The notes under the pieces are model-generated. The model saw only the letters and a list, made by a program, of their open reading frames with translations, was not told the origin of the DNA and did not search any database. A stretch of 46,639 bases of DNA from a virus (lineage: Duplodnaviria > Heunggongvirae > Uroviricota > Caudoviricetes), in IMG/VR virus record IMGVR_UViG_2529293141_000012; one strand, written 5' to 3'. The translations under genes were made by a program, and so were the position numbers. How positions within the stretch are numbered: the stretch's first letter is position 1; each line of letters begins with the position of its first letter. This document shows, one piece after another, positions 1 to 46,639 of the stretch.

Positions 1-1284
1 TTACTTCTTCGCCTCTGCAACCACTTTACTACCCACGCCGCGGTTATTGTATTCCCACATGCGGTTGTAGTTAGTGTCATTCAGATTGCGCTGTATTTCG
101 TCGTTATCATCTACGCTGCCGGTATTACCCGCAAACGGACGATTAGAGATCACCGCATCGGCCCACGGTTTAGCCGTGTTAAAACCTTCGTTGATGGCGC
201 TATCACGGATCACCACCTGACCGTTGGTATTGGCATCAACATCCAGCGAGCGGCCCAGTTGCGCCACACCATCACCGAAAGCATTGAAACGGCTGTTTAC
301 GGCGAGGAAACCGTAGTAAATGTTGGACAGCGTAGCCGGTGCAAACACATACGCTTCTTGCTGAGTACGTGAGTTCACCACGCGGAATTCGGTGTTATCG
401 AACACCACTGCGCCGCGACCAGAAACGATATCCACATCCCCTTCAATGTAGCTGTTGGTCACCAGCGTACGCGGCTGACGATTTGTTTCCAGACGGTTCT
501 GCACACCGCTGTTGGTGACAAAGAAGGTGTTCTGACGACCGAGAATGTTAACGTTGTTAATCTGTACCTGGTCACCATCAGTACGCAGTGCCACCGCCGG
601 ATGGTTACCTGCATCTACGCTATCGCCCAGCGTGTTTTCGATGGTCAGATTTTGCAGTTGCAGGCCATTGTTTTGTGACCAGAAGACCGCAGAGCAGAGA
701 ACACCGATACTGTCGCTGCGTTTGCTCTGGCAGCTATCGTACATATACCACGCTGGTTTACCTGGCATATATTTGCCGCGCGGGTTGACGTCGTGACGCC
801 AGTCGGCAGGGCTCATGCCACCATCAAGGGAAAGCCCAATCTTCACATCAATCGGTTTTTCACCTGTACCGTACAGAGTAATTCCACCCGGAGCGGCAGG
901 GACATATACCGTTCCCTGATACTCACCAGGCATCACGGCAATATACTGGCGCTTGTTGGTACGCTTGATAATTGCCGCATCTACCGCCGCCTGAATCGTG
1001 GTATGCGTTACACCTTGAGTGCCCGCCGGGCCGACAACAAAGTCAGGTTGCGCAGGCAGGGTAATCGGGGAAGGATTCCACGCTGCAGCACCTGGTGTCA
1101 GGGATGCAAAATAGTGTTGAGCATCGAAATTCTGCGCTTCTTTTGCCGACAGAATCGGGCGAGAAGAGGTACCAGGCGCGGTTTGATCAGAAGGACGTTG
1201 ATCGGGCGGGGTTGAGCTACAGGCGGTCAGCGTCACGCCAAAAGCCAATGCCAGCGCCAGACGGGAAACTGAAAATGTGTTCAC
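1..1284 (-). CDS. ybhC: YbhC-like pectinesterase-family outer-membrane lipoprotein (host gene flanking attB-lambda)
   Basis: 427-aa ORF with lipoprotein-type signal (…GVTLTAC); recalled as the chromosomal gene next to the lambda attachment site; lies just outside the att core. Confidence 0.75.
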   Translation of the reverse strand: MNTFSVSRLALALAFGVTLTACSSTPPDQRPSDQTAPGTSSRPILSAKEAQNFDAQHYFASLTPGAAAWNPSPITLPAQPDFVVGPAGTQGVTHTTIQAAVDAAIIKRTNKRQYIAVMPGEYQGTVYVPAAPGGITLYGTGEKPIDVKIGLSLDGGMSPADWRHDVNPRGKYMPGKPAWYMYDSCQSKRSDSIGVLCSAVFWSQNNGLQLQNLTIENTLGDSVDAGNHPAVALRTDGDQVQINNVNILGRQNTFFVTNSGVQNRLETNRQPRTLVTNSYIEGDVDIVSGRGAVVFDNTEFRVVNSRTQQEAYVFAPATLSNIYYGFLAVNSRFNAFGDGVAQLGRSLDVDANTNGQVVIRDSAINEGFNTAKPWADAVISNRPFAGNTGSVDDNDEIQRNLNDTNYNRMWEYNNRGVGSKVVAEAKK

Positions 1285-1330
1285 AGGTTGCTCCGGGCTA
1301 TGAAATAGAAAAATGAATCCGTTGAAGCCT

Positions 1331-1345
1331 GCTTTTTTATACTAA
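1331..1345. other. attL core (lambda att common core GCTTTTTTATACTAA), followed by the phage P' arm up to the int stop
   Basis: Exact 15-bp lambda core followed by GTTGGCATTATAAAAAAGCATTGCTTATCAATTTGTTGCAACGAACAGG, matching recalled lambda attP right-arm sequence. Confidence 0.85.
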
Positions 1346-1418
1346 GTTGGCATTATAAAAAAGCATTGCTTATCAATTTGTTGCAACGAACAGGTCACTA
1401 TCAGTCAAAATAAAATCA

Positions 1419-2489
1419 TTATTTGATTTCAATTTTGTCCCACTCCCTGCCTCTGTCATCACGATACTGTGATGCCATGGTGTCCGACTTATGCCCGAGA
1501 AGATGTTGAGCAAATTTATCGCTTATCTGCTTCTCATAGAGTCTTGCAGACAAACTGCGCAACTCGTGAAAGGTTGGCGGATCCCCTTCGAAGGAGAGAC
1601 CTGATGCTTTTCGTGCGCGAATAAAATACCTTGATACTGTGCCGGATGAAAGCGGTTCACGACGAGTAGATGCAATTATGGTTTCTCCGCCAAGAATCTT
1701 TTTGCATTTATCAAGTGTTTCCTTCATTGATATCCCGAGAGCATCAACATGCAATGTTGTTGGGATGGCAATTTTTACGCCTGTTTTGCTTTGCTCGACA
1801 TAAAGATATCCATCTACGATATCAGACCACTTCATTTCGCATAAATCACCAACTCGCTGCCCGGTAACAACAGCCAGTTCCATTGCAAGTCTAAGCCAAC
1901 ATGGTGATGATTCTGCTGCTTGATAAATTTTCAGGTATTCGTCAGCCGTAAGTCTTGATCTCCTTACCTCTGATTTTGCAGCGCGAGTGGCTGCGACCGG
2001 GTTTGTTGTTATATGGCCTTCAGCTATAGCCTCTCGGAATGCATCGCTCAGTGTTGATCTGATTAACTTGGCTGATGCCGCCTTGCCCTCGTCTATGTAT
2101 CCATTGAGCATTGCCGCAATTTCTTTTGTGGTGATGTCTTCAAGTGGAGCATCAGGCAGACCCCTCCTTATTGCTTTAATTTTGCTCATGTAATTTATGA
2201 GTGTCTTCTGCTTGATTCCTCTGCTGGCCAGGATTTTTTCGTAGCGATCAAGCCATGAATGTAACGTAACGGAATTATCACTGTTGATTCTCGCTGTCAG
2301 AGGCTTGTGTTTGTGTCCTGAAAATAACTCAATGTTGGCCTGTATAGCTTCAGTGATTGCGATTCGCCTGTCTCGGCCTAATCCAAACTCTTTACCCGTC
2401 CTTGGGTCCCTGTAGCAGTAATATCCATTGTTTCTTATATAAAGGTTAGGGGGTAAATCCCGGCGCTCATGACTTCGCCTTCTTCCCAT
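1419..2489 (-). CDS. int: Lambda-type tyrosine integrase Int
   Basis: 356 aa, translation near-identical to recalled lambda Int (MGRRRSHERRDLPPNLYIRNNGYYCYRDPRTGKEF…). Confidence 0.97.
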   Translation of the reverse strand: MGRRRSHERRDLPPNLYIRNNGYYCYRDPRTGKEFGLGRDRRIAITEAIQANIELFSGHKHKPLTARINSDNSVTLHSWLDRYEKILASRGIKQKTLINYMSKIKAIRRGLPDAPLEDITTKEIAAMLNGYIDEGKAASAKLIRSTLSDAFREAIAEGHITTNPVAATRAAKSEVRRSRLTADEYLKIYQAAESSPCWLRLAMELAVVTGQRVGDLCEMKWSDIVDGYLYVEQSKTGVKIAIPTTLHVDALGISMKETLDKCKKILGGETIIASTRREPLSSGTVSRYFIRARKASGLSFEGDPPTFHELRSLSARLYEKQISDKFAQHLLGHKSDTMASQYRDDRGREWDKIEIK

Positions 2490-2685
2490 TTCTGATCCTC
2501 TTCAAAAGGCTACCTGTTACTGGTCGATTTAAGTCAACCTTTACCGCTGATTCGTGGAACAGATACTCTCTTCCATCCTTAACCGGAGGAGGGAATATCC
2601 TGCACTCGCGTACCCATCGACGAACTGTTTCAAGGCTTCTTGGGCGTCGCTGGCGTGCGTTCCACTCCTGAAGTGTCAAGTACAT
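2467..2685 (-). CDS. xis: Excisionase Xis
   Basis: 72 aa, MYLTLQEWNARQRRPRSLETVRRWVRECRIFPPPVKDGREYLF… matches lambda Xis; overlaps int start as in lambda. Confidence 0.95.
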   Translation of the reverse strand: MYLTLQEWNARQRRPRSLETVRRWVRECRIFPPPVKDGREYLFHESAVKVDLNRPVTGSLLKRIRNGKKAKS

Positions 2686-2707
2686 CGCAAAGTCTCCGCA
2701 ATTACAC

Positions 2708-2735
2708 GCAAGAAAAAACCGCCATCAGGCGGCTT
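2708..2735 (-). terminator. Putative intrinsic terminator (hairpin CCGCC-TGAT-GGCGG then T-run on minus strand)
   Basis: Inverted repeat overlapping the stop of the 55-aa ORF, followed on the minus strand by TTTTTTCTT. Confidence 0.35.
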
Positions 2736-2892
2736 GGTGTTCTTTCAGTTCTTCAATTCGAATATTGGTTACGTCTGCATGTGCTATCTGCGCCCACAGC
2801 ATCCAGTGGTCATAGCAGTCGCTGATGTTCTCGGCTTCGATAACTCTGTTGAATGGTTCTCCATTCCATTCACCTGTGACTCGGAAGTGCAT
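2725..2892 (-). CDS. Small hypothetical protein (55 aa) in the position of the lambda 55-aa ORF next to xis
   Basis: My own translation MHFRVTGEWNGEPFNRV…EELKEHQAA; spacing from xis (40 nt) and length (168 nt) match my recollection of lambda; below the ORF-track size cutoff. Confidence 0.4.
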   Translation of the reverse strand: MHFRVTGEWNGEPFNRVIEAENISDCYDHWMLWAQIAHADVTNIRIEELKEHQAA

Positions 2893-3134
2893 TTATCATC
2901 TCCATAAAACAAAACCCGCCGTAGCGAGTTCAGATAAAAGAAATCCTCGTCAGTGCGAGGATGCTGTTCATTGCTGCTATACACTTTTTTGCTCTCAACG
3001 TAAGCGGTAGCCCATTCTGTTGGGTTGGTGCAGTTGCTTTTAGGAAATGCTATTTACCCCTTAAATGTCGGCTGAAAGAGCTAAAATCCATGCAAAAAAT
3101 TTACGCAATTTTGTGTATTATTGTGCAGTAAGTA

Positions 3135-3737
3135 ATGAGCTATTTTCTGCGCAAAAAATGGATGGTAAATTTGTCCGGGTCAGGAAAAATTTTATGGGCG
3201 CTAAACATGAAAAAAGATTCGTATCCTTATTTGATTTGCATGACAGTTTCAGGGCTGATCTTTATTTTCCTTTTCTTCTGGTGGCGGGCAGATATCTACA
3301 GGGTCACGTTTCTTAATCAGAGTATATCCCACTATTACATTCTGTTTAGCATGGGAATAGCTTTTCTGTTATCTCTGTTTTGGGTTAAGAAGGGGATAGT
3401 AAAACAAAGCGGCTGGAAGAGTCTGTCAGCATACCTTAAGGTTTATGCAGGGATGTGCATATTTGCTGGATTTTTTCTGATTATACCCCTTACGACACTA
3501 ACTTATTTTTTGCCTGGAGAGACATCGTCTTATGTTGCACCGTATCGGTATACTTCCGGTAGTTCAAAAAGTTGTTCTGGAGCTGAGGTGGATGACCCCG
3601 ATCTACATGAGAATATTCGCATTTGCTATCCGTATGGCAATTATGAGTACGATAATATTATCTATGTTGAAAAGAAAATTAATATATTAGGTGCGGTAGT
3701 GACATATGCACAGACCGCGCGTGATGATACTGAATGA
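3135..3737 (+). CDS. Hypothetical integral membrane protein (accessory moron, opposite to the early-left operon)
   Basis: 200-aa ORF in AT-rich DNA; three predicted TM helices (e.g. LICMTVSGLIFIFLFFWW) plus a Cys/Tyr-rich C-terminal domain; alternative start at 3207 (MKKDSYPY…); a stem-loop follows at about 3770-3795. Confidence 0.55.
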   Translation: MSYFLRKKWMVNLSGSGKILWALNMKKDSYPYLICMTVSGLIFIFLFFWWRADIYRVTFLNQSISHYYILFSMGIAFLLSLFWVKKGIVKQSGWKSLSAYLKVYAGMCIFAGFFLIIPLTTLTYFLPGETSSYVAPYRYTSGSSKSCSGAEVDDPDLHENIRICYPYGNYEYDNIIYVEKKINILGAVVTYAQTARDDTE

Positions 3738-3947
3738 TATAGTATATAGCGGGCAAGTTTTAGTTAATTTATCGAGGTAATATAATTTACCTCGACTCGT
3801 TTGTTCTGGTATTAATATTTCGCTTTACGACCGATTTTTATCTGATGATATCATGCGGTTTTCATATACTGACTTACTGTCTTTTCTCCGTTAGCGATTT
3901 TCTCCTGCTCAGCGATGATTTTATCTTTGGCTTCTAGTTAATTTCGC

Positions 3948-4169
3948 TCACTTCGAACCTCTCTGTTTACTGATAAGCTCCAGATCTTGCTGGCAACTGG
4001 CACAAGTCCGACAACCCTGAACGGCCAGTCGTCTTCGTTCATCTATCGGATCGCCACACTCACAACAATGAGTGGCAGATATAGCCTGGTGGTTCAGGCG
4101 GCGCATTTTTATTGCTGTGTTGCGCTGTAATTCTTCAATTTCTGATGCTGAATCAATTATGTCTGCCAT
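3948..4169 (-). CDS. DksA/TraR-family C4 zinc-finger protein
   Basis: 73 aa with CxxC-x17-CxxC (CCECGDPIDERRRLAVQGCRTCASC), typical of phage or plasmid TraR/DksA-like proteins. Confidence 0.7.
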   Translation of the reverse strand: MADIIDSASEIEELQRNTAIKMRRLNHQAISATHCCECGDPIDERRRLAVQGCRTCASCQQDLELISKQRGSK

Positions 4170-4267
4170 CTTTCATTAATCCCTGAATTGTTGGTTAATA
4201 CGCTTGAGGGTGAATGCGAATAATAAAAAAGGAGCCTGTAGCTCCCTGATGATTTTGCTTTTCATGT

Positions 4268-4483
4268 TCACCGTTCCTTAAAGACGCCGTTCAACATGCC
4301 GATCGCCAGGCTTAAATGAGTCGGTGTGAATCCCATCAGCGTTACCGTTTCGCGGTGCTTCTTTAGTACGCTACGGCAAATGTCATCGACGTTTTTATCC
4401 GGAAACTGCTGTCTGGCTTTTTTGATTTCAGAATTAGCCTGACGGGCAATGCTGCGAAGGGCGTTTTCTTGCTGAGGTGTCAT
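4268..4483 (-). CDS. Small early-left hypothetical protein (lambda orf61 region analogue)
   Basis: ORF-track frame 4268-4549; most plausible ATG at 4483 giving MTPQQENALRSIARQ… (71 aa); in the same operon as exo and bet. Confidence 0.45.
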   Translation of the reverse strand: MTPQQENALRSIARQANSEIKKARQQFPDKNVDDICRSVLKKHRETVTLMGFTPTHLSLAIGMLNGVFKER

Positions 4484-4559
4484 TGAACAAGCCCCATGTC
4501 GGCAAGCATAAGCACACAGAATATGAAGCCCGCTGCCAGAAAAATGCATTCAGTGGTTG

Positions 4560-4751
4560 TCATACCTGGTCTCTCTCATCTGCTTCTGCTTTCGCCACCA
4601 TCATTTCCAGCTTTTGTGAAAGGGATGCGGCTAACGTATGAAATTCTTCGTCTGTTTCTACTGGTATTGGCACAAACCTGACTCCAATTTGAGCGAGGCT
4701 ATGTGCCATCTCGATACTCGTTCTTAACTCAACGGGAGATGCTTTGTGCAT
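4560..4751 (-). CDS. Small early-left protein, lambda orf63-like
   Basis: 63 aa; same size, position and overlap pattern as the lambda ORF upstream of orf60a and exo. Confidence 0.55.
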   Translation of the reverse strand: MHKASPVELRTSIEMAHSLAQIGVRFVPIPVETDEEFHTLAASLSQKLEMMVAKAEADERDQV

Positions 4752-4912
4752 ACAGCTCCCCGTTTATTATTTATCTCCTCAGCCAGCCGCTGTGCTTTCA
4801 GGGGATTTCTGATAACAGAAAGGCCGGGAAATACCCAGCCTCGCTTTGTAATGGAGTAGACGAAAGTGATCGCGCCTACCCGGATATTATCGTGAGGATG
4901 CGTCATCGCCAT
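4724..4912 (-). CDS. Small early-left protein, lambda orf60a-like
   Basis: 60-62 aa ([28 protein letters not shown]…); start overlaps the exo stop as in lambda. Confidence 0.55.
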
Positions 4913-5583
4913 TGCTCCCCAAATACAAAACCAATTTCAGCCAGTGCCTCGTCCATTTTTTCGATGAACTCCGGCACCATCTCGTCAAAACTCGCCATGT
5001 AATTTTCATCCCGCTCAACCACGACATAATGCAGGCCTTCACGCTTCATTCGTGGGTCATAGTTGGCAAAGTACCAGGCATCTTTTCGCGTCACCCACAT
5101 GCTGTACTGCACCTGGGCCATGTAAGCCGACTTTATGGCCTCGAAACCACCGAGCCGGAATTTCATGAAATCCCGGGAGGTAAACGGGCATTTCAGTTCA
5201 AGGCCGTTGCCGTCACTGCATAAACCATCGGGAGAGCAGGCGGTGCGCATACTTTCGTCGCGATAGATGATCGGGGATTCAGTAACATTCACGCCGGAAG
5301 TAAACTCAAACAGGGCTCTGGCGTCGTTCTCGTACTGTTTTCCCCAGGCCAGCGCCTTAGCATTAACTTCCGGAGCCACACCGGTGCAAACCTCAGCCAG
5401 CAGGGTGTGGAAGTAGGACATTTTCATGTCAGGCCACTTCTTTCCTGAGCGGGGCTTTGCTATCACGTTGTGAACTTCTGAAGCGGTGATGACGCCGAGC
5501 CGTAATTTGTGCCATGCATCATCCCCCTGTTCGACAGCTCTCACGTCGATCCCGGTACGCTGCAGGATAATGTCCGGTGTCAT
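4903..5583 (-). CDS. exo: Lambda exonuclease (Red-alpha)
   Basis: 226 aa, [40 protein letters not shown]… matches recalled lambda Exo. Confidence 0.97.
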
Positions 5584-6365
5584 GCTGCCACCTTCTGCTC
5601 AGTGGCTTTCTGTTTCAGGAATCCAAGAGCTTTCACTGCTTCGGCCTGTGTCAGTTCTGACGATGCGCGAATGTCGCGGCGAAATATCTGGGAACAGAGC
5701 GGCAATAAGTCGTCATCCCATGTTTTATCCAGGGCGATCAGCAGAGTGTTAATCTCCTGCATGGTTTCATCGTTAACCGGAGTGATGTCGCGTTCCGGCT
5801 GACGTTCTGCAGTGTATGCGGTATTTTCGACAATGCGCTCGGCTTCATCCTTGTCATAGATACCAGCAAATCCGAAGGCCAGACGGGCACACTGAATCAT
5901 GGCTTTATGACGTAACATCCGTTTGGGATGCGACTGCCACGGTCCGGTGATTTCTCTGCCTTCGCGGGTTTTGAATGGTTCGCGGCGGCATTCATCCATC
6001 CACTCGGTAACGCAGATCGGATGATTGCGGTCCTTGCGGTAAATCCGGCATGTGCAGGATTCATTGTCCTGCTCAAAGTCCATACCATCAAACTGCTGGT
6101 TTTCATTGATGATGCGGGACCAGCCATCAACGCCCACCACCGGAACGATGCCGTTCTGCTTATCAGGGAAGGCGTAAATTTCTTTCGTCCACGGATTAAG
6201 GCCGTACTGGTTGGCGACGATCAGCAATGCGATGAACTGCGCATCGCTGGCATCGCCTTTAAATGCCGTCTGGCGAAGAGTGGTGATCAGTTCCTGTGGG
6301 TCGACAGAATCCATGCCGACACGTTCAGCCAGCTTCCCAGCCAGCGTTGCGAGTGCTGTACTCAT
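5580..6365 (-). CDS. bet: Recombination protein Bet (Red-beta)
   Basis: 261 aa, [41 protein letters not shown]… matches lambda Bet. Confidence 0.97.
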
Positions 6366-6370
6366 CCGTT

Positions 6371-6667
6371 TTATACCTCTGAATCAATATCAACCTGATG
6401 GTGAGCAATGGTTTCAACCATGTACCGGATGTGTTCTGCCATGCGCTCCTGAAACTCAACATCGTCATCAAATGCACGGGTAATGGCTTTTTTGCTGGCC
6501 CCGCAGCGTTGTAAATGATCGATGCAGAGCGATTCAAACAAATGCTGGGGCAGGCCTTTGTCCATGTCGTCTGCCAGTTCTGCCTCTTTCTCTTCACGGG
6601 CGATCTGCTGGTAGTGACGCGCCCAGCTCTGAGCCTCAAGACGATCCTGAATGTAATAAGCGTTCAT
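6371..6667 (-). CDS. gam: Gam (RecBCD inhibitor), short 98-aa form only
   Basis: [31 protein letters not shown]… equals the lambda GamS portion; upstream in-frame sequence reaches a stop without any start codon. Confidence 0.9.
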
Positions 6668-6743
6668 GGCTGAACTCCTGAAAATGGCTGTGAAAATATC
6701 GCCCGCGAAATGCCAGGCTGATTAGGAAAACAAGAAAGGGGGG

Positions 6744-7034
6744 TTAGTGATTCAGGCCGTTACCGCGTCCGTCGAGAAAAACTTCCACGAGCAAATCACG
6801 GGTATAAGTGCGCTCGATGCCGCGATGCAGATAAAGCCGTCCGCGTAAATTAGCTGATGCAGTCCAGGTACCATCTTTGTGTTTGACCAGCATTCCTGGC
6901 ATGACCGCACCTCGATTAACGGTCTGCGTTCCGTAATGTTGATGAACCATAAAAACTCCTGCCCGTAAGCTGGGCTGCTGAACATATAAAGACTTCTGCG
7001 CGTATTCAGGCGGTGGATGGCCGCCGGTTGTCAT
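6744..7034 (-). CDS. Hypothetical 96-aa protein, the only ORF between gam and the putative PL (N/kil/cIII position)
   Basis: ORF in the PL-proximal position; no arginine-rich motif like lambda N; weak SD; could be a leader-region artefact. Confidence 0.3.
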   Translation of the reverse strand: MTTGGHPPPEYAQKSLYVQQPSLRAGVFMVHQHYGTQTVNRGAVMPGMLVKHKDGTWTASANLRGRLYLHRGIERTYTRDLLVEVFLDGRGNGLNH

Positions 7035-7229
7035 AACTAAGCCGCCTCGTTGAAGCGACTAAGGTATGAAATGTTGAGTTAATTTCAGCTGGTCACACCG
7101 ACGTTCACGCGTCCGTTTCACCCCTCGCACTCCCCGAAGCCTGCTGAAATTCAAACTGCGGATCTAAGCGGTCATCGCAACGGTGAATCAGGTGGTTGCC
7201 GTATCGTTGTGTTGTTGCGATATGGTGAT

Positions 7230-7340
7230 AATAGCTATTGCTATTGGTGATATCAATACTTATTGCTATTAGTTGATGTGTTTTGATATTAAATGTTTGA
7301 TAGCAAAAAGAATTAATTTTGTGACTTGCATCGCATAGCG
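7230..7340 (-). promoter_or_regulatory. Putative OL/PL operator-promoter region
   Basis: Repeated ATTGCTATT motifs (also found in the cI-cro intergenic region), AT-rich, immediately downstream of the rex-position terminator. Confidence 0.3.
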
Positions 7341-7394
7341 ATAACTGAAGTGAGGTGTGGTGGTTTTTTGGACGGTTTGTGTGATGAGGGGAGG

Positions 7395-7425
7395 CAAAAG
7401 AAAACCCGGCACTGGGGCCGGGTTT
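7395..7425 (-). terminator. Intrinsic terminator ending the repressor-operon transcript
   Basis: Hairpin CCCGGC-ACTGGG-GCCGGG followed on the minus strand by TTTTCTTTTG. Confidence 0.55.
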
Positions 7426-7500
7426 AGATGGATAAGAAAGGGTAATAGGGAATGAAAAATCGCTTTGCGTAATGCAAGGTGGCGAGCAGTTTCTTAAGCA

Positions 7501-7941
7501 CTAAAGAAAAAAGTACATTGATAGCTTATAAAGACCTGTTCCTGCAGCGATGATTGCTGGAACACCAAGCAATACCGCAAGCTTTGCGTCTGAAATCTTT
7601 CTATCGACAGCATCGATGGAGGGTTTTTTGGCTAGTGAATCTTTTATTGAATCGAGTCGCTCCAGAACAGCGATCATGTTTCTGTCGATAGATTTGACAT
7701 CTGTCTTAAGCTCATCAACGTCACGTCGGATATAGGACACATCAGACTCAAGCTTTGCAACTTTCGATTCAAGCACATTATTACTCCCAGAGCCACCGCT
7801 ACCACTTGATTGTAGCATAGGTACATTACCGCCAGACATACCAGCTGATTGAGAAAATGCTGCAGTGTGCAAAGATGATGATCTTGCCGCTTGTTCAAGC
7901 TTTTCAGTTAGGTTTGGAGCTTCGTAATAACCGTGTTTCAT
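7501..7941 (-). CDS. Hypothetical tail-anchored membrane protein with coiled coil (rexB position)
   Basis: 146 aa; Gly/Ser-rich N-terminus, heptad-like segment LESKVAKLESDVSYIRRDVDELKTDVKSIDRNMIAVLERLDSIKDSL, C-terminal TM helix LAVLLGVPAIIAAGTGLYKL; AT-rich; co-oriented downstream of cI. Confidence 0.6.
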   Translation of the reverse strand: MKHGYYEAPNLTEKLEQAARSSSLHTAAFSQSAGMSGGNVPMLQSSGSGGSGSNNVLESKVAKLESDVSYIRRDVDELKTDVKSIDRNMIAVLERLDSIKDSLAKKPSIDAVDRKISDAKLAVLLGVPAIIAAGTGLYKLSMYFFL

Positions 7942-7949
7942 TGTTAATA

Positions 7950-8219
7950 TTATGACTTATTGGTTTTAGCTCTATCATGCTGATCGCGAATAAAGTCAGC
8001 GAGTTTAAGCATTAAATCTTCCGTCATGCGAATTGTTGCAATGTTGTACTTTACGTTTTCAGTGTCATTACTACCATCAGCGCCCCATTCTGTAACATGC
8101 TGAAAGAAAGATATGGAGCCTAAGCGATCGTCATCTTCCCCAAAAGATGAATATCCAAATGCATCAGCATATGCATCTACACAGTTATTTGATTTTTTTA
8201 TAAGTTTTTTATCACTCAT
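7950..8219 (-). CDS. Hypothetical acidic 89-aa protein (rexA position)
   Basis: ORF directly downstream of the repressor gene, 9 nt upstream of the membrane-protein gene; no recognisable family. Confidence 0.5.
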   Translation of the reverse strand: MSDKKLIKKSNNCVDAYADAFGYSSFGEDDDRLGSISFFQHVTEWGADGSNDTENVKYNIATIRMTEDLMLKLADFIRDQHDRAKTNKS

Positions 8220-8298
8220 TTTTGCCTTTCCCGTAATGTTATTTTTATAAAGAATTCTTTCAGCGCATTACCCAAAAGCCTCATCAGCACGCAGCTGA

Positions 8299-8991
8299 TT
8301 ATCCGTGTTTCCTATACGTCTGCGGCATACTGCCAATAACCTTCCCGAAAATGAACACCCGGTTCATCTCGTCTTTCTCGATCGGGTCCCACGGTGAGTA
8401 GCTCTTGTTATCAGAGATAACCAGTAGCTTATCTTTCATCATTTGCAGGCGCTTTACATGGGCTGTGTCGTCGTACAGAAACGCATAGATACCATCACCG
8501 TCGAAAGATTTAACCGTGATATCAACGAACAGCAGATCACCTGGTTCGATCGTTCCTGACATGCTGTCACCGCGCACGTTAATGATGCGGATATTTTCCG
8601 CCTTCCTGCCATCGAACATGTGACGAGCATCGTCAAACGAGTACTCAACCGAGCGTAGAACTTCCACAAACTCACGGTTGATGACACCCGGTCCGGCACT
8701 GACTTCTATATCAAGAACGTCAATCTTGAAGTATTTTGAATGGCTGACAGCAGGCTTCCCTGATTGTTGACCGTCATTTCTCATCGGGCCTATGCCTGAT
8801 GAGAGCCATTCTGTTCGAACACCCAATGCATTAGCTATTTCAACAATTTTTGTTGAGCCGCGCGCGTTGCCGCTTGTCAGTCTCCAGATTGTGGGTTGAG
8901 CTACGCCAGACGCCTTTGCAAGAGCGCCTTGAGACATTCCAGATTGTTCCATCGCTAGGTTTAAGCGATCAGCAAGAGTTTCTTTTTTCAT
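8299..8991 (-). CDS. cI: CI-like prophage repressor (HTH plus S24 LexA-like peptidase domain)
   Basis: N-terminal HTH (MSQGALAKASGVAQPTIWRL), C-terminal GDSM…K autocleavage motifs; ATG at 8991 has no SD (leaderless, as for lambda PRM); ORF-track frame extends to a TTG at 9027. Confidence 0.85.
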   Translation of the reverse strand: MKKETLADRLNLAMEQSGMSQGALAKASGVAQPTIWRLTSGNARGSTKIVEIANALGVRTEWLSSGIGPMRNDGQQSGKPAVSHSKYFKIDVLDIEVSAGPGVINREFVEVLRSVEYSFDDARHMFDGRKAENIRIINVRGDSMSGTIEPGDLLFVDITVKSFDGDGIYAFLYDDTAHVKRLQMMKDKLLVISDNKSYSPWDPIEKDEMNRVFIFGKVIGSMPQTYRKHG

Positions 8992-8999
8992 AAGTTTTA

Positions 9000-9095
9000 A
9001 TTTATACGCTTGCGTATTGATGGTCAAAACACGTTTTGCTATTGCTTGGGTTAATACGCATTGCTATTATTCATTCATTGCAATACCAATAGGAA
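9000..9095. promoter_or_regulatory. Putative OR operators with divergent PRM/PR-like promoters
   Basis: Intergenic region between divergent repressor and cro; near-palindrome ATACGCTTGCGTAT and repeated TTGCTATT / ATTGCAATA motifs. Confidence 0.45.
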
Positions 9096-9101
9096 TTGAT
9101 A

Positions 9102-9329
9102 ATGACAAATCAAACCATTCAACTCGCAATCAGTATTACAGGTAGTCAAAAACGACTGGCAGATCTATGCGGTGTAGCCCAACCCACAGTTTGGCGTTGG
9201 CTACACGGTGGCGGAATTGATGCCCGCTATGTAATGAAAATTGTCTCAGCCACTGGTGGAAAGATTAAACCAGCAGATATTCGTCCCGACCTCGCACCAT
9301 TGTTTAACGCGAGTAATTCTGCCGCCTAA
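9102..9329 (+). CDS. cro: Cro-like HTH regulator
   Basis: 75 aa from the ATG at 9102 (AGGA 7 nt upstream); HTH QKRLADLCGVAQPTVWRW; divergent from the repressor. Confidence 0.65.
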   Translation: MTNQTIQLAISITGSQKRLADLCGVAQPTVWRWLHGGGIDARYVMKIVSATGGKIKPADIRPDLAPLFNASNSAA

Positions 9330-9353
9330 ACTGCGGCGTTAACTGATAAGGCA

Positions 9354-9899
9354 ATGACTATGCAACCACTTACATACCAACAGACTAGCGGATTTAGCCC
9401 GACTGCGGTGATAAATCGTTCTCAAACAAAACAGGCGCCAGGCCACGAAAAAATCCGTGATGCCGTTCGCGCCTGGTCGGCTGCAGATAATCAGGATGTT
9501 GTTGCCGCACTCATTGTGAATGAGTATCGGGAGCAGGGCGGCGGCACCATCGATTTCCCTGATGATGTCAGCCGTGCACGCCAGAAGCTGTTCCGCTTCC
9601 TCGATAACAAATTCGATTCTGAAAAATACCGAAATAACGTGCGTGAACTGACCCCGGCAATTCTGGCGGTACTACCGCTGGAATATCGCGGCCACCTGGT
9701 TGAGCAGGATAGCTACATGGCTCGGCTGGCTGAAATGGAAAAGGAACTCAGTGAGGCAAAACAGGCTGTCATTCTCAACGCACCACGCCACCAGAAACTG
9801 AAGGAGATGAGTGAAGGCATTGTGTCGATGTTTCGTGTGGACCCGGATTTGGCTGGTCCACTGATGGCGATGGTCACCACCATGCTGGGGGCAATATGA
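9354..9899 (+). CDS. Hypothetical 181-aa protein in the cII position (possibly a CII/CP76-type regulator)
   Basis: Located between cro and O where lambdoid phages carry cII, but about twice the size of lambda CII; family assignment is from memory only. Confidence 0.45.
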   Translation: MTMQPLTYQQTSGFSPTAVINRSQTKQAPGHEKIRDAVRAWSAADNQDVVAALIVNEYREQGGGTIDFPDDVSRARQKLFRFLDNKFDSEKYRNNVRELTPAILAVLPLEYRGHLVEQDSYMARLAEMEKELSEAKQAVILNAPRHQKLKEMSEGIVSMFRVDPDLAGPLMAMVTTMLGAI

Positions 9900-9985
9900 C
9901 AGGTTCGGAAATGGCGAAAGCCGGTCTGCGCGAACAGAACCGACTTTCAGGTGCAAATCGTAACACACTCATTGCGGGAGGAATT

Positions 9986-10915
9986 ATGGCAAACACTGCT
10001 GAGATATTCAATTTTCCAGTGCCGGATGTGGCACAAAAGGAGCGGCGCGTGGCAGATCTCGACGATGGTTATACGCGCATTGCAAATGAGTTGCTGGAAG
10101 CTGTGATGCTGGCCGGATTAACACAGCACCAGCTTCTGGTCTTCCTGGCTGTCATGCGCAAAACATATGGCTTTAATAAAAGACTGGATTGGGTGAGCAA
10201 CGAGCAACTTTCCGAATTGACCGGGATATTGCCGAACAAGTGTTCTGCTGCAAAAAGCGTTCTGGTAAAGCGTGGGATTCTTATTCAGAGCGGGCGGAAT
10301 ATCGGCATTAATAATGTGGTCAGTGAATGGTCAACATTACCCGAATCAGGTAAGAAAAATAAAGTTTACCTGAAAGAGGTAAATTTACCTGAATCAGGTA
10401 AGAAAAGTTTACCCAAATCAGGTAAAGGCGTTTACCCGAATCAGGTAAACACAAAAGACAAACTAACAAAAGACAATATAAAACCTTTTTCGTCCGAGAA
10501 TTCTGACGAATCCTCTGACCAGCCAGAAAACGATCTTCCTGTGATGAAACCGGATGCTGCAATTCAGAGCGGCAGCAAGTGGGGGACAGCAGAAGACCTG
10601 ACCGCCGCAGAGTGGATGTTTGACAAGGTGAAGACCATCGCGCCATCAGCCAGAAAACCGAATTTTGCAGGGTGGGCTAACGATATCCGCCTGATGCGTG
10701 AACGTGATGGACGTAACCACCGCGACATGTGCGTGCTGTTCCGCTGGGCATGCCAGGACAACTTCTGGTCCGGTAACGTGCTGAGTCCGGCTAAACTCCG
10801 CGACAAGTGGACCCAGCTCGAAATCAACCGTAACAAGCAACAGGCTGGCGTGACAGCCAGAAAACCAAAACTCGACCTGACAAACACTGACTGGATTTAC
10901 GGGGTGGATTTATGA
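9986..10915 (+). CDS. O: Replication initiator O
   Basis: N-terminus RVADLDDGY… and the internal iteron-coded segment resemble lambda O; strong SD GGGAGG before the ATG at 9986; C-terminal domain near-identical to lambda (matching lambda P downstream). Confidence 0.9.
   Translation: MANTAEIFNFPVPDVAQKERRVADLDDGYTRIANELLEAVMLAGLTQHQLLVFLAVMRKTYGFNKRLDWVSNEQLSELTGILPNKCSAAKSVLVKRGILIQSGRNIGINNVVSEWSTLPESGKKNKVYLKEVNLPESGKKSLPKSGKGVYPNQVNTKDKLTKDNIKPFSSENSDESSDQPENDLPVMKPDAAIQSGSKWGTAEDLTAAEWMFDKVKTIAPSARKPNFAGWANDIRLMRERDGRNHRDMCVLFRWACQDNFWSGNVLSPAKLRDKWTQLEINRNKQQAGVTARKPKLDLTNTDWIYGVDL
10336..10490. repeat. Origin of replication: four or five about 19-bp iterons (TTTACCYGAATCAGGTAAR) plus an A-rich tract inside O
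   Basis: Direct repeats visible in the sequence followed by CACAAAAGACAAACTAACAAAAGACAATATAAAACC, the classic ori-lambda layout. Confidence 0.8.
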
Positions 10916-11613
10916 AAAACATCGCCGCACAGATGGTTAACTTTGACCGTGAGCAGATGCGTCGGATCGCCAACAACATGCCGGAACAGTACGACGAAAA
11001 GCCGCAGGTACAACAGGTAGCGCAGATCATCAACGGTGTGTTCAGCCAGTTACTGGCAACTTTCCCGGCGAGCCTGGCTAACCGTGACCAGAATGAACTG
11101 AACGAAATCCGCCGCCAGTGGGTTCTGGCTTTCCGGGAAAACGGGATCACCACAATGGAACAGGTTAACGCAGGAATGCGCGTAGCCCGTCGGCAGAATC
11201 GACCATTCCTGCCATCACCCGGGCAGTTTGTCGCCTGGTGCCGGGAAGAAGCATCCGTTAACGCCGGGCTGCCAAACGTCAGCGAGCTGGTTGATATGGT
11301 TTACGAGTATTGCCGGAAGCGTGGCCTGTATCCGGATGCAGAGTCTTATCCGTGGAAATCGAACGCGCATTACTGGCTGGTTACCAACCTGTACCAGAAC
11401 ATGCGGGCCAATGCGCTTACTGATGCGGAATTACGGCGCAAGGCTGCCGATGAACTGTCCTGTATGACCGCGCGAATTAACCGTGGTGAGGCGATACCTG
11501 AACCAGTAAAACAGCTTCCTGTCATGGGCGGTAGACCTCTAAATCGTGCACAGGCTCTGGCGAAGATCGCAGAAATCAAAGCTAAGTTTGGGCTGAAAGG
11601 AGCAAGTGTATGA
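10912..11613 (+). CDS. P: Replication protein P (DnaB helicase loader)
   Basis: 233 aa, MKNIAAQMVNFDREQMRRIANNMPEQYDEKPQVQQ… near-identical to lambda P. Confidence 0.97.
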   Translation: MKNIAAQMVNFDREQMRRIANNMPEQYDEKPQVQQVAQIINGVFSQLLATFPASLANRDQNELNEIRRQWVLAFRENGITTMEQVNAGMRVARRQNRPFLPSPGQFVAWCREEASVNAGLPNVSELVDMVYEYCRKRGLYPDAESYPWKSNAHYWLVTNLYQNMRANALTDAELRRKAADELSCMTARINRGEAIPEPVKQLPVMGGRPLNRAQALAKIAEIKAKFGLKGASV

Positions 11614-11783
11614 CGGGCAAAGAGGCAATTATTTATTACCTGGGGACGCATAAGAGTTTCTGTGCGCAGGACGTTGCTGCGGCAACAGGTGTGACAGTAA
11701 CCTGCATAAATCAGGCAGCAGCTAAAATGGCGCGTGCAGGAATCCTGGTCATTGATGGTAAGGTCTGGCGAACGTTTGTTTAA
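11610..11783 (+). CDS. ren: Ren, C-terminally truncated (57 aa versus about 96 in lambda)
   Basis: My own translation MTGKEAIIYYLGTHKSFCAQDVAAATGVTVTCINQAAAKMARAGILVIDGKVWRTFV; homology ends at the junction with AT-rich inserted DNA. Confidence 0.6.
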   Translation: MTGKEAIIYYLGTHKSFCAQDVAAATGVTVTCINQAAAKMARAGILVIDGKVWRTFV

Positions 11784-11929
11784 CGGTTAGCTACTCAGGA
11801 TGATAGGGCGCGGCAAGTGAGTATGAAGCGGATTTTCAGGAATGCCATCAGAGTTTGGAAATAAAGTGGGTTTTCTAGTGGCAAGAGACTTGATAATATT
11901 TAGTTCTTTGAAGCCAAGGAGATAGGGTT

Positions 11930-12424
11930 ATGAGAAAATTTATTTTAGCCTTTGTCATAAGTGCCTCGTTTACAGCAAATGCTGGTGTAGAGAAGTTAGG
12001 GCCGTGGATAACAAAGTCTGAGATAAATAAAATGACTGACCAGACTGACTTTGTGGCTCTTAATTTATCACCAGATTCATATAACAAAGCAGGTACTGAT
12101 CGTGCAACTTCACTGGTGTTGCGTTGTAGTGATAACAAAACAGATGCCTATTTATCATTCAATGATTATATGGGTTCGGACAACCCAAGAATTACAGTGC
12201 GGTTAGATGGCGGAAAGCCGGTCAAGAGTGTTTGGGGTGGTGGGGAAGGCGGTGATTCTGCATTTGCTCCACAACCAATACAATTTATAAAGACCTTGGC
12301 TAAGCATAAAAAAGCCATTTTTGGGTTTGAACCTTATGGATCAACTATGCAAGTAGTTGAGTTTGACTTGTCTGAGATTGATAAGGTTGTGGAAAAAATT
12401 TCACAGTCTTGCAATTGGAAATGA
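11930..12424 (+). CDS. Hypothetical secreted protein (Sec signal peptide), accessory moron
   Basis: 164 aa, signal peptide MRKFILAFVISASFTANA; strong SD AAGGAG; AT-rich; intrinsic terminator immediately downstream. Confidence 0.6.
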   Translation: MRKFILAFVISASFTANAGVEKLGPWITKSEINKMTDQTDFVALNLSPDSYNKAGTDRATSLVLRCSDNKTDAYLSFNDYMGSDNPRITVRLDGGKPVKSVWGGGEGGDSAFAPQPIQFIKTLAKHKKAIFGFEPYGSTMQVVEFDLSEIDKVVEKISQSCNWK

Positions 12425-12443
12425 CAAAAAAATTTCATATGAA

Positions 12444-12468
12444 CCCAGTTGGCGCTGGGTTTTTTATT
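12444..12468 (+). terminator. Intrinsic terminator after the secreted-protein gene
   Basis: Hairpin CCCAG-TTGGCG-CTGGG followed by TTTTTTAT. Confidence 0.55.
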
Positions 12469-12888
12469 TCAGTAGCCAATAATGCATTCAAAATCTCTTA
12501 CTTGAGAAACGGCCTATTTGAGATTTCAGTCGTGGCAGGATGATCAGTTGATTCGAGTATTGACGCATTTACGTTCTGAACGGCTGTAATAAAGTTGCGG
12601 GAGAGAAATGCCGCTAGTATTTTGTAATTAATTGAATGCCGACGGTTTAATGAGAAGTCAAGAACACTACTTGTACTATAATCGTTCGATGTTAGTGAGG
12701 GTTTGATGCAAAAAATGAAGTGATTGACCCTAAATTTGCGCGATCAGCGACAGATTGTACACCGAGATCCTGTGGGCTGGAATTTGCAGAGAAATACCGA
12801 AAATGATATCCAATATTGTTTTCAGTTCCTACATCATACCTGATAAGGGTATAATCATAAAAATTAGGATAATTCAAGTTATAATTGT

Positions 12889-13305
12889 ATGAATAAAAAC
12901 GACCTTGAAGCATTATCTGACACTAGGCTTAATGAGGCCAAATGCTTGCTTGATCATGGCTTTTTTCATGGTGCATATTATCTTTGTGGGTATGCAGTTG
13001 AATGTGCATTGAAGGCCTGTATTGCCAAGTCATTTTTACAACATGAGTTTCCAAACAAAAAAGTCGTAAATGATTCATATACTCATGATTTGTCGCAACT
13101 TCTCAAAATTGCCAACTTACATCAAATTTTGATTGCTGACGCAAAAAATGATGTTTCGTTGGAGATTAACTGGTCGGTCGTTAAAGACTGGAGCGAGCAA
13201 TTTAGATACGACAATAACATAAGTAAAGCTATGGCCGAACAATTGTTTGATGCTGTAGGTGACCAAAATTCTGGAGTTTTGAAATGGGTAAAAGCACACT
13301 GGTAA
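12889..13305 (+). CDS. HEPN-domain-like protein (putative toxin or abortive-infection effector)
   Basis: 138 aa; helix GAYYLCGYAVECALKACIAK and downstream THDLSQLL resemble the HEPN fold signature; AT-rich; TATAAT about 35 nt upstream. Confidence 0.55.
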   Translation: MNKNDLEALSDTRLNEAKCLLDHGFFHGAYYLCGYAVECALKACIAKSFLQHEFPNKKVVNDSYTHDLSQLLKIANLHQILIADAKNDVSLEINWSVVKDWSEQFRYDNNISKAMAEQLFDAVGDQNSGVLKWVKAHW

Positions 13306-13685
13306 TCGGCAGAGAGTTGACAAAAGATATGGAATTCTCAGGTCAATTTTTATTAAAAAAACTCAAGTTACAGAATTTAACCATTGATGCTGCAATGTGG
13401 TTTTATTACCCAGATCTATCTTGGAGATATATTTTAGTTATCAGTGACTTCTCAGAACGTGGACCGGCAGAAATATATAGAAAAATCAGTGAGATAAATA
13501 GAAACAGCATATCAAAAAAGTATAAGCCGATACCATTAGAAGCAATTGAGGCTAAGGGGGATTCAGCTTTTATTTATAAAATGTTAAAAGGATTTGCTAG
13601 AGTCAACGATGGTAAAGTTCGCGTTTCTAATTCTATGGTAAATGGTTTAGAAATCGTTGACTGTCTGATCTATGAGTTAAAATAA
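13284..13685 (+). CDS. Hypothetical partner protein, translationally coupled to the HEPN-like gene
   Basis: 133-aa ORF overlapping the upstream gene by 22 nt with SD GGAG; no recognisable family; stem-loop at about 13761-13785 downstream. Confidence 0.45.
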   Translation: MGKSTLVIGRELTKDMEFSGQFLLKKLKLQNLTIDAAMWFYYPDLSWRYILVISDFSERGPAEIYRKISEINRNSISKKYKPIPLEAIEAKGDSAFIYKMLKGFARVNDGKVRVSNSMVNGLEIVDCLIYELK

Positions 13686-13906
13686 GAAATCTCTTGCTGG
13701 GTATCATTATTGTTTAAATGACTTTTGATTTTCAATAATCAACTTGTCATAATTAAGTCACCGGAGTTTGAACTCCTCCGGTGACTTCTGCGCTAAACGG
13801 GGACGTTTATGCGCACATACAATCCAAACTCTCTTCTCCCTTCACAGATGCAGAAATGCACCTGCGATATCTTGCATCCAGCGTTTGATCTCTGCGGAGG
13901 TGAAGC

Positions 13907-14362
13907 GTGAACTTCCCACAAGATGGCATCAAACTGCATCGCGGTAACTTCACCGCTATCGGTCGGCAGATCCAGCCTTATCTGGAGGACGGCAAATGCT
14001 TTCGCATGGTGCTTAAACCGTGGCGCGAGAGACGCAGTCTTTCCCAGAATGCACTCAGCCACATGTGGTACAGCGAAATCAGTGAATACCTCATCAGCAA
14101 GGGTAAAACGTTCGCTACTCCAGCTTGGGTAAAAGATGCTCTCAAACACACATATCTCGGTTATGAAACCAAAGACCTGGTTGATGTCGTAACCGGTGAT
14201 ATCACCACTATCCAGTCGTTACGCCATACCTCCGATCTTGATACCGGAGAGATGTATGTCTTCCTGTGTAAGGTTGAAGCCTGGGCGATGAATATTGGTT
14301 GCCACCTGACTATTCCACAGAGCTGCGAGTTTCAGCTGCTGCGCGACAAGCAGGAGGCGTAA
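13907..14362 (+). CDS. ybcN: YbcN-like nin-region protein
   Basis: 151 aa; sequence recalled as matching E. coli DLP12 YbcN; GTG start with SD GGAGG. Confidence 0.75.
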
Positions 14363-14532
14363 TGGCTACACCGCTTATTCGTGTCATGAACGGACACATC
14401 TACAGAGTACCAAATCGTCGTAAGCGTAAACCTGAGCTGAAGCCATCCGAAATACCAACACTGCTCGGATATACCGCCAGCTTGGTTGATAAAAAATGGT
14501 TGCGACTGGCAGCAAGGAGGAGTCATGGCTGA
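14362..14532 (+). CDS. ninE: NinE
   Basis: [46 protein letters not shown]… matches recalled NinE; start overlaps the ybcN stop. Confidence 0.8.
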   Translation: MATPLIRVMNGHIYRVPNRRKRKPELKPSEIPTLLGYTASLVDKKWLRLAARRSHG

Positions 14533-14815
14533 TTTGAGAAAAGCAGCGCGTGGTCGGGAATGCCAGGTAAGAATCCCTGGCGTATGTAATGGCAACCCTG
14601 AAACGTCTGTACTGGCACATATCCGGCTGACTGGATTGTGCGGCACCGGTACGAAACCGCCAGACCTGATTGCCACCATTGCATGTTCTGCCTGCCACGA
14701 CGAAATCGACCGCTGCACGCATTTTGTTGACGCTGGATATGCAAAAGAATGCGCGCTGGAAGGTATGGCGAGAACGCAGGTTATCTGGCTGAAAGAGGGG
14801 GTAATTAAGGCGTGA
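14525..14815 (+). CDS. ybcO: YbcO-like DUF1364 protein (putative nuclease)
   Basis: [34 protein letters not shown]…; SD AGGAGG before the ATG at 14525. Confidence 0.8.
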
Positions 14816-15174
14816 ATACTTACCACATCACACTACCCTGGCCGCCGAGCAATAACCGCTACTACCGCCATAATCGAGGGCGCACGCACATCAGCGCAGA
14901 AGGGCAGGCATACCGCGATAACGTCGCCCGAATCATTAAAGGCTCAATGCTGGATATCGGTCTGGCTATGCCTGTGAAAATCCGCATTGAGTGCCACATG
15001 CCGGATCGCCGTCGCCGTGACCTGGATAATCTGCAAAAAGCCGCTTTTGACGCACTCACTAAAGCAGGTTTCTGGCTGGATGATGCTCAGGTCGTTGATT
15101 ACCGTGTTGTGAAGATGCCTGTTACCAAAGGTGGGAGGCTGGAACTGACCATCACCGAAATGGGGAATGAATGA
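14812..15174 (+). CDS. rusA: Holliday-junction resolvase RusA
   Basis: 120 aa, [41 protein letters not shown]… matches recalled E. coli RusA. Confidence 0.95.
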
Positions 15175-15311
15175 TGTTTGAGTTTTATATGGCAGAACTT
15201 CTTCGCCACCGCTGGGGGCATCTGCGCTTATATCGTTTCCCCGGTTCTGTTTTGACCGATTACCGAATACTGAAGAATTACGCCAAAACCCTGACAGGAG
15301 CAGGAGTATGA
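15171..15311 (+). CDS. ylcG: Small protein YlcG-like (46 aa)
   Basis: My own translation [46 protein letters not shown]; overlaps the rusA stop; below the track cutoff. Confidence 0.55.
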
Positions 15312-15396
15312 AGTCAGAGATAACAATCAACTAATACTGTTTTGTTGATTTTTGCTTGTAATTGGCGTTCTGGTCTGATTTTTGTGGAGTAAGTTG

Positions 15397-15780
15397 ATGC
15401 GTGATATTCAGATGGTTCTTGAGCGTTGGGGAGCGTGGGCGGCTAATAATCATGAAGATGTGACCTGGTCGTCCATTGCCGCCGGTTTTAAGGGATTAAT
15501 TACTTCAAAAGTAAAATCTCGCCCGCAATGTTGTGACGATGACGCGATGATTATTTGCGGGTGCATGGCCCGTCTGAAAAAGAACAACAGCGATTTGCAC
15601 GATTTATTAGTAGATTATTATGTAGTCGGTATGACATTCATGTCACTGGCAGGTAAGCATTGCTGCTCTGATGGTTATATCGGGAAAAGGTTACAGAAGG
15701 CTGAGGGCATAATTGAAGGGATGTTAATGGCATTAGATATCCGGTTAGAGATGGATATCGTTGTTAATAACTCTAATTAA
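15397..15780 (+). CDS. quuD: Late-gene antiterminator Q (phage-82 / QuuD type)
   Basis: 127 aa from the ATG at 15397 (SD GGAG); [33 protein letters not shown]… recalled as the DLP12 or phage-82 Q family. Confidence 0.85.
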
Positions 15781-15969
15781 TATGCCAGTTGTTTACTAAA
15801 AATTATTAAAAATGGGGCGTTGCAACGCCCCCAAAAATAAAGGGTAATATATAACAGAAGGTTTATATAGTTAGAAGCAAGGTTGTGCTCCTAAAGGAAG
15901 TGGCTTGAGGGAGCCACTTATATGTTGGGGAGGCAAAGCCTCCCGCAACATATCTTTTTCGTAATCAGA
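15781..15969 (+). promoter_or_regulatory. Putative late promoter / qut / tR' region
   Basis: Intergenic region right after Q with three stem-loops (GGGGCGTTGCAACGCCCC; GTGGC…GCCAC; GGGAGGCAAAGCCTCCC followed by a T-run). Confidence 0.35.
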
Positions 15970-17052
15970 TTAGAACTGGTAAACCAGACCTACAGCAACG
16001 ATATCATCGGTAGCAACGCCAGATGCTTTCGTGAAATCGCTCTTATCAATCAGGTTGATTTTGTAATCAACAAAAGTGGACATATTTTTGTTGAAGTAAT
16101 AGGTTGCACCTACATCAATATATTCAACCAGGTCCTGATCACCCCACGCACCCAAGTCTTTTCCTTTAGATTGCAGGTAAGCAACGGACGGACGCAGACC
16201 GAAGTCGAACTGATATTGTGCAACTACTTCGAAGTTTTGTGCTTTGTTGGCAATATGGTTATTACCAAAAACAGTCATGTTCTGGGTTTCAGAATAGGTG
16301 GTAGCCAGATAGATGTTGTTCGCATCATATTTCAGACCAGCTGCCCATACTTCAGCATTTTGACCAGATGCATTCAGGCTGTTGTTACCGTAGATAACCT
16401 GATTATTAGTGCGGTCAGATTTAGCATAGGTTGCACCTACACCGAATCCTTCATACTCATAAGTAGTGGAGAAACCGAAACCATCACCATTAGCTTCAGT
16501 TACGTCAGTGCGGTCATTTTTACCCTGATACTGAGCAGCAAAGTTCAGACCATCAACCAGACCAAAGAAGTCGTTGTTACGATAAGTTGCAACACCAGTG
16601 GTGCGACCAGTCATGAACACATCTGTTTGGGTCCAGGTATCGCCACCGAATTCTGGCAGAACGTCAGTCCACGCACCGATGTCATATGCTACACCGTAGT
16701 TACGGCCGTAATCGATTGAGCCGTAGTCCCCGAATTTCAGGCCTGCAAATGCAAGACGGGTTTTGTCTTTGGAGGAGCCTTGAGATTCAGCGCGGTTGCC
16801 TTTGAATTCATATTCCCACTGACCGAAACCAGTCAGTTGATCGTTGATTTGGGTTTCACCTTTGAAGCCAAGACGGGCATAAGTAGTATCACCATCATCT
16901 GCATCATTAGAGGAGAAGTAGTGCTTGGCATTAACTTTCCCATATAGATCCAGCTTGTTACTGTCTTTATTATAAATTTCAGCTGCCTGAGCAGACATCG
17001 CCATCAGTACTGATGCAGCTACAGCAGAAATTGCCACTGTTAATTTTTTCAT
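15970..17052 (-). CDS. nmpC: Prophage-encoded general porin (OmpC/NmpC/Lc family)
   Basis: 360 aa with signal peptide [23 protein letters not shown], porin motifs and C-terminal …VGLVYQF; same location (between Q and lysis, opposite strand) as nmpC in DLP12 and lc in PA-2. Confidence 0.9.
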
Positions 17053-17640
17053 CGTGAGCCCTTTTTTTTGAACTATTATTAAAAAATGATGTCACTGCGC
17101 GATAAATATTCATCTAATCAATGTGATTATTTCAAGATGTAAGTTTTAGTTTCTCATTTAATTTGTGAAGTAGATCTCTATTTTTATCTGAACTTTTTCT
17201 ATCGAAACCTATTTATGGCTCTTATTTGAACAAAAATAAACCTATTAGCTAATTTATATTAATGGTTGTTATTTATGGAGGTTCTATAATTCGGCAGTTT
17301 AATTTAAATCAACTAAAAATAACGTCTGAAATTATTTATTGGTTATTTGTTGAGGTTTTCTTATGTATTTGTGGTGGTGTTTTGAACACTCGGTAGCATT
17401 CTCATAAATATCATTCAGTGGTTTACGTACGTAAAAAATTGGTTATGCTGTTAAGAGTGGTTACTTCGTCACACAGCTTAAACCCGCCGTCGAGCTGGTT
17501 TTTCCATTTTTTGAGTCTCGATATTAGCTGATAACTCAATACCTGAGTTATTCACTGACTCCGAGTCTGTTACGTTTCTGCTTTTTTGCGATACGTTGTA
17601 TTCCCTCAATTTACACCCGCTTTGTCTGCGAGGTGGGGTT

Positions 17641-17856
17641 ATGAAATCCATGGATAAGTTAACAACGGGTGTCGCCTATGGCACCTCAGCAGGTAGTGCC
17701 GGTTACTGGTTTTTACAGCTGCTCGATAAAGTCACGCCCTCACAGTGGGCAGCAATAGGTGTGCTGGGTAGCCTGGTATTTGGCCTGCTGACGTACCTGA
17801 CAAACCTTTATTTCAAGATTAAAGAAGATAAGCGCAAGGCTGCGAGAGGTGAATAA
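17641..17856 (+). CDS. essD: Class-II-like holin with dual-start motif (S/EssD type)
   Basis: 71 aa, MKSMDK… (Met1-Lys-Ser-Met4 dual start), TM segments; SD GAGGTGG. Confidence 0.85.
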
Positions 17857-18353
17857 TGCCTCCATCATTACGAAAAGCCGTTGCTGCTGCTATTGGTGGC
17901 GGAGCAATTGCTATAGCATCAGTGTTAATCACTGGCCCAAGTGGTAACGATGGTCTGGAAGGTGTCAGCTACATACCATACAAAGATATTGTTGGTGTAT
18001 GGACTGTATGTCACGGGCATACAGGAAAAGACATCATGCTCGGTAAAACGTATACCAAAGCAGAATGCAAAGCCCTCCTGAATAAAGACCTTGCCACGGT
18101 CGCCAGACAAATTAACCCGTACATAAAAGTTGATATACCGGAAACAACGCGCGGCGCTCTTTACTCGTTCGTTTACAACGTGGGCGCTGGCAATTTCAGA
18201 ACATCGACGCTTCTTCGCAAAATAAACCAGGGCGATATCAAAGGCGCATGTGATCAGCTACGTCGCTGGACATATGCTGGCGGTAAGCAATGGAAAGGTC
18301 TCATGACTCGTCGTGAGATTGAGCGTGAAATCTGTTTGTGGGGTCAGCAATGA
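17856..18353 (+). CDS. rrrD: SAR-type endolysin (T4-lysozyme-like, RrrD family)
   Basis: 165 aa; N-terminal hydrophobic signal-arrest-release segment [18 protein letters not shown], lysozyme core. Confidence 0.9.
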
Positions 18354-18811
18354 ACAGAGTAACCGCGATTATCTCCGCTCTGGTTATCTGCATCATCGTC
18401 TGCCTGTCATGGGCTGTTAATCATTACCGTGATAACGCCATTACCTACAAAGCCCAGCGCGACAAAAATGCCAGAGAACTGAAGCTGGCGAACGCGGCAA
18501 TTACTGACATGCAGATGCGCCAGCGTGATGTTGCTGCACTGGATGAAAAATACACGAAGGAGTTAGCTAATGCGAAAGCTGAAAATGATGCTCTGCGTGA
18601 TGGTGTTGCCGCTGGTCGTCGTCGGTTGCACATCAAAGCAGTCTGTCAGTCAGTGCGTGAAGCCACCACCGCCTCCGGCGTGGATAATGCAGCCTCCCCC
18701 CGACTGGCAGACACCGCTGAACGGGATTATTTCACCCTCAGAGAGAGGCTGATCACTATGCAAAAACAACTGGAAGGAACCCAGAAGTATATTAATGAGC
18801 AGTGCAGATAG
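18350..18811 (+). CDS. Inner-membrane spanin Rz
   Basis: 153 aa from the ATG at 18350; N-terminal TM helix, coiled coil; overlaps the endolysin stop. Confidence 0.85.
18570..18752 (+). CDS. Outer-membrane lipoprotein spanin Rz1, embedded in Rz (+1 frame)
   Basis: 60 aa, lipobox LVVVGC, proline-rich ([15 protein letters not shown]). Confidence 0.8.
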
Positions 18812-18845
18812 AGCTGCCCATGTCGATGGGCAACTCATGCAATTA

Positions 18846-19136
18846 TTATGAGCAATACACCCGCGCTTCCAGCGGAGTATAAATGCCTAAAGTAATAAAA
18901 CCGAGCAATCCATTTACGAATGTTTGCTGGGTTTCTGTTTTAACAACATTTTCTGCGCCGCCACAAATTTTGGCTGCATCAACAGTTTTCTCCTGTCCAA
19001 TTCCCGAAACGAAGAAATGATGGGTGATGGTTTCCTTTGGTGTTACTGCTGTCGGTTTGTTTCCAACAGTAAACGTCTGTTGAGCACATCCTGTAATAAG
19101 CATTGCCAGAGCGGCAGAAAACAACATTTTTTTCAT
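18846..19136 (-). CDS. bor: Bor lipoprotein (serum-resistance-associated)
   Basis: MKKMLFSAALAMLITGCAQQTFTV…EARVYCS matches lambda Bor; ATG at 19136 preceded by AGGA. Confidence 0.9.
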   Translation of the reverse strand: MKKMLFSAALAMLITGCAQQTFTVGNKPTAVTPKETITHHFFVSGIGQEKTVDAAKICGGAENVVKTETQQTFVNGLLGFITLGIYTPLEARVYCS

Positions 19137-19501
19137 CTTATTATCCTGCATTGTTAAAAACGGCAGAATCCTATGTGACAACAATTAAACGATAGTTAAA
19201 TGGATTGATGAAAATTAAAACTAAAACTATATAGGTGGATGCTCAGCCTATTGGAGGAGGGGGGCACTCAGAATCCTGTGGAATGAAATAAACCGCTCTA
19301 TCTGTCCATTACCCTTTTAGCTGCGCTGTATCGTCGCCGTATTCCCGCATTAACCATGACCGTAGCCCGACGGGGAATTCCTTCTGCGTGAGTGTGCGGG
19401 AATAATCAAAAACGATGCACACCGGGTTTTACTGTGCTGACAGACGCAGGGTTACCCTCATAGTCGCTTTTCCGGTGCGATGGTGGAAGAAACCGGGATG
19501 T

Positions 19502-19696
19502 TTATTCATCATCACTTTGGATTGATGTATATGCTCTCTTTTCTGACGTTAGTCTCCGACGGCAGGCTTCAATGACCCAGGCTGAGAAATTCCCAGACCC
19601 TTTTTGCTCAAGAGCGATGTTAATTTGTTCAATCATTTGGTTAGGAAAGCGGATGTTGCGGGTTGTTGTTCTGCGGGTTCTGTTCTTAGTTGACAT
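19502..19696 (-). CDS. Small basic protein (64 aa), possibly YlcI/DUF3950-like
   Basis: ORF between bor and cos; family assignment is from memory and uncertain. Confidence 0.45.
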   Translation of the reverse strand: MSTKNRTRRTTTRNIRFPNQMIEQINIALEQKGSGNFSAWVIEACRRRLTSEKRAYTSIQSDDE

Positions 19697-19849
19697 GAGG
19701 TTGCCCCGTATTCAGTGTCGCTGATTTGTATTGTCTGAAGTTGTTTTTACGTTAAGTTGATGCAGATCAATTAATACGATACCTGCGTCATAATTGATTA
19801 TTTGACGTGGTTTGATGGCCTCCACGCACGTTGTGATATGTAGATGATA

Positions 19850-20084
19850 ATCATTATCACTTTACGGGTCCTTTCCGGTGATCCGACAGGTTACGGGGCG
19901 GCGACCTCGCGGGTTTTCGCTATTTATGAAAATTTTCCGGTTTAAGGCGTTTCCGTTCTTCTTTGTCGTAACTTAATGTTTTTATTTAAAATACCCTCTG
20001 AAAAGAAAGGAAGCGACAGGTGCTGAAAGCGAGCTTTTTGGCCTCTGTCGTTTCCTTTCTCTGTTTTTGTCCGTGGAATGAACA
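19850..20084 (+). other. cos region: cosN 12-nt cohesive end GGGCGGCGACCT at about 19895-19906, cosB up to nu1
   Basis: ACGGGGCGGCGACCTCGCGGGTTTTCGCTATTTATGAAAATTTTCCGG… matches the recalled lambda left-end sequence; nu1 ATG lies 190 nt downstream as in lambda. Confidence 0.85.
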
Positions 20085-20604
20085 ATGGAAGTCAACAAAA
20101 AGCAGCTGGCTGACATTTTCGGTGCGAGTATCCGTACCATTCAGAACTGGCAGGAACAGGGAATGCCCGTTCTGCGAGGCGGTGGCAAGGGTAATGAGGT
20201 GCTTTATGACTCTGCCGCCGTCATAAAATGGTATGCCGAAAGGGATGCTGAAATTGAGAACGAAAAGCTGCGCCGGGAGGTTGAAGAACTGCGGCAGGCC
20301 AGCGAGGCAGATCTCCAGCCAGGGACTATTGAGTACGAACGCCATCGACTTACGCGTGCGCAGGCCGACGCACAGGAACTGAAGAATGCCAGAGACTCCG
20401 CTGAAGTGGTGGAAACCGCATTCTGTACTTTCGTGTTGTCGCGGATCGCAGGTGAAATTGCCAGTATTCTCGACGGGATCCCCCTGTCGGTGCAGCGGCG
20501 TTTTCCGGAACTGGAAAACCGACATGTTGATTTCCTGAAACGGGATATCATCAAAGCCATGAACAAAGCAGCCGCGCTGGATGAACTGATACCGGGGTTG
20601 CTGA

Positions 20605-20630
<26 letters not shown>
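20085..20630 (+). CDS. nu1: Terminase small subunit Nu1
   Basis: 181 aa, MEVNKKQLADIFGASIRTIQNWQEQGMPVLRGGGKGNEVLYD… matches lambda. Confidence 0.97.
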
Positions 20631-24311
<3,681 letters not shown>

Positions 24312-24331
<20 letters not shown>

Positions 24332-25631
24332 TCTCCCGCATATTGCCAGCATGGCCTTTAATGAGCCGCTTATGCTTGAACCCGCCTATGCGCGGGTTTT
24401 CTTTTGTGCGCTTGCAGGCCAGCTTGGGATCAGCCGCCTGACGGATGCGGTGTCCGGTGACAGCCTGACTGCCGGAGAGGCACCCGCGAAGCTGGCGTTA
24501 TCCGTTAATGATGACGGACCACGACAGGCCCGCAGTTATCAGGTCATGAACGGCATCGCCGTGCTGCCGGTTTCCGGCACGCTGGTCAGCCGGACGCGGG
24601 CGCTGCAGCCGTATTCGGGGATGACCGGTTACAACGGCATTATCGCCCGTCTGCAACAGGCTGCCAGCGACCCGATGGTGGACGGCATTCTGCTGGATAT
24701 GGACACGCCCGGCGGAATGGTGGCAGGGGCATTTGACTGCGCTGACATCATCGTCCGTGTGCGTGACATAAAGCCGGTATGGGCGCTGGCCAATGACATG
24801 AACTGCAGCGCAGGTCAGCTGCTTGCCAGTGCCGCCTCCCGGCGTCTGGTCACGCAGACCGCCCGGACAGGCTCCATCGGCGTCATGATGGCTCACAGTA
24901 ATTACGGTGCTGCGCTGGAGAAACAGGGCGTGGAAATCACGCTGATTTACAGCGGCAGCCATAAGGTGGATGGCAACCCCTACAGCCATCTACCGGATGA
25001 TGTCCGGGAAACACTGCAGTCCCGGATGGATGCAACCCGCCGGATGTTTGCACAGAAGGTGTCGGCATATACCGGCCTGTCCGTGCAGGCTGTGCTGGAT
25101 ACCGAGGCTGCAGTGTACAGCGGTCAGGAGGCCATTGATGCCGGACTGGCTGATGAACTTGTTAACAGTACCGATGCGATCACCATCATGCGTGATGCAC
25201 TGGATGCACGTAAATCCCGTCTCTCAGGAGGGCGAATGACCAAAGAGACTCAATCAACAACTGTTTCAGCCACTGCTTCGCAGGCTGACGTTACTGGCGT
25301 GGTGCAAGCGACGGAGGGCGAGAACGCCAGCGCGGCGCAGCCGGACGTGAACGCGCAGATCACCGCAGCTGTTGCGGCAGAAAACAGTCGCATTATGGGG
25401 ATCCTCAACTGTGAGGAGGCTCACGGACGCGAAGAACAGGCACGCGTGCTGGCCGAAACCCCCGGTATGACCGTGGAAACGGCCCGCCGTATTCTGGCCG
25501 CAGCACCACAGAGTGCACAGGCGCGCAGTGACACTGCGCTGGATCGTCTGATGCAGGGGGCACCGGCACCGCTGGCTGCAGGTAACCCGGCATCTGATGC
25601 CGTTAACGATTTGCTGAACACACCAGTGTAA
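24312..25631 (+). CDS. C: Capsid assembly protease C
   Basis: GTG at 24312 gives VTAELRNLPHIASMAF… (439 aa, the lambda gpC length); the ORF track begins at an upstream in-frame GTG at 24177. Confidence 0.9.
25026..25631 (+). CDS. nu3: Scaffolding protein Nu3 (in-frame internal start within C)
   Basis: ATG at 25026 (MDATRRMFAQKV…) at the same offset as lambda nu3 within C. Confidence 0.7.
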   Translation: MDATRRMFAQKVSAYTGLSVQAVLDTEAAVYSGQEAIDAGLADELVNSTDAITIMRDALDARKSRLSGGRMTKETQSTTVSATASQADVTGVVQATEGENASAAQPDVNAQITAAVAAENSRIMGILNCEEAHGREEQARVLAETPGMTVETARRILAAAPQSAQARSDTALDRLMQGAPAPLAAGNPASDAVNDLLNTPV

Positions 25632-25640
25632 GGGATGTTT

Positions 25641-25973
25641 ATGACGAGCAAAGAAACCTTTACCCATTACCAGCCGCTGGGCAACAGTGACCCGGCTCAT
25701 ACCGCAACCGCGCCCGGCGGATTGAGTGCGAAAGCGCCTGCAATGACCCCGCTGATGCTGAACACCTCCACCCGTAAGCTGGTTGCGTGGGATGGCACCA
25801 CCGACGGTGCTGCCGTTGGCATTCTTGCGGTTGCTGCTGACCAGACCAGCACCACACTGACGTTCTACAAGTCCGGCACGTTCCGTTATGAGGATGTGCT
25901 CTGGCCGGAGGCTGCCAGCGACGAGACGAAAAAACGGACCGCGTTTGCCGGAACGGCAATCAGCATCGTTTAA
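25641..25973 (+). CDS. D: Head decoration protein D
   Basis: 110 aa from the ATG at 25641, [27 protein letters not shown]… matches lambda gpD. Confidence 0.95.
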
Positions 25974-26028
25974 CCTGACCCTTCATCACTAAAGGCCGCC
26001 TGTGCGGCTTTTTTTACGGGATTTTTTT

Positions 26029-27046
26029 ATGTCGATGTACACAACCGCCCAACTGCTGGCGGCAAATGAGCAGAAATTTAAGTTTGATCCGCTGTTTCTG
26101 CGTCTCTTTTTCCGTGAGAGCTATCCCTTCACCACGGAGAAAGTCTATCTCTCACAAATTCCGGGACTGGTAAACATGGCGCTGTACGTTTCGCCGATTG
26201 TTTCCGGTGAGGTTATCCGCTCCCGTGGCGGCTCCACCTCTGAATTTACGCCGGGATATGTCAAACCCAAGCATGAGGTGAATCCGCAGATGACCCTGCG
26301 TCGCCTGCCGGATGAAGATCCGCAGAATCTGGCGGACCCGGCTTACCGCCGCCGTCGCATCATCATGCAGAACATGCGTGACGAAGAGCTGGCCATTGCT
26401 CAGGTCGAAGAGATGCAGGCAGTTTCTGCCGTGCTTAAGGGCAAATACACCATGACCGGTGAAGCCTTCGATCCGGTTGAGGTGGATATGGGCCGCAGTG
26501 CGGCGAACAACATCACACAGTCCGGCGTCACGGAGTGGAGCAAGCGTGACAAGTCCACGTATGACCCGACCGACGATATCGAAGCCTACGCGCTGAACGC
26601 CAGCGGTGTGGTGAATATCATCGTGTTTGACCCGAAAGGCTGGGCGCTGTTCCGTTCCTTCAAAGCCGTCAAGGAGAAGCTGGATACCCGTCGCGGCTCT
26701 CATTCCGAGCTGGAGACAGCGGTAAAAGACCTGGGCAAAGCGGTGTCCTATAAGGGAATGTATGGCGATGTGGCCATCGTCGTGTATTCCGGACAGTACG
26801 TGGAAAACGGCGTCAAAAAGAACTTCCTGCCGGACAACACGATGGTGCTGGGGAACACTCATGCACGCGGTCTGCGCACCTATGGCTGTATTCAGGATGC
26901 GGATGCATTGAGTGAGGGTATTAATGCGTCTCCCCGTTATCCGAAAAACTGGAAGACATCCGGCGCGAGAGTTCACCATGATTCAGTCAGCACCGCTGAT
27001 GCTGCTGGCTGATCCTGATGAGTTCGTGTCCGTTCAACTGGCGTAA
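26029..27046 (+). pseudogene. E: Major capsid protein E, apparent frameshift near the 3' end (in-frame ORF stops at 27012)
   Basis: MSMYTTAQLLAANEQKFKFDP… matches lambda gpE to about residue 310, then reads KTSGARVHHDSVSTADAAG*; the lambda-like C-terminus AREFTMIQSAPLMLLADPDEFVSVQLA is encoded in the +1 frame ending 27044-27046; total length 8 nt short of lambda. Confidence 0.6.
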
Positions 27047-27087
27047 TCATGGCCCTTCGGGGCCATTGTCTCTCTGTGGAGGAGTCC

Positions 27088-27483
27088 ATGACGAAAGATG
27101 AACTGATTGCCCGTCTCCGGTCGCTGGGTGAGCAACTGAACCGTGATGTCAGCCTGACGGGGACGAAAGAAGAACTGGCGCTCCGTGTGGCAGAGCTGGA
27201 AGAGGAGCTTGATGACACGGATGACGCAGCCGGTCAGGACACGTCTGTCAGCCCGGAAAATGCGCTGACCGGACATGAAAATGAGGTGGTATCAGCACAG
27301 ACGGATACCGTGACTGATACGGCTGCTCTGGTCACGGTTGTGGCACTGGTGACGCTGCATACCGATGCACTTCACGCCACGCGGGATGAACCTGTGGCAT
27401 TTGTGCTGCCGGGAACGGCGTTCCGTGTCTCTGCCGGTGTGGCAGCTGAAATGACAGCGCGCGGCCTGGCCAGAATGCAATAA
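27088..27483 (+). CDS. FI: DNA-packaging protein FI
   Basis: 132 aa from the ATG at 27088 (SD GGAGG), MTKDELIARLRSLGEQLNRDVSLTGTKEELALRVAELEEELDD…. Confidence 0.9.
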   Translation: MTKDELIARLRSLGEQLNRDVSLTGTKEELALRVAELEEELDDTDDAAGQDTSVSPENALTGHENEVVSAQTDTVTDTAALVTVVALVTLHTDALHATRDEPVAFVLPGTAFRVSAGVAAEMTARGLARMQ

Positions 27484-27494
27484 CGGGAGGCGCT

Positions 27495-27848
27495 GTGGCT
27501 GATTTCGATAACCTGTTCGATGCTGCCATTGCCCGCGCCGATGAAACGATACGCGGGTACATGGGAACGTCAGCCACCATGACATCCGGTGAGCAGTCCG
27601 GCGCAGTAATACGTGGTGTTTTTGATGACCCTGAAAATATCAGCTATGCCGGACAGGGCGTGCGCGTTGAAGGCTCCAGCCCGTCCCTGTTTGTCCGGAC
27701 TGATGATGTGCGGCAGCTGCGGCGTGGAGACACGCTGACCATCGGTGAGGAAAACTTCTGGGTAGATCGGGTTACGCCGGATGATGGCGGAAGCTGTCAT
27801 CTCTGGCTTGGGCGGGGGGTACCGCCTGCCGTTAACCGTCGCCGCTGA
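27495..27848 (+). CDS. FII: Head-tail connector protein FII
   Basis: 117 aa, matches lambda. Confidence 0.95.
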   Translation: MADFDNLFDAAIARADETIRGYMGTSATMTSGEQSGAVIRGVFDDPENISYAGQGVRVEGSSPSLFVRTDDVRQLRRGDTLTIGEENFWVDRVTPDDGGSCHLWLGRGVPPAVNRRR

Positions 27849-27859
27849 AAGGGGGATGT

Positions 27860-28438
27860 ATGGCCATAAAAGGTCTTGAGCAGGCCGTTGAAAACCTCAG
27901 CCGTATCAGCAAAACGGCGGTGCCTGGTGCCGCCGCAATGGCCATTAACCGCGTTGCTTCATCCGCGATATCGCAGTCGGCGTCACAGGTTGCCCGTGAG
28001 ACAAAGGTGCGCCGGAAACTGGTAAAGGAAAGGGCCAGGCTGAAAAGGGCCACGGTCAAAAATCCGCAGGCCAGAATCAAAGTTAACCGGGGGGATTTGC
28101 CCGTAATCAAGCTGGGTAACGCGCGGGTTGTCCTGTCCCGACGCAGGCGTCGTAAAAAGGGGCAGCGTTCAGCCCTGAAAGGTGGCGGCAGCGTGCTTGT
28201 GGTGGGAAACCGTCGTATTCCCGGCGCGTTTATTCAGCAACTGAAAAACGGCCGGTGGCATGTTATGCAGCGTGTGGCCGGGAAAAACCGTTACCCCATT
28301 GATGTAGTGAAAATCCCGATGGCGGTGCCGCTGACCACGGCGTTTAAACAGAATATTGAACGGATACGGCGTGAACGTCTTCCGAAAGAGCTGGGCTATG
28401 CGCTGCAGCATCAACTGAGAATGGTAATAAAGCGATGA
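27860..28438 (+). CDS. Z: Tail completion protein Z
   Basis: 192 aa, matches lambda. Confidence 0.95.
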   Translation: MAIKGLEQAVENLSRISKTAVPGAAAMAINRVASSAISQSASQVARETKVRRKLVKERARLKRATVKNPQARIKVNRGDLPVIKLGNARVVLSRRRRRKKGQRSALKGGGSVLVVGNRRIPGAFIQQLKNGRWHVMQRVAGKNRYPIDVVKIPMAVPLTTAFKQNIERIRRERLPKELGYALQHQLRMVIKR

Positions 28439-28830
28439 AACATACTGAACTCCGTGCAGCCGTACTGGATGCACTGGAGAAGCATGACACCGGGGCGACG
28501 TTTTTTGATGGTCGCCCCGCTGTTTTTGATGAGGCGGATTTTCCGGCAGTTGCCGTTTATCTCACCGGCGCTGAATACACGGGCGAAGAGCTGGACAGCG
28601 ATACCTGGCAGGCGGAGCTGCATATCGAAGTTTTCCTGCCTGCTCAGGTGCCGGATTCAGAGCTGGATGCGTGGATGGAGTCCCGGATTTATCCGGTGAT
28701 GAGTGATATCCCGGCACTGTCAGATTTGATCACCAGTATGGTGGCCAGCGGCTATGACTACCGGCGCGACGATGATGCGGGCCTGTGGAGTTCAGCCGAT
28801 CTGACTTATGTCATTACCTATGAAATGTGA
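28435..28830 (+). CDS. U: Tail terminator protein U
   Basis: 131 aa, matches lambda. Confidence 0.95.
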
Positions 28831-28837
28831 GGACGAT

Positions 28838-29578
28838 ATGCCTGTACCAAATCCAGTAATGCCGGTGAAAGGGGCCGGGACCACCCTGTGGGTTTATAAG
28901 GGGAGCGGTGACCCTTATGCGAACCCGCTTTCAGACGTTGACTGGTCGCGTCTGGCTAAAGTTAAAGACCTGACGCCCGGCGAACTGACCGCTGAGTCCT
29001 ATGACGACAGCTATCTCGATGATGAAGATGCAGACTGGACCGCGACCGGGCAGGGGCAGAAATCTGCCGGAGATACCAGCTTCACGCTGGCGTGGATGCC
29101 CGGAGAGCAGGGGCAGCAGGCGCTGCTGGCGTGGTTTAATGAAGGCGATACCCGTGCCTATAAAATCCGCTTCCCGAACGGCACGGTCGATGTGTTCCGT
29201 GGCTGGGTCAGCAGTATCGGTAAGGCGGTGACGGCGAAGGAAGTGATCACCCGCACGGTGAAAGTCACCAATGTGGGACGTCCGTCGATGGCAGAAGATC
29301 GCAGCACGGTAACAGCGGCAACCGGTATGACCGTGACGCCTGCCAGCGCTTCCGTAGTGAAAGGGAAGAGCACCACGCTGACCGTGGCATTCCAGCCGGA
29401 AGGCGCAACCGACAAGAGCTTCCGTGCGGTGTCAGCGGATAAAACAAAAGCCACCGTGTCGGTCAGTGGTATGACCATCACCGTGAATGGCGTTGCTGCA
29501 GGTAAGGTCAACATTCCGGTCGTATCCGGTAATGGTGAGTTTGCTGCGGTTGCAGAAATCACCGTCACCGCCAGTTAA
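28838..29578 (+). CDS. V: Major tail tube protein V
   Basis: 246 aa from the ATG at 28838, [36 protein letters not shown]…. Confidence 0.95.
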
Positions 29579-29593
29579 TCCGGAGAGTCAGAG

Positions 29594-30016
29594 ATGTTCC
29601 TGAAAACCGAATCATTTGAACATAACGGTGTGACCGTCACGCTTTCTGAACTGTCAGCCCTGCAGCGTATTGAGCATCTCGCCCTGATGAAACGGCAGGC
29701 AGAACAGGCGGAGTCAGACAGCAACCGGAAGTTTACTGTGGAAGACGCCATCAGAACCGGCGCGTTTCTGGTGGCGATGTCCCTGTGGCATAACCATCCG
29801 CAGAAGACGCAGATGCCGTCCATGAATGAAGCCGTTAAACAGATTGAGCAGGAAGTGCTTACCACCTGGCCCACGGAGGCAATTTCTCATGCTGAAAACG
29901 TGGTGTACCGGCTGTCTGGTATGTATGAGTTTGTTGTGAATAATACCCCTGAACAGACAGAGGACGCCGGGCCTGCAGAGCCTGTTTCTGCGGGAAAGTG
30001 TTCGACGGTGAGCTGA
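29594..30016 (+). CDS. G: Tail assembly chaperone G
   Basis: 140 aa, matches lambda gpG. Confidence 0.95.
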   Translation: MFLKTESFEHNGVTVTLSELSALQRIEHLALMKRQAEQAESDSNRKFTVEDAIRTGAFLVAMSLWHNHPQKTQMPSMNEAVKQIEQEVLTTWPTEAISHAENVVYRLSGMYEFVVNNTPEQTEDAGPAEPVSAGKCSTVS

Positions 30017-30432
30017 GTTTTGCCCTGAAACTGGCGCGTGAGATGGGGCGACCCGACTGGCGTGCCATGCTTGCCGGGATGTCATCCACGGAGTATGCCG
30101 ACTGGCACCGCTTTTACAGTACCCATTATTTTCATGATGTTCTGCTGGATATGCACTTTTCCGGGCTGACGTACACCGTGCTCAGCCTGTTTTTCAGCGA
30201 TCCGGATATGCATCCGCTGGATTTCAGTTTGCTGAACCGGCGCGAGGCTGACGAAGAGCCTGAAGATGATGTGCTGATGCAGAAAGCGGCAGGGCTTGCC
30301 GGAGGTGTCCGCTTTGGCCCGGACGGGAATGAAGTTATCCCTACTTCCCCGGATGTGGCGGACATGACGGAGGATGACGTAATGCTGATGACAGTATCAG
30401 AAGGGATCGCAGGAGGAGTCCGGTATGGCTGA
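29594..30432 (+). CDS. T: G-T fusion product via -1 programmed ribosomal frameshift near the 3' end of G
   Basis: T-frame ORF (29998-30432, …FDGELSFALKLAREMGRPDW…) overlaps the G 3' end; slippery GGGAAAG sequence at about 29990-29997, as in lambda. Confidence 0.8.
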
Positions 30433-33004
30433 ACCGGTAGGCGATCTGGTCGTTGATTTGAGTCTGGATGCGGCCAGATTTGACGAGCAGATGGCCAGAG
30501 TCAGGCGTCATTTTTCCGGTACGGAAAGTGATGCGAAAAAAACAGCGGCAGTCGTTGAACAGTCGCTGAGCCGACAGGCGCTGGCTGCACAGAAAGCGGG
30601 GATTTCCGTCGGGCAGTATAAAGCCGCCATGCGTATGCTGCCTGCACAGTTCACCGACGTGGCCACGCAGCTTGCAGGCGGGCAAAGTCCATGGCTGATC
30701 CTGCTGCAACAGGGTGGTCAGGTTAAGGACTCCTTCGGCGGGATGATCCCCATGTTTAGGGGGCTTGCCGGTGCGATCACCCTGCCGATGGTGGGGGCCA
30801 CCTCGCTGGCGGTGGCGACCGGTACGCTGGCGTATGCCTGGTATCAGGGCAACTCAACCCTGTCCGATTTCAACAAAACGCTGGTCCTTTCCGGCAATCA
30901 GGCGGGACTGACGGCAGATCGTATTCTGGCCCTGTCCAGAGCCGGGCAGGCGGCAGGGCTGACGTTTAACCAGACCAGCGAGTCACTGACGGCGCTGGTG
31001 AATGCCGGTGTGCGTGGTGGTGAGCAGTTTGAGGCGATCAGCCAGAGTGTGGCGCGTTTCTCCTCTGCATCCGGCGTGGAGGTGGACAAGGTCGCTGAAG
31101 CCTTCGGGAAGCTGACCACAGACCCGACGTCGGGACTGACAGCGATGGCACGTCAGTTCCATAACGTGACGGCGGAGCAGATTGCGTATGTTGCTCAGTT
31201 GCAGCGTTCCGGAGATGAAGCCGGGGCATTGCAGGCGGCGAACGAGGCCGCAACGAAAGGGTTTGATGACCAGACCCGCCGCCTGAAAGAGAACATGGGC
31301 ACGCTGGAGACCTGGGCAGACAGGACAGCACGGGCATTCAAATCCATGTGGGATTCGGTGCTGGATATTGGTCGCCCGGACACTGCCCGGGAAATGCTGG
31401 AGAAAGCAGAAAAGGCTTTTGATGAGGCGGACAAAAAATGGCAGTGGTATCAGAGCCGGAGCCACCGGCGCGGTAAAACATCCGCATTTCTTGCCAATCT
31501 CCGGGGAGCATGGGAGGACAGAGCGAATGCGCAACTTGGGCTTTCAGCCGCCACGTTGCAGGCCGATCTTGAAAAGGCCAGAGAGATGGCAGCAAAGGAC
31601 TGGGCCGAGTCTGAGGCATCACGGCTGAAATATACCGAAGAGGCGCAGAAGGCTTATGAACGCCTGCAGACGCCGCTGGAGAAATATACCGCCCGTCAGG
31701 AAGAACTGAACAAGGCACTGAAGGACGGGAAAATTCTGCAGGCAGATTACAACACGCTGATGGCGGCGGCGAAAAAGGACTATGAAGCGACGCTGAAAAA
31801 GCCGAAACAGTCCGGCGTGAAGGTGTCTGCGGGCGATCGTCAGGAAGACAGTGCTCATGCTGCCCTGCTGACGCTTCAGGCTGAACTCCGGACGCTGGAG
31901 AGGCATGCCGGAGCGAATGAGAAAATCAGCCAGCAGCGCCGGGATTTGTGGAAGGCGGAGAGTCAGTTCGCGGTACTGGAGGAGGCGGCGCAACGTCGCC
32001 AGCTGTCTGCACAGGAGAAATCCCTGCTGGCGCATAAAGATGAGACGCTGGAGTACAAACGCCAGCTGGCTGCACTTGGCGACAAGGTTACGTATCAGGA
32101 GCGCCTGAACGCGCTGGCGCAGCAGGCGGATAAATTCGCACAGCAGCAACGGGCAAAACGGGCCGCCATTGATGCGAAAAGCCGGGGGCTGACTGACCGG
32201 CAGGCAGAACGGGAAGCCACGGAACAGCGCCTGAAGGAACAGTATGGCGATAATCCGCTGGCGCTGAATAACGTCATGTCAGAGCAGAAAAAGACCTGGG
32301 CGGCTGAAGACCAGCTTCGCGGGAGCTGGATGGCAGGCCTGAAGTCCGGCTGGAGTGAGTGGGAAGAGAGCGCCACGGACAGTATGTCGCAGGTAAAAAG
32401 TGCAGCCACGCAGACCTTTGATGGTATTGCACAGAATATGGCGGCGATGCTGACCGGCAGTGAGCAGAACTGGCGCAGCTTCACCCGTTCCGTGCTGTCC
32501 ATGATGACAGAAATTCTGCTTAAGCAGGCAATGGTGGGGATTGTCGGGAGTATCGGCAGCGCCATTGGCGGGGCTGTTGGTGGCGGCGCATCCGCGTCAG
32601 GCGGTACAGCCATTCAGGCCGCTGCGGCGAAATTCCATTTTGCAACCGGAGGATTTACGGGAACCGGCGGCAAATATGAGCCAGCGGGGATTGTTCACCG
32701 TGGTGAGTTTGTCTTCACGAAGGAGGCAACCAGCCGGATTGGCGTGGGGAATCTTTACCGGCTGATGCGCGGCTATGCCACCGGCGGTTATGTCGGTACA
32801 CCGGGCAGCATGGCAGACAGCCGGTCGCAGGCGTCCGGGACGTTTGAGCAGAATAACCATGTGGTGATTAACAACGACGGCACGAACGGGCAGATAGGTC
32901 CGGCTGCTCTGAAGGCGGTGTATGACATGGCCCGCAAGGGTGCCCGTGATGAAATTCAGACACAGATGCGTGATGGTGGCCTGTTCTCCGGAGGTGGACG
33001 ATGA
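30425..33004 (+). CDS. H: Tail tape-measure protein H
   Basis: 859 aa, matches lambda gpH over most of its length. Confidence 0.97.
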   Translation: MAEPVGDLVVDLSLDAARFDEQMARVRRHFSGTESDAKKTAAVVEQSLSRQALAAQKAGISVGQYKAAMRMLPAQFTDVATQLAGGQSPWLILLQQGGQVKDSFGGMIPMFRGLAGAITLPMVGATSLAVATGTLAYAWYQGNSTLSDFNKTLVLSGNQAGLTADRILALSRAGQAAGLTFNQTSESLTALVNAGVRGGEQFEAISQSVARFSSASGVEVDKVAEAFGKLTTDPTSGLTAMARQFHNVTAEQIAYVAQLQRSGDEAGALQAANEAATKGFDDQTRRLKENMGTLETWADRTARAFKSMWDSVLDIGRPDTAREMLEKAEKAFDEADKKWQWYQSRSHRRGKTSAFLANLRGAWEDRANAQLGLSAATLQADLEKAREMAAKDWAESEASRLKYTEEAQKAYERLQTPLEKYTARQEELNKALKDGKILQADYNTLMAAAKKDYEATLKKPKQSGVKVSAGDRQEDSAHAALLTLQAELRTLERHAGANEKISQQRRDLWKAESQFAVLEEAAQRRQLSAQEKSLLAHKDETLEYKRQLAALGDKVTYQERLNALAQQADKFAQQQRAKRAAIDAKSRGLTDRQAEREATEQRLKEQYGDNPLALNNVMSEQKKTWAAEDQLRGSWMAGLKSGWSEWEESATDSMSQVKSAATQTFDGIAQNMAAMLTGSEQNWRSFTRSVLSMMTEILLKQAMVGIVGSIGSAIGGAVGGGASASGGTAIQAAAAKFHFATGGFTGTGGKYEPAGIVHRGEFVFTKEATSRIGVGNLYRLMRGYATGGYVGTPGSMADSRSQASGTFEQNNHVVINNDGTNGQIGPAALKAVYDMARKGARDEIQTQMRDGGLFSGGGR

Positions 33005-33330
33005 AGACCTTCCGCTGGAAAGTGAAACCCGGTATGGATGTGGCTTCGGTCCCTTCTGTAAGAAAGGTGCGCTTTGGTGATGGCTATTCTCAGCGAGCGC
33101 CTGCCGGGCTGAATGCCAACCTGAAAACGTACAGCGTGACGCTTTCTGTCCCCCGTGAGGAGGCCACGGTACTGGAGTCGTTTCTGGAAGAGCACGGGGG
33201 CTGGAAATCCTTTCTGTGGACGCCGCCTTATGAGTGGCGGCAGATAAAGGTGACCTGCGCAAAATGGTCGTCGCGGGTCAGTATGTTGCGTGTTGAGTTC
33301 AGCGCAGAGTTTGAACAGGTGGTGAACTGA
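33001..33330 (+). CDS. M: Tail tip protein M
   Basis: 109 aa, matches lambda. Confidence 0.95.
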   Translation: MKTFRWKVKPGMDVASVPSVRKVRFGDGYSQRAPAGLNANLKTYSVTLSVPREEATVLESFLEEHGGWKSFLWTPPYEWRQIKVTCAKWSSRVSMLRVEFSAEFEQVVN

Positions 33331-34028
33331 TGCAGGATATCCGGCAGGAAACACTGAATGAATGCACCCGTGCGGAGCAGTCGGCCAGCGTGGTGCTCTG
33401 GGAAATCGACCTGACAGAGGTCGGTGGAGAACGTTATTTTTTCTGTAATGAGCAGAACGAAAAAGGTGAGCCGGTCACCTGGCAGGGGCGACAGTATCAG
33501 CCGTATCCCATTCAGGGGAGCGGTTTTGAACTGAATGGCAAAGGCACCAGTACGCGCCCCACGCTGACGGTTTCTAACCTGTACGGTATGGTCACCGGGA
33601 TGGCGGAAGATATGCAGAGTCTGGTCGGCGGAACGGTGGTCCGGCGTAAGGTTTACGCCCGTTTTCTGGATGCGGTGAACTTCGTCAACGGAAACAGTTA
33701 CGCCGATCCGGAGCAGGAGGTGATCAGCCGCTGGCGCATTGAGCAGTGCAGCGAACTGAGCGCGGTGAGTGCCTCCTTTGTACTGTCCACGCCGACGGAA
33801 ACGGATGGCGCTGTTTTTCCGGGACGTATCATGCTGGCCAACACCTGCACCTGGACCTATCGCGGTGACGAGTGCGGTTATAGCGGTCCGGCTGTCGCGG
33901 ATGAATATGACCAGCCAACGTCCGATATCACGAAGGATAAATGCAGCAAATGCCTGAGCGGTTGTAAGTTCCGCAATAACGTCGGCAACTTTGGCGGCTT
34001 CCTTTCCATTAACAAACTTTCGCAGTAA
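33330..34028 (+). CDS. L: Tail tip protein L
   Basis: 232 aa, matches lambda. Confidence 0.95.
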   Translation: MQDIRQETLNECTRAEQSASVVLWEIDLTEVGGERYFFCNEQNEKGEPVTWQGRQYQPYPIQGSGFELNGKGTSTRPTLTVSNLYGMVTGMAEDMQSLVGGTVVRRKVYARFLDAVNFVNGNSYADPEQEVISRWRIEQCSELSAVSASFVLSTPTETDGAVFPGRIMLANTCTWTYRGDECGYSGPAVADEYDQPTSDITKDKCSKCLSGCKFRNNVGNFGGFLSINKLSQ

Positions 34029-34033
34029 ATCCC

Positions 34034-34777
34034 ATGACACAGACAGAATCAGCGATTCTGGCGCACGCCCGGCGATGTGCGCCAGCGGAGTCGTGCGGCT
34101 TCGTGGTAAGCACGCCGGAGGGGGAAAGATATTTTCCCTGCGTGAATATCTCCGGTGAGCCGGAGGCGTATTTCCGTATGTCGCCGGAAGACTGGCTGCA
34201 GGCAGAAATGCAGGGTGAGATTGTGGCGCTGGTCCACAGCCACCCCGGTGGTCTGCCCTGGCTGAGTGAGGCCGACCGGCGGCTGCAGGTGCAGAGTGAT
34301 TTGCCGTGGTGGCTGGTCTGCCGGGGGACGATTCATAAGTTCCGCTGTGTGCCGCATCTCACCGGGCGGCGCTTTGAGCACGGTGTGACGGACTGTTACA
34401 CACTGTTCCGGGATGCTTATCATCTGGCGGGGATTGAGATGCCGGACTTTCATCGTGAGGATGACTGGTGGCGTAACGGCCAGAATCTCTATCTGGATAA
34501 TCTGGAGGCGACGGGGCTGTATCAGGTGCCGTTGTCAGCGGCACAGCCGGGCGATGTGCTGCTGTGCTGTTTTGGTTCATCGGTGCCGAATCACGCCGCA
34601 ATTTACTGCGGCGACGGCGAGCTGCTGCACCATATTCCTGAACAACTGAGCAAACGAGAGAGGTACACCGACAAATGGCAGCGACGCACACACTCCCTCT
34701 GGCGTCACCGGGCATGGCGCGCATCTGCCTTTACGGGGATTTACAACGATTTGGTCGCCGCATCGACCTTCGAGTGA
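34034..34777 (+). CDS. K: Tail tip assembly protein K (JAMM/MPN plus NlpC/P60-like)
   Basis: 247-aa ORF with HSHP JAMM motif; the classical lambda annotation starts at the internal Met at 34178 (199 aa). Confidence 0.9.
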   Translation: MTQTESAILAHARRCAPAESCGFVVSTPEGERYFPCVNISGEPEAYFRMSPEDWLQAEMQGEIVALVHSHPGGLPWLSEADRRLQVQSDLPWWLVCRGTIHKFRCVPHLTGRRFEHGVTDCYTLFRDAYHLAGIEMPDFHREDDWWRNGQNLYLDNLEATGLYQVPLSAAQPGDVLLCCFGSSVPNHAAIYCGDGELLHHIPEQLSKRERYTDKWQRRTHSLWRHRAWRASAFTGIYNDLVAASTFE

Positions 34778-35316
34778 AAACGGGGTCCGAAGCCATCCGG
34801 GCGCTGGCCATGCAGATCCCGGCATTTCGTCAGAAACTGAGCGACGGCTGGTACCAGGTACGCATTGCCGGGCGTGATGCAGGTGAAACCGAATTGTCTG
34901 CCCGTCTTAATGAGCCGCTGGAAAATGGTGCCGTGATCCATATCGTGCCGCGTCTGGCAGGAGCCAAAAGTGGCGGTGTGTTTCAGGCTGTGCTGGGGGC
35001 GGCTGTTATGGCGGTTGCTATATGGATGCCGGGGGTAGGAATTATGGCGAGTAATCTGCTGTTTTCTCTCGGTGCCAGTATGACGCTTGGCGGTGTTGCA
35101 CAGATGCTGGCCCCTAAACCCAAAACCCCCCGCACACAGACAACGGATAACGGCAAACAGAACACCTATTTTTCTTCACTGGATAATATGGTTGCCCAGG
35201 GCAATGTTCTGCCCGTTCTGTACGGTGAAATGCGCGTGGGATCACGTGTGGTATCTCAGGAGATCAGCACAGCAGATGAAGGTGATGGTGGTCAGGTTGT
35301 GGTGATTGGTCGCTGA
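34675..35316 (+). CDS. I: Tail tip assembly protein I
   Basis: 213 aa, N- and C-termini match lambda gpI, central part shorter. Confidence 0.9.
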   Translation: MAATHTLPLASPGMARICLYGDLQRFGRRIDLRVKTGSEAIRALAMQIPAFRQKLSDGWYQVRIAGRDAGETELSARLNEPLENGAVIHIVPRLAGAKSGGVFQAVLGAAVMAVAIWMPGVGIMASNLLFSLGASMTLGGVAQMLAPKPKTPRTQTTDNGKQNTYFSSLDNMVAQGNVLPVLYGEMRVGSRVVSQEISTADEGDGGQVVVIGR

Positions 35317-35376
35317 TGAAAAACGTTTTATGTGAAACCGCCTGCGGGCGGTTTTGTCATTTATGGAGCGTGAGGA

Positions 35377-38300
35377 ATGGGTAAAGGCAGCAGTAAGGGG
35401 CATACCCCGCGCGAAGCGAAGGACAACCTGAAGTCCACGCAGTTGCTGAGTGTGATCGATGCCATCAGCGAAGGGCCGGTTGAAGGTCCGGTGGAGGGAT
35501 TAAAAAGTGTGCTGCTGAACAGTACGCCGGTGCTGGACACTGAGGGGAATACCAACATCTCCGGCGTCACGGTGGTGTTCCGGGCCGGTGAGCAGGAGCA
35601 GACACCGCCGGAGGGATTTGAATCCTCCGGTTCCGAGACGGTGCTGGGTACGGAAGTGAAATACGACACGCCGATCACCCGGACCATCACGTCGGCAAAC
35701 ATTGACCGACTGCGTTTTACCTTCGGCGTGCAGGCACTGGTGGAAACCACCTCAAAGGGGGATCGGAATCCGTCGGAAGTCCGCCTGCTGGTTCAGATAC
35801 AACGTAACGGTGGCTGGGTGACGGAAAAAGACATCACCATTAAGGGCAAAACCACCTCGCAGTATCTGGCCTCGGTGGTGGTGGATAACCTGCCGCCGCG
35901 CCCGTTTAATATCCGGATGCGCAGAATGACGCCGGACAGCACCACAGACCAGCTGCAGAACAAAACGCTCTGGTCGTCATACACCGAAATCATCGATGTG
36001 AAACAGTGCTACCCGAACACGGCACTGGTCGGCGTGCAGGTGGATTCGGAGCAGTTCGGCAGCCAGCAGGTGAGCCGTAATTATCATCTTCGCGGGCGCA
36101 TTCTGCAGGTGCCGTCGAATTATAACCCGCAGACGCGGCAATACAGCGGTATCTGGGACGGAACGTTAAAACCGGCATACAGCAACAACATGGCCTGGTG
36201 TCTGTGGGATATGCTGACCCACCCGCGCTACGGCATGGGAAAACGTCTTGGTGCGGCAGATGTGGATAAATGGGCGCTGTATGTCATCGGCCAGTACTGC
36301 GACCAGTCAGTGCCGGACGGCTTTGGTGGCACGGAGCCGCGCATCACCTGTAATGCGTACCTGACCACACAGCGTAAAGCGTGGGATGTGCTCAGTGATT
36401 TTTGCTCGGCGATGCGCTGTATGCCGGTATGGAACGGGCAGACGCTGACGTTCGTGCAGGACAGACCGTCGGATAAGGTGTGGACCTATAACCGCAGTAA
36501 TGTGGTGATGCCGGATGATGGTGCGCCATTCCGCTACAGCTTCAGCGCCCTGAAAGACCGCCATAATGCCGTTGAGGTGAACTGGATTGACCCGAACAAC
36601 GGCTGGGAGACGGCAACAGAGCTCGTGGAGGACACGCAGGCCATTGCCCGTTACGGTCGTAATGTCACGAAGATGGATGCCTTTGGCTGTACCAGCCGGG
36701 GGCAGGCGCACCGCGCCGGGCTGTGGCTGATTAAAACGGAACTGCTGGAAACGCAGACCGTGGACTTCAGCGTGGGTGCAGAAGGGCTTCGCCATGTACC
36801 GGGCGATGTCATTGAAATCTGTGATGATGACTATGCCGGTATCAGCACCGGCGGGCGCGTGCTGGCGGTGAACAGCCAGACCCGGACGCTGACGCTCGAC
36901 CGTGAAATCACGCTGCCATCTTCCGGCACCACGCTGATAAGCCTGGTTGACGGGCAGGGGAATCCGGTGAGCGTGGAGGTCCAGTCCGTCACTGACGGCG
37001 TGAAGGTGAAAGTGAGCCGTGTTCCTGACGGCGTTGCCGAATACAGCGTGTGGGGACTGAAGCTGCCGACGCTGCGCCAGCGCCTGTTCCGCTGCGTGAG
37101 TATCCGTGAGAACGACGACGGCACGTATGCCATCACCGCCGTGCAGCATGTACCTGAAAAAGAGGCCATCGTGGATAACGGGGCGCACTTTGACGGCGAC
37201 CAGAGCGGCACGGTGAATGGTGTCACGCCGCCCGCGGTGCAGCACCTGACCGCCGAAGTCACCGCAGACAGCGGGGAATATCAGGTGCTGGCGCGCTGGG
37301 ACACGCCGAAGGTGGTGAAGGGCGTGAGCTTCCTGCTCCGTCTGACCGTAACAGCGGATGACGGCAGTGAGCGGCTGGTCAGCACGGCCCGGACGACGGA
37401 AACCACATACCGCTTCACGCAGCTGGCGCTGGGGAACTACAGGCTGACAGTCCGGGCGGTAAATGCGTGGGGGCAGCAGGGCGATCCGGCGTCGGTATCG
37501 TTCCGGATTGCCGCACCGGCAGCGCCGTCACGGATTGAGCTGACGCCGGGCTATTTTCAGATAACCGCCACGCCGCATCTTGCGGTTTATGACCCGACGG
37601 TACAGTTTGAGTTCTGGTTCTCGGAAAAGCGGATTACCGATATCAGGCAGGTTGAAACCACAGCCCGCTATCTTGGTACGGCGCTGTACTGGATAGCCGC
37701 CAGTATCAATATCAAACCGGGCCATGATTATTATTTTTACGTTCGCAGTGTGAACACCGTTGGCAAATCGGCATTCGTGGAGGCTGTTGGTCAGCCGAGT
37801 GATGACGCATCCGGCTATCTGGATTTTTTCAAAGGCGAGATAGGGAAAACCCATCTGGCTCAGGAGCTGTGGACGCAGATTGATAACGGTCAGCTTGCGC
37901 CTGACCTGGCTGAAATCAGGACATCCATTACGGATGTCAGCAATGAAATCACACAGACCGTCAATAAGAAACTGGAAGACCAGAGTGCAGCGATCCAGCA
38001 GATACAGAAGGTTCAGGTTGATACAAATAATAATCTGAACAGCATGTGGGCTGTGAAGCTGCAGCAGATGCAGGATGGACGCCTTTATATTGCGGGTATC
38101 GGTGCCGGTATTGAGAACACCCCTGACGGCATGCAGAGTCAGGTGCTGCTGGCGGCGGACAGGATTGCGATGGTTAATCCTGCGAATGGCAACACAAAAC
38201 CGATGTTTGTTGGTCAGGGCGATCAGATATTCATGAACGACGTGTTCCTGAAACGCCTGACGGCCCCCACCATTACCAGCGGTGGAAATCCACCGGCATT

Positions 38301-38874
38301 TTCCCTGACACCGGACGGAAAGCTGACCGCTAAAAATGCGGATATCAGTGGCAGTGTGAATGCGAACGCCGGGACGCTCAACAATGTCACGGTAAATGAA
38401 AACTGTACGATTAAGGGCATGCTGGAGGCGACTCAGGTCAGAGGTGACTTCGTTAAAGCTGTATCCAAATCATTCCCGAAACAGGCTGGTACGTGGGGTA
38501 ACACGGAAACACCAAACGGGACGGTTACAGTCACCATAAGCGATGATCATAACTTTGACCGTCAAATCATTATTCCGCCCATTATCTTTAACGGAATAGC
38601 GTATAGCGATCCGGGAAGTGGTAATAACCCGGGAGGTACAAGATACACGGGTTATGGTTTTGAAGTTCGCAAAAACGGTGTATTAATCGCATCCAGAGAA
38701 ACTAAAGGGGCTATTCCCGGTAGCTACAGTGCGGTTATTGATATGCCGAGTGGCAGGGGAAGCGTCACTCTGGAGTTTAAGGTTTTCCATAAAGGCAATC
38801 AGTGGGCAGGTAATATCACCGACTGTACGGTGATTGTGACCAAAAAAGCCGCTTCCGGCATCAGTATTCGTTGA
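35377..38874 (+). CDS. J: Central tail fibre / host-specificity protein J
   Basis: 1165 aa; about 1000 N-terminal residues lambda-like, C-terminal receptor-binding part divergent. Confidence 0.95.
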
Positions 38875-38895
38875 AATTGTTATAACCCATATAAG

Positions 38896-38920
38896 GGCAC
38901 CAGAAATGGTGCCTTTTTTA
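38896..38920 (+). terminator. Intrinsic terminator after J
   Basis: GGCACC-AGAAA-TGGTGCC followed by TTTTTTA. Confidence 0.5.
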
Positions 38921-38943
38921 TTGCAGAAAAGCGAGAGGTAATT

Positions 38944-39543
38944 ATGCGTAAACTTTATGCCGCCATTTTGTCCGCAGCCATTTGTCTGGCCGTATCCGGT
39001 GCGCCTGCATGGGCATCTGAACATCAGTCCACGCTGAGCGCGGGGTATCTTCATGCCTTGACGAACGTTCCCGGCAGCGATGATCTTAACGGGATTAACG
39101 TGAAATACCGTTATGAGTTTACGGACACACTGGGGCTGGTGACGTCATTCAGCTATGCAGGAGACAAGAATCGCCAGCTGACCCGTTACAGCGATACCCG
39201 CTGGCATGAAGATTCAGTGCGTAACCGCTGGTTCAGCGTGATGGCGGGGCCGTCTGTGCGCGTGAATGAATGGTTCAGCGCGTATGCGATGGCGGGTATG
39301 GCTTACAGCCGTGTGTCGACTTTCTCCGGGGATTATCTCCGCGTAACTGACAACAAGGGGAAAACGCACGACGTGCTGACCGGAAGTGATGACGGTCGCC
39401 ACAGCAACACGTCTCTGGCGTGGGGGGCTGGCGTGCAGTTTAACCCGACCGAATCCGTGGCCGTTGACGTCGCTTATGAAGGCTCCGGCAGCGGTGACTG
39501 GCGTACCAACAGTTTCATCGTGGGTGTCGGTTATAAATTCTGA
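38944..39543 (+). CDS. lom: Outer-membrane protein Lom (Ail/OmpX family)
   Basis: 199 aa with signal peptide, beta-barrel pattern and C-terminal …VGVGYKF; matches lambda Lom. Confidence 0.9.
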   Translation: MRKLYAAILSAAICLAVSGAPAWASEHQSTLSAGYLHALTNVPGSDDLNGINVKYRYEFTDTLGLVTSFSYAGDKNRQLTRYSDTRWHEDSVRNRWFSVMAGPSVRVNEWFSAYAMAGMAYSRVSTFSGDYLRVTDNKGKTHDVLTGSDDGRHSNTSLAWGAGVQFNPTESVAVDVAYEGSGSGDWRTNSFIVGVGYKF

Positions 39544-39570
39544 TTAGCCAGGTAACACAGTGTTATGACA

Positions 39571-39597
39571 GCCCGCCGGTTCAGGCGGGCTTTTTTG
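39571..39597 (+). terminator. Intrinsic terminator after lom
   Basis: GCCCGCC-GGTTCA-GGCGGGC followed by TTTTTTG. Confidence 0.6.
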
Positions 39598-39607
39598 TGG
39601 GGTGAAT

Positions 39608-42600
39608 ATGGCAGTAAAGATTTCAGGTGTACTGAAAGACGGCACAGGAAAACCGGTACAGAACTGCACAATCCAGCTGAAAGCAAAACGTAACAGCACC
39701 ACGGTGGTGGTGAACACGCTGGCCTCAGAAAATCCGGATGAAGCCGGGCGTTACAGCATGGACGTTGAGTACGGTCAGTACAGCGTTATTCTGTTGGTGG
39801 AGGGATTCCCGCCGTCACATGCCGGGACCATCACCGTGTATGAAGATTCTCAACCCGGTACGCTGAATGATTTTCTCGGTGCCATGACGGAGGATGATGC
39901 CCGTCCGGAGGCACTGCGCCGCTTTGAACTGATGGTGGAAGAGGTGGCGCGTAACGCGTCCGCAGTGGCGCAGAACACAGCAGCCGCGAAGAAGTCAGCC
40001 AGCGATGCCAGCACATCAGCCCGTGAGGCGGCAACCCATGCGACTGATGCTGCAGGCTCAGCACGTGCAGCCAGCACATCAGCCGGGCAGGCCGCGACGT
40101 CGGCTCAGTCAGCGTCTTCCAGCGCAGGAACGGCATCAACAAAGGCTACTGAAGCATCAAAAAGTGCTGCCGCTGCAGAGTCCTCAAAAAGCGCGGCAGC
40201 TACCAGTGCCAGTGCCGCGAAAACGTCAGAAACGAATGCGGCAGCGTCACAAAAATCTGCAGCCACTTCTGCATCCACCGCGACCACGAAAGCGTCAGAA
40301 GCTGCCACCTCAGCCCGGGATGCGGCGGCCTCAAAAGAGGCAGCGAAATCATCAGAAACGAGCGCAGCCTCGAGCGCCAGCAGCGCAGCTTCCTCGGCAA
40401 CGGCGGCAGGAAATTCCGCGAAGGCGGCAAAGACGTCCGAGACGAACGCCAGGTCTTCTGAAACGGCAGCGGGACAGAGTGCCTCAGCTGCGGCAGGCTC
40501 AAAAACAGCGGCTGCATCATCTGCCAGTGCCGCGTCAACAAGTGCCGGGCAGGCCTCAGCCAGTGCCACCGCTGCCGGAAAGTCGGCAGAAAGTGCTGCA
40601 TCGTCTGCTTCAACAGCCACAACGAATGCTGGCGAAGCCGCTGTACAGGCCAGCGCAGCAGCGAGGTCAGCTTCCGCAGCGAAGACATCCGAGACGAACG
40701 CGAAAGCGTCGGAAACCAGCGCAGAATCCTCAAAAACGGCTGCCGCATCATCCGCCAGTTCGGCGGCGTCATCGGCATCATCGGCGTCTGCTTCAAAAGA
40801 TGAGGCGACCAGACAGGCGTCAGCAGCGAAGGGCAGCGCCACGACGGCATCCACAAAGGCGACAGAGGCTGCTGGCAGTGCGACAGCGGCAGCACAGAGC
40901 AAAAGTACGGCAGAATCCGCAGCAACGCGCGCTGAGACAGCGGCAAAACGGGCAGAGGATATTGCATCCGCCGTGGCGCTTGAGGATGCGAGCACGACGA
41001 AAAAGGGGATAGTACAGCTCAGCAGTGCGACCAACAGCACTTCCGAGTCACTGGCGGCAACGCCAAAGGCAGTAAAAGCAGCCTATGACAATGCAGAGAA
41101 ACGTCTGCAGAAAGACCAGAACGGCGCTGATATACCCGATAAGGTACGCTTCCTGAACAACATTAACGCGGTCAGTAAAACAGACTTTGCTGATAAGCGT
41201 GGTATGCGTTATGTGCGGGTTAACGCTCCTGCAGGTGCAACATCTGGAAAATATTACCCTGTTGTTGTTATGCGTTCTGCTGGCTCAGTAAGCGAACTGG
41301 CATCAAGGGTCATTATCACCACGGCAACGCGAACCGCAGGCGATCCGATGAATAACTGCGAGTTTAACGGATTTGTTATGCCTGGTGGCTGGACTGACAG
41401 GGGGCGTTATGCTTATGGAATGTTCTGGCAATATCAAAACAATGAACGAGCCATCCACTCAATAATGATGAGTAATAAGGGCGATGATTTGCGCTCTGTG
41501 TTCTATGTTGATGGCGCTGCTTTCCCTGTTTTTGCGTTCATCGAAGATGGCCTGTCAATATCCGCACCTGGTGCTGATCTCGTTGTTAATGATACGACCT
41601 ATAAGTTTGGGGCAACAAATCCAGCGACTGAATGTATCGCGGCGGACGTTATCCTTGATTTTAAGAGTGGGCGTGGTTTTTATGAGTCCCATTCGTTAAT
41701 CGTTAACGATAACTTGTCGTGCAAAAAACTTTTTGCCACAGACGAAATTGTAGCGCGTGGTGGTAATCAGATTCGAATGATAGGTGGGGAGTATGGTGCA
41801 TTATGGCGTAATGATGGCGCTAAAACTTACCTGCTGCTTACCAATCAAGGTGATGTTTATGGTGGATGGAATACATTAAGACCGTTTGTTATTGATAACG
41901 CAACCGGCGAACTGGTTATTGGAACCAAACTGTCTGCAAGTCTGAACGGTAACGCATTGACAGCAACAAAGCTGCAAACGCCAAGACTGGTTTCTGGTGT
42001 TGAGTTTGATGGTTCCAGAGATATTACTTTAACCGCCGCGCATGTGGCTGCTTTTGCCAGAAGGGCAACGGATACATATGCCGATGCGGATGGTGGCGTT
42101 CCCTGGAATGCCGAATCAGGCGCTTACAATGTCACCCGCTCTGGCGACACCTATATTCTGGTTAACTTCTATACCGGAGTCGGAAGTTGCCGGACCCTGC
42201 AGATGAAGGCGCATTACAGAAATGGAGGTCTGTTCTACCGTTCCTCAAGAGATGGCTATGGTTTTGAGGAAGACTGGGCAGAAGTTTATACCTCGAAAAA
42301 TCTTCCACCAGAAAGCTACCCAGTCGGCGCACCAATCCCGTGGCCATCAGATACCGTTCCGTCTGGTTATGCCCTGATGCAGGGGCAGACTTTTGACAAA
42401 TCTGCATACCCGAAACTTGCAGCCGCTTATCCGTCAGGCGTGATCCCTGATATGCGTGGCTGGACGATTAAGGGCAAACCTGCCAGTGGTCGCGCCGTAT
42501 TGTCTCAGGAACAGGACGGCATTAAATCGCACACCCACAGCGCCAGCGCATCCAGTACGGATTTGGGGACGAAAACCACATCGTCGTTTGATTACGGAAC

Positions 42601-43009
42601 CAAATCCACGAATAACACCGGGGCGCATACCCATAGTATTAGCGGGACCGCAAATAGTGCCGGCGCGCACCAACACAAGAGTTCCGGTGCATTTGGTGGC
42701 ACGAACACGAGCATTTTCCCTAATGGTTATACCGCGATTTCAAATCCAAGCGCGGGGATTATGAGCACAACAAGCGGTAGTGGCCAGACTCGTAATGCAG
42801 GGAAGACATCATCAGATGGTGCTCATACCCACTCGCTGTCCGGCACTGCTGCAATCGCAGGCGCACATGCACATACTGTCGGTATTGGTGCTCATACGCA
42901 CTCCGTTGCGATTGGCTCACATGGACACACCATCACCGTTAACGCTGCGGGTAACGCGGAAAACACCGTCAAAAACATCGCATTTAACTATATTGTGAGG
43001 CTTGCATAA
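39608..43009 (+). CDS. stf: Side tail fibre protein Stf (long form with expanded Ala/Ser/Thr-rich shaft)
   Basis: [26 protein letters not shown]… N-terminus and …[30 protein letters not shown]-terminus match lambda Stf; ATG at 39608 (the track begins at GTG 39602). Confidence 0.9.
39990..41000 (+). repeat. Imperfect tandem repeats inside stf encoding Ala/Ser/Thr-rich segments (KTSETNA motif repeated at least four times)
   Basis: Recurring AAGACGTCCGAGACGAACGCC-type units; generates long spurious ORFs in other frames on both strands. Confidence 0.7.
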
Positions 43010-43590
43010 TGGCATTCAGAATGAGTGAACAAGCACGGACCATAAAAATTTATAATCTGCTGGCCGGAACTAATGAATTTATTGGTGAAGGTGACGCATA
43101 TATTCCGCCTCATACAGGTCTGCCAGCAAACAGTACCGATATTGCACCACCAGATATTCCGGCAGGCTTCGTGGCTGTTTTCAACAGTGATGAGGCATCG
43201 TGGCATCTCGTTGAAGACCATCGGGGTAAAACGGTTTATGACGTGGCTTCCGGCGACGCGTTATTTATTTCTGAACTCGGTCCGTTACCGGAAAATGTTA
43301 CCTGGTTGTCGCCGGGAGGGGAATATCAGAAGTGGAACGGCACAGCCTGGGTGAAGGATACGGAAGCAGAAAAACTGTTCCGGATCCGGGAGGCAGAAGA
43401 AACAAAAAACAGCCTGATGCAGGTAGCCAGTGAGCATATTGCGCCACTTCAGGATGCTGTAGATCTGGAAATCGCAACGGAGGAAGAAACCTTGTTGCTG
43501 GAAGCCTGGAAAAAGTATCGGGTGTTGCTGAACCGTGTTGATACATTAACTGCACCGGATATTGAATGGCCAGTAGCACCTATAGGGTAA
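43009..43590 (+). CDS. tfa: Tail fibre assembly protein Tfa
   Basis: 193 aa, [44 protein letters not shown]… matches lambda Tfa. Confidence 0.9.
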
Positions 43591-43672
43591 ATTCGTAATG
43601 ATTACCTAAATACGTTATTCTTTTGTTAAAAAAGTGATTTTGCTATAGGTAGGGAGTATGTTCTTGGATTAA

Positions 43673-43707
43673 GAATAAAAAATCGCCATGAAAGAGCTTC
43701 ATGGCGA
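43673..43707 (-). terminator. Putative minus-strand intrinsic terminator in the AT-rich spacer
   Basis: Hairpin TCGCCATGAA-AGAGC-TTCATGGCGA preceded on the plus strand by AATAAAAAA (a T-run on the minus strand). Confidence 0.35.
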
Positions 43708-44394
43708 GTACATAAACGTACAAAATGTGATGAAAGTAGAGTGGCGTAAGCCACTATATTAAGATATGACAATAGCGAAGAAAAGTAAATAACATTTCAT
43801 GGACGTTTAATTGTTAATTATAAAAACTAGAGTGCCCGATATTGTTTATCTTGCTTTAAAATAATGTACTCAAACCAAATTTTTGAGCTAAAAGCTCAAA
43901 TAATATAAATGCAATAATAATGTTTAATAAGACAATTAGCTTGCTTTGTATTTTCATTTCGGAATACTGTTAAGTAACTTTGATGACCCTAACAATAGAT
44001 CGGAATTTTCTTAGAATCAATGGTCACTGTTTTTGCTTGCAAAGCAAATGTTTTGGTGGTTATAAGTTGTCTTAATATAGTCACGCATGCAACTTGTTCC
44101 ATGCGGAGATTAAAGATTGGAATATAACGCGAAGATGGAATTAAATTACATTTGCAATAATCAATTTATTATTACTCAATAATTACCGATATTATTATTG
44201 TAAATTAATCATTAGAGTGCAAAAAGAAATGTAACGGCAAAATAAGAGGACGATAGCTGAGAAAAAAGCGTGCTTTCCCAATCTGGGGCAAATCACGTCT
44301 GAATGACACCTGAAAACAGGTGGTAGCCTCAAGAAGGCTGGTGATGCTGCCAACTTACTGATTTAGTGTATGATGGTGTTTTTGAGGTGCTCCA

Positions 44395-44670
44395 GTGGCT
44401 TCTGTTTCTATCAGCTGTCCCTCCTGTTCAGCTACTGACGGGGTGGTGCGTAACGGCAAAAGCACCGCCGGACATCAGCGCTATCTCTGCTCTCACTGCC
44501 GTAAAACATGGCAACTGCAGTTCACTTACACCGCTTCTCAACCCGGTACGCACCAGAAAATCATTGATATGGCCATGAATGGCGTTGGATGCCGGGCAAC
44601 TGCACGCATTATGGGCGTTGGCCTCAACACGATTTTACGTCACTTAAAAAACTCAGGCCGCAGTCGGTAA
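44395..44670 (+). CDS. insA: IS1 InsA
   Basis: 91 aa, [43 protein letters not shown]…. Confidence 0.95.
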
Positions 44671-45092
44671 CCTCGCGCATACAGCCGGGCAGTGACGTCA
44701 TCGTCTGCGCGGAAATGGACGAACAGTGGGGCTATGTCGGGGCTAAATCGCGCCAGCGCTGGCTGTTTTACGCGTATGACAGTCTCCGGAAGACGGTTGT
44801 TGCGCACGTATTCGGTGAACGCACTATGGCGACGCTGGGGCGTCTTATGAGCCTGCTGTCACCCTTTGACGTGGTGATATGGATGACGGATGGCTGGCCG
44901 CTGTATGAATCCCGCCTGAAGGGAAAGCTGCACGTAATCAGCAAGCGATATACGCAGCGAATTGAGCGGCATAACCTGAATCTGAGGCAGCACCTGGCAC
45001 GGCTGGGACGGAAGTCGCTGTCGTTCTCAAAATCGGTGGAGCTGCATGACAAAGTCATCGGGCATTATCTGAACATAAAACACTATCAATAA
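44589..45092 (+). CDS. insB: IS1 InsB (expressed as the InsAB' transposase by frameshift)
   Basis: 167-aa ORF overlapping insA in the -1 frame. Confidence 0.9.
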
Positions 45093-45122
45093 GTTCGAGT
45101 CATTACCAATTGGGTGGATGAT

Positions 45123-45866
45123 ATGGCAACTACATGTTCAGTTATATTGATTTTGGAGTCCTTTGATGTTTATTTCGGAAAAGAGAGTGTGTTTCTGGAG
45201 AGAGGTTCATCTGTACTTGTCGACTCTAGCTCTAGAGATTTTTTCCTGACATATCCTGAAAGAGTGATAGTGGCGGATTTTGGCGCTGAGTTTATTAGTC
45301 GCTATTTGAAAGCTAATAACTTAAGGGATATTTCTGATTGTAGGGAATATCCATCTTATTTAAAAATAAACTTTGCTGACTTCAGTTTAATTAAAGGATT
45401 AATTAGTTGGGCTAATCACTGTGCTGAATACATAGAAATTTTTGATGAGTCTATTGCTTTTACATGTCTCTCTGCATTTTCTTCTGAAAAACAATTTGGA
45501 GTATTTCTGTTTGGATGTTTGAAAAGCACTGGGGCTAAAGTTAAAACGATTATTCATACGGATTTATCTGCACCATGGCGTCTTAAGGATATATCATCAA
45601 GATTATATCTCAGCGAAAGTTTACTAAAGATGAAATTGAAAGAAGAGGGGGTATCATTCAGTAAGATCATACTTGATGAGAGGATGCAAATGGCTGAATA
45701 TTTACTCAGCACTCGTTGTTATCCTATTAGTAAAGTAGCTAAGGTCTGTGGTTATGCCAGTGTCTCATACTTTACTTATGTATTTAGACGTTATTTTGGT
45801 GTTTCTCCAAGTCAATACTCTCAGAGGAGTTCAGAAAGTAAAATTCTTACTCACCAGGGAATCTGA
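45123..45866 (+). CDS. AraC-family transcriptional regulator, AppY/EnvY-like
   Basis: C-terminal AraC HTH (ISKVAKVCGYASVSYFTYVFRRYFGVSPSQY); AT-rich gene; first ATG at 45123, only about 15 bp from the IS1 end (the track begins at GTG 45114). Confidence 0.8.
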   Translation: MATTCSVILILESFDVYFGKESVFLERGSSVLVDSSSRDFFLTYPERVIVADFGAEFISRYLKANNLRDISDCREYPSYLKINFADFSLIKGLISWANHCAEYIEIFDESIAFTCLSAFSSEKQFGVFLFGCLKSTGAKVKTIIHTDLSAPWRLKDISSRLYLSESLLKMKLKEEGVSFSKIILDERMQMAEYLLSTRCYPISKVAKVCGYASVSYFTYVFRRYFGVSPSQYSQRSSESKILTHQGI

Positions 45867-45907
45867 TCATTGTTCTTGCCCCCTTATTTCCAGATAGGGG
45901 GTGTATC

Positions 45908-46360
45908 TTAAGTTAACGTTACCCGCTGACGTCGATATTCTCGCGGAGAGCGATAACCCAGCGCACTGTGCGGATGGTTTTCATTGTAATGTTCGATCGC
46001 CACTGCAAGATTATGCAATGCCGTTCTTACATTCGGTTTCGGCATGAACGCGATGTAGTCTTCCTTCATCGTTTTCACGAACCTTTCTGCCATTCCATTA
46101 CTCTGAGGACTGCTGATTGCCGTTGTGCAGGGCTCCAGATTCAACTCTCTGGCGAACTGCCGTGTTTCATGCGCTCTATACGCTGAACCGTTATCTGTCA
46201 GCCACTGGATGGACTGTTCCGGTACTTTATCGCCAAAGCGTTTTTCTATCGCTCCTAACATAACATCCTGCACTGTCGCTTTATCGTAACCTCCCGTGCT
46301 TGCGGCCCAGTCTATGGCTTCACGATCGCAACAGTCCAGGGCGAACGTAACACGCAGTTT
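45908..46360 (-). pseudogene. IS3-family (IS2-like) transposase OrfB, C-terminal fragment interrupted by another IS
   Basis: rve integrase-core C-terminus …[17 protein letters not shown]; reading frame continues upstream to 46360 without a start and is cut by the end of a second element. Confidence 0.7.
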
Positions 46361-46639
46361 TGAATCGCCACGGGTTTAACAGACACCTCAGAGTCATTTA
46401 AGATGGCTTAAAGAGAGGTGCCCATGAGCGGTAAGCGTTATCCCGAAGAGTTTAAAACTGAAGCAGTCAAACAGGTTATTGATCGCGGTTATTCTGTTGC
46501 CAGCGTTGCAACACGTCTCGATATCACCACCCACAGCCTTTATGCCTGGATAAAGAAGTACGGTCCGGATTACTCCACTTTTTCATCAAGCCAATCCGCC
46601 CACCACTGCATCATTTCTCTGCGCTTATCGAGATACTGA
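46361..46639 (+). mobile_element. Left end of an IS3-family element (continues beyond the window)
   Basis: TGA…-type terminal sequence TGAATCGCCACGGGTTTAACAGACAC followed by OrfA; oriented opposite to the truncated OrfB. Confidence 0.55.
46418..46639 (+). CDS. IS3-family transposase OrfA (HTH)
   Basis: MPMSGKRYPEEFKTEAVKQVIDRGYSVASVATRLDITTHSLYAWIKKY… typical OrfA HTH. Confidence 0.7.
   Translation: MPMSGKRYPEEFKTEAVKQVIDRGYSVASVATRLDITTHSLYAWIKKYGPDYSTFSSSQSAHHCIISLRLSRY

What the first reader, a model, noticed from the sequence alone, without database searches (positions are those of the whole stretch)
3135..3737. Oppositely oriented membrane-protein moron between xis and the early-left genes
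A 200-aa ORF in markedly AT-rich DNA is transcribed against the PL operon, where lambda carries ea8.5/ea22. It has about three transmembrane helices followed by a Cys/Tyr-rich soluble domain, its own upstream AT-rich region and a downstream stem-loop. Independently transcribed morons at this site are often lysogenic-conversion or superinfection-exclusion factors. An 83-aa ORF (3065-3316) overlaps its 5' end in another frame, so the true start (3135, 3162 or 3207) is uncertain.
Basis: partly seen in the sequence, partly recalled or inferred. Interest (0 to 1): 0.55.

Follow-up and report, generated by a model that had tools for sequence, protein, structure and literature searches.

The report
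Prophage moron encoding orphan membrane protein
The ORF is real and is a self-contained "add-on" gene cassette, found in two unrelated kinds of E. coli prophage, that makes a small inner-membrane protein with a periplasmic domain; its function is untested, and blocking entry of other phages is the most likely role.

Summary
An AT-rich gene on the + strand lies between xis/ORF55 and the leftward early genes of a phage-434-like prophage at attLambda (ybhC).

- **Start codon:** the true start is ATG 3207, giving 176 aa rather than 200. The overlapping 83-aa ORF is spurious.
- **Protein:** three transmembrane helices with the N-terminus inside. The C-terminal 70 residues form a confidently modelled five-stranded beta-barrel, predicted to be periplasmic. 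It carries the only two invariant cysteines of the family.
- **Known families:** there is no match in Pfam, NCBIfam, PADLOC or PDB, and no homology to P22 SieA.
- **Cassette:** window ~3070-3827 recurs at 67-76% DNA identity in P2-like prophages of E. coli and Salmonella, always between portal gene Q and replication gene A. It includes a conserved extended -10, three phased TTGTGCA repeats and, in the closest copy, the hairpin.
- **Already catalogued:** the Q-A region is the published old/tin hotspot. Rousset et al. 2022 list this family there as untested "System #4, 3 TM" with 470 occurrences.
- **Chromosomal relatives:** more distant homologues sit at genus-specific loci in other Enterobacterales, with no phage genes nearby.

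So it is a genuine moron encoding an orphan envelope protein. Superinfection exclusion at the DNA-entry step is the best guess (about 0.4) and is unproven.

The parts
2989..3935 (.). Variable slot of the lambdoid prophage: the segment replaced in sister prophages that share both flanks
   Evidence: thousands of E. coli genomes match only query 1-299 (window 2690-2988) or query 1246/1247-1511 (window 3935/3936-4200); in strain F5 the same flanks enclose a 93-aa hypothetical gene and an ea22-like pseudogene instead.
3070..3827 (+). The mobile moron cassette (regulatory region + gene + hairpin)
   Evidence: blastn against the P2-like prophage locus L016 aligns window 3070-3827 at 76%. L005 aligns 3074-3705 at 71% and L004 aligns 3111-3705 at 71%. 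GC is 0.34-0.42.
3100..3129 (+). Three tandem 10-bp direct repeats (TTTACGCAAT TTTGTGTATT ATTGTGCAGT; family consensus wTTGTGCAGy); candidate binding array for an unknown regulator
   Evidence: the repeats are near-perfect in P2-like loci L109, L116 and L005, and present in L016 and L112. The phage 434 record annotates 3111-3124 as a CII site, but TTGY-N6-TTGY occurs at chance frequency in the window (9 found, 11.3 expected).
3163..3171 (+). Conserved extended -10 promoter element TGgTAAATT (inferred transcription start near 3178)
   Evidence: T124, G125, T127, A128, A129, T131 and T132 are invariant in six loci. TGnTAAnTT lies 44-48 nt before the ATG in all phage-borne copies whose start aligns, and in chromosomal Citrobacter and Cedecea. 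It reads TGCTATGAT in Pantoea and Erwinia. This is inferred, not mapped; the generic promoter scan did not list it because there is no good -35.
3135..3206 (+). Spurious N-terminal extension of the RefSeq/first-reader ORF (not translated)
   Evidence: substitutions against L016 fall 6/6/2 by codon position here, against 24/22/69 downstream. Homologues have in-frame stops 4-9 codons upstream of their ATG; all divergent homologues start at M25.
3196..3198 (+). Weak G-rich Shine-Dalgarno-like element 8 nt before ATG 3207
   Evidence: the invariant GGG column aligns with GGAG in L010 and L012 at the same spacing.
3207..3737 (+). Coding sequence of the 176-aa membrane protein (stop included)
   Evidence: It is identical in phages mEp332, 434 and 2B8, is ECs0804 in O157:H7 Sakai prophage Sp3, and is WP_000120065.1.
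3228..3284 (+). Transmembrane helix 1 (residues 8-26)
3285..3329 (+). Short conserved loop 1 (IYRVTFLN motif), predicted periplasmic
   Evidence: I30, T34 and L36 are invariant and R32 is nearly invariant (176-aa numbering); mean K+R is 1.9 here against 4.4 in loop 2; short strand at residues 34-36.
3330..3386 (+). Transmembrane helix 2 (residues 42-60)
3387..3440 (+). Lys-rich loop 2, predicted cytoplasmic
   Evidence: mean K+R is 4.4 over 24 homologues.
3441..3512 (+). Transmembrane helix 3 (residues 79-102)
3513..3734 (+). C-terminal five-stranded beta-barrel domain, predicted periplasmic; invariant Cys codons at 3573-3575 and 3624-3626
3772..3795 (+). 9-bp stem-loop downstream of the gene (candidate weak terminator)
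   Evidence: It is partly conserved, with one compensatory change, in L016. The tail CTCGTTTGTT is only moderately T-rich.
2912..2962 (-). Two hairpins with T-runs on the - strand, matching terminator tL4 of phage 434; they end leftward transcripts after these have crossed the moron antisense
   Evidence: 2931-2912 and 2962-2943. M60848 annotates t-L4 at the equivalent of window 2936-2966.
3065..3316 (+). 83-aa overlapping ORF: not a gene
   Evidence: three in-frame stops in L005; no start codon at the equivalent place in L016; no Pfam, PHROG or PADLOC match; only two sub-threshold NCBIfam matches (E about 0.07, far below the curated cut-offs).

Best explanation
**What it is (shown).** The feature is a genuine moron. 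It is a ~760-bp AT-rich cassette (window ~3070-3827) inserted against the direction of the leftward early operon of a 434-type lambdoid prophage.

**Regulatory signals (inferred from conservation).**
- It carries its own signals: three helically phased TTGTGCA repeats, an extended -10 at 3163-3171, a weak ribosome-binding site and a downstream hairpin.
- The transcription start is probably near 3178, so translation starts at ATG 3207.

**The protein (predicted).**
- The 176-aa product inserts in the inner membrane with its N-terminus in the cytoplasm.
- It has three transmembrane helices.
- Its C-terminal ~70-residue five-stranded beta-barrel lies in the periplasm, probably held by a disulfide between the two invariant cysteines.
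- Together with the conserved loop 1, this barrel forms the functional face.

**Mechanism (inferred, unproven).**
- The protein is made in the lysogen, when leftward phage transcription is off.
- It acts at the periplasmic face of the inner membrane to stop the genome of an incoming phage from crossing the envelope.
- It would do this by binding a conserved host component, or the injection conduit that phages build there.
- That is superinfection exclusion at the DNA-entry step, working like P22 SieA, HK97 gp15 or T4 Imm/Sp without being related to them.
For: **Gene reality and start codon**
- Substitutions show strong third-position bias only downstream of 3207, and homologues have stops upstream of the start.
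- Homologues at 23-78% identity all start at the same Met.

**Architecture**
- The full-length AlphaFold2 model has pLDDT 86.8 and the C-domain alone has pLDDT 92.4.
- The positive-inside count over 24 homologues is N-terminus 1.75, loop 1 1.9 and loop 2 4.4.
- The two cysteines are the only invariant residues apart from one glycine.
- The periplasmic domain is the most conserved long segment, at 65% identity against 33-48% for the TM helices.

**Moron status**
- The cassette, including ~135 bp upstream, is shared with P2-like prophages; the hairpin is also shared with the closest copy, L016.
- Sister lambdoid prophages with the same flanks hold other cargo.
- GC is low.
- The extended -10 sits at a fixed distance from the ATG even in diverged loci.

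**Location argument for an anti-phage role**
- In E. coli and Salmonella P2-like prophages the gene always lies between portal Q and gpA (15 of 15 IMG/VR loci).
- That is the old/tin hotspot of Rousset et al. 2022 (PMC9122126).
- A 52%-identical homologue is their 'System #4, 3 TM', with 470 occurrences.
- Six of eight randomly chosen unknown cargos of the P4 hotspot proved defensive in PMC13586616.

**Precedent**
- HK97 gp15 is a moron-encoded inner-membrane exclusion protein whose homologues are mostly chromosomal (PMC3594210).

**Retention**
- The gene is intact in the decayed O157:H7 prophage Sp3, where int is a pseudogene and bet is truncated.
- At least 905 of 5426 complete E. coli genomes carry the locus.

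**Expression lead**
Against: - **No functional test exists.** The family does not appear in the table of systems tested by Rousset et al..
- **No match to known exclusion or defence families.** PHROGs gives only phrog_1416 of unknown function, PADLOC gives nothing, and SieA hhalign probability is 0.1%.
- **Many homologues are not phage-borne.** All 16 species-representative homologues outside E. coli lie at chromosomal loci without lambda or P2 hallmark genes. Synteny is conserved within a genus. That pattern fits a host envelope function as well as it fits domesticated defence.
- **The P2 hotspot also carries non-defence cargo,** such as partition systems and the cytolethal distending (CDT) toxin.
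- **High conservation of the periplasmic domain is unusual** for a protein in an arms race with phage proteins.
- **The protein was not found** in the held supplementary tables of an O157:H7 proteome study.
- **Promoter, topology and disulfide are predictions only.**
Confidence: 0.4

Rival explanations
1. An envelope or host-fitness factor that is not aimed at phages. The periplasmic domain would bind a conserved host periplasmic or inner-membrane component. Alternatively it would neutralise an incoming toxin such as a colicin, bacteriocin or contact-dependent effector, or a cell-wall hydrolase. Prophages would carry it as a lysogenic-conversion gene.
For: - Homologues at 36-56% identity in Citrobacter, Enterobacter, Klebsiella, Kosakonia, Phytobacter, Pseudescherichia, Cedecea, Pantoea, Erwinia and Serratia sit in ordinary chromosomal neighbourhoods.
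- Their position is conserved within each genus.
- The periplasmic domain is the most conserved part, as expected for a conserved host or toxin ligand.
- The P2 Q-A hotspot is known to hold virulence and maintenance cargo too.
- The regulated-looking promoter with phased repeats suggests a response to a host signal.
Against: - The locus differs between genera, which points to repeated horizontal acquisition rather than an ancestral housekeeping gene.
- In E. coli and Salmonella every copy examined is in a prophage accessory hotspot.
- There is no Pfam match to colicin-immunity or lysozyme-inhibitor families.
- There is no conserved partner gene.
Confidence: 0.3
2. An abortive-infection membrane effector. 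The protein would sense an event in the periplasm during phage entry and then permeabilise or depolarise the inner membrane, killing the infected cell.
For: - Transmembrane proteins in phage and satellite hotspots are commonly viewed as suicide effectors (PMC9122126).
- It is a single-gene cassette in a defence hotspot.
Against: - There is no cytoplasmic or enzymatic domain and no partner sensor gene.
- The TM helices, which would form the pore, are the least conserved parts at 33-48% identity.
- Stable chromosomal copies under what looks like ordinary expression argue against a hair-trigger toxin.
Confidence: 0.1
3. A gene serving the phage's own life cycle. One example is a CII-activated function made during establishment of lysogeny, as the phage 434 GenBank annotation of a CII site at window 3111-3124 implies. 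Another is a lysis or injection accessory protein.
For: - The 434 record marks TTGTGTATTATTGT as a CII-binding consensus just upstream of the gene.
- The repeats have the 10-bp phasing of CII sites.
Against: - TTGY-N6-TTGY occurs at chance frequency in the window.
- The repeats travel with the cassette into P2-like prophages, which are not known to encode a lambda-type CII (my background knowledge, not tested here).
- They lie about 35 bp further from the conserved -10 than CII geometry requires.
- Sister lambdoid prophages lack the gene entirely, so it is dispensable.
- Chromosomal homologues exist without any phage nearby.
Confidence: 0.05
4. A chance or decaying ORF with no function.
For: - The gene lies in AT-rich DNA and matches no named protein family (one search finds only PHROG phrog_1416, of unknown function).
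- The RefSeq and 434 annotations disagree on the start codon.
Against: - Substitutions show a purifying-selection signature of 24/22/69 by codon position.
- Full-length homologues extend down to 23% identity with invariant cysteines.
- The fold is confidently predicted.
- Hundreds of intact copies exist.
Confidence: 0.02

Closest known systems
'System #4' (no Pfam, single protein, '3 TM', 470 occurrences) in Table S5B of Rousset et al. 2022, cargo of the E. coli P2-like gpA-gpQ hotspot (PMC9122126)
   Same: It is a homologue: 52% identity over 168 residues, E = 5e-57. It has the same three-TM + C-domain layout and the same SCSGAxVDDPDL / ICYPYG motifs. Closer homologues of the window protein (59-80%) sit in the same hotspot.
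   Different: The window copy is in a lambdoid prophage, in the xis-to-exo accessory slot, as a single near-clonal allele (64 of 64 IMG/VR lambdoid loci at 97% identity or more). The catalogued system does not appear in the paper's table of tested systems, so no function was assigned.
P22 SieA (superinfection exclusion protein A)
   Same: It is a prophage-expressed stand-alone gene with its own promoter. The product is a 162-164-aa inner-membrane protein with three predicted TM helices and an uncertain start codon, and it blocks DNA injection (PMC10883804; P22 annotation). Size, membrane architecture and stand-alone genetics are alike.
   Different: No sequence or profile similarity (hhalign probability 0.1%). 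The conserved SieA motif FxRYPxEAxxFNK is C-terminal and predicted cytoplasmic. Here the conserved C-terminal domain is a beta-barrel predicted to be periplasmic, with a Cys pair. SieA TM spacing also differs.
HK97 gp15 (the original 'moron'; YebO-like exclusion protein)
   Same: It is a moron with its own signals and a deviating GC content. It encodes a small inner-membrane protein that excludes phages at genome entry. Most of its homologues are chromosomal genes of Enterobacteriaceae rather than phage genes (PMC3594210), which is the same phage/chromosome split seen here.
   Different: It belongs to an unrelated family: PHROGs gives no match other than phrog_1416. gp15 is much smaller and sits inside the tail operon, not in the early-left region.
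Lambda ea8.5/ea22 region and P2 old/tin: accessory slots of temperate coliphages
   Same: The cassette occupies the same two positions. One is between xis and exo in lambdoid phages, where a sister prophage has an ea22-like remnant. The other is between gpA and gpQ in P2-like phages.
   Different: The proteins are unrelated. ea genes are transcribed with the PL operon, whereas this gene is transcribed against it.
Small OB/cold-shock-like beta-barrels, including membrane-associated DUF1093 proteins (PDB 3npp, 2k5q)

Membership tests
Moron (Juhala/Hendrix definition as summarised in PMC3594210) | Extra DNA relative to otherwise collinear related phages | tested here: met
   the same flanks (ORF55 and the DksA/TraR gene) enclose different cargo in strain F5. 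The slot is window ~2989-3935.
Moron (Juhala/Hendrix definition as summarised in PMC3594210) | Base composition different from neighbouring genes | tested here: met
   GC is 0.34-0.42 against 0.50-0.55 in exo/bet.
Moron (Juhala/Hendrix definition as summarised in PMC3594210) | Own promoter | tested here: inconclusive
   A conserved extended -10 (TGnTAAATT) lies 44-48 nt before the ATG across phage-borne and some chromosomal copies. It was not found by the generic sigma-70 scan, and no transcription-start data exist.
Moron (Juhala/Hendrix definition as summarised in PMC3594210) | Own terminator | tested here: inconclusive
   A 9-bp hairpin at 3772-3795 has a weak T-tail and a z-score of -1.47. 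It is partly conserved in L016.
Moron (Juhala/Hendrix definition as summarised in PMC3594210) | Horizontal spread among unrelated phage genomes as an independent unit | tested here: met
   the same cassette occurs in lambdoid (64 loci) and P2-like (15 loci) prophages.
Moron (Juhala/Hendrix definition as summarised in PMC3594210) | Expression from the repressed prophage | not testable with these tools
P22 SieA family | Sequence or profile homology to SieA types A-C | tested here: not met
   hhalign probability is 0.1%; no PHROG match other than phrog_1416.
P22 SieA family | Conserved C-terminal cytoplasmic motif FxRYPxEAxxFNK | tested here: not met
   The motif is absent from alignments A1 and A6. 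The C-terminus here is a beta-barrel predicted to be periplasmic.
P22 SieA family | Small inner-membrane protein with three TM helices | tested here: met
   This is prediction only; localisation was not measured.
P22 SieA family | Blocks DNA injection of superinfecting phage | not testable with these tools
   This needs plating, potassium-efflux and DNA-entry assays.
Known anti-phage defence systems (PADLOC-DB v2.0.0) | Match to any defence protein model | tested here: not met
   no family matches at E up to 1.
Rousset et al. 2022 P2-hotspot 'System #4 (3 TM)' | Homology to the representative protein | tested here: met
   52% identity, E = 5e-57, over 168 of 176 residues.
Rousset et al. 2022 P2-hotspot 'System #4 (3 TM)' | Location between gpA and gpQ of a P2-like prophage | tested here: not met
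   The window copy is in a lambdoid prophage between xis and exo. Its closest non-lambdoid relatives (59-80% identity) do lie between gpQ and gpA.
NfeD-like proteins (TM helices + C-terminal OB-fold; considered because of the similar layout) | Pfam NfeD match, or structural match of the C-domain to NfeD OB domains | tested here: not met
Pore-forming colicin or microcin immunity proteins (considered because they are small three- to four-TM inner-membrane proteins) | Match to a Pfam or NCBIfam immunity family | tested here: not met
   no match. No bacteriocin gene lies nearby in any context examined.

The most novel reading that the evidence does not exclude
This is the founding member of an uncharacterised family of periplasm-facing phage-exclusion proteins. 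It consists of a three-TM anchor that presents a disulfide-bonded OB-like barrel to the periplasm.

It would block genome entry by binding a conserved host inner-membrane or periplasmic entry factor rather than a phage protein. That would explain why the domain is so conserved, and why the same cassette serves siphovirus (lambdoid) prophages, myovirus (P2-like) prophages and domesticated chromosomal copies.

Its expression would be set by an unknown regulator that binds three phased TTGTGCA repeats. If so, one of the commonest cargos of two classical coliphage accessory hotspots is a new envelope-level defence. It is present in phage 434, in O157:H7 Sp3, and in at least 17% of complete E. coli genomes.
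Probability: 0.3. Interest if true: 0.6.

Novelty: new member of a known kind. Interest (0 to 1): 0.4.

Why it matters
- **Prevalence:** the gene is very common. At least 905 of 5426 complete E. coli genomes carry the lambdoid copy. A homologue is the fourth most frequent cargo of the P2 hotspot. It is also present in the classical phage 434 and in O157:H7.
- **No assigned family or function:** it has no Pfam family, no name and no tested function.
- **What this work adds:** the correct start codon, the likely topology, the cassette limits and the likely promoter. Cloning and testing are therefore straightforward.
- **If it excludes phages:** it would add a new family to the few known proteins that act at the DNA-entry step. 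It could also point to a host factor that phages need in order to cross the periplasm.
- **If it does not:** it would be a counter-example to the habit of reading every hotspot cargo as a defence gene.

Tried and rejected
- **Family searches:** Pfam, NCBIfam and PADLOC scans of the 200-aa ORF gave nothing significant. PHROGs gave only phrog_1416, of unknown function. That 90-aa profile covers residues 113-200; my guess, not checked, is that its members were annotated from an internal Met.
- **PDB sequence search:** a profile search gave nothing better than E = 0.35.
- **SieA homology:** rejected by hhalign.
- **Deeper homology searches:** a search of 1.8 billion cluster representatives and a profile search with 33 sequences found no relative carrying any Pfam domain. 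In the genome scan the family is confined to Enterobacterales.
- **CII-site annotation in the 434 record:** not supported statistically.
- **Conserved partner gene:** none. Downstream neighbours differ between genera: an acetyltransferase-like ORF by its sequence, an unknown ORF, and what looks like an integrase fragment.
- **EDL933 locus tag:** I could not confirm it directly because NC_002655 is not in the collection.
- **Lipoprotein signal:** rejected from the sequence. The residue before the N-terminal Cys is Ile, and that Cys is not conserved.
Full report
**Setting.** The window begins inside ybhC (1-1284, - strand) and continues into a lambdoid prophage integrated at attLambda.
- On the - strand lie int 1419-2489, xis 2467-2685, ORF55 2725-2892, a DksA/TraR-type zinc-finger gene 3948-4169, exo 4903-5583 and bet 5580-6365.
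- The stretch 2900-3950 is 100% identical in many E. coli chromosomes, including strain 042. It is 98.9-99.9% identical in phages mEp332, 2B8 and 434.
- At least 905 of 5426 complete E. coli genomes hold 80% or more of it.
- RefSeq calls the product a hypothetical protein (WP_000120065.1, start 3135). The phage 434 record calls it a putative membrane protein, starting at a TTG equivalent to window 3171.
- The old partial 434 sequence M60848 annotated yet another frame there.

- The 200-aa ORF, its orientation against all neighbours, the low GC (0.34-0.42 against 0.50-0.55) and the three hydrophobic segments are all present.
- So are the Cys/Tyr-rich soluble tail, the 9-bp stem-loop at 3772-3795 and the overlapping 83-aa ORF.

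**Start codon.**
- Homologues at 42-78% identity from Salmonella, Enterobacter, Klebsiella and Cedecea are 169-180 aa long. They all begin at the Met equivalent to M25 of the long ORF, which is ATG 3207.
- In four homologous loci an in-frame stop lies 4-9 codons upstream of that ATG.
- Substitutions between the window and L016 fall 6/6/2 on codon positions 1/2/3 in 3135-3206, but 24/22/69 in 3207-3737. Against L005 the figures are 11/9/12 and 41/25/91.
- The protein is therefore 176 aa (3207-3737).
- The 83-aa frame has three stops in L005 and no start in L016, so it is not a gene.
- The 56-aa ORF at 2961-3131, which the 434 record calls a membrane protein, starts about 110 bp outside the conserved cassette and overlaps only its first ~60 bp. 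It matches nothing.

**The protein.**
- AlphaFold2 with a 24-sequence alignment gives pLDDT 86.8. It shows helices at 5-29, 38-61 and 70-101, then five strands.
- The C-terminal 74 residues modelled alone give pLDDT 92.4.
- Mean Lys+Arg counts over 24 homologues are 1.75 at the N-terminus, 1.9 in loop 1 and 4.4 in loop 2. The N-terminus and loop 2 should therefore be cytoplasmic, and loop 1 and the C-domain periplasmic.
- Every member has exactly two cysteines in the C-domain, and many have no others.
- In a 33-sequence alignment reaching 23% identity, the only invariant residues are C123, C140 and G162.
- The two cysteines flank one beta-hairpin, which fits a periplasmic disulfide. This is an inference; I could not inspect coordinates.
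- The C-domain is the most conserved long segment, at 65% mean pairwise identity. The TM helices are the least conserved, at 33-48%. Function therefore lies on the periplasmic face.
- No Pfam, NCBIfam, PADLOC or PDB sequence match exists.
- Two deep searches found no relative with any Pfam domain.
- The representatives search found only 51 clusters in 1.8 billion. In the species-representative genome scan, every true hit is from Enterobacterales. The one 'Nanosynbacter' hit is a mis-binned E. coli contig.

**It is a mobile cassette.** DNA similarity between the window and P2-like prophage loci covers:
- window 3070-3827 against E. coli L016, at 76%;
- window 3074-3705 against Salmonella L005;
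- window 3111-3705 against Salmonella L004.

This includes about 135 bp upstream of the ATG and, in L016, the hairpin, with one compensatory change.

Within the lambdoid lineage the slot is variable.
- Thousands of genomes share only the left flank (up to window 2988) or only the right flank (from 3935/3936).
- Strain F5 has the same flanks around a 93-aa gene and an ea22-like remnant.

**Regulatory region.** Two conserved features stand out.
- The first is an extended -10, TGnTAAATT, at window 3163-3171.
  - It lies 44-48 nt before the ATG in every phage-borne copy whose start aligns.
  - It is also present in chromosomal Citrobacter and Cedecea, and reads TGCTATGAT in Pantoea and Erwinia.
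- The second is three tandem 10-bp repeats with consensus wTTGTGCAGy, at window 3100-3129.
  - They are degenerate in the window and near-perfect in L109, L116 and L005.
  - If transcription starts near 3178, they are centred near -53, -63 and -73.
- This geometry places the start of transcription downstream of the candidate starts 3135, 3162 and 3171, which agrees with 3207.
- The 434 record labels part of the repeats as a CII site. That pattern is at chance frequency in the window (9 observed, 11.3 expected). The repeats also accompany the cassette into P2-like phages. Which factor binds them is unexplained.
- Leftward (PL) transcripts would cross the gene antisense before reaching the tL4 hairpins at 2912-2962. 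The gene should therefore be favoured in the lysogen and suppressed during lytic growth. This is an inference.

**Where else the family lives.**
- E. coli P0039 (78% identity) and Salmonella P0043 (71%) and P0048 (59%) lie in P2-like prophages, directly after portal gene Q and before gpA.
- In IMG/VR, 64 loci are lambdoid, and all are at least 97% identical. That is one near-clonal allele.
- Another 15 IMG/VR loci are P2-like, at 47-80% identity. In the 14 where both flanking genes are held, the gene lies between Q and gpA.
- Rousset et al. 2022 defined exactly this cos-proximal gpA-gpQ region, home of old and tin, as a hotspot rich in anti-phage systems. It also contains partition systems and a toxin (PMC9122126).
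- Their Table S5B lists 'System #4': no Pfam, one protein, '3 TM', 470 occurrences. Its representative is 52% identical to the window protein (E = 5e-57).
- That sequence appears only in the catalogue and not in their table of tested constructs. The family is therefore known as a sequence and untested as a function.
- More distant homologues (36-56%) in 16 other Enterobacterales species have no lambda or P2 hallmark genes within 7 kb.
- They sit at positions conserved within a genus but different between genera, and they have no conserved partner gene.
  - Enterobacter: next to a GGDEF gene and an AI-2E transporter.
  - Phytobacter and Kosakonia: a second shared locus.
  - Pantoea and Erwinia: a third.
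  - Serratia: a fourth.
  - Cedecea and Pseudescherichia: near yccA.
- This looks like repeated acquisition followed by retention.
- The same process is visible in O157:H7, where prophage Sp3/CP-933K has a broken int and a truncated bet but an intact ECs0804.

- EDL933 numbering skips ninE (60 aa) and ninF (56 aa) but includes the 71-aa holin. I worked this out by comparing.
- The mapping is my inference, perhaps 80% safe.

**Interpretation.**
- Firmly established: this is a real, selected gene on an independently mobile, AT-rich cassette. In other words it is a moron, encoding an orphan three-TM protein.
- Well supported but only predicted: N-in topology, a periplasmic disulfide-bonded barrel, and its own regulated promoter.
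- The function is inferred. I favour superinfection exclusion at the genome-entry step (about 0.4), for three reasons.
  - Every E. coli or Salmonella copy sits in one of two classical accessory/defence slots.
  - The architecture (small, inner membrane, periplasm-facing, stand-alone, prophage-borne) is that of P22 SieA, HK97 gp15 and T4 Imm/Sp (PMC10883804 and PMC3594210; T4 Imm/Sp from my own knowledge).
  - gp15 sets a precedent for an exclusion moron whose relatives are mostly chromosomal.
- It is not a member of any of those families.
- The main rival (about 0.3) is an envelope factor unrelated to phages. This is supported by the syntenic chromosomal copies and by the strong conservation of the periplasmic domain.
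- An abortive-infection effector, a phage life-cycle function and a non-gene are less likely, for the reasons given under rival explanations.

**Verdict.** The finding is correct and was sensibly interpreted. The object is an ordinary kind of thing, a moron, carrying an uncharacterised but very widespread protein family that others have already catalogued without testing. Interest is moderate: it is not surprising to a specialist, but it is a clean, common and directly testable candidate.

Noticed in passing
window 3100-3129; L109, L116, L005, L016 and L112 at about -100 to -70 from their ATG: There are three tandem, helically phased 10-bp repeats with consensus wTTGTGCAGy. They lie about 35 bp upstream of the conserved extended -10 of the cassette and travel with it between lambdoid and P2-like prophages. 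The binding factor is unknown. The 434 GenBank record calls part of this a CII site, which the statistics do not support.
   Followed up: partly
window 2685-2725, compared with L001 2347-2825 (phage 434): Phage 434 carries a 114-codon ORF (ORF114, CPT_434_33) between xis and ORF55. The window prophage and E. coli 042 lack it. This is a second small variable slot immediately left of the moron slot.
   Followed up: no
window 2912-2962 (- strand): Two adjacent hairpins with T-runs on the - strand correspond to terminator tL4 of the old 434 sequence M60848. They lie between the moron and ORF55, so leftward transcripts cross the moron antisense before terminating.
   Followed up: partly
window 2961-3131 (+): A 56-aa ORF is annotated in the phage 434 record as a 'putative membrane protein' (CPT_434_35). 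It starts about 110 bp outside the conserved cassette (from ~3070), overlaps only its first ~60 bp, and has no match in the PHROG, PADLOC or NCBIfam scans. It is probably not a gene.
   Followed up: partly
window 7501-7941 (-) and 7950-8219 (-): A second AT-rich patch (GC 0.35-0.44, with a sharp GC-skew swing at 7200-7650) lies left of kil. It encodes a 146-aa protein that looks, from its sequence, like a coiled coil with a hydrophobic C-terminal anchor. That protein matches only the C-terminal half of phrog_3556 (positions 128-265 of 276), so it may be truncated. The patch also encodes an 89-aa protein (phrog_4231). Both are of unknown function.
   Followed up: partly
L020 and L021 (E. coli O157:H7 MB9-1 and Sakai, prophage Sp3/CP-933K): In O157:H7 the prophage at ybhC is decayed: int is frameshifted or a pseudogene, bet is truncated, and the immunity region is missing. 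The membrane-protein gene (ECs0804) is nevertheless intact at 98% identity. The same prophage carries lpxR (lipid A 3'-O-deacylase) and pphA.
   Followed up: partly
L022 (JARKOR010000073.1, labelled MAG: Candidatus Nanosynbacter sp.): A 3.5-kb contig binned as a Nanosynbacter (Saccharibacteria) genome carries this E. coli prophage segment at 97-99% protein identity (membrane protein, exo, bet). It is almost certainly a binning contaminant.
   Followed up: no
H56, NZ_CP158441.1 (E. coli S115): In one genome the 2690-4200 region matches in two pieces spread over 2.6 kb, with an IS903B (IS5-like) transposase annotated under the match. That indicates an IS insertion inside this locus.
   Followed up: no
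L004, L006, L010, L011 and L012, about 7100-7890: In Salmonella P2-like prophages the membrane-protein gene is often preceded in the Q-A hotspot by one or two small co-directional ORFs (81 or 123 aa, and 119 aa) with no Pfam match. In L005 it is followed by a YafO-toxin gene. I did not examine whether these are separate cargo or work together with it.
   Followed up: no
L017 8744-9250 (Cedecea neteri): Judged from its sequence (it was not scanned against any family library), the ORF just downstream of the chromosomal Cedecea homologue looks like a C-terminal fragment of a tyrosine recombinase. This hints that the 'chromosomal' copy is a remnant of a mobile element.
   Followed up: no

Follow-up and report, generated by a model that had tools for sequence, protein, structure and literature searches.

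A lambdoid early-left region without N that encodes Kil and carries a conserved leader RNA, a candidate antitermination element

The early-left control region of this phage occupies the minus strand between a cI-type repressor gene and the recombination gene gam, within the 46,639-nt stretch of DNA analysed here (the window). Its features are listed in Table 1. The repressor gene is followed by two ORFs at the position held by rex in lambda and by the intrinsic terminator of their common transcript, which is 91% identical to lambda 35794-35826, the sequence directly 3' of rexB. The OL/pL segment beyond it (7272-7222) is of a non-lambda type. The top promoter match of the region, agreeing at 10 of 12 positions, is taken as pL, and its transcript would begin at about 7221; the operator repeats that overlap it recur in the OR region (9016-9070; repeat families D1 and D4). 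Downstream of gam lie bet and exo of lambda type. From the gam start (6667) to the cI-operon terminator the interval measures 734 bp, in agreement with the ~730 bp given in an earlier note on this DNA, and in the pL sense it contains just one ORF of 60 aa or longer, the 96-aa frame (6744-7034) that was also noted then and that has no arginine-rich motif. The pR side has cro and cII genes of YdaS/YdaT type, which are separated by 24 nt and followed by O and P (Pfam, PHROG). The lambda-like gene set is complete in the window. Q is of the non-lambda PF06530 type, a Pfam class that is compatible with the '82-type' Q proposed earlier.

Table 1. Features of the early-left region and its surroundings, in window coordinates.
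Feature	Position	Strand	Basis or remark
cI-type repressor	8299-9027	minus	S24 peptidase + HTH (Pfam)
Two 'rex-position' ORFs	7950-8219, 7501-7941	minus	no assigned function (Pfam, PHROG)
Intrinsic terminator of the transcript of cI and the two 'rex-position' ORFs, tIMM equivalent	7425..7402	minus	scan: 9-bp stem + T-run
OL operators overlapping pL	7222..7272	minus	TTGCTATT motif repeats
pL	-35 TTGATA 7256-7251, 17-nt spacer, -10 TATTAT 7233-7228	minus	promoter scan
pL leader, ~270 nt, untranslated	7221 to 6951	minus	
C-rich, G-poor 5' end of pL transcript	7177..7221	minus	composition, alifold
Element X, non-coding, conserved, 99 nt	7078..7176	minus	G-rich core CGGGGAGUGCGAGGGGUG
X helix A	7161-7155 with 7140-7134	minus	two compensatory pairs
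X helix P1, possible	7151-7143 with 7089-7081	minus	invariant
X hairpin P3	7116-7110 with 7103-7097, extension 7122-7120 with 7093-7091	minus	one compensatory pair
Conserved covarying hairpin	7037..7063	minus	3' arm contains GAG(G), would-be Shine-Dalgarno of uORF
uORF start (ATG 7034, MTTGGHPPP..)	7009..7034	minus	overlaps second hairpin GGCGG-CCAUCCA-CCGCC, 7025..7009
kil, 68 aa (probable start)	6744..6950	minus	AGGAG Shine-Dalgarno 6960-6956
End of lambda-homologous block, 83 bp	6668..6750	minus	remnant lambda kil 3' end + GamL leader
gam, 98-aa GamS form	6371-6667	minus	Pfam PF06064 Gam, E 1.6e-63; lambda homology

Homology identifies the 96-aa ORF as Kil, of the type found in phi80 and, as KilR, in Rac. 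It matches PHROG 294 ('Kil protein for bacterial septation inhibition') with an E value of 1.2e-38, and in blastp comparisons the last 68 residues show 85% identity with Kil of HK225, 41% with phi80 Kil (E 5e-16) and 36% with Rac KilR (E 9e-13). The interval had been described as lacking recognisable N, kil, cIII, ral and sieB. This description holds for N, cIII, ral and sieB, and for Kil of the lambda family, which is distinct from that of the window protein and gives no blastp match to it, but the homology search of the 96-aa ORF, which extends over the whole protein, overturns it for kil. The true start of kil is probably at 6950, giving the 68-aa form that is annotated in RefSeq genomes and in phage 4A7; the longer frame appears because, in the window lineage, a short upstream ORF (uORF) is joined in frame to kil. 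Rac KilR is known to inhibit FtsZ and cell division (PMC12482147, PMC5793797), making the Kil of the window a putative FtsZ/cell-division inhibitor.

The likeness to Rac extends beyond the protein. There too a KilR-family toxin heads the early-left operon (kilS-kilR), the cro/cII pair on the other side is of the YdaS/YdaT type, and the kil 5' UTR holds a non-coding RNA feature. In Rac, unlike here, the repressor gene and kilR are separated by sieB, ydaF and ydaG. The Rac kilR 5' UTR yields the sRNA KilS (PMC8175672), and kilR expression is limited by Rho/NusG (PMC5793797). No sequence similarity was found between the window leader and either the Rac leader or KilS.

Homology relationships identify the region as a mosaic, in which a non-lambda OL/pL and a phi80/Rac-type kil are joined to gam-bet-exo of lambda type. 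Window positions 4855-6750 correspond to lambda 31300-33193 at 97% identity. Since lambda homology runs up to 6750, the mosaic junction lies there, adjoining the kil stop codon, and not near 6690 as previously placed; the matches to Stx phages stop at query position 83. The start codon of GamL lies beyond this junction, and the GamL extension is closed by a stop, as the earlier note had recognised; this stop is found 18 codons 5' of the gam Met. The map position between gam and OL/pL is the same as in lambda, and exo-bet-gam as well as the tL3 and tIMM terminators are lambda-derived (97% and 91% identity). By contrast, the 2.4-kb lambda segment 33193-35582 (kil-cIII-ea10-ral-sieB-N) is replaced by ~470 bp in the window, and both N and boxA/boxB of lambda are absent from this region.

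Upstream of kil the leader contains a block (7071-7009) that is homologous to the block 5' of kil in phi80, HK225 and HK639. It is composed of the motif CATACCT, a hairpin (7063..7037) and then the start of the uORF, ATG ACA ACC GGC GGC CAT CCA CCG CC. These last 26 nt are identical among phi80, HK225, HK639 and the window, and the alignment gives the uORF of the three named phages a length of 20-21 aa and a stop of its own. The hairpin has a fold z-score of -3.3. Across 25 diverse sequences 98% of its cells are paired, 7 pairs have changed on both sides, and 62 cells are compensatory as against 20.6 in shuffles and far fewer in slid controls; the conserved U-G pairs indicate that it forms in the sense-strand RNA. 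In 83 of the 90 contexts that are not of the window type, an intrinsic terminator (in phi80, tL1A) ends with its T-run directly 5' of the block, and in five the block comes directly after putL. That terminator is absent 5' of the block in all 65 distinct window-type contexts, and the tL1 that relatives have between pL and kil is missing from the window. The probable task of the covarying hairpin and the PPP-containing uORF is to adjust translation of kil or the access of Rho, and not antitermination.

The delayed-early genes of lambdoid phages are reached by means of N and nut or, in HK022, of put RNA. put acts in cis on RNA polymerase, through the beta' zinc-binding domain, and suppresses terminators without protein factors. 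Both the put and the nut systems have one left and one right copy. Neither the interval nor the early-operon ORFs scanned gave a match to the N family in Pfam or PHROG. Searches for boxA (CGCTCTTA / TGCTCTTTAACA) at 1-2 mismatches found none in the pL leader or near cro, the only sites at this threshold being three isolated ones inside kil, a moron ORF and ninB; nor was there a boxB, or indeed any sequence, common to the pL leader and the pR operon. The RfaH ops element (GGCGGTAGnnTG) is likewise absent from the early operons within 1 mismatch. The put core motif has 0 matches in the window at up to 3 mismatches. A put covariance model built from 18 put sequences collected from IMG/VR recovered its positive controls with 98.7 bits (HK022 putL), 74.9 bits (HK022 putR) and 89 bits (HK639 putL), and scored at most 11 bits in the window, with nothing in the early region. 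Since there is no N protein and no nut site, early-left expression must be N-independent. The earlier note had suggested an unrecognised antiterminator or an N-independent mechanism, with HK022-type put as an example, and had singled out an N-family protein or canonical nut sites as the findings that would speak against it. Neither of these was found and the N-independence is borne out, but put of the HK022 type has to be given up in view of the covariance scores. Earlier work has remarked on lambdoid phages without N and has named put as a guess (PMC12315714).

Between pL and the hairpin block lies a conserved non-coding element that we call X. It is preceded by the 5' end of the pL transcript, which has 15 C and 5 G in its first 40 nt, may form a stem AUCGCAAC/GUUGCGAU (alifold) and is putatively rut-like. 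This transcript start resembles those of the pL leaders of phi80, HK639, Kluyvera and Citrobacter ('CATCGnAAC..'). The core of X is near-invariant in 40 E. coli haplotypes. A diverged homologue with ~82% identity, which we term L294-type, is present in 15 IMG/VR loci; until it was first found by nhmmer over fetched loci, the remaining ~150 nt of the leader seemed unique. Comparison of the window-type with the L294-type X gives three compensatory pairs (two in helix A, one in P3) and none in slid controls. The P3 loop is wholly different between the two types and the core CGGGGAGUGCGAGGGGUG is identical. Helix P1, which would make a pseudoknot with helix A, is unproven because it is invariant. 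The fold energy of X is unexceptional (z -1.2), and the stability of the whole-leader fold is uninformative (z ~0). Two degenerate-pattern scans of IMG/VR returned no more distant relatives of X, and the covariation evidence is therefore limited to two lineages.

A covariance model of X finds exactly one copy per phage. The window has no second X by this model, and none was detected at pR in those loci for which 5-11 kb of flanking sequence were available; nor is there an X in HK639, phi80, HK225, HK022, Rac or the kil loci of other genera. These last comprise prophages of Kluyvera, Citrobacter, Silvania and Enterobacter, where pL lies 85-220 nt from a kil homologue, without N and without X. 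A cmscan of positions 6000-13000 against Rfam 15, at E up to 10, gave no match in the leader (7005-7221), and neither X nor the hairpin block was found described in Rfam or in the literature open to searching, which did not include King 2011.

The L294-type loci place X in a wider context. The sequence 5' of X in these loci is common to HK639, phi80, HK225 and Enterobacter ENT1, and that 3' of X is common to HK639 and ENT1; X occupies the slot that is taken by putL in HK639 and by an rrn-like boxA in phi80/HK225. On its 3' side follow cargo genes that vary from locus to locus (HNH endonuclease, TerB-like, unknowns) and include nothing N-like. One or two strong intrinsic terminators come next, ahead of the hairpin block, kil and the recombination genes. 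No put was found in the L294-type loci on either strand (99.7 kb). X is the only conserved feature that these phages have between pL and the strong terminators before kil and the recombination genes.

These arrangements invite comparison with two sets of phages. The putL of HK022 and HK639 is a cis-acting antiterminator RNA (King et al. 1996; King 2011; both cited through PMC9378689). X is likewise a structured non-coding RNA positioned just 3' of pL in a phage without N, and the flanks of HK639 putL are the flanks of X in L294-type phages, upstream of intrinsic terminators. However, HK022 put consists of two stems in ~70 nt, whereas X has ~99 nt with a G-rich core and matches put in neither sequence nor structure, and the two-copy layout of HK022-type put, at pL and pR, is not found for the single-copy X. 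X resembles put in position but is not a member of the put family. The early-left region of phi80 (pL, boxA-nutL, 'N', tL1A, tL1B, kil) and that of HK225 share with the window a homologous kil (41-85% identity), the same hairpin/uORF block 5' of kil and a related pL transcript start. Their leader, however, is long and includes an rrn-like boxA (TGCTTTTTAACAA), and it is followed by the intrinsic terminator tL1A with an ORF in front of it; none of these is present in the window, where X is found instead. The idea of a put-like RNA, raised in the earlier note, thus survives in its general form, as a structured leader element in the put/nut slot of related leaders whose function is assigned from position only, and does not survive for put itself.

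From the pL start at 7221 to exo there are only weak terminator-like sites. Because tL1 is missing and nothing stronger intervenes, kil, gam, bet and exo would be read from pL itself as soon as repression is lifted, without requiring N, and we consider it probable that they are transcribed in this way. In a processive antitermination device, X would be the component that acts in cis and, like putL, would modify the polymerase that made it. Transcription modified in this manner would pass the tL3 homologue (4842..4820) and a further terminator (4247..4229) toward xis and int. We propose the antitermination role because X sits in the put/nut slot and is, in L294-type phages, the sole conserved feature before strong terminators; on this positional analogy it is a plausible new cis-acting antitermination element. 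To the reading as a whole, that is N-independent pL transcription of kil-gam-bet-exo with X as a putL-like antitermination element, we assign a probability of roughly 0.4. It is a tentative suggestion, and one that may well fail, that X represents a third, hitherto undescribed class of cis-acting early antitermination element in lambdoid phages: interchangeable as a cassette with putL and boxA-nutL at one leader position, unrelated to them in sequence, present as a single pL-proximal copy, and carried in prophages of ~40% of E. coli genomes including O157:H7.

Several observations count against such a role for X. It is a single copy and has no partner at pR, its covariation comes from two lineages only and is accompanied by an unremarkable folding energy, and the kil prophages of other genera run from pL into kil without it. 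The strong terminator of the pR operon (12441-12462), for which no recognisable means of passage was found, counts against it as well. Moreover, as there is no intrinsic terminator between X and exo in the window, X is dispensable there for gam, bet and exo, and could matter only for the two terminators beyond exo.

The main rival explanation, which we regard as plausible while doubting that it is correct, is that there is no processive antitermination. N-independence would result from the loss of tL1, the distal genes would be reached by leaky read-through or have promoters of their own (for example a cII-dependent pI for int), and X would be a 5'-UTR regulator of another kind, acting on RNA stability, Rho loading or kil translation or giving rise to a KilS-like sRNA, or else a hitch-hiking relic. 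The absence of intrinsic terminators between pL and exo, the relatives in other genera that go from pL to kil without X, the lack of a pR partner and the C-rich, G-poor stretches in the leader all favour this explanation, as do the precedents of Rac kilR with its 5'-UTR sRNA KilS (PMC8175672) and its Rho/NusG control (PMC5793797). What it fails to account for is that X occupies precisely the put/nut slot in leaders of the HK639/phi80 type, that kil and the recombination genes of L294-type loci stand behind strong terminators with no other promoter-like site found, and that the lambda-derived terminators downstream have been retained. The positional argument would apply equally if X were a nut-like site for an unrecognised trans-acting antiterminator, whether a phage protein (encoded, for example, in the pR operon or by the 'rex-position' ORFs) or a host factor. 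The G-rich, conserved and single-stranded core could bind a protein, and the annotated 'N' of phi80 is an instance of a non-ARM protein called N in this group. We nevertheless think this unlikely, since X has no conserved companion gene (the genes after it vary by locus, and in the window kil follows directly), the early-region ORFs scanned all belong to families with other roles or to cargo, and there is no boxA for assembly of Nus factors.

Two further possibilities carry far less weight. A hidden N might be sought in the 96-aa ORF or in an arginine-rich mini-ORF of 20-31 aa (7121/7154..7059) as a minimal N-like antiterminator. In favour of the latter, its 'KRTRERRCDQ' is similar to the lambda N motif 'TRRRERRAEKQ', six-frame translation of the window yields the pattern R.RERR a single time, and the GTG start is changed to ATG in one haplotype. 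However, out-of-frame arginine-rich stretches are common (43 in the window), the 96-aa ORF is accounted for as Kil, and the mini-ORF inside X (7121..7059, minus strand, GTG..TAG, MKRTRERRCDQLKLTQHFIP) is not a gene. Its stop is CAG in most of the 40 haplotypes, its frame is broken by a 5-nt insertion in four and its start codon is lost in one, its changes are evenly divided between 4 synonymous and 4 non-synonymous, and in L294-type elements the frame reads GTG TAA. It has no Pfam or PHROG match, and tblastn against 50,697 phage records returns the same locus only. The family searches, tblastn and haplotype analysis effectively refute a hidden N. It is also very improbable that deletions in a defective prophage have merely damaged the region and left its early-left regulation out of order, even though the leader resembles a phi80/HK225-type region minus N and tL1. 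At least 16 isolated phages have the same module, with 91-97% identity over the gam-to-terminator stretch, and the phages with this leader include 4A7 and Perceval (both of the genus Bievrevirus, which includes gut isolates), the PhiR series and Turner. Database records include plaque-forming carriers. The window leader occurs in 2,210 of 5,426 complete E. coli genomes (~40%; 41% when counted for the module), with several immunity types and with no gene annotated on it. It also stands beside other immunity regions, as in an O157:H7 prophage that has an XRE repressor and a SIR2 gene. Occurrence in isolated phages and in so many genomes means that the module is no damaged one-off, and the gene set of the window itself is complete and lambda-like.

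The 96-aa ORF, then, has an ordinary explanation as kil, and it is the leader RNA that is of real interest, in a role that we propose and that is unproven. The phages and prophages that carry it form a very common lambda-like family in E. coli that is viable without N/nut or put and has kept lambda-derived terminators. Should X prove to be an antiterminator RNA, RNA polymerase would be reprogrammed by an RNA that is new; should it not, the family shows a lambda-type circuit running without early antitermination. In either case, the genes governed by the leader are a toxin that putatively inhibits FtsZ and the Red recombination genes, and strains with this arrangement number in the thousands among those sequenced.

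The pR operon of the window has a strong terminator (12441-12462) within an AT-rich cargo island between P and Q, and we recognised no feature in this operon that would overcome it. Terminators are present between P and Q also in Perceval, which is viable and has the same leader. Further along, upstream of ninB, there is a conserved non-coding region (13725-13906). This region was considered as a pR-side partner of X and rejected: it is found in HK639, phi80 and HK225 as well, and being common to put and boxA phages it is not specific to X. It contains a promoter-like site and a 10-bp hairpin.

The pL leaders of the HK639/phi80 type contain a cassette hot spot, in which 5' and 3' flanks common to these leaders enclose one of several alternative cassettes. 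This cassette is the antitermination element putL in HK639, a boxA-type nutL in phi80 and HK225, and a boxA-like sequence accompanied by ~170 nt of uncharacterised sequence in Enterobacter phage ENT1. Element X, the conserved 99-nt structured leader RNA and candidate antitermination element of the window, is a fourth alternative at the same site.

Features of the window and of fetched comparison loci (L-numbers)
Feature	Location	Strand	Remarks
Cassette hot spot, HK639/phi80-type pL leaders	L003 1772-1975; L004 (phi80) 2272-2420; L005 1747-1960; L333 1500-1790; L294 740-960 (reverse strand)		
Gene annotated N, phi80	L004 2686-2982		'early transcription antiterminator protein N'
KilS	L017 (E. 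coli K-12 Rac) 6406-6503		annotated Hfq-associated sRNA; 5' UTR of kilR
Hairpin, uORF and second hairpin	window 7009-7063	-	strong covariation in first hairpin
Gene for 200-aa predicted membrane protein	window 3135-3737	+	between int and early-left genes
Two function-unassigned ORFs	window 7501-7941 and 7950-8219	-	rexA/rexB position
AT-rich cargo island	window 11784-13700		within pR operon, 3' of truncated ren
VasI-like lipoprotein gene	window 11930-12424		cargo island
Strong intrinsic terminator	window 12441-12462		cargo island
HEPN-domain protein gene	window 12889-13305		cargo island
Partner ORF overlapping HEPN-domain gene	window 13284-13685		cargo island
Conserved non-coding region	window 13725-13906		5' of ninB

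The hairpin/uORF block has no Rfam entry. Many IMG/VR phages, as well as phi80, HK225 and HK639, keep it 5' of their kil genes, usually directly 3' of the tL1 terminator. The 3' arm of the covarying hairpin holds probable Shine-Dalgarno bases, and the uORF that follows begins with the poly-proline motif MTTGGHPPP, at which translation could stall without EF-P. KilS of Rac is analogous to the window pL leader in position but not in sequence. The N annotation in phi80 looks unverified: the protein has no Arg-rich stretch at its N-terminus, gave no Pfam matches and belongs to a function-unassigned PHROG.

The rex-position ORFs share a transcript with cI and belong to PHROG 3556, whose protein here has a coiled coil and a hydrophobic segment at its C-terminal end, and PHROG 4231. 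Because the cargo at this position differs among related phages (SIR2, ASCH and transmembrane proteins), it looks like a slot for defence or exclusion genes. The predicted membrane protein near int, which lacks a Pfam family, is probably lysogenic-conversion cargo; its gene opposes the pL operon and has terminator-like hairpins on either side. In the pR operon, the HEPN-domain gene and its overlapping ORF are possibly a toxin-antitoxin or defence pair.

The non-coding region ahead of ninB, which could be relevant to expression of Q without N, contains a perfect hairpin of 10 bp (GTCACCGGAG/CTCCGGTGAC) as well as a sequence resembling a promoter, TTGATT-17-CATAAT, in which the -10 is extended by TG. 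Perceval, HK639, phi80, HK225 and Klebsiella phages share this conserved region, the phi80 counterpart being annotated IR4.

Follow-up and report, generated by a model that had tools for sequence, protein, structure and literature searches.

A candidate phage-exclusion cassette beside prophage repressors pairs interchangeable small acidic proteins with a predicted tail-anchored coiled-coil protein

Only a few exclusion genes linked to prophage repressors are known, among them the classic examples rexAB, sieA and bstA. RexAB depolarises the membrane to exclude T4 rII and further phages, and its mechanism is still debated. RexA is a DNA-binding protein of ~279 amino acids whilst RexB is a four-TM protein. 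RexAB-type systems combine a cytoplasmic partner and a membrane effector beside the repressor (PMC12894663). The interval between the repressor gene and N has been treated as a moron hotspot, with rexAB and bstA among its occupants (PMC7067206). Here, we describe a pair of genes, A and B, that lies in this type of position and that combines a small acidic protein with a predicted membrane protein.

The DNA analysed, from an E. coli prophage, is a 46,639-nucleotide stretch of a tailed phage (IMG/VR record IMGVR_UViG_2529293141_000012), hereafter the window. A preliminary description, made from the sequence alone, had placed two AT-rich genes downstream of, and co-oriented with, a cI-like repressor gene. 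This was correct. Both open reading frames have exactly the coordinates given there, the GC content of the module is 39.9% compared to 50.8% for the window, and the repressor has HTH_3 and Peptidase_S24 domains (Table 1). The repressor also corresponds to PHROG_4, transcriptional repressor, with an E-value of 9e-70 in searches of PHROG profiles. Its gene is 693 nt long in RefSeq; the mechanical list of open reading frames begins it at a TTG start at 9027. Genes A and B, which are separated by 8 nt according to their ORF coordinates, are the same two genes found in RefSeq E. coli strain 98206, where they are annotated as hypothetical proteins.

Table 1. Features of the cI–A–B region. Coordinates are positions in the window.
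Feature	Coordinates	Strand	Basis or remark
cI-type prophage repressor, HTH and S24 autopeptidase	8299..8991	-	Pfam HTH_3 1.5e-6, Peptidase_S24 1.5e-18
Small hairpin AUCAGC-N5-GCUGAU, then GAGGCUUUUGG	8283..8299	-	Read from sequence; overlaps cI stop codon
Gene A	7950..8219	-	89-aa ORF, 3' of cI, same strand
Gene B, long form	7501..7941	-	146-aa ORF; phrog_3556, 4e-54
B residues 1-32, variable N-terminal segment	7846..7941	-	Co-varies with partner type; proposed docking site for A
Internal Shine-Dalgarno GGGAG	7784..7788	-	In Gly/Ser linker, 7 nt 5' of internal GTG
Proposed short product B-S, ~91 aa, core only	7501..7776	-	Start GTG 7776-7774 (codon 56)
Coiled-coil segment, B residues 57-103	7633..7773	-	Unbroken 3-4 hydrophobic repeat; 14 consecutive a/d positions all L, V, I or M
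C-terminal TM helix, B residues about 121-138	7528..7581	-	Kyte-Doolittle peak 1.8 at 119-137
Intrinsic terminator closing the cI-A-B unit	7402..7425	-	9-pair stem, 6 G-C, plus T-run
PL-like promoter	7256..7228	-	10/12 match; OL-like operator repeats 7231-7271 overlap it
OR-like operator repeats between cI and cro	9035..9096		4/8 window matches to ATTGCTATTG

An intrinsic terminator had been proposed at 7395–7425, just before a putative OL/PL. We found it at 7425..7402, and the PL-like promoter and operator repeats lie beyond it. The terminator has a folding z-score of −3.7 relative to shuffled sequences. It is inside a 125-bp segment that other lambdoid phages have conserved, with 91–95% identity to 14 phage records, where the segment flanks other cargos. 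To locate operators, the whole window was scanned for ATTGCTATTG with up to 1 mismatch. Seven of the eight matches are in two clusters, at 7231–7271 and 9035–9096. Because the operator-like repeats cluster in this way, we place the A–B pair inside the immunity region. In L107, a relative, the pair immediately follows a cI of lambda/HK97 immunity and precedes N, just as rexAB does in lambda, and this strengthens the argument that the pair takes the position of rexAB.

Other signals in the region were also considered. The hairpin at the cI stop codon is kept in loci with differing cI N-termini, where a single G-C pair has become G-U. It may be a partial terminator, or a processing site, before gene A. 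A weak promoter-like site inside the unit (7978..7949) is at chance level; the promoter scan found 3 such sites compared to 4.8 expected. A put-like structured RNA in the PL leader, considered as a means to account for the missing N gene, was rejected since the structure is not unusual (z = −0.5). Searching the window with Rfam returned only IS009, located elsewhere in the window.

Gene A was previously described as encoding an acidic, soluble protein of 89 amino acids. The pI of 4.98, and the absence of a hydrophobic segment from the hydropathy profile, agree with this. The predicted fold has three antiparallel strands followed by a C-terminal helix, and dN/dS is 0.08–0.10. Searches of Pfam, NCBIfam, PADLOC-DB 2.0 and PDB sequence profiles gave no match for A. 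A HMMER profile of A recovered nothing beyond its own small family among 1.84 billion representatives, and a structure search in BFVD returned a single unnamed viral protein of 93 amino acids (E = 2e-3). For B, matches in Pfam, NCBIfam and PADLOC were below threshold and confined to generic coiled-coil families. Comparison with the PADLOC-DB 2.0 system protein models gave chance coiled-coil matches only (E ≥ 0.006), and PDB sequence profiles gave non-significant coiled-coil matches to the P22-type tail needle, Lpp and GCN4 chimeras. Neither A nor B matched a type II toxin–antitoxin family in Pfam, PADLOC or NCBIfam. The view that the proteins do not resemble RexA, RexB, SieB or another named family therefore stands after the Pfam, NCBIfam, PADLOC and PDB sequence searches. 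Profile searches with both proteins returned only PHROGs of unknown function (phrog_4231 for A). We found no paper on the A and B proteins or their accessions, and the RefSeq accessions of the pair are not among the entries of the DefensePredictor supplements.

We next consider the partners of B. Comparison of ~110 related loci showed that a small acidic soluble partner is almost always encoded 5' of the B core. These partners are 87–187 amino acids long and form at least four families with no detectable relationship to each other. A is partner type I. In profile–profile comparisons of type I with types III and II the probability was 0.1 and no relationship was seen, and Pfam gave a single weak match, to DUF6941, among 15 type II partners. 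A distinct B N-terminus goes with each partner family, and the type of N-terminus tracks the type of partner in all loci. The type I partner and its N-terminus were also found fused to at least four different coiled-coil/TM tails. The co-inheritance of these adjacent DNA segments suggests that A binds B; linkage alone, with recombination in the conserved core, would give an identical co-variation of partner and N-terminus.

The product of gene B had been described as a 146-amino-acid protein with a Gly/Ser-rich N-terminus, a coiled coil and a single C-terminal TM helix. The coiled coil (residues 57–103) and the one C-terminal hydrophobic segment (residues ~119–138) were confirmed, but the Gly/Ser-rich stretch is an internal linker (residues ~33–55) and not the N-terminus. 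B is a protein of three parts: a partner-specific N-terminus, the linker and a conserved coiled-coil/TM core. AF2 places helices at residues 9–32 (low confidence), 53–105 and 109–145. Compared with the protein of phage UPF_BP1, the N-terminal segment of B is 78% identical and the C-terminus only 33% identical. The reading frame of the N-terminal segment is open in 38 of 38 unique regions, whereas the other two frames contain 92 and 189 stops. Purifying selection, these open-frame statistics and the wide conservation of A and B rule out that the genes are spurious.

Overall, B is predicted to be a tail-anchored protein whose N-terminus lies in the cytoplasm and whose long coiled coil is followed by a single TM helix at the C-terminus. 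Relatives show an indel of one heptad (7 residues) in the coiled coil. A conserved juxtamembrane motif, KKPSxDxVDKKISDAKL, precedes the TM helix. Residues K106, P107, S108, I116, A119, K120, L121, L124, L125, G126, P128, T135 and K139 are invariant in 17 relatives. The dN/dS of the C-terminal part is 0.13. Judged by this value, and by the invariant juxtamembrane and TM residues, the core is under more constraint than a plain anchor needs. One TM helix with few residues after it gives, on its own, no evidence for pore formation.

The ATG of gene B, 8 nt past the stop codon of A, is not preceded by a Shine–Dalgarno sequence. Conversely, there is such a sequence in the linker, upstream of an internal start at the beginning of the core. 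Among 37 unique contexts, GGAG(G) was present 4–12 nt 5' of the internal start in 35, and in 27 the distance was exactly 7 nt; at other in-frame positions the frequency was 4%. The start position is occupied by ATG or GTG in all 37 contexts. Both elements are kept across five partner types and several tail types. In the window, the internal Shine–Dalgarno sequence straddles Gly–Ser codons, in a frame that differs from the GGA-GGN of other loci. As a signature of the internal signal, GGA was not significantly enriched among the Gly codons of the linker (34% compared to 28%, p = 0.19). The conserved placement of signal and start does not depend on this test. Automated gene calls for B differ, giving 146, 105 or 91 amino acids, and the 91-amino-acid form was called on 92 contigs (P0011). 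Since the internal Shine–Dalgarno sequence and start codon are conserved at the beginning of the core, gene B probably makes two products, a long form (B-L) and a core-only short form (B-S), as in dual-start holins. Lambda S105/S107 is a dual-start holin. The earlier reading of B as a small membrane effector is thus incomplete: B has three parts and a conserved putative site for internal initiation of translation, and its partner can be of several interchangeable types, of which A represents one.

The genomic context was counted in 108 related loci, which are not mutually independent. Directly 5', and co-oriented, is a gene for a cI-type HTH repressor in 70 loci and for Mnt/Arc in 11. Pfam assigned the 62 unique upstream ORFs to HTH_3 (32), S24 (23), CI_repr (11) and Arc (2). 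The gap between the repressor gene and gene A is often 10 nt or less, or the genes overlap; for example, the gap is 2 nt in locus L003, there is a 4-nt overlap with mnt in L119, and the UPF_BP1 gene also overlaps mnt. Because gene A overlaps or abuts the repressor gene in many relatives, we consider them part of the same operon. In P22-like phages the pair is directly after mnt, in the slot that contains orf59a–sieA according to the P22 annotation. Close relatives in UPF_BP1, and in Klebsiella and Serratia prophages, lie between mnt and gene 16, in the same orientation as mnt, whilst the pair in the window occupies the cI slot. Other copies are located among tail genes and are antisense to the tail operon in Pantoea and Citrobacter. 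In sister phages, the slot between the 3' end of cI and the 125-bp terminator segment holds other two-gene cargos, such as PDC-M11A/B, a candidate defence pair of PADLOC, in Lambda_4C10. In mEp234 and HK106, the slot is occupied by hicAB. From this comparison of sequences, the A–B pair appears to be a mobile cassette found in lysogen-expressed slots.

The exact A and B sequences are each present on at least 1000 contigs, and 198 of 5426 complete E. coli genomes (~3.6%) contain at least 80% of the region at high identity. The cassette was also found in Salmonella, Citrobacter, Klebsiella, Serratia, Pantoea and Erwinia. Isolated phages are nearly devoid of the module; among 50,697 records only UPF_BP1 has it. 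Core-only genes, with no upstream partner, occur in Pantoea and Erwinia chromosomes at a fixed site beside an AraC regulator. These copies hint at a cellular, non-defence role for the core, and they also count in favour of B-S as a product.

Our preferred reading, with a probability of about 0.4, is that the pair may be a lysogen-expressed phage-exclusion or abortive-infection cassette, in which an interchangeable cytoplasmic sensor acts with a conserved membrane effector. The basis is location, architecture and modular evolution. In favour, the immunity region encloses the pair, which runs in the direction of cI and ends at a terminator, and the same slot carries known or candidate defences in other phages (PDC-M11, sieA, rexAB and bstA). 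AT-richness, and antisense copies in tail operons, are moron traits. The unrelated partner families, each with its own B N-terminus, have a modularity typical of conflict systems. The constraint on the B core, the putative internal start and the precedent of RexAB-type systems also speak for this reading. Counted against are the lack of homology of A or B to any defence family and the near absence of the module from isolated phages.

How might such a cassette work? A, probably as a dimer, would dock on the N-terminal segment of B-L, translation of which would be coupled to termination of A. The internal start would produce B-S, which would co-oligomerise with B-L via the coiled coil. As long as the lysogen is at rest, binding of A to B-L would keep this assembly from doing harm. 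On infection, recognition of a phage component by the variable unit of A and the B N-terminus would free or rearrange the core, which would then damage or depolarise the inner membrane so that infection is halted. By analogy, this scheme would unite RexA/RexB-like action with the dual-start logic of holins and antiholins, with no sequence relationship to either. We hold only tentatively that the cassette works like RexAB without being related to it.

Four other explanations were weighed. The order of the genes, with the small acidic protein first and the membrane protein second, 8 nt apart, resembles that of a toxin–antitoxin pair, and hicAB is a known occupant of the slot. The cassette might then have no anti-phage role; it would be an addiction module that stabilises the prophage, or a lysogenic conversion function altering membrane or stress physiology of the host, for which the architecture can be compared with tail-anchored ElaB/YqjD-type proteins. 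The core-only orphans at a fixed chromosomal site suggest a cellular function, and a match to a defence family is absent. We nevertheless regard this as unlikely. Swapping of at least four unrelated partners on one core is seen more typically in conflict systems than in housekeeping functions, the cassette is repeatedly in slots known for exclusion genes, and Pfam gave no match to DUF883/ElaB or any toxin–antitoxin family. Somewhat less probable is superinfection exclusion at DNA entry, where B would tether A at the cytoplasmic face of the inner membrane, or the TM/juxtamembrane region of B would bind a conserved host entry protein, so that injection is blocked with no shutdown of the cell. 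The strongly conserved TM residues fit binding of a conserved host partner. We also counted for this reading that entry blockers, such as HK97 gp15 and cor of phi80 and N15, classically sit among the morons of siphophage tail operons. In P22-like phages the cassette replaces orf59a–sieA, and from its place in the inner membrane SieA blocks DNA injection (PMC10883804); SNIPE is a membrane-located defence at the site of injection (PMC13190303). However, all of A and nearly all of B should be cytoplasmic, which is ill-placed for periplasmic ejection proteins. Furthermore, A is acidic with no recognisable enzymatic or DNA-binding feature, and an entry block leaves the interchangeable partners and nested short product without a reason.

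Butters gp30/gp31 provide a precedent (PMC12894663) for a reversal of roles, in which A is the effector and B only sequesters A at the membrane until infection. Each of the variable partner families could then be a different effector, and coupling of B-L translation to A would match the amounts of the two proteins. We consider the reversal quite improbable because the partners are small (87–187 amino acids) with no catalytic signature, because conservation and constraint are greatest in the B core rather than in the partner, and because a passive tether needs neither an invariant TM/juxtamembrane region nor a nested core-only product. More remote still is that the pair serves the lytic cycle of the prophage and not the lysogen, by timing lysis or by assisting the holin in the manner of XhlA. 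The name 'hemolysin XhlA' is attached to some relatives, one sub-branch scores 25.2 bits on Pfam XhlA, and the dual-start design is familiar from holins. Yet B of the window scores 11.5 on the same model and only 2 of 69 relatives have E < 0.01. The loci examined have repressor/Mnt operons or tail genes as neighbours rather than holin, endolysin or spanin genes, and several are antisense to the late operon.

The exclusion or abortive-infection reading can be taken further, with greater doubt. In this wider form, the cassette would represent a previously undescribed defence family that is widespread in Enterobacterales prophages. One gene would encode two nested tail-anchored coiled-coil proteins, the long one binding a partner and the short one consisting of the core only, that together form the effector. 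Small partners of at least four unrelated folds, each with its own docking peptide, would set which phages are the trigger, with RexAB-like sensing and holin/antiholin-like gating. The cassette is tiny and naturally modular: one core occurs with several partners, and one partner with several cores. If it is a defence, this natural swap series is a handle on the gating of a membrane effector by a sensor, on the triggers, and on whether the nested short isoform is the active species; defence catalogues would also gain a compact type of system that is easily overlooked. Should the cassette have no part in defence, it would still present an unexplained function of lysogenic conversion, in the form of a conserved tail-anchored protein that is expressed together with prophage repressors.

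The cassette shares features with several known systems. XhlA (PF10779), from PBSX/SPP1-type lysis cassettes, is also small and consists of an N-terminal coiled coil followed by a TM helix at the C-terminus. The match between XhlA and B of the window has an E-value of 0.34 at 11.5 bits, compared to a gathering threshold of 34.7. In contrast to XhlA, B has no holin or endolysin neighbour, carries an additional N-terminus specific to its partner and is paired with a dedicated soluble protein, and its context is lysogenic rather than that of late transcription. P22 SieA, with orf59a, occupies the identical slot in P22-like phages, and both SieA and B would be lysogen-expressed inner-membrane proteins. 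There is no homology, and phrog_4231 and phrog_3556 have no link to SieA. SieA acts alone, is polytopic and blocks injection (PMC10883804), whereas the cassette has two genes and mostly cytoplasmic products. The dual starts of holins and antiholins (lambda S107/S105 and phage 21 S71/S68) give longer and shorter products with common membrane and oligomerisation parts, as the two in-frame starts of gene B would. The starts in gene B are ~55 codons apart rather than 2–3, the extension is a proposed docking segment for a separate protein, and holin homology is lacking. Mycobacteriophage Butters gp30/gp31 are likewise a repressor-proximal pair, in which a membrane protein binds its cytosolic counterpart (PMC12894663); the sequences are unrelated and the conserved component of our cassette is the membrane protein.

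The closest parallel in arrangement is with RexAB of lambda, and the RexAB types of Sbash, CarolAnn and P. putida. In each case, two genes 3' of the repressor gene, and co-oriented with it, end before PL/OL and encode one soluble cytoplasmic and one membrane protein. Indeed, the L107 relative stands in the place of rexAB after a lambda/HK97-type cI. A and B have no sequence or profile similarity to RexA or RexB. No polytopic four-TM channel partner was found, B having a single hydrophobic segment near its C-terminus. In place of such a channel, a single-pass protein with a long coiled coil and a predicted tail anchor is paired with an acidic soluble protein of 89 amino acids. The cassette further differs from RexAB by its interchangeable partner families and by the putative nested internal start in the membrane gene.

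The two genes studied here, A and B, lie in the immunity region of a lambdoid prophage of E. coli; in E. coli strain 98206, a near-identical copy of this region adjoins tRNA-Thr/proA. The features of the region are listed in the table. The preliminary description had proposed an uncharacterised two-gene module in the rexAB position, expressed in the lysogen for exclusion or abortive infection. The module itself was borne out, at the coordinates given there, by its ORFs, the repressor, the terminator, the operator repeats and the GC content, which is 39.9% for genes A and B compared with 50.8% for the whole window.

Features of the immunity region, in order of position
Feature	Position	Strand	Remarks
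exo, bet, gam, kil		-	beyond the PL-like promoter
PL-like promoter	7256..7228	-	overlapped by operator-like repeats, 7231-7271
Intrinsic terminator	7425..7402	-	supported by folding, z = -3.7
Gene B	7501-7941	-	146 aa
Proposed internal start of B	7776-7774	-	GTG, codon 56
Gene A	7950-8219	-	89 aa
cI-type repressor	8299-8991	-	HTH_3 and Peptidase_S24
OR-like repeats	9035-9096		then cro, YdaT-domain gene, O and P on the + strand

Several further features of the window were observed. The cII position (9354-9899) encodes a 181-aa YdaT-domain protein, as in Rac-type prophages (RefSeq, 'toxin YdaT domain-containing protein'). The interval from the PL-like promoter to kil (6951-7227) contains no N-like or Nun-like ORF; the related loci L023 and L107 have N there. 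The leader RNA of this interval had no unusual structure (z = -0.5). The cI stop codon is overlapped by a six-pair hairpin with CUUUUGG after it (8283-8299). Loci whose cI has another N-terminus retain this hairpin, with G-U in place of a G-C pair, and it may attenuate cI read-through into gene A. A weak σ70-like site (ATGATA-N18-CATAAT, 7949-7978) lies at the gene A 3' end, just before B, and recalls lambda PLIT inside rexA; the number of such sites is within chance expectation for the scan. The sole Rfam match at the gathering threshold in the window, IS009 (228 bits, 43352-43550), is far from the cassette.

We fetched approximately 110 related loci, which are not independent and include many near-duplicates. 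The C-terminal 90 residues of B, hereafter the core, are 70-90% identical in homologues from E. coli, Salmonella, Citrobacter, Klebsiella, Enterobacter, Pantoea, Erwinia and Serratia, and the N-termini of these homologues are completely different. In nearly all of the loci, a co-oriented gene for a small protein, acidic and soluble, stands directly before the core gene. Among these partners there are at least four unrelated families and one singleton: type I, which includes A (87-113 aa, 37 loci), the β-rich type II (136-187 aa, 42 loci in two clusters), type III (93-106 aa, 14 loci) and type IV, with four Cys (112-132 aa, 5 loci). Profile-profile comparison did not link any of the types to another. 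Without exception, the N-terminal segment of B tracks partner type. Conversely, the type I partner and its matching N-terminus occur with four or more different coiled-coil/TM tails: the common core (as in the window), a 33%-identical tail (UPF_BP1, Klebsiella), a non-homologous 207-aa form (Serratia) and a short XhlA-like form (Raoultella). The exchange point is the linker. Since partner and N-terminus co-vary and tails are swapped separately, the partner with the B N-terminus would form one functional unit, for docking, and the coiled-coil/TM part another. Binding of A to B would fit this pattern, which linkage of adjacent DNA gives as well. Some cassettes have a third co-oriented gene after B, encoding a 126-aa BamE-like lipoprotein (Citrobacter, L007 6474-6854), a secreted 101-aa protein (Serratia, L017 5957-6262) or a 75-aa protein (Klebsiella, L119 4268-4495).

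Protein A is acidic (pI 4.98) and has no hydrophobic segment. From an alignment of 14 sequences, AlphaFold2 predicts a fold of three antiparallel strands and, after them, a helix of 22 residues (pLDDT 78). The family is tiny, with 10 clusters among 1.84 billion representative proteins. In B, a low-confidence predicted helix (residues 1-32) and a Gly/Ser linker (33-55) precede an unbroken heptad pattern (57-103), in which 14 consecutive a/d positions are all L, V, I or M. A break at KKPS, a conserved juxtamembrane stretch, one TM helix (~121-138) and eight further residues follow. The coiled coil of relatives varies by an indel of exactly seven residues. Because B has a C-terminal TM helix and no signal peptide, it is predicted to be a tail-anchored inner-membrane protein with its bulk in the cytoplasm.

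The first core residue is a start codon in all 37 unique contexts: ATG, or GTG in the window lineage. GGAG(G) lies 4-12 nt upstream in 35 of the 37, at exactly 7 nt in 27; the background rate at other in-frame positions of these genes is 4%. Most lineages translate the motif as a Gly pair (GGA GGN), whereas the type I lineage has it at an equal distance but spread over codons for Gly and Ser (tct ggG AGt). Hence, the nucleotide motif is conserved rather than the amino acids. A Gly codon usage test of the internal start was not significant. The same Shine-Dalgarno and internal start design occurs in the non-homologous Serratia and Raoultella tails. Gene callers often give the short form alone (a 91-aa protein, P0011, on 92 contigs; 90-93-aa forms elsewhere). 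Public annotations disagree on the B start, giving 146, 105 (Met42) or 91 aa (GTG56), each on many contigs. The long form is real too, since the B frame is open from partner stop to core in 38 of 38 unique cases (the other frames have 92 and 189 stops) and the long form begins -29 to +12 nt relative to the partner stop. Thus, B probably yields two products, B-L (146 aa) and a core-only B-S (~91 aa). In the window, B-L has no Shine-Dalgarno sequence and starts 8 nt after the A stop, which suggests translational coupling to A.

A co-oriented repressor gene lies directly upstream in most loci with a partner call, encoding a cI-type HTH protein in 70 of 108 and a Mnt/Arc-type protein in 11. In the remainder, the cassette lies among tail genes (and antisense to these in Pantoea and Citrobacter), the copy is core-only, or the hit is one of a few distant ones. 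Pfam searches of 62 unique upstream ORFs found HTH_3 in 32, Peptidase_S24 in 23, Phage_CI_repr in 11 and Arc in 2. The repressors are varied in kind, some having S24 and others lacking it; the cassette is thus not confined to a single type of immunity. The distance to the repressor gene is often ≤ 10 nt, or the genes overlap, which implies a shared operon in such cases. In L107, genes for a type II partner and a B-type protein lie in this order between cI (98% DNA identity to the HK97 lambda-immunity region) and N; in sister phages, gp48 or hicAB takes their place. Other lambdoid phages (14 lambda-like phage records) match the 125 bp around the window terminator at 91-95% identity, and segment 7300-7425 partially matches approximately 1224 of 5426 E. 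coli genomes. Between this segment and cI, other lambdoid phages carry other two-gene cargos; for example, Lambda_4C10 has PDC-M11A/B, a defence pair listed as a candidate in PADLOC, and PhiR68_2 has two unnamed genes for products of 148 and 340 aa. Segment 7300-7425 is a conserved boundary of a cargo slot; the other is the cI 3' end with the short intergenic region. Mosaic variation of morons in the repressor-to-N interval has been described before (PMC7067206, which cites Degnan et al., 2007). In P22, the mnt-gene 16 interval holds orf59a and sieA, co-oriented with mnt, and the A-B cassette occupies this slot in UPF_BP1 and in Klebsiella and Serratia prophages. Pantoea and Erwinia chromosomes (L025-L029, L065) carry core-only B copies of ~90-100 aa, without partner or N-terminal extension, at a fixed site, with an EamA transporter and a regulator of the AraC family as neighbours. 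In some cases a coiled-coil/TM paralogue lies in tandem with the copy. This suggests a cellular ancestor or a domesticated copy.

The two proteins match PHROG families of unknown function, phrog_3556 (B, 4e-54) and phrog_4231 (A, 2e-49). In Pfam, NCBIfam and PADLOC, A had no match and B only sub-threshold coiled-coil matches. By homology, the cassette belonged to none of RexAB, SieA, the PADLOC systems or TA families, and B scored 11.5 bits against the XhlA cutoff of 34.7. Its position is that of RexAB and SieA. Hence, we class it as a module that would work as RexAB does without belonging to that family. Of 5426 complete E. coli genomes, 198 carry the DNA with ≥ 99% identity across ≥ 80% of its length. 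At least 1000 contigs encode exactly A, and at least 1000 exactly B; the annotation is 'hypothetical' throughout. One record of an isolated phage out of 50,697, that of Salmonella phage UPF_BP1, encodes the pair. The dN/dS values, 0.08-0.10 for A, 0.13 for B residues 56-146 and 0.4-0.5 for residues 1-55, are clear signs of purifying selection on real genes. Our literature search found no paper on these proteins, and one directly relevant screen, that of Brenes and Laub (2025), might already include the cassette; the accessions are absent from the DefensePredictor supplements.

The most economical model, to which we give a probability of roughly 0.4, is a sensor/effector exclusion module. In it, A bound to B-L would confer specificity and act as the gate. 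The membrane effector would be the oligomerising core, B-S being its form without restraint; it would be unleashed once a phage component engages A or the B N-terminus. The model is meant to account for the lysogenic expression context, the mobile AT-rich moron, the interchangeable cytoplasmic partners matched to a docking segment, the highly constrained coiled-coil/TM core and the nested core-only product.

The chromosomal core-only orphans would instead fit a TA-like or physiological function outside defence, which we consider rather unlikely. An injection block or tether would suit the sieA slot but is hard to reconcile with a cytoplasmic partner, and we doubt it somewhat more. Reversed, Butters-like roles of A and B seem improbable. 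We give least credence to a role in the prophage's own lysis, against which the genomic context speaks.

The logic of the sensor/effector model is that proposed for RexA/RexB and relatives (PMC12894663). A defence candidate in a repressor-linked slot is no surprise and, on present evidence, the cassette would be a variant of repressor-linked prophage exclusion cassettes, itself a known type. Its exchangeable small partners and nested two-product membrane gene are unusual and testable. The modular architecture, internal start and wide spread make it a good experimental target. Holins are known for dual-start logic, and the model would combine logic of this type with that of RexA/RexB.

Follow-up and report, generated by a model that had tools for sequence, protein, structure and literature searches.

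The described systems closest to the gene pair reported here are built around HEPN proteins, whose usual partners are minimal nucleotidyltransferases (MNTs). For the AF0298-like HEPN-T proteins and for AbiV, Anantharaman et al. (PMC3710099) noted that the canonical Rx4-6H motif has lost its histidine but not its basic residue, that the helix 2-3 insert supplies a second, strongly conserved histidine, and that helix 2 contains an acidic residue. The kept basic residue, the insert histidine and the helix 2 acid could together form an alternative RNase site (PMC3710099). HEPNs without the motif were still scored as toxins, and the mechanism of this reported toxicity is unexplained (PMC3710099).

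The pair, orfA and orfB, was found in a viral record (IMG/VR IMGVR_UViG_2529293141_000012, Caudoviricetes) of 46,639 nucleotides, and this whole stretch is referred to as the window. The window is 100% identical to NZ_CP101274.1, and it comes from an E. coli lambdoid prophage whose integration site is next to ybhC. Both genes lie on the plus strand; orfA (12889..13305) encodes 138 amino acids and orfB (13284..13685) encodes 133. Their products are named in RefSeq as 'HEPN domain-containing protein' and 'hypothetical protein', respectively, and a literature search that included accession numbers and system names found no published description of the pair.

The genes are arranged in the order replication O-like, P, ren pseudogene, a 164-aa VasI/TagO-like gene, orfA, orfB, a 102-nt ORF, ybcN (ninB-like), ninE, ybcO, rusA, ylcG and quuD. 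A preliminary description of this DNA had recognised an AT-rich two-gene cassette lying between a truncated ren and the nin genes. The two ORFs and their composition were as it described, with a GC content of 0.33-0.37 in the cassette compared to 0.50-0.55 in the flanking phage genes, and the nin side and the accessory nature of the slot also held. However, ren does not adjoin the cassette, because the VasI/TagO-like gene (11930-12424), a separate moron, and its intrinsic terminator (12441-12462, from a terminator scan) stand between them. The ren gene itself (11610-11878) is a pseudogene with a frameshift and an internal stop according to RefSeq, leaving an ORF of 57 aa.

The VasI/TagO-like protein has a signal-peptide-like N-terminus (MRKFILAFVISASFTANA) and is named 'TagO' in RefSeq. 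It matched the Pfam family VasI (type VI secretion associated) at 26.7 bits, barely over the 26.5-bit cut-off, and also phrog_1848. On the other side of the cassette, the 102-nt ORF (13809-13910, 'hypothetical protein') overlaps the start of ybcN by 4 nt; it was found in every E. coli context examined, as a member of the nin region and not of the cassette. Elsewhere in the window, a 'toxin YdaT domain' gene (about 9360-9899) adjoins a cro-like HTH gene in the immunity region, and an ompC-like porin gene (nmpC/DLP12-like) lies on the minus strand, 3' of the Q antiterminator, at 15970-17052.

The slot occupied by the pair is the P-to-ninB accessory region, and it holds the pair in several different E. 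coli prophages, including those of O157:H7 and O111. There, the pair is in the same slot and is preceded by a different cargo gene, a gene with a P22AR C-terminal domain, which takes the position of the VasI/TagO-like gene. Copies of the pair were present in 190 of 5,426 complete E. coli genomes (3.5%), always chromosomal, in single copy and at least 99% identical, and the carriers include O157:H7, O26, O103 and O111 prophages. A near-match search of GenBank phages gave no near match.

The first gene product had been read from its sequence as HEPN-like, and this identification was borne out by both a profile search and a structure model. orfA matched Pfam PF05168 with 27.8 bits (gathering cut-off 22; E 3e-6) over residues 12-118, and the same family is precomputed on most of its homologues. 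An AlphaFold (AF2) model built from 53 homologues had a pLDDT of 94 and shows an up-down bundle made of helices only, like the HEPN domains of known structure. The top Foldseek matches were ST0689 (1wol), TT1696 (1ufb), TM0613 (1o3u), AF_0298 (2hsb), 2q00 and sacsin (3o10), with TM-scores of 0.5-0.65 and probabilities of up to 1.0. When PDB sequences were compared with orfA, also by using a HEPN profile, no solved HEPN-T structure was detectable. orfA is therefore a member of the HEPN superfamily, in the HEPN-T clade (PF05168), on both its Pfam match and its fold.

Homologues of orfA with 45-60% identity occur in many phyla, and their alignment shows a set of invariant or near-invariant residues: R13, G28, Y30/31, G34, Y35, E38, C39, K42, F54, P55, H66, N94, W95, W101, R106 and Y107. 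E38, K42, H66, R106 and Y107 are invariant across phyla, and the subfamily can be recognised by the signature GAYYLxGYAVECALKACIAK ... THDL ... NWxxVKDWSExSRY. The canonical R-x4-6-H motif, which the initial reading had also failed to see, is absent from the homologues; R106 is invariant, positions +4 to +7 are variable, and a histidine occurs there only sporadically. In the model, E38 is in helix 2 (residues 26-46), H66 is in the helix 2-3 insert, and R106 is in a short helical turn that ends helix 3, ahead of the last core helix. Three invariant residues of orfA (R106, H66 and E38) thus stand in the elements named for the AF0298/AbiV type (PMC3710099), a match that is positional. We propose, from conservation and the model, that E38, H66 and R106-Y107 make up an alternative active site.

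The two genes overlap by 22 nt (13284..13305), and orfB has its own Shine-Dalgarno sequence, GGAG, at 13270..13273, 7 nt 5' of its ATG, so that the earlier observation of an overlap with a separate ribosome-binding site stands. This sequence comes from the HEPN codons for G129-V130 (GGAGT), G129 being invariant, and the ATG is formed by the last base of HEPN codon 132 and the TG of the invariant W133. The residues L6-V7 of orfB are read from HEPN W138 and the stop codon. The arrangement was followed in loci collected with a pattern scan in which each GTDB species was represented by one genome. The scan gave at least 577 HEPN relatives, with 80 loci kept, and 39 viral loci from IMG/VR were added to this HEPN-seeded set. 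In 107/120 loci, the start of a partner ORF of ~125-140 aa precedes the HEPN stop by exactly 22 nt, a jackhmmer search from orfB identified the downstream ORF as its homologue in 118 of the 120, and a strict Shine-Dalgarno core precedes the partner start in 64 of 86 non-redundant loci. The coupled arrangement is far beyond chance. The possibility of a chance ORF was rejected on conservation and dN/dS.

At one locus, in a Bryobacterales MAG (L076, 4001-4777), the HEPN and the partner are joined in one ORF of 258 aa, the reading frame shifting by one base within the overlap. Either the two genes are naturally fused here or the long reads contain an indel error, and the locus was not counted as evidence because the MAG is a long-read assembly in which a 1-nt error is possible. 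If it is a true fusion, it would be strong evidence of a physical interaction between the HEPN and its partner.

No recognisable motif had been seen in the 133-aa product of orfB, and searches of Pfam, NCBIfam and PADLOC likewise gave no match; its sole PHROGs match was phrog_5760, for which no function is given. Scanning 50 diverse members of the family singly against Pfam and PADLOC, and searching PDB sequences with phmmer and with the family profile, gave nothing consistent, and none of the 50 matched an HTH, RHH or AbrB DNA-binding domain. The family is nevertheless large. Whereas a word-based search returned only 32 close relatives, a profile built from 50 diverse downstream ORFs recovered 1,770 proteins, none of them named and none with a Pfam domain, and a HMMER search of the family against 1.84 billion cluster representatives gave 3,182 at E <= 1e-3. 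All of the best 150 of these 3,182 relatives are stand-alone proteins of 87-172 aa, with zero fusions.

The AlphaFold model of orfB (pLDDT 90.2) is a single, stand-alone alpha/beta domain with a disordered N-terminus and the order a1-b1-b2-a2-b3-a3-b4-b5. The conserved residues are G20, W39, D/E44, W47, R/K48, G60, Y65, R113, D126 and Y130. The polar ones among them are D/E44 in the b1-b2 loop, R/K48, Y65, R113, D126 in the last strand and Y130, and D/E44 and D126 are the only two conserved acidic positions. The nucleotidyltransferase catalytic motifs hG[GS] and DxD ([DE]x[DE]) are absent from the family, with no GS and no DxD on b2, and from these sequences it can be said firmly that orfB is not an active nucleotidyltransferase. 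Enzymatic control of the HEPN by orfB is therefore unlikely, and so is AMPylation of a HEPN tyrosine, since the catalytic residues for it are missing. Whether the fold itself is MNT-like is evenly balanced in our estimate. A Foldseek search of the model against the PDB gave nothing significant, with MNT antitoxins among the non-significant matches, and hhalign of the orfB profile with an alignment of five genuine MNTs (one from the locus flanks, found by a regular expression, and four from plasmids) returned a probability of 0.13%.

The pair is no phage oddity: it belongs to a large family that has no name and extends over many bacterial phyla. The loci came from Acidobacteriota, Desulfobacterota, Chloroflexota, Bacteroidota, Gammaproteobacteria, Planctomycetota, Verrucomicrobiota, Nitrospirota, Spirochaetota and others. 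A complete module, with a HEPN of 52% identity and the same 22-nt overlap, was also present in an Aenigmatarchaeota MAG (L011, 1000-1799), which implies that either the module has moved horizontally between domains or the bin is contaminated. Purifying selection acts on both genes (dN/dS 0.05-0.12), and their pairwise distances correlate (r 0.77; Mantel 0/500), with the HEPN being better conserved than the partner (mean pairwise identity 49% vs 32%).

The orfA-orfB pair is an autonomous bicistronic cassette without fixed neighbours. No conserved third gene was found, the 288 flanking ORFs falling into 260 clusters, and the nearest 150 neighbour proteins matched 166 Pfam families, most of them housekeeping. 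The lack of a third gene and the heterogeneous neighbours are typical of selfish two-gene cassettes. No enrichment in defence islands was seen in the flanks of the ~76 genome loci with a callable neighbour, where defence matches were scattered, and the flanks contained only one classical MNT.

The limits of the mobile unit could be drawn from diverged prophage copies with 66-79% nucleotide identity. Homology with these copies starts at about 12843-12847, ~45 nt before the HEPN ATG, and stops at, or just past, the orfB stop, and therefore the mobile unit is taken as 12844-13695. The conserved leader (12844..12888, plus strand) contains a perfect -10 hexamer, TATAAT, at 12850-12855, and GGGTATAAT is kept ~33-38 nt 5' of the HEPN ATG among the enterobacterial copies. 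This shared sequence suggests that a short AU-rich leader is transcribed from a promoter carried by the cassette. We refer to the leader as a putative promoter because a consensus scan flagged no full -35/-10 promoter in it. There is no obvious Shine-Dalgarno sequence ahead of the HEPN start codon, and searches for an operator-like inverted repeat upstream of the cassette and for Rfam families in the cassette region found none.

Downstream, a GC-rich hairpin of 12 bp (13755..13787, plus strand; RNA fold -20 kcal/mol, z -4.4) lies ~70 nt past the orfB stop. It has no U-tract and was not flagged as an intrinsic terminator by the scan; it is possibly a transcript end or an element of the module boundary, outside the minimal mobile unit. 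The hairpin opens a segment of ~120 nt (13755-13877 in the window; 4547-4667 in L121/L122), which in other E. coli prophages occurs 3' of the HEPN pair and again, with 91% identity, 5' of a different cargo gene. By sequence, this segment looks like a module-boundary or linker element flanking the morons in the P-to-ninB slot.

Decay of the cassette was found to be one-sided. The partner-seeded set consisted of metagenome contigs from an Acidobacteria-like 127-aa clade and gave 65 evaluable loci with an intact partner, at which the HEPN was intact in 48, a clear pseudogene in 16 and borderline in one (L169, which has lost only the last two HEPN residues; it was initially scored as disrupted). 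A HEPN pseudogene beside an intact partner was therefore seen in 16/65 partner-seeded loci and the reverse in 1/99 (Fisher p 1.2e-6), in two samples drawn from different clades and collections. Among the lesions were nonsense mutations, N-terminal deletions or frameshifts, and the erosion of almost the whole gene, and all 16 pseudogenes kept the ~10 final HEPN codons, in which the Shine-Dalgarno sequence and start of the partner are encoded. The best-scoring partner homologue (P0300) adjoins a HEPN remnant that has lost residues ~25-82, with E38, K42 and H66, and carries R106G; this intact partner was found, identical, beside the internally deleted HEPN in four metagenomes. Among the E. coli copies, the sole lesion seen also truncates the HEPN. 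The bias fits a situation in which loss of the HEPN is harmless and loss of the partner alone is not, and its direction suggests that the HEPN is the toxin and orfB the antidote. Retention of the partner beside a dead HEPN could also reflect an independent function of the partner.

Taken together, we lean slightly towards reading this moron of the P-to-ninB slot as an autonomous module of a toxin-antitoxin-like kind, in which a HEPN RNase toxin is neutralised by the binding of orfB. The cassette would be expressed from its own promoter in the lysogen, and orfB would be made in fixed stoichiometric linkage, its start codon and Shine-Dalgarno sequence being embedded in the last ten HEPN codons. 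orfA would be a metal-independent and probably dimeric RNase, cleaving RNA by means of R106, the arginine retained from the degenerate Rx4-6H motif, together with H66 from the helix 2-3 insert and E38 from helix 2. Its partner would have no enzymatic activity; this small alpha/beta protein may descend, in a catalytically dead form, from the MNTs that usually accompany HEPNs, and would neutralise the HEPN through binding rather than AMPylation. Depletion or displacement of the partner, whether by loss of the element, shut-off of transcription or a phage trigger, would free the HEPN, which would then cleave RNA and arrest growth. This release could stabilise the prophage and/or abort competing infections, and an anti-phage function of the cassette is plausible. 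The preliminary description had suggested a toxin-antitoxin or abortive-infection pair, an interpretation that our results support in part.

How far the conflict is directed at phages is where the nearest rival departs from this reading. It is possible, although doubtful, that the cassette is a dedicated abortive-infection or superinfection-exclusion system in which the fast-evolving partner acts as a sensor, releasing or activating the HEPN RNase when it recognises a phage component. Such a system overlaps our best explanation and differs from it in biological role and trigger only. The faster evolution of the partner compared with its effector is consistent with it, as is the variable slot, from the replication genes to ninB/ybcN, that the pair occupies in several E. 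coli prophages, including O157:H7 and O111. There are precedents for prophage HEPNs in HepS and Tha, and the cassette has its own conserved -10 element and an AT-rich, foreign composition. All 53 HEPN members tested (53/53) also matched the PADLOC candidate PDC-M28A, weakly (best E 7.5e-12), but the PDC systems are predicted candidates and the partner matched no PADLOC model. Outside the enterobacteria, moreover, the pair has housekeeping neighbours and no defence-island enrichment, and the frequent HEPN pseudogenes with a kept partner fit the decay of an addiction module at least as well.

Those chromosomal copies among housekeeping genes could also be taken to mean that the pair has no part in conflict. 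By analogy with kanamycin nucleotidyltransferase or GlnD-type fusions, the two proteins might form a non-toxic, heteromeric nucleotide- or RNA-binding complex with a regulatory or modifying role, the HEPN being a substrate-binding or regulatory subunit and the partner NTase-like. The first interpretation of HEPN-T proteins was that they bind the substrate as a subunit for MNTs, HEPNs without the motif can act as binders with no catalysis (PMC3710099), and the nearest structural neighbours of the partner have the NTase fold, in Foldseek matches that are non-significant. We nonetheless consider this improbable, as the partner is without any NTase catalytic motif, the HEPN keeps a set of invariant polar residues of the kind seen in active sites, and one-sided decay is unexpected in an obligate two-subunit enzyme. 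The patchy, horizontally transferred distribution, carriage by prophages and AT-richness of the cassette point rather to a selfish or conflict element. A reversal of roles, with the partner as the toxin and the HEPN as the antitoxin, was the original prediction for MNT-HEPN pairs before experiments were made (PMC3710099), and many type II systems begin with the antitoxin gene, as this cassette begins with the HEPN. It is nevertheless very improbable, because experiments with HEPN-MNT pairs found the HEPN to be the toxin (PMC3710099), the partner has no enzymatic motif, and the HEPN decays while the partner stays, which is the opposite of what is expected of an antitoxin; the direction of decay led us to reject the partner as toxin.

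Returning to the binding-neutralised RNase module, the pair may not be very surprising to a specialist, but as a model for HEPN toxins without the motif it is clean and abundant. The family is very well conserved, small and abundant and has a clear candidate site (E38, H66 and R106), and is therefore tractable for explaining toxicity in HEPNs that lack the motif. Its partner is a large protein family without a name, a Pfam entry or a solved structure. If the partner is a degenerate MNT, the pair would be a record of how one toxin class passed, in evolution, from being neutralised by an enzyme (type VII) to being neutralised by binding. As the cassette is present in 3.5% of complete E. coli genomes, including pathogen prophages, it would matter to the biology of these pathogens if it affected the stability of prophages or the exclusion of phages. 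An annotation already existed for the HEPN half of the pair. What appears to be newly observed is the conserved family of partners, the hard-wired 22-nt overlap and the one-sidedness of decay. A broader reading, which we put forward tentatively and regard as somewhat unlikely in full, is that of an unnamed, phylum-spanning toxin-antitoxin or abortive-infection family (~3,000 sequence clusters), in which a dead NTase-fold partner provides stoichiometric, hard-wired control instead of AMPylation, the HEPN cuts RNA by a His/Arg/Glu site distinct from Rx4-6H, and the cassette excludes competing phages in prophages of enterohaemorrhagic E. coli.

Compared to the described systems, the pair would work most like the HEPN-MNT modules (HepT-MntA, type VII; Shewanella SO_3166/SO_3165, Aphanizomenon, Legionella), but it does not belong with them. 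The MNT gene is almost always 5' in those modules (PMC3710099), whereas the HEPN is 5' in 118/118 paired loci here, a reversal already remarked on for the single locus. orfA is in the PF05168 HEPN-T clade and not in DUF86 and lacks the Rx4HxY motif, and orfB, being without hG[GS] and DxD, is not expected to AMPylate and has no sequence-level homology to MNTs. A type II-like toxin-antitoxin system is resembled in the compact, autonomous cassette and in the asymmetric decay, but the putative antitoxin is modelled as a single alpha/beta domain, and no HTH, RHH or AbrB domain for autoregulation was found in 50 members of its family.

AbiV of Lactococcus (PDB 9bj5-7) is a small HEPN that was grouped with HEPN-T for its alternative histidine (Anantharaman et al., PMC3710099), and it is an experimentally shown RNase within a two-component antiphage toxin-antitoxin system. 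It was among the structural matches of orfA, weakly (TM 0.3-0.4), and its antitoxin is an RNA (type III), whereas the partner of orfA is a conserved, folded protein. HepS, the solo HEPN anticodon nuclease of Gifsy-1, is also carried by a lambdoid prophage, in the accessory region that adjoins the replication genes, and lysogens express it. However, it is a single gene with a canonical RX4-6H motif and no partner, is tetrameric, is activated by the tail-tip protein J, and was not among the top structural matches of orfA. Equivalence with HepS was therefore rejected, HepS being a solo gene with the canonical motif. In the PADLOC candidate PDC-M28, the PDC-M28A profile has the same length (138) and matches every HEPN member tested, but the match to orfA of the window is weak (29.7 bits) and no partner homologue matched any PDC-M28 component; because of this weak match we regard PDC-M28A as a sister family and not the same one.

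The AF0298-like HEPN-T proteins (2hsb; TM0613 1o3u, TT1696 1ufb, ST0689 1wol) share both the Pfam family and the fold of orfA. In both, the histidine of Rx4-6H is absent, the arginine is retained, and a conserved histidine is present in the helix 2-3 insert. What sets orfA apart from the solved members of this group, to which it has no detectable profile-level similarity, is an invariant signature of its own and an obligate partner, encoded 3' of it, in which no MNT can be recognised.

Follow-up and report, generated by a model that had tools for sequence, protein, structure and literature searches.

A probable natural frameshift in the major capsid gene E of an otherwise intact lambda-like Escherichia coli prophage

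In capsid proteins of the HK97 fold, the C-terminal strands come back to complete the core of the subunit. Amber mutants in gene E of phage lambda form no head-related structures, and they make active tails and lyse the cell normally. Slipped-strand mispairing at a tandem duplication classically ends in the loss of a single unit, and Farabaugh and Miller are said to have described in 1978 a frameshift hotspot in lacI made of three CTGG units. Lambda gpE is a member of the PF03864 family with the HK97 fold (PDB 7VI9 and 7SJ5). Defective lambdoid prophages of E. coli O157 Sakai can be induced, packaged and transferred with the help of co-resident prophages (Asadulghani et al. 2009; PMC2669165).

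The locus described here lies in a window of 46,639 nt, the whole stretch of DNA that was analysed (IMG/VR record IMGVR_UViG_2529293141_000012). Residues 1-312 of its gene E product are about 97% identical to lambda gpE, and the D-E-FI gene order and lambda spacing are kept; unlike in lambda, the reading frame breaks after Gly312. The E ambers are experimental nonsense point mutations, whereas E of the window carries a natural frameshift whose phenotype is predicted. Like the Streisinger-type hotspot in lacI, the window family has a perfect short repeat, a one-unit change and two lineages in which it occurs; unlike the CTGG repeat, the repeat in E has just two units and loss alone is seen. The window prophage also resembles those of O157 Sakai in being lambda-like and apparently disabled by a small lesion in a recognisable genome, and differs from them in that one lesion was found and that its other parts look intact. 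A further likeness is a capsid pseudogene of E. coli strain DEC5E, which shares the 8-nt deletion, the repeat, the length of 1017-1018 nt and the neighbour genes on a background diverged by 1.8%. The window is best read as an E. coli prophage, inserted at the lambda attB (ybhC-bio region) and intact elsewhere, in which a loss-of-function frameshift has recently arisen. The features in and around E are as follows.

25641-25973, plus strand: head decoration gene D, intact, upstream neighbour of E (tblastn, 110/110 residues, gapless)
26029-27012, plus strand: frameshifted major capsid gene E, upstream frame (ORF list, PF03864 match, split tblastn)
26958-26965, plus strand: sole surviving ATCCGGCG unit, the deletion junction (alignment and repeat search)
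26960-27046, plus strand: stranded native C-terminal segment of E in the +1 frame (ORF 26912-27046, gpE identity, conservation in homologues)
27088-27483, plus strand: DNA-packaging gene FI, intact (full-length tblastn match)

Gene E starts at ATG 26029, where the ORF list instead opens at an in-frame upstream GTG (26002), and its frame closes at TGA 27010-27012 to give a product of 327 aa. Residues 1-312 are native (through Gly312), and residues 313-327 are read out of frame as ARVHHDSVSTADAAG, a tail of 15 codons followed by the TGA. The initial annotation had counted 17 unrelated residues here; the number is 15, since the KTSG preceding the break is native to this allele family (NWKTSGDPARE in phage ev099 and in the intact twin of the window protein, NWVTTGDPARE in lambda). 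The same annotation was right that the native C-terminus is intact in the +1 frame, where the ORF at 26912-27046 ends in PAREFTMIQSAPLMLLADPDEFVSVQLA and a stop, identical to lambda gpE 314-341. This stranded segment encodes P314-A341 and retains the native TAA at 27044-27046. Its other two measurements also hold: FI starts at 27088, 41 nt past the native E stop, which is the gap found in lambda (E end 7160, FI start 7202), and E measures 1018 nt from start to native stop, compared with 1026 nt in lambda. When an intact E protein was searched against the window by tblastn, it matched in two pieces, each in a frame of its own. Chance can be set aside: the frame adjoining E, which elsewhere shares 96-98% identity with known E genes (the closest phage, ev099, at 98.0%), holds an exact 28-residue match to the gpE C-terminus.

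Alignment to lambda gene E, which the initial annotation had named as the check on its frameshift, bore out both the deletion and its position. Across the window, DEC5E, lambda and ev099, E contains one 8-nt gap and zero other indels. Where ev099 reads AAGAC-ATCCGGCG-ATCCGGCG-CGAGAG, the window reads AAGAC-ATCCGGCG-CGAGAG, and the intact two-unit stretch encodes T-S-G-D-P-A-R. A repeat search found the perfect two-unit ATCCGGCG tandem in ev099 (L003:2429-2444) and no ATCCGGCG tandem repeat in the window. E of the window thus differs from two-unit alleles by exactly one repeat unit, with the junction otherwise unchanged. A small deletion between CCGGCG repeats had been proposed at first; the 8-nt deletion stands, and the repeat is a perfect tandem 8-mer rather than CCGGCG only. 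Separately, the C-terminal coding part of E holds an imperfect 13-nt tandem repeat (GCTGATGCTGCTG / GCTGATCCTGATG, 85% identical; window 26995-27020, plus strand), which is shared with ev099 and is another possible slippage site.

The sequence pattern suggests the following course of events. The ancestral E allele would have held the perfect duplication ATCCGGCG-ATCCGGCG, and slipped-strand mispairing during replication would have taken out one unit. Translation would then depart from the native frame after Gly312, add 15 unrelated codons and stop. The result would be a 327-aa product from which the last 29 residues of gpE are missing, save for an Ala-Arg that recurs by coincidence.

We judged the reality of the deletion from agreement between independent public assemblies. 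By exact-sequence look-up, the 327-aa product occurs on 19 contigs from NCBI, JGI/IMG, Logan and ENA, a count that may include isolates assembled more than once by different pipelines; these contigs reach up to 567 kb. The product carries at least four distinct GenBank protein accessions and is found in 33 blocks of the contig index. Over 6984 nt, two assemblies match the window at 100% identity, one an NCBI draft genome (GCA_012546975.1) and the other from a JGI sample (3300039357), and an IMG/VR contig (L009, UViG_2660238269_000005) holds the same allele, differing from the window solely by two 1-nt homopolymer indels. The intact twin of the protein, with the 8 nt restored, is also present verbatim in public data (18 contigs; UniProt A0A3P5DKQ5, at the protein level).

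The initial annotation had left an assembly error as the alternative, in which the genome truly has two ATCCGGCG units and one was lost in assembly. In its favour, the deletion recurs in a single genome among 3137 complete ones, and a rare variant in draft-type sequence is always somewhat suspect. Against this, an artefact would be expected in one assembly or platform and in an error-prone context, and the allele comes from four sources in a context with no homopolymer. A two-copy 8-mer is far below the k-mer length of assemblers, the error-like differences that were seen are the 1-nt homopolymer indels of L009, unlike the loss of an 8-nt unit, and the same deletion is present in the closed O55:H7 genome of another lineage (DEC5E), whose type of truncated protein is on 25 contigs. 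We therefore regard an artefact as very improbable and the 8-bp deletion as, in all likelihood, genuine and heritable. The two indels of L009, at its positions 4852 and 5552 (window 27814 and 28515), shorten G6 to G5 in FII and C4 to C3 in U, and are probably sequencing errors in that assembly.

The window protein matches Pfam PF03864 (Phage_cap_E) strongly (E = 5.4e-62, 210 bits, cut-off 22.9), with residues 5-311 aligned to positions 1-301 of the 329 in the profile; for the repaired protein the match extends over 1-328. In-frame translation of the window allele leaves out the last 28 positions of the profile. Because no single frame of E in the window covers the whole profile (about 341 aa), it is a pseudogene of the PF03864 family and not a functional member. 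The synteny of the head genes is present, with portal, protease/scaffold C, D, E, FI and FII. We aligned 15 intact homologues from Escherichia, Leclercia, Klebsiella, Cedecea, Trabulsiella, Salmonella, Erwinia and Plesiomonas. Across this set, which reaches down to 69% identity, the final 30 residues hardly vary; the block GDPAREFTMIQSAPLMLLADPDEFVSVQLA ranks with the best-conserved stretches of gpE, and D313 and P314 are invariant. The repaired protein aligns from 1 to 341 with residues 1-341 of the solved lambda chain, and solved relatives likewise align to the protein end (3BQW to residue 341, YSD1 to 334).

For the role of the gpE C-terminus, our literature search returned nothing specific. 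Failure of procapsid assembly is nonetheless expected, because the lost residues are highly conserved and because of the general role of this region in the HK97 core. These data argue strongly that the capsid protein would be non-functional and the prophage headless. An AlphaFold2 model built from a 16-sequence alignment of intact homologues was unusable (mean pLDDT 42.7, pTM 0.38) and was set aside.

Two accounts would spare the capsid. One holds that the 327-aa protein is a natural full-length variant with a different C-terminus, and several GenBank records do call this product simply 'major capsid protein'. In a database-wide search, however, intact relatives measured 339-345 aa with a common C-terminal block, nearly all of them aligned to just 95% of the window protein, and no homologue aligned to its last 15 residues (the last 5%). 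Moreover, the neighbouring frame still spells out every codon of the native C-terminus, the Pfam match breaks off at profile position 301 of 329, and the PGAP pipeline flags the DEC5E equivalent as frameshifted. The initial annotation had named a genuine full-length variant as what would overturn it; the alignments already refute a natural length variant, and we find the idea hardly credible.

The other account is that the gene still yields a working capsid, either through +1 ribosomal frameshifting near the junction or through a separately made native C-terminus that complements in trans. One possible recoding site is the rare Arg codon AGA just past the junction (26968-26970, in GCG-AGA-G), which would give a protein three residues short (about 338 aa). 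The trans route would begin at the +1-frame ATG 26924, which stands 5 nt after a Shine-Dalgarno-like GAGGG (26914-26918) and would start a native C-terminal peptide. Both frames are open across 26912-27012, and the alleles persist in about 19 and about 25 assemblies. Inspection of 26950-27012 found no slippery P-site codon, as UCC, GGC and GCG cannot re-pair in the +1 frame; the longest run is A5, so that there is no long homopolymer for transcriptional slippage, and no promoter, terminator or slippery-site signals of programmed recoding were found round the junction. Programmed frameshifts are normally conserved, but this two-frame layout occurs in 0 of 79 phage records and 1 of 3137 genomes. 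Recoding would also lose or alter D313 and P314, which every intact homologue keeps, and each capsid needs hundreds of gpE copies, for which low-level error frameshifting would supply too little. A working capsid by either route is thus highly unlikely.

With a non-functional capsid protein as the favoured outcome, the truncated gpE should fail to build procapsids. Induction should still lead to excision, replication, tail production and lysis, but would release no infectious particles. The expected phenotype is that of the E ambers, namely lysis and free tails with no heads. An exception would arise where a co-resident lambdoid prophage supplied a working E or recombined one in. Many E. coli strains have several E homologues, up to five per genome, and rescue of this kind is plausible.

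We compared the rest of the prophage with intact relatives by tblastn, using as queries every annotated protein of the late region of the E. coli MS15047 prophage and of the early region of PhiR70_1. The 23 late genes (Nu1, A, W, B, C, D, E, FI, FII, Z, U, V, G, T, H, M, L, K, I, J, lom, stf and tfa) are all full length and gapless except E. Likewise full length and gapless are int, exo, bet, gam, kil, cI, cro, cII, O, P, ybcN, ninE, ybcO, rusA, ylcG, Q, the porin moron, S and R. Partial alignments were obtained for xis (residues 23-110), ren (1-78) and Rz (1-153, with gaps), which look like divergent alleles. The late region is collinear with that of MS15047, the closest complete relative, at 98.1% identity, and the MS15047 span is 8 nt longer; a few other small indels relative to MS15047 fall outside coding matches. 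That E is the sole broken gene found fits a recent event. The initial verdict of a prophage 'probably defective' is therefore sound for head formation and for no more than that, all other compared genes being intact.

1331-1345, plus strand: lambda att core GCTTTTTTATACTAA, perfect, at the left junction beside ybhC
20085-43590, plus strand: late operon Nu1-tfa, collinear with the intact MS15047 prophage
44395-45092, plus strand: IS1 element (transposase matches PF03400; Pfam)
45114-45866, plus strand: AraC-family regulator

No right-hand att core was found inside the window; judged from MS15047, the right junction should fall about 225 nt past the window end. In the window as in MS15047, the stretch from the tail-fibre assembly gene to the expected right attachment site holds the IS1 element and the AraC regulator. 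The remaining features lie in the early and lysis regions.

3135-3737, plus strand: 200-aa ORF between the xis region and a TraR-like gene, on the strand opposite to the early-left genes around it; no Pfam match
11930-12424, plus strand: 164-aa ORF just past ren, with a borderline match to VasI (type VI secretion; PF11319, 26.7 bits, cut-off 26.5)
12889-13305, plus strand: 138-aa HEPN-domain ORF in the nin region (PF05168, E = 3e-6)
13284-13685, plus strand: 133-aa ORF overlapping the HEPN ORF; no Pfam match
15970-17052, minus strand: OmpD/NmpC-type porin, cargo, located between Q and S; its protein shares 98% identity with that of PhiR70_1
18846-19184, minus strand: Bor lipoprotein homologue, cargo, in the late-regulation/lysis region
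19532-19696, minus strand: YlcI/YnfO-family gene, matching residues 1-55 of the 77-aa MS15047 and PhiR70_1 proteins

The HEPN ORF and the 133-aa ORF may form a toxin-antitoxin or defence pair of the HEPN/MNT type; the pair stands in place of the SMR/ybcK/ybcL/ybcM block of PhiR70_1. The YlcI/YnfO-family gene may be truncated or have a diverged end.

The same deletion is present in E. coli O55:H7 DEC5E (NZ_CP038383.1, E3158_RS19965), where PGAP annotates 'major capsid protein, frameshifted'. Aligned without gaps over 6983 positions, DEC5E and the window show 125 differences (1.8%), which are evenly spread; 12 fall within E. Its sister O55:H7 strains DEC5A, RM12579, DEC5D and TB182A match DEC5E at 99.7% over 3 kb and keep an intact E. 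Base by base, the sole difference in E between DEC5A and DEC5E is the 8-nt unit, DEC5A having ATCCGGCG twice. Two IMG/VR contigs (L010 and L011) are also of the DEC5E type.

We next give the rarity of the allele. At a query coverage of 80% or more, the segment is present in 3137 complete E. coli genomes; DEC5E alone among them gave a gap-free match to the junction, and none of the 79 phage records has the deletion allele. In about 490 complete E. coli records the 8-nt gap, with at most one mismatch besides, is the whole difference from the query, and these records thus carry the two-unit allele. Exact-junction scans of metagenome contigs and of species-representative genomes gave no match, with a pattern that also allowed the equivalent deletion of the lambda type. 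Since no three-unit ATCCGGCG allele was found in 5426 complete genomes, there is no sign of reversible switching resembling phase variation, and slippage is seen one way only.

Because the deletion occurs both in the window and in DEC5E, 1.8% diverged, and because DEC5A is identical to DEC5E in E but for the 8 nt, the two-unit ATCCGGCG looks like a recurrent slippage hotspot. The simplest reading is that there were two separate, fairly recent one-unit losses, each from an intact allele that is still circulating, and the deletion in DEC5E is most likely an event separate from that in the window. Alternatively, the deletion could have arisen once, with homologous recombination or gene conversion then carrying it from one lambdoid prophage into another, diverged one. 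The window and DEC5E are identical across 204 bp round the junction (26854-27057), a short tract would leave no other trace, and lambdoid prophages are known to recombine, with new Stx phages arising in that way (PMC2669165). However, these two sequences also agree without interruption over 280-320 bp at other places, so the 204-bp tract is no sign of exchange. As E of DEC5E and DEC5A differs only by the 8 nt, any converted tract must fall wholly inside the 204-bp stretch, and a donor of the other type must have resided in the same cell. A perfect tandem duplication is, moreover, the classic substrate of repeated one-unit loss. A gene-conversion patch is thus less economical than two separate losses, and we consider it unlikely, if worth keeping in view. 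With two losses as the preferred account, the deletion would have arisen separately in the O55:H7 lineage, and the repeat would be a mutational hotspot.

The E deletion is an ordinary route of prophage decay and raises no new biological question. It offers a clean natural case of one-unit loss from a tandem repeat in two prophage backgrounds, and the modest point of note is that loss of the same unit in both likely marks the 8-mer duplication as a hotspot. A bolder proposal is that the duplicated ATCCGGCG is a recurrent knock-out hotspot and that capsid-less prophages are favoured, or well tolerated, in successful host clones. Here the deletion would be an early, repeatable step of prophage domestication, by which the host retains immunity and cargo (lom, bor, the porin and the HEPN-domain gene) and sheds no infectious phage. 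Recurrence of the deletion itself is likely, selection for it is speculative, and the proposal as a whole is improbable.

Prophage-prediction tools would score this element as intact, because all genes are present and in order, yet loss of E should block heads. Induction and plaque assays, estimates of phage-mediated transfer risk and genome annotation should allow for the lesion, the last in view of those GenBank records in which the 327-aa product bears the plain capsid label. The 8-mer could also serve as a small marker for two E. coli lineages.

Additionally, DEC5A, with its intact E, has a 1-nt frameshift in the tail tube gene V (L008, 5818-6557), which PGAP annotates as 'frameshifted' and which is visible as an indel relative to DEC5E. 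As DEC5A is broken in V and DEC5E in E, close strains have disabled the same prophage at different genes.

Follow-up and report, generated by a model that had tools for sequence, protein, structure and literature searches.

A lambda-like tail-tip protein J with a receptor-binding domain of the phage 434 class

The J gene and its prophage surroundings

The window analysed here is the whole 46,639-nucleotide stretch of a Caudoviricetes virus record (IMGVR_UViG_2529293141_000012). The sole long open reading frame of the region under study (35377..38874, plus strand) is intact and encodes the tail-tip, or central tail fibre, protein J, with 1,165 residues ending in ...KAASGISIR. Upstream lie reading frames of 109, 232, 247 and 213 residues at the positions of M, L, K and I, and downstream lie Lom, Stf and Tfa, so that the gene order around J matches that of lambda, 434 and Ayreon and the gene stands at the position of a lambda-type J. 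Six Pfam models match along the protein in the expected order, all above their cut-offs (PF24801, PF13550, PF24421, PF24489, PF09327 and PF12421), giving the full domain order of a lambda-type tail-tip protein: hub/FNIII-A, Phage-tail_3, two Ig/FNIII domains, tail-tip fibre and C-terminal receptor-binding domain. The PF09327 'tail tip fibre' model covers residues 872–1000. Minus-strand reading frames at 38683–39054 and 38223–38420 run antisense within J and lom and were taken as spurious.

Aligned with lambda J (NC_001416, 15505–18903; 1,132 residues), the protein is 82% identical overall, and the identity is distributed very unevenly. Residues 1–805, comprising the hub domains and two FNIII/Ig domains (35377..37791, plus strand), are 98.1% identical to lambda J without indels, and the corresponding DNA is 89–100% identical in 100-nt segments. 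A central divergent block follows (residues 806–946; 37792..38214, plus strand), which is 50.4% identical and carries 28 additional residues. Identity returns to 96.3%, again without indels, in the lower central straight fibre (residues 947–1000; 38215..38376, plus strand) and falls to 42.9%, with gaps on both sides, in the last 165 residues, the receptor-binding domain (residues 1001–1165 and the stop codon; 38377..38874, plus strand); a tblastn local alignment of the same residues gives 38.8%. This drop from 98% to about 40% inside one open reading frame is far beyond chance and, judged by the alignments, is a mosaic boundary and not drift.

An earlier note on this DNA, made from the letters alone, had described J as lambda-like over roughly its first 1,000 residues, which holds for residues 1–805 and 947–1000 but not for the central block between them. 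It had placed a central divergence at about 37800–38100; that divergence is real, although it extends to about 38215. The divergent C-terminus that it had placed at 38400–38874 lies inside the true divergent block, and only its start needs moving, the onset being about 25–35 nt earlier; the final residues that it quoted are indeed those of the J reading frame. The comparison with lambda J that it had proposed as a check thus bears out its central claim: the C-terminus is not lambda-identical, with about 39–43% identity.

Beyond J and lom, the side tail fibre gene stf (39602–43009, plus strand) is intact and encodes 1,135 residues, whereas laboratory lambda has a frameshifted stf; the equivalent gene of related genomes is annotated stfR by RefSeq. 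Its product has a prophage tail-fibre N-terminal domain, a roughly 350-residue low-complexity stretch rich in Ala, Ser and Thr, and Gp34_trimer and Collar domains, and its C-terminal end is His-rich with motifs of the GAHTHS/GAHAHT type. A tandem-repeat scan detected no DNA tandem repeats in the Ala/Ser-rich part of the gene. The ATG start codon of tfa, the tail fibre assembly chaperone gene (Caudo_TAP, PF02413; 43009–43590, plus strand), and the stop codon of stf overlap by one base, the last of stf. About 0.8 kb further downstream lies an IS1 element (44395–45092, plus strand) with insA-like and insB-like reading frames, which is annotated as an IS1A-family transposase in matching genomes, and its position is the apparent right end of the prophage. 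It is followed by a gene for an AraC-family regulator (45114–45866, plus strand) with HTH_AraC/HTH_18 at the C-terminus and by putative IS3-family transposase fragments on both strands (45908–46639), judged as such from sequence. From the AraC-family regulator onward, the DNA is probably chromosomal or part of an island, outside the prophage. Seventy-four complete genomes also have the gene order J-lom-stf-tfa-IS1-AraC-like gene, the best of them at 98.4% identity.

Fold and class of the C-terminal domain

The C-terminal block was assigned by three kinds of comparison. Residues 1029–1164 match PF12421 (Ig_GpJ_C; 'Tip attachment protein J, C-terminal receptor binding domain') with E = 9.6e-26 and 90.9 bits against a curated cut-off of 26.2 bits, over profile positions 1–134 of 135. 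A sequence search of the PDB returned the C-terminal fragment of the engineered A8 gpJ (9wca, E = 4e-107) and those of lambda gpJ (8xcj and 8iyk, E about 1e-97, best 3e-98), all aligned to the last residue. An AlphaFold2 model of residues 985–1165, computed as a monomer from a shallow alignment of 26 homologous sequences, is all-beta (mean pLDDT 82.4, pTM 0.71) and adopts the beta-sandwich fold of the solved lambda gpJ receptor-binding domain. The top four Foldseek matches of this model in the PDB are 8xck (lambda gpJ, closed), 8xcj (lambda gpJ, open with LamB), 9wca (A8 gpJ, closed) and 9wcb (A8 gpJ, open with OmpC), with E about 1e-15 and TM about 0.7, and subsequent matches are far weaker. 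Because the Pfam, PDB sequence and Foldseek matches agree, we assign the block to the receptor-binding end of J, with a known fold as modelled. The earlier note's reading of the divergent C-terminus as a receptor-binding region is borne out by the PF12421 match and by a predicted fold like that of the lambda and A8 gpJ receptor-binding ends.

The class of this domain is sharply delimited. When 50,697 phage records were searched by tblastn with the last 165 residues, 74 records matched with at least 90% identity and all the rest fell below 60%. Identity at the protein level is complete in Ayreon, several Stx2c and Stx1a converting phages and PhiR49_1, and it is 98.8% in ev099, 95.2% in mEp460, 94.5% in 434 and 93.9% in Stx2a_WGPS6; phage 21 reaches 43.7% and lambda 38.8%. 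When the window's domain is aligned with single representatives of ten other classes, among them lambda, these are 42–56% identical to it. Against 434 J, only nine of the 165 residues differ (V1006I, E1008Q, S1032A, Q1036K, A1037V, N1047D, S1077D, R1127G and W1143R), there are no indels and all loop lengths are equal, which places the domain in the 434 class. Membership in the LamB-binding lambda class would show as close identity to lambda J at about 970–1132, including loops L1–L4; the observed identity is 38.8–42.9%, and each of the four variable segments contains indels.

Over the 495 nt of the domain, 41 nucleotides differ between the window and 434, with dS 0.33, dN 0.028 and dN/dS 0.085. 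A ratio this low indicates strong purifying selection on a conserved function.

The ten-class alignment also locates the variation within the domain. All indels and most substitutions fall within four segments, at about residues 1036–1047, 1073–1090, 1105–1116 and 1137–1148, and the classes conserve the motifs DDHxFDRQ, NG and DMPxGxG as well as the final strand (KKxxxGISI). The four variable segments are loops or strand ends in the AlphaFold2 model, and the first and second are longest in the 434 class. In the lambda complex, four bottom loops, L1–L4, insert into LamB (PMC11101478). The window's variable segments fit these receptor-contact loops, to which we provisionally assign them in order. 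Under this assignment, the presumed contact loops or their immediate flanks hold five or six of the nine differences from 434: Q1036K, A1037V and N1047D (L1), S1077D (L2) and W1143R (L4).

The 434-class domain is common. It is found in 2,114 of 5,426 complete E. coli genomes (39%), at 2,862 places, often in several copies and in up to seven per genome. Lambda's own domain occurs in 98 of the 5,426, always with at least 99% identity, and laboratory strains such as DE3 lysogens top the list of matches. The LamB-binding domain of lambda is thus a rare allele in sequenced E. coli, and the 434 class is the common one. The divergent block is a common allele of the J receptor-binding domain that has long been known, and it represents no new biology. 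Three database proteins with this domain (P0027, P0102 and P0056) look chimeric or internally duplicated: in P0102 the receptor domain directly follows the J N-terminus, and P0056 has a duplicated loop segment. They probably stem from errors of assembly or gene calling, or from prophage remnants with deletions. Brenes & Laub 2025, which stands in the reference list of the SNIPE paper, may be the source of the PV3405xx phages.

Many E. coli lambdoid prophages are defective, and IS1 and IS3-family fragments follow this one, so we considered whether the C-terminus is the decayed, non-functional remnant of a defective prophage, its divergence from lambda having no functional meaning. The J reading frame is, however, intact and equal in length to the J of plaque-forming Ayreon, the domain is identical in amino acid sequence to that of several isolated phages, and the propagated phages mEp332, ev099 and PhiR34_1 are about 97% identical to the window over its 24-kb structural region. 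Decay is therefore a very improbable account of the divergence.

Mosaic joints and shaft alleles

The joints within J were mapped by sliding 60-nt identity and DNA alignment and fall at about 37790, 38215 and 38366. The gene is lambda-like up to about 37790, and between there and 38215 it resembles Ayreon and phage 21. The resemblance to lambda returns at 38240–38365, where positions 38300–38359 are 100% identical to lambda and 83% identical to Ayreon. At about 38366 begins a stretch that is 98–100% Ayreon-like and 87–100% 434-like; it covers the rest of J with its stop codon and the terminator and reaches into lom. By these comparisons, J is a mosaic with joints in conserved stretches, which is ordinary lambdoid mosaicism.

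The tract does not end with J. A hairpin resembling an intrinsic terminator was found by a terminator scan at 38893..38925 (plus strand); it is identical in 434 and Ayreon, where it is annotated as a terminator. The adjoining lom gene (38944..39543, plus strand) encodes an Ail/Lom outer-membrane protein (PF06316, E = 1.9e-119) of the 434-type allele, with 96% identity to 434 Lom, 97% to Ayreon Lom and 45% to lambda Lom. Because Lom is 434/Ayreon-like and not lambda-like, a single 434-like tract carries the receptor domain together with the terminator and lom.

All J proteins are nearly invariant in the stretch that contains the 3′ joint, and the 434-class 3′ end was probably acquired by homologous recombination in this conserved lower central fibre. 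The gpJ chimeras of Brödel et al. were fused at lambda residue 964, inside the same conserved stretch (PMC11338833). The window offers a clean natural case of modules being exchanged at the very conserved junction chosen by engineers to retarget lambda particles.

The central block represents a second variable module. In lambda J, residues 809–861 form an alpha-helical shaft, below which lies a beta-prism 'central straight fibre', and both rearrange on receptor binding (PMC11101478). Residues 806–946 of the window's J correspond to the shaft together with the uppermost part of the central straight fibre, in a 'long' allele with 28 residues more than that of lambda. Its DNA is 95–100% identical to Ayreon, WGPS6 and phage 21 and 2–65% identical to lambda and 434, which have the short allele. 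The long allele occurs in 3,614 and the short allele in 2,649 of the 5,426 complete E. coli genomes. Lambda combines a short shaft with the lambda receptor-domain class, 434 a short shaft with the 434 class, phage 21 a long shaft with the 21 class, and the window and Ayreon a long shaft with the 434 class; in these phages, shaft allele and receptor-domain class assort independently.

A further conserved element lies at positions 38164–38259 (J residues 930–961), the counterpart of a 32-residue HepS-triggering peptide, lambda J 902–933; the peptide is conserved, and lambda F924 is kept as F952. The lambda peptide is reported to trigger the prophage-encoded abortive-infection nuclease HepS, with phenylalanine F924 being critical (PMC13043305). 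The window's J would be predicted to activate HepS.

Probable receptor and comparison with known systems

According to later accounts of the classical work (PMC3509688 and PMC11101478, restating Hantke 1978 and Fuerst and Bingham 1978), phage 434 infects by way of OmpC, and lambda with the tail-fibre gene (J) of 434 binds OmpC and not LamB. The earlier note had suggested an outer-membrane receptor other than that of lambda and had named J proteins of OmpC-specific lambdoid phages for comparison. In such an alignment, the last 165 residues are 94.5% identical to those of 434 J, and this figure, together with membership in the 434 class and 100% identity to Ayreon, supports at the sequence level a receptor other than LamB. 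We conclude that the window's J carries a 434-class receptor domain, probably recombined into a lambda-like J with a long shaft, and that OmpC, rather than LamB, is its most likely receptor. We hold this with good but not higher confidence because of the loop differences from 434, the lability of porin use in the family and the allele specificity of OmpC recognition.

That lability is documented in several members of the family. Phage 21 natively uses LamB, and one J mutation adds the use of OmpC; in both lambda and phage 21, single or few J mutations alter porin use (PMC11336670). Over the receptor-binding region, the A8 and 21 classes are 84% identical, yet A8 uses OmpC. The gpJ variant 1A2 is active on EDL933 OmpC and inactive on K-12 OmpC (PMC11338833). 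Related domain classes thus change porin with few changes, and receptor choice in this family is labile.

These observations raise the possibility that the domain belongs to the 434 class but that the specificity of the Ayreon subtype has shifted, to another porin (LamB or OmpF) or to certain OmpC alleles alone. The five or six of nine substitutions in or beside variable loop segments would fit such a shift, as would the altered porin use of lambda and phage 21 after one or a few J mutations and the different OmpC alleles that A8 and 1A2 accept. The dN/dS of 0.085 at a dS of 0.33 argues instead for conserved function, and every loop has the same length as in 434. Moreover, Ayreon, whose domain is identical, was isolated on a K-12 strain, and 434 uses E. 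coli OmpC in the classical work as restated in the accounts cited above. We therefore consider a shifted specificity unlikely and retain OmpC as the probable receptor.

K-12 strains are recorded as growth hosts both for Ayreon and for phi458, whose domain is near-identical (98.9% nucleotide identity to the window over the last 875 nt of J). The literature searched yielded no receptor data for Ayreon, phi458, mEp332, PhiR49_1 or the Stx2c phages. Three further OmpC-related comparisons were set aside. The OmpC-dependent phage phi330, whose closest genome is WGPS6 (domain 93.9% identical to the window's), was dropped as direct evidence because its own domain is stated to be just 35–40% identical to that of 434 and thus falls in a different class. 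A8 was rejected as a member of the window's class, since it matches the P0050 class, about 53% identical to the window, and so was 1A2, for which the DNA in the Nature supplement encodes a 'DSRAPERWPSG' class like P0111, about 52% identical.

By analogy with the lambda–LamB and A8–OmpC complexes, J would trimerize and present three beta-sandwich domains at the fibre tip, whose four variable bottom loops would dock on a trimeric porin, most probably OmpC. Docking would push the three domains apart and twist the straight fibre; the helical shaft would then flip, the tail tip would open and the DNA would be ejected. More tentatively, and with rather low confidence, the Ayreon-subtype loop residues 1036, 1037, 1047, 1077 and 1143 might confer a set of accepted OmpC alleles different from that of 434, or an extra porin, such that the subtypes would divide E. 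coli hosts by OmpC allele, and the long shaft might also alter the signal from receptor binding to tail opening. For annotation, the probable assignment to OmpC means that particles of this prophage would be expected to need OmpC and not LamB, which bears on predictions of host range, superinfection and transduction.

Among known systems, the J of the OmpC-binding phage 434 (UMO75286, OL657226) shares with the window a domain that is 94.5% identical and an identical downstream terminator and intergenic DNA; it differs in its total length of 1,137 residues with a short lambda-type shaft, against 1,165 residues with a long shaft in the window, and in the nine domain substitutions. Ayreon J (ATE85479, MF807953) has the same length of 1,165 residues and the same long shaft, and its domain is identical in protein sequence with four synonymous nucleotide differences. 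Ayreon differs from the window at 38240–38365, where the window is lambda-identical, as well as in the upstream tail genes and the side fibre. Lambda J (P03749; structures 8XCK, 8XCJ, 8XCI and 8XCG) shares domain order and fold with the window's J, but its domain is about 39–43% identical with indels in the four variable segments, its shaft is 28 residues shorter and its receptor is LamB. Phage 21 J has the long shaft in common with the window, whereas its domain is 43.7% identical and its native receptor is LamB. The engineered lambda gpJ chimeras A8 (PDB 9WCA/9WCB) and 1A2 share the fold and the principle, a foreign end joined in the last conserved stretch that moves the receptor from LamB to OmpC, although both belong to sequence classes other than that of the window.

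Follow-up and report, generated by a model that had tools for sequence, protein, structure and literature searches.

An IS1 element upstream of a patE orthologue in a lambda-like Escherichia coli prophage: probable stepwise adjacent deletions and loss of the native promoter region

The stretch of DNA analysed here (46,639 nucleotides, hereafter the window) carries an intact IS1 element which is not flanked by a target-site duplication and which ends shortly before the gene of an AraC-type transcriptional regulator. Comparison with other E. coli genomes makes it quite likely that the DNA beside the element was lost by adjacent deletions in at least two steps, that the promoter of the regulator gene, patE, was lost with it, and that patE, because its promoter region is gone, is now silent or weakly or differently expressed, rather than activated.

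The IS1 element and its surroundings

The features of the locus, with window coordinates, are the following.

43009-43590, + strand: tail fibre assembly gene, ORF of 193 aa, annotated as 'tail fiber assembly protein' in homologous loci
43591-44339: AT-rich non-coding spacer, about 30% G+C, ending in AAGAAGGCT, the fixed left IS1 junction
44340-45107, + strand: IS1 (IS1A-type, 768 bp), boundaries from sequence
44340-44362: left inverted repeat (IRL), beginning with GGTGATGCTGCC at 44340
44347-44374, + strand: promoter-like site in IRL, CTGCCA-16-TATGAT, 9.1 bits
44395-44670, + strand: insA, ORF of 91 aa (NCBIfam NF033558, NF050000)
44589-45092, + strand: insB' reading frame, with the -1 frameshift at A6C, 44646-44652
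45085-45107: right inverted repeat (IRR), ending with GAGTCATTACC, a G-to-C variant with TTCGAG in place of TTGGAG
45107-45108: deletion junction, where L003 position 6143 follows directly on the IS1 right terminus
45108-45122, + strand: native patE leader remnant AATTGGGTGGATGAT, with Shine-Dalgarno-like GGGTGGA at 45112-45118
45123-45866, + strand: patE orthologue, 247 aa, AraC/XylS family, intact ORF with the start of RefSeq WP_000246058.1
45880-45901, + strand: terminator-like hairpin directly after patE
45908-46273, - strand: IS3-family transposase fragment (integrase core), ORF, travelling with patE

The IS1 separates the prophage cargo gene patE from the tail-fibre end of the lambda-like prophage, which is integrated next to ybhB-bioA; after the tail fibre assembly gene, no further phage structural gene precedes the spacer. 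The IS3-family fragment downstream of patE is annotated in homologous loci as a partial 'integrase core domain-containing protein'.

Members of the IS1 family are about 768 bp long; their terminal inverted repeats, of about 23 bp, are imperfect, their insA and insB' frames are joined through a -1 frameshift at A6C, and they duplicate 8-9 bp of the target. In the window, IRL (GGTGATGCTGCCAACTTACTGAT) and the reverse complement of IRR (GGTAATGACTCGAACTTATTGAT) match at 17/23 positions, and the NCBIfam IS1 transposase model NF033558 matches the insA and insB' ORFs alike. The element is identical over 768/768 positions to the copy in the E. coli locus L001, which RefSeq labels 'IS1A family transposase, programmed frameshift'; the canonical TTGGAG at IRR is seen in L014. 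The element is therefore an ordinary member of the IS1 family and not a new kind of element, and the missing duplication is no argument against this identity, because it results from adjacent deletions.

The regulator is an orthologue of PatE

The regulator is identical in 247/247 residues to the protein of L001 and in 246/247 to ECs_0287 of E. coli O157:H7 Sakai. The single substitution is M170, where ECs_0287 has R170; in GadX, Rns, CsvR, AppY and EnvY the corresponding residue is K or R. The C-terminal double helix-turn-helix DNA-binding domain is recognized by the Pfam models HTH_18 (PF12833) and HTH_AraC (PF00165), and residues 138-238 align to the GadX DNA-binding domain 3mkl with E = 8e-24. 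The best NCBIfam model is that of YdeO, with 147 bits against a cut-off of 348. Upstream, as far back as the serU relic described below, the IS1-free locus L003 is 99.1% identical to Sakai over 690 bp, and the same IS3-family fragment (labelled 'ISEc48 Family: IS3 partial' in Sakai) adjoins the gene.

ECs_0287 is the only AraC-type regulator of the Sakai prophage Sp1, and its link to PatE (Z0321) is drawn from its position and from the lack of any other such regulator in that prophage; on these sequence grounds we regard the regulator of the window as the PatE orthologue. PatE, encoded in OI-8 (CP-933H) of enterohaemorrhagic E. coli O157:H7, is described, for the EDL933 protein, as an AraC-like activator of the acid resistance genes gadE, gadBC and hdeAB (Bender et al. 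2012, summarised in PMC10877973). Z0321 is well expressed in stationary phase, and its expression is RpoS-dependent (PMC2907692). The present gene differs from that of O157:H7 in its location, at the right end of a lambda-like prophage beside ybhB-bioA and not in Sp1 at thrW, in the R170M substitution, and in the upstream region, of which only 15 bp are left. Substitution and promoter loss together may alter gad/hde activation and acid resistance in this strain. Because the promoter region is lost and the substitution falls in a DNA-contacting helix, an intact ORF annotated here as 'AraC family transcriptional regulator' should not be assumed to function like O157:H7 PatE.

An earlier reading of the locus from the sequence alone (the sequence-only reading) had described the regulator as AppY/EnvY-like. 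This is correct as regards distant relatedness: AppY and EnvY of E. coli K-12 (249 and 253 aa) belong to the same AraC/XylS family and are likewise encoded by AT-rich genes in or beside a prophage (DLP12). Orthology was rejected, as identity to AppY is 28% along the whole protein, and identity to EnvY is 39% in the C-terminal 127 residues; the two are paralogous relatives of the window regulator.

Allele comparison and deletion history

The history of the locus was rebuilt by base-by-base alignment of three allele states from other E. coli genomes. In the IS1-free allele, L003, the left flank CAAGAAGGCT is followed by 550 bp, then by a segment of 191 bp opening with CTTATTGGC, and then by AATTGGGTGGATGATATG. 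In L001 and many other loci, IS1 stands between AAGAAGGCT and CTTATTGGC, in place of the 550 bp. In the window and in L002 it stands between AAGAAGGCT and AATTGGGTG, so that the ancestral 741 bp (L003 5402-6142), i.e. the 550 bp plus the 191 bp, are missing. The left junction is common to L001, L002, L007, L008, L010, L011, L012 and L018; in the IS1-free genomes it is continuous with L003:5401. Compared with L001, whose flanks differ from those of the window at only 3 sites, the window is without positions 5509-5699 (191 bp), beginning at the first base after IRR. No microhomology is present at this deletion, as a shift of the breakpoint by one base either way fails to reproduce the junction.

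Nested losses also extend leftward from the same IS1 with the same right junction, by 118 bp in L013, by 588 bp in L009, and into a porin gene in L015, while the rightward series consists of 550 bp and then 741 bp in total. Thus, an adjacent deletion mediated by the IS is recognizable from the retained element, the deletion end at its terminus, the undeleted reference and the nested series. The sequence-only reading, which had inferred that this was not a simple insertion and that an IS1-associated deletion had joined the AT-rich spacer to the regulator gene, is borne out by the three alleles, and the comparison with IS1-free genomes that it proposed allowed the ancestral junction to be rebuilt. 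On this comparative evidence, IS1 appears to have lost the neighbouring 741 bp through adjacent deletions in at least two steps. The old, widespread allele in which IS1 replaces 550 bp would have come first, either as an insertion followed by a deletion or as one single event, with the original insertion site on either side; a second deletion, in the lineage of the window, would then have removed a further 191 bp exactly from the right terminus of IS1.

The 550-bp segment contains a 62-nt relic of the tRNA-Ser gene serU, as seen by direct comparison with K-12 serU, and scans of the ancestral spacer with Rfam and tRNA models found no complete RNA gene. An undeleted, duplication-bearing insertion was searched for by querying both possible junctions separately, and none was found in complete E. 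coli genomes, where the best full-length matches were only 91.6-92.7% identical and represent chance extensions. Exact-pattern searches gave no match for the undeleted right-hand junction in metagenome contigs, and none for the undeleted left-hand junction in species-representative genomes, each collection being searched for that one junction only.

With an IS that has eroded its surroundings stepwise in both directions, the locus offers a clean example from nature and could serve as a teaching case. It is otherwise ordinary and opens no long-standing question; its value lies in annotation and interpretation.

Distribution and origin of the 191-bp deletion

The exact junction of the window, queried with 60 bp from the IS1 and 20 bp from the flank, is rare: it was found in 6 of 5,426 complete E. 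coli genomes, all belonging to one clone; no exact-pattern match was found in species-representative genomes or metagenome contigs. An intact prophage tail region together with the 191-bp deletion was found in no complete E. coli genome. Assemblies with the window junction can be recognized by the sequence GAGTCATTACCAATTGGGTGG.

Two haplotype backgrounds share the identical 191-bp junction, so that one event passed on by simple descent does not fully account for it. The window belongs with L001 (identical IS1; T45895, A46262), while the Res13 clone (L002) groups with L007, L010 and L012 (C44604, G44783 and A44968 in IS1; C45895, G46262), and each group includes members that still have the 191 bp. 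This is the pattern expected if the same deletion had arisen twice independently, either because the IS1 right end has a preferred intramolecular target at AATTGGGTG or because loss of patE expression was selected. However, repeated or mosaic DNA (IS1, the IS3-family fragment and the gene for tail-fibre assembly), in which gene conversion and recombination are common, holds most of the sites that separate the two groups, and L018 shows yet another IS1 pattern with the same junctions. Of these sites only 45895 is found in unique sequence close to the junction, and a conversion tract of less than 1 kb would account for the pattern. An independent second origin is unlikely, and the more specific proposal that the promoter deletion arose more than once through a nearby target strongly preferred by the IS1 right end, or through selection to shut off or rewire PatE, is to be regarded as distinctly improbable. 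If recurrence were true, IS1 would be acting as a recurrent switch which frees a regulator of acid resistance from RpoS control and makes residual PatE expression dependent on the InsA-repressed transposase promoter.

Mechanism of the deletions

Adjacent deletion probably proceeded by intramolecular transposition, in which the IS1 transposase lets the right IS end attack a target close by, and the DNA in between leaves as a circle and is lost. Deletions adjacent to IS elements, without duplications and often growing stepwise, have been documented in the long-term evolution experiment (PMC11708052), and deletions right beside IS1 occur in clinical E. coli (PMC10569738). The window case is of this already known kind, a textbook IS-adjacent deletion: the IS is kept, the deletion ends exactly at its terminus without a duplication, and nested deletions of differing length share a common IS end across genomes. 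Even the location, in the gal-bio neighbourhood (ybhB-bioA), is classical; IS1-mediated adjacent deletion was reportedly described by Reif and Saedler in 1975 in E. coli K-12, around gal. The present case differs in being a natural polymorphism and not a laboratory isolate, with nothing mechanistic distinguishing it, and in that the deletions are short (191 and 550 bp), that of the window removing a promoter and sparing the gene.

The same end product, with IS1 kept, precise ends and no duplication, would result from RecA-dependent recombination between two directly oriented IS1 copies, the second copy lying to the right, at 550 bp in the first step and at 191 bp in the later one, and the sequence alone does not separate the two routes. 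Such recombination is a frequent cause of missing duplications (PMC11708052), and differences internal to IS1 vary among strains with the same junctions, which indicates that IS1 copies exchange sequence. Nevertheless, it would need an extra nearby insertion in the same orientation at each step, that is, two events per step; among the loci inspected, no genome has two IS1 copies flanking the 550-bp or the 191-bp segment, and the IS1 of the window, being identical to that of L001, bears no sign of a hybrid. We consider this route quite unlikely, and adjacent deletion by the resident IS1 is preferred.

Loss of the native promoter region and expression of patE

The native upstream region of the regulator has been replaced, as the sequence-only reading stated, and the best promoter-like site went with it. 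This site, TTGGCA-18-TATACT, lies within the deleted 191 bp and ends 34 bp before the ATG; as a consensus match, like all promoter calls made here, it scores 12.1 bits, compared with a maximum of 11.5 across 300 background spans. Its TATACT -10 element fits the RpoS-dependence of Z0321 (PMC2907692). The sequence-only reading had taken the lost region to be probably H-NS-silenced; the single expression datum found is the strong, RpoS-dependent stationary-phase expression of Z0321 reported in that paper. The second deletion would thus have taken the only strong promoter-like site of patE and spared the ribosome-binding site and the ORF; the 15-bp leader remnant matches, base for base, what immediately precedes the ATG in L001 and L003.

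Adjacent deletion would leave patE without its own RpoS-type promoter, to be transcribed only as a passenger of the weak, InsA-repressed insA-insB' transcript or from the left of IS1. The site in IRL is the only credible candidate for a same-strand promoter upstream of patE in the window, and lies where we would expect the IS1 transposase promoter. The insB' stop is 30 bp upstream of the patE ATG, and no terminator-like site was found between the two. Rho-dependent termination inside IS1 could cut read-through to nothing. A reporter placed right after the insAB' stop was found to be transcribed from the IS1 promoter and the upstream context (PMC12428005). The patE allele is, judging from these sites, probably silent, or weakly read through from the transposase promoter.

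The sequence-only reading had instead suggested that the right end of IS1 might provide an outward or hybrid promoter activating the regulator. IS1 fusion promoters with the -35 element at the IS1 end are known for blaTEM-1, acrEF and blaTEM-6, as listed in Table 1 of a review (PMC9330008). Here too a gene directly follows an IS1 end that is oriented so as to donate a -35, and a suitably spaced pair, TTCGAG-17-GATGAT, exists at 45094-45122. This pair, however, scores only 2.9 bits; its -35, at the IS1 end, carries the G-to-C change from the canonical TTGGAG, and the only -10 partner of this -35, GATGAT (45117-45122), directly abuts the ATG. With a -10 ending at 45122, the transcript would begin inside the ORF, without ribosome-binding site and start codon, and the next in-frame methionine in the translation is residue 170. 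Fusion promoters, said to have been described by Prentki et al. in 1986, have the -35 in the IS, the -10 in the flank at 16-18 bp from it, and initiate transcription upstream of the ribosome-binding site; the 15 bp between IS1 and ATG leave no room for a -10 and a leader. No credible outward or hybrid promoter was found: the consensus scan gave none, and among sites within 185 bp of the patE ATG the best reaches 4.6 bits, below the background median of 6.0. Activation by the IS1 end is therefore very improbable.

The missing target-site duplication

The 9-bp flanks of IS1, AAGAAGGCT on the left (44331-44339) and AATTGGGTG on the right (45108-45116), differ, as had been noted from the sequence. 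Nor did realignment recover the duplication of 8-9 bp that might have spoken against this: no k-mer of 5 or more bases is common to the 20-bp flanks on the two sides, so that a shifted or 8-bp duplication is also absent. A simple insertion whose duplication decayed by point mutation, for which nothing speaks besides the presence of an intact IS1, has a negligible probability and is refuted by these k-mers and by the IS1-free alleles, in which the flanks lie 741 bp apart. The missing duplication is, by this comparison, not due to chance, as 741 bp are absent at the site relative to IS1-free genomes, and it calls for caution in pipelines that call IS insertions by their target-site duplications.

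The distance from the IS1 end to the regulator ATG at 45123, previously given as about 15 bp, is exactly 15 bp (45108-45122). The span 44331-45125 earlier marked for this locus takes in the 9 bp to the left of the IS1, the element itself, and the 15-bp leader together with the ATG.

Structure of the IS1 junction

The window carries a complete IS1 directly upstream of patE, the gene for an AraC-family regulator, and the element comprises the following features.

44340-45107, plus strand: complete IS1, 768 bp, first bases GGTGATGCTGCCAACTTACTG, last bases GAGTCATTACC
44347-44374, plus strand: putative IS1 transposase promoter CTGCCA-16-TATGAT in the left repeat, 9.1 bits
44395-44670, plus strand: insA, matching IS1 transposase model NF033558
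44646-44652, plus strand: A6C frameshift motif, read in the sequence
ending at 45092, plus strand: insB' frame, matching IS1 transposase model NF033558

The nine bases flanking the IS1 on the left (AAGAAGGCT) and on the right (AATTGGGTG) differ, and because the 20-bp flanks have no word of at least five bases in common, a shifted or 8-bp target-site duplication is also excluded. Exactly 15 bp separate the IS1 end from the regulator ATG at 45123, the RefSeq start of WP_000246058.1 (247 aa). The sequence-only reading, which had described an IS1 lacking a duplication and ending about 15 bp before the regulator, was correct in all details of this observation.

Deletions adjacent to the IS1

The same reading had proposed that the junction was not a simple insertion but an IS1-mediated deletion, to be checked against relatives lacking the element. 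The ancestral junction was sought in complete E. coli genomes using both flanks joined as the query, and in some of these genomes the flanks were separated by non-IS DNA. In the IS1-free locus of strain MEI005 (L003), the order is CAAGAAGGCT, 550 bp, CTTATTGGCTG, 191 bp ending in TTTCAGTTA, and then AATTGGGTGGATGATATG. In many other genomes (loci L001, L007, L008, L010, L012 and L018), an IS1 lying between AAGAAGGCT and CTTATTGGC stands in for the 550 bp, again without duplication. In the window and in the locus of Res13-Lact-ER02-39 (L002), the left junction is unchanged and the next 191 bp are gone, and therefore the IS1 terminus abuts AATTGGGTG. The window thus lacks 741 bp in total (L003 5402-6142), and this, together with the intermediate allele, bears out the proposed deletion. 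The second deletion runs from the first base past the right inverted repeat, with no microhomology. The IS1 of the window and that of L001 are identical (768/768), and 2.7 kb of their flanking DNA contain three differing sites.

Losses on the left were found with the same IS1 (2027-2794 in each of L009, L013 and L015) and with the right junction CTTATTGGC retained: 118 bp more are missing in L013, 588 bp more in L009, and everything up to a porin gene in L015. The same IS1 copy has thus caused losses on both of its sides. The chromosomal neighbourhood of the patE module is a different one in L009 and L014. In 5,426 complete E. coli genomes, queried with both possible junctions, in metagenome contigs (right-hand junction) and in species-representative genomes (left-hand junction), no undeleted, duplication-bearing insertion was found, so the earliest visible IS1 state already lacks the 550 bp.

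The retained IS, the precise end at its terminus, the missing duplication and the nested series on both sides are the anatomy of IS-adjacent deletion. According to a passage of PMC10569738 that cites Reif and Saedler (1975), such deletion next to IS1 has been known since that work, and clinical E. coli show it too (PMC10569738). In the long-term evolution experiment, IS-adjacent deletions likewise lack duplications and often grow stepwise (PMC11708052). Intramolecular transposition is the most likely route. The same end sequence would result if two nearby direct IS1 copies recombined, but this needs extra insertions, of which no trace was seen in the loci inspected, and we consider it improbable.

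The right inverted repeat of the window reads TTCGAG (45094-45099), as opposed to the canonical IS1 end TTGGAG present in L014, and the IS1 end in locus L006 carries one more change (TTCGAA). If the 191-bp deletion was transposase-mediated, the variant TTCGAG end was evidently still usable for it.

Distribution of the junction

Of 5,426 complete E. coli genomes, 6 share the base-exact junction of the window, and these all belong to a single clone isolated from pigs; species-representative genomes and metagenome contigs lack the junction; the full arrangement of the window is found in no complete E. coli genome. This IS1 end is found a few hundred bases or less from the start of the gene in about 130 complete genomes, and the identical regulator protein is indexed in thousands of assemblies.

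Comparison of window sites 44604, 44783, 44968, 45895 and 46262 with L001, L002, L007, L010 and L012 placed the base-exact 191-bp junction on two haplotype backgrounds, one formed by the window and L001, the other by the Res13 clone with L007, L010 and L012. On each background, some members retain the 191 bp. This may reflect recurrence of the deletion at a hot spot or transfer by a short recombination tract; since most of the sites that tell the backgrounds apart fall in DNA that is repeated or mosaic, and the IS1 of L018 has a third pattern, the two explanations are equally good.

IS1, PatE and deletion next to an IS are each well established, and the locus shows a familiar type of polymorphism at strain level; in the literature searched, no paper linking PatE with IS1 was found.

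Identity of the regulator

The regulator had been called AppY/EnvY-like, but it shares only 28% identity with AppY and 39% with EnvY (C-terminal 127 residues), and its best NCBIfam model is YdeO, with a score far under the cut-off. In contrast to these values, 246 of 247 residues are identical to ECs_0287, the sole AraC-type regulator of prophage Sp1 of O157:H7 Sakai, which adjoins the same IS3-family fragment; upstream, L003 and Sakai are homologous over 690 bp at 99.1%. Position and uniqueness indicate that Z0321 corresponds to ECs_0287. A passage of PMC10877973 identifies Z0321 as PatE, encoded by OI-8 / CP-933H, an AraC-like activator of gadE, gadBC and hdeAB; PMC2907692 lists Z0321 as 'putative regulator (prophage CP-933H)' and gives a six-fold dependence on RpoS and a high stationary-phase signal. 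The regulator is thus PatE and not an ortholog of AppY or EnvY.

Codon 170 of patE (45630-45632) encodes Met, as it does in every IS1-linked allele inspected, while Sakai and L003 have Arg. The equivalent residue is Lys in an alignment with GadX, Rns and CsvR, and also in AppY and EnvY, as read by eye in an unaligned stretch. Residue 170 lies within the first helix-turn-helix and is what we take to be the counterpart of MarA R46, a DNA-contacting residue. The R170M change may impair DNA binding, independently of promoter loss.

Promoters of patE

A consensus scan upstream of the gene in L003 returned a single promoter-like site, TTGGCA-18-TATACT (6095-6124), whose end is 34 bp short of the ATG. 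Its score in a simple weight matrix is 12.1 bits, above the maximum of 300 random spans of the window (11.5 bits), and TATACT as a -10 fits a promoter dependent on RpoS. The site falls within the 191 bp missing from the window, in agreement with the suggested loss of the native promoter region.

The further suggestion of an outward or hybrid IS1 promoter found no support. Among window sites whose end falls no more than 185 bp from the ATG, the best reaches 4.6 bits, less than the background median of 6.0 bits. The sole possible hybrid, TTCGAG-17-GATGAT, was rejected: it scores 2.9 bits, its IS1-derived -35 departs from the canonical TTGGAG, and its -10 extends to 45122, which would put the start of a transcript inside the ORF, past the ribosome-binding site and ATG. 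IS1 fusion promoters are real (PMC9330008), but the geometry in the window permits none.

The sole credible same-strand promoter is that of the IS1 transposase, in the left repeat. Transcription of a reporter placed directly past the insAB' stop comes from the IS1 promoter and from upstream context (PMC12428005). No terminator-like site was found between the insB' stop and the patE ATG. The transposase promoter is weak and InsA-repressed, and IS1 is polar through Rho-dependent termination. Taken with the promoter scans, this makes our best estimate that patE would be silent or weakly expressed, and freed from its own stationary-phase control.

Prophage setting

The window is a lambda-like prophage. 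In homologous E. coli loci, the same order runs from the tail fibre and tail fibre assembly genes through an AT-rich spacer to the IS1, the regulator and IS3-family fragments, with ybhB, bioA and bioB coming next; the regulator is thus prophage cargo, placed at the right end within the gal-bio interval.

A 62-nt relic, 100% identical to the 3' part of K-12 serU, tRNA-Ser(CGA), lies within the first-step 550 bp (L003 5512-5573), exactly where homology with Sakai Sp1 begins; it is missing from the window, where it would fall between 45107 and 45108. It is probably an attachment-site relic of a serU-integrating element that formerly carried patE.

L003 lacks 427 bp of the IS3-family transposase fragment downstream of patE (window 45933-46359), which the window shares with L001, L002 and Sakai; this is another small indel polymorphism of the patE cargo module.

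The spacer past the tail fibre assembly gene contains a strong palindromic terminator-like hairpin of 11 pairs (43683-43707), with a T-run behind it on the minus strand, where no gene is called nearby. The tail fibre assembly gene has, in its 3' end (43500-43550), a partial Rfam match to IS009, a candidate small RNA family; the match is below threshold (43.7 bits against a gathering score of 117), is truncated by the 5' limit of the stretch searched, and probably reflects mere homology between prophage tfa genes.
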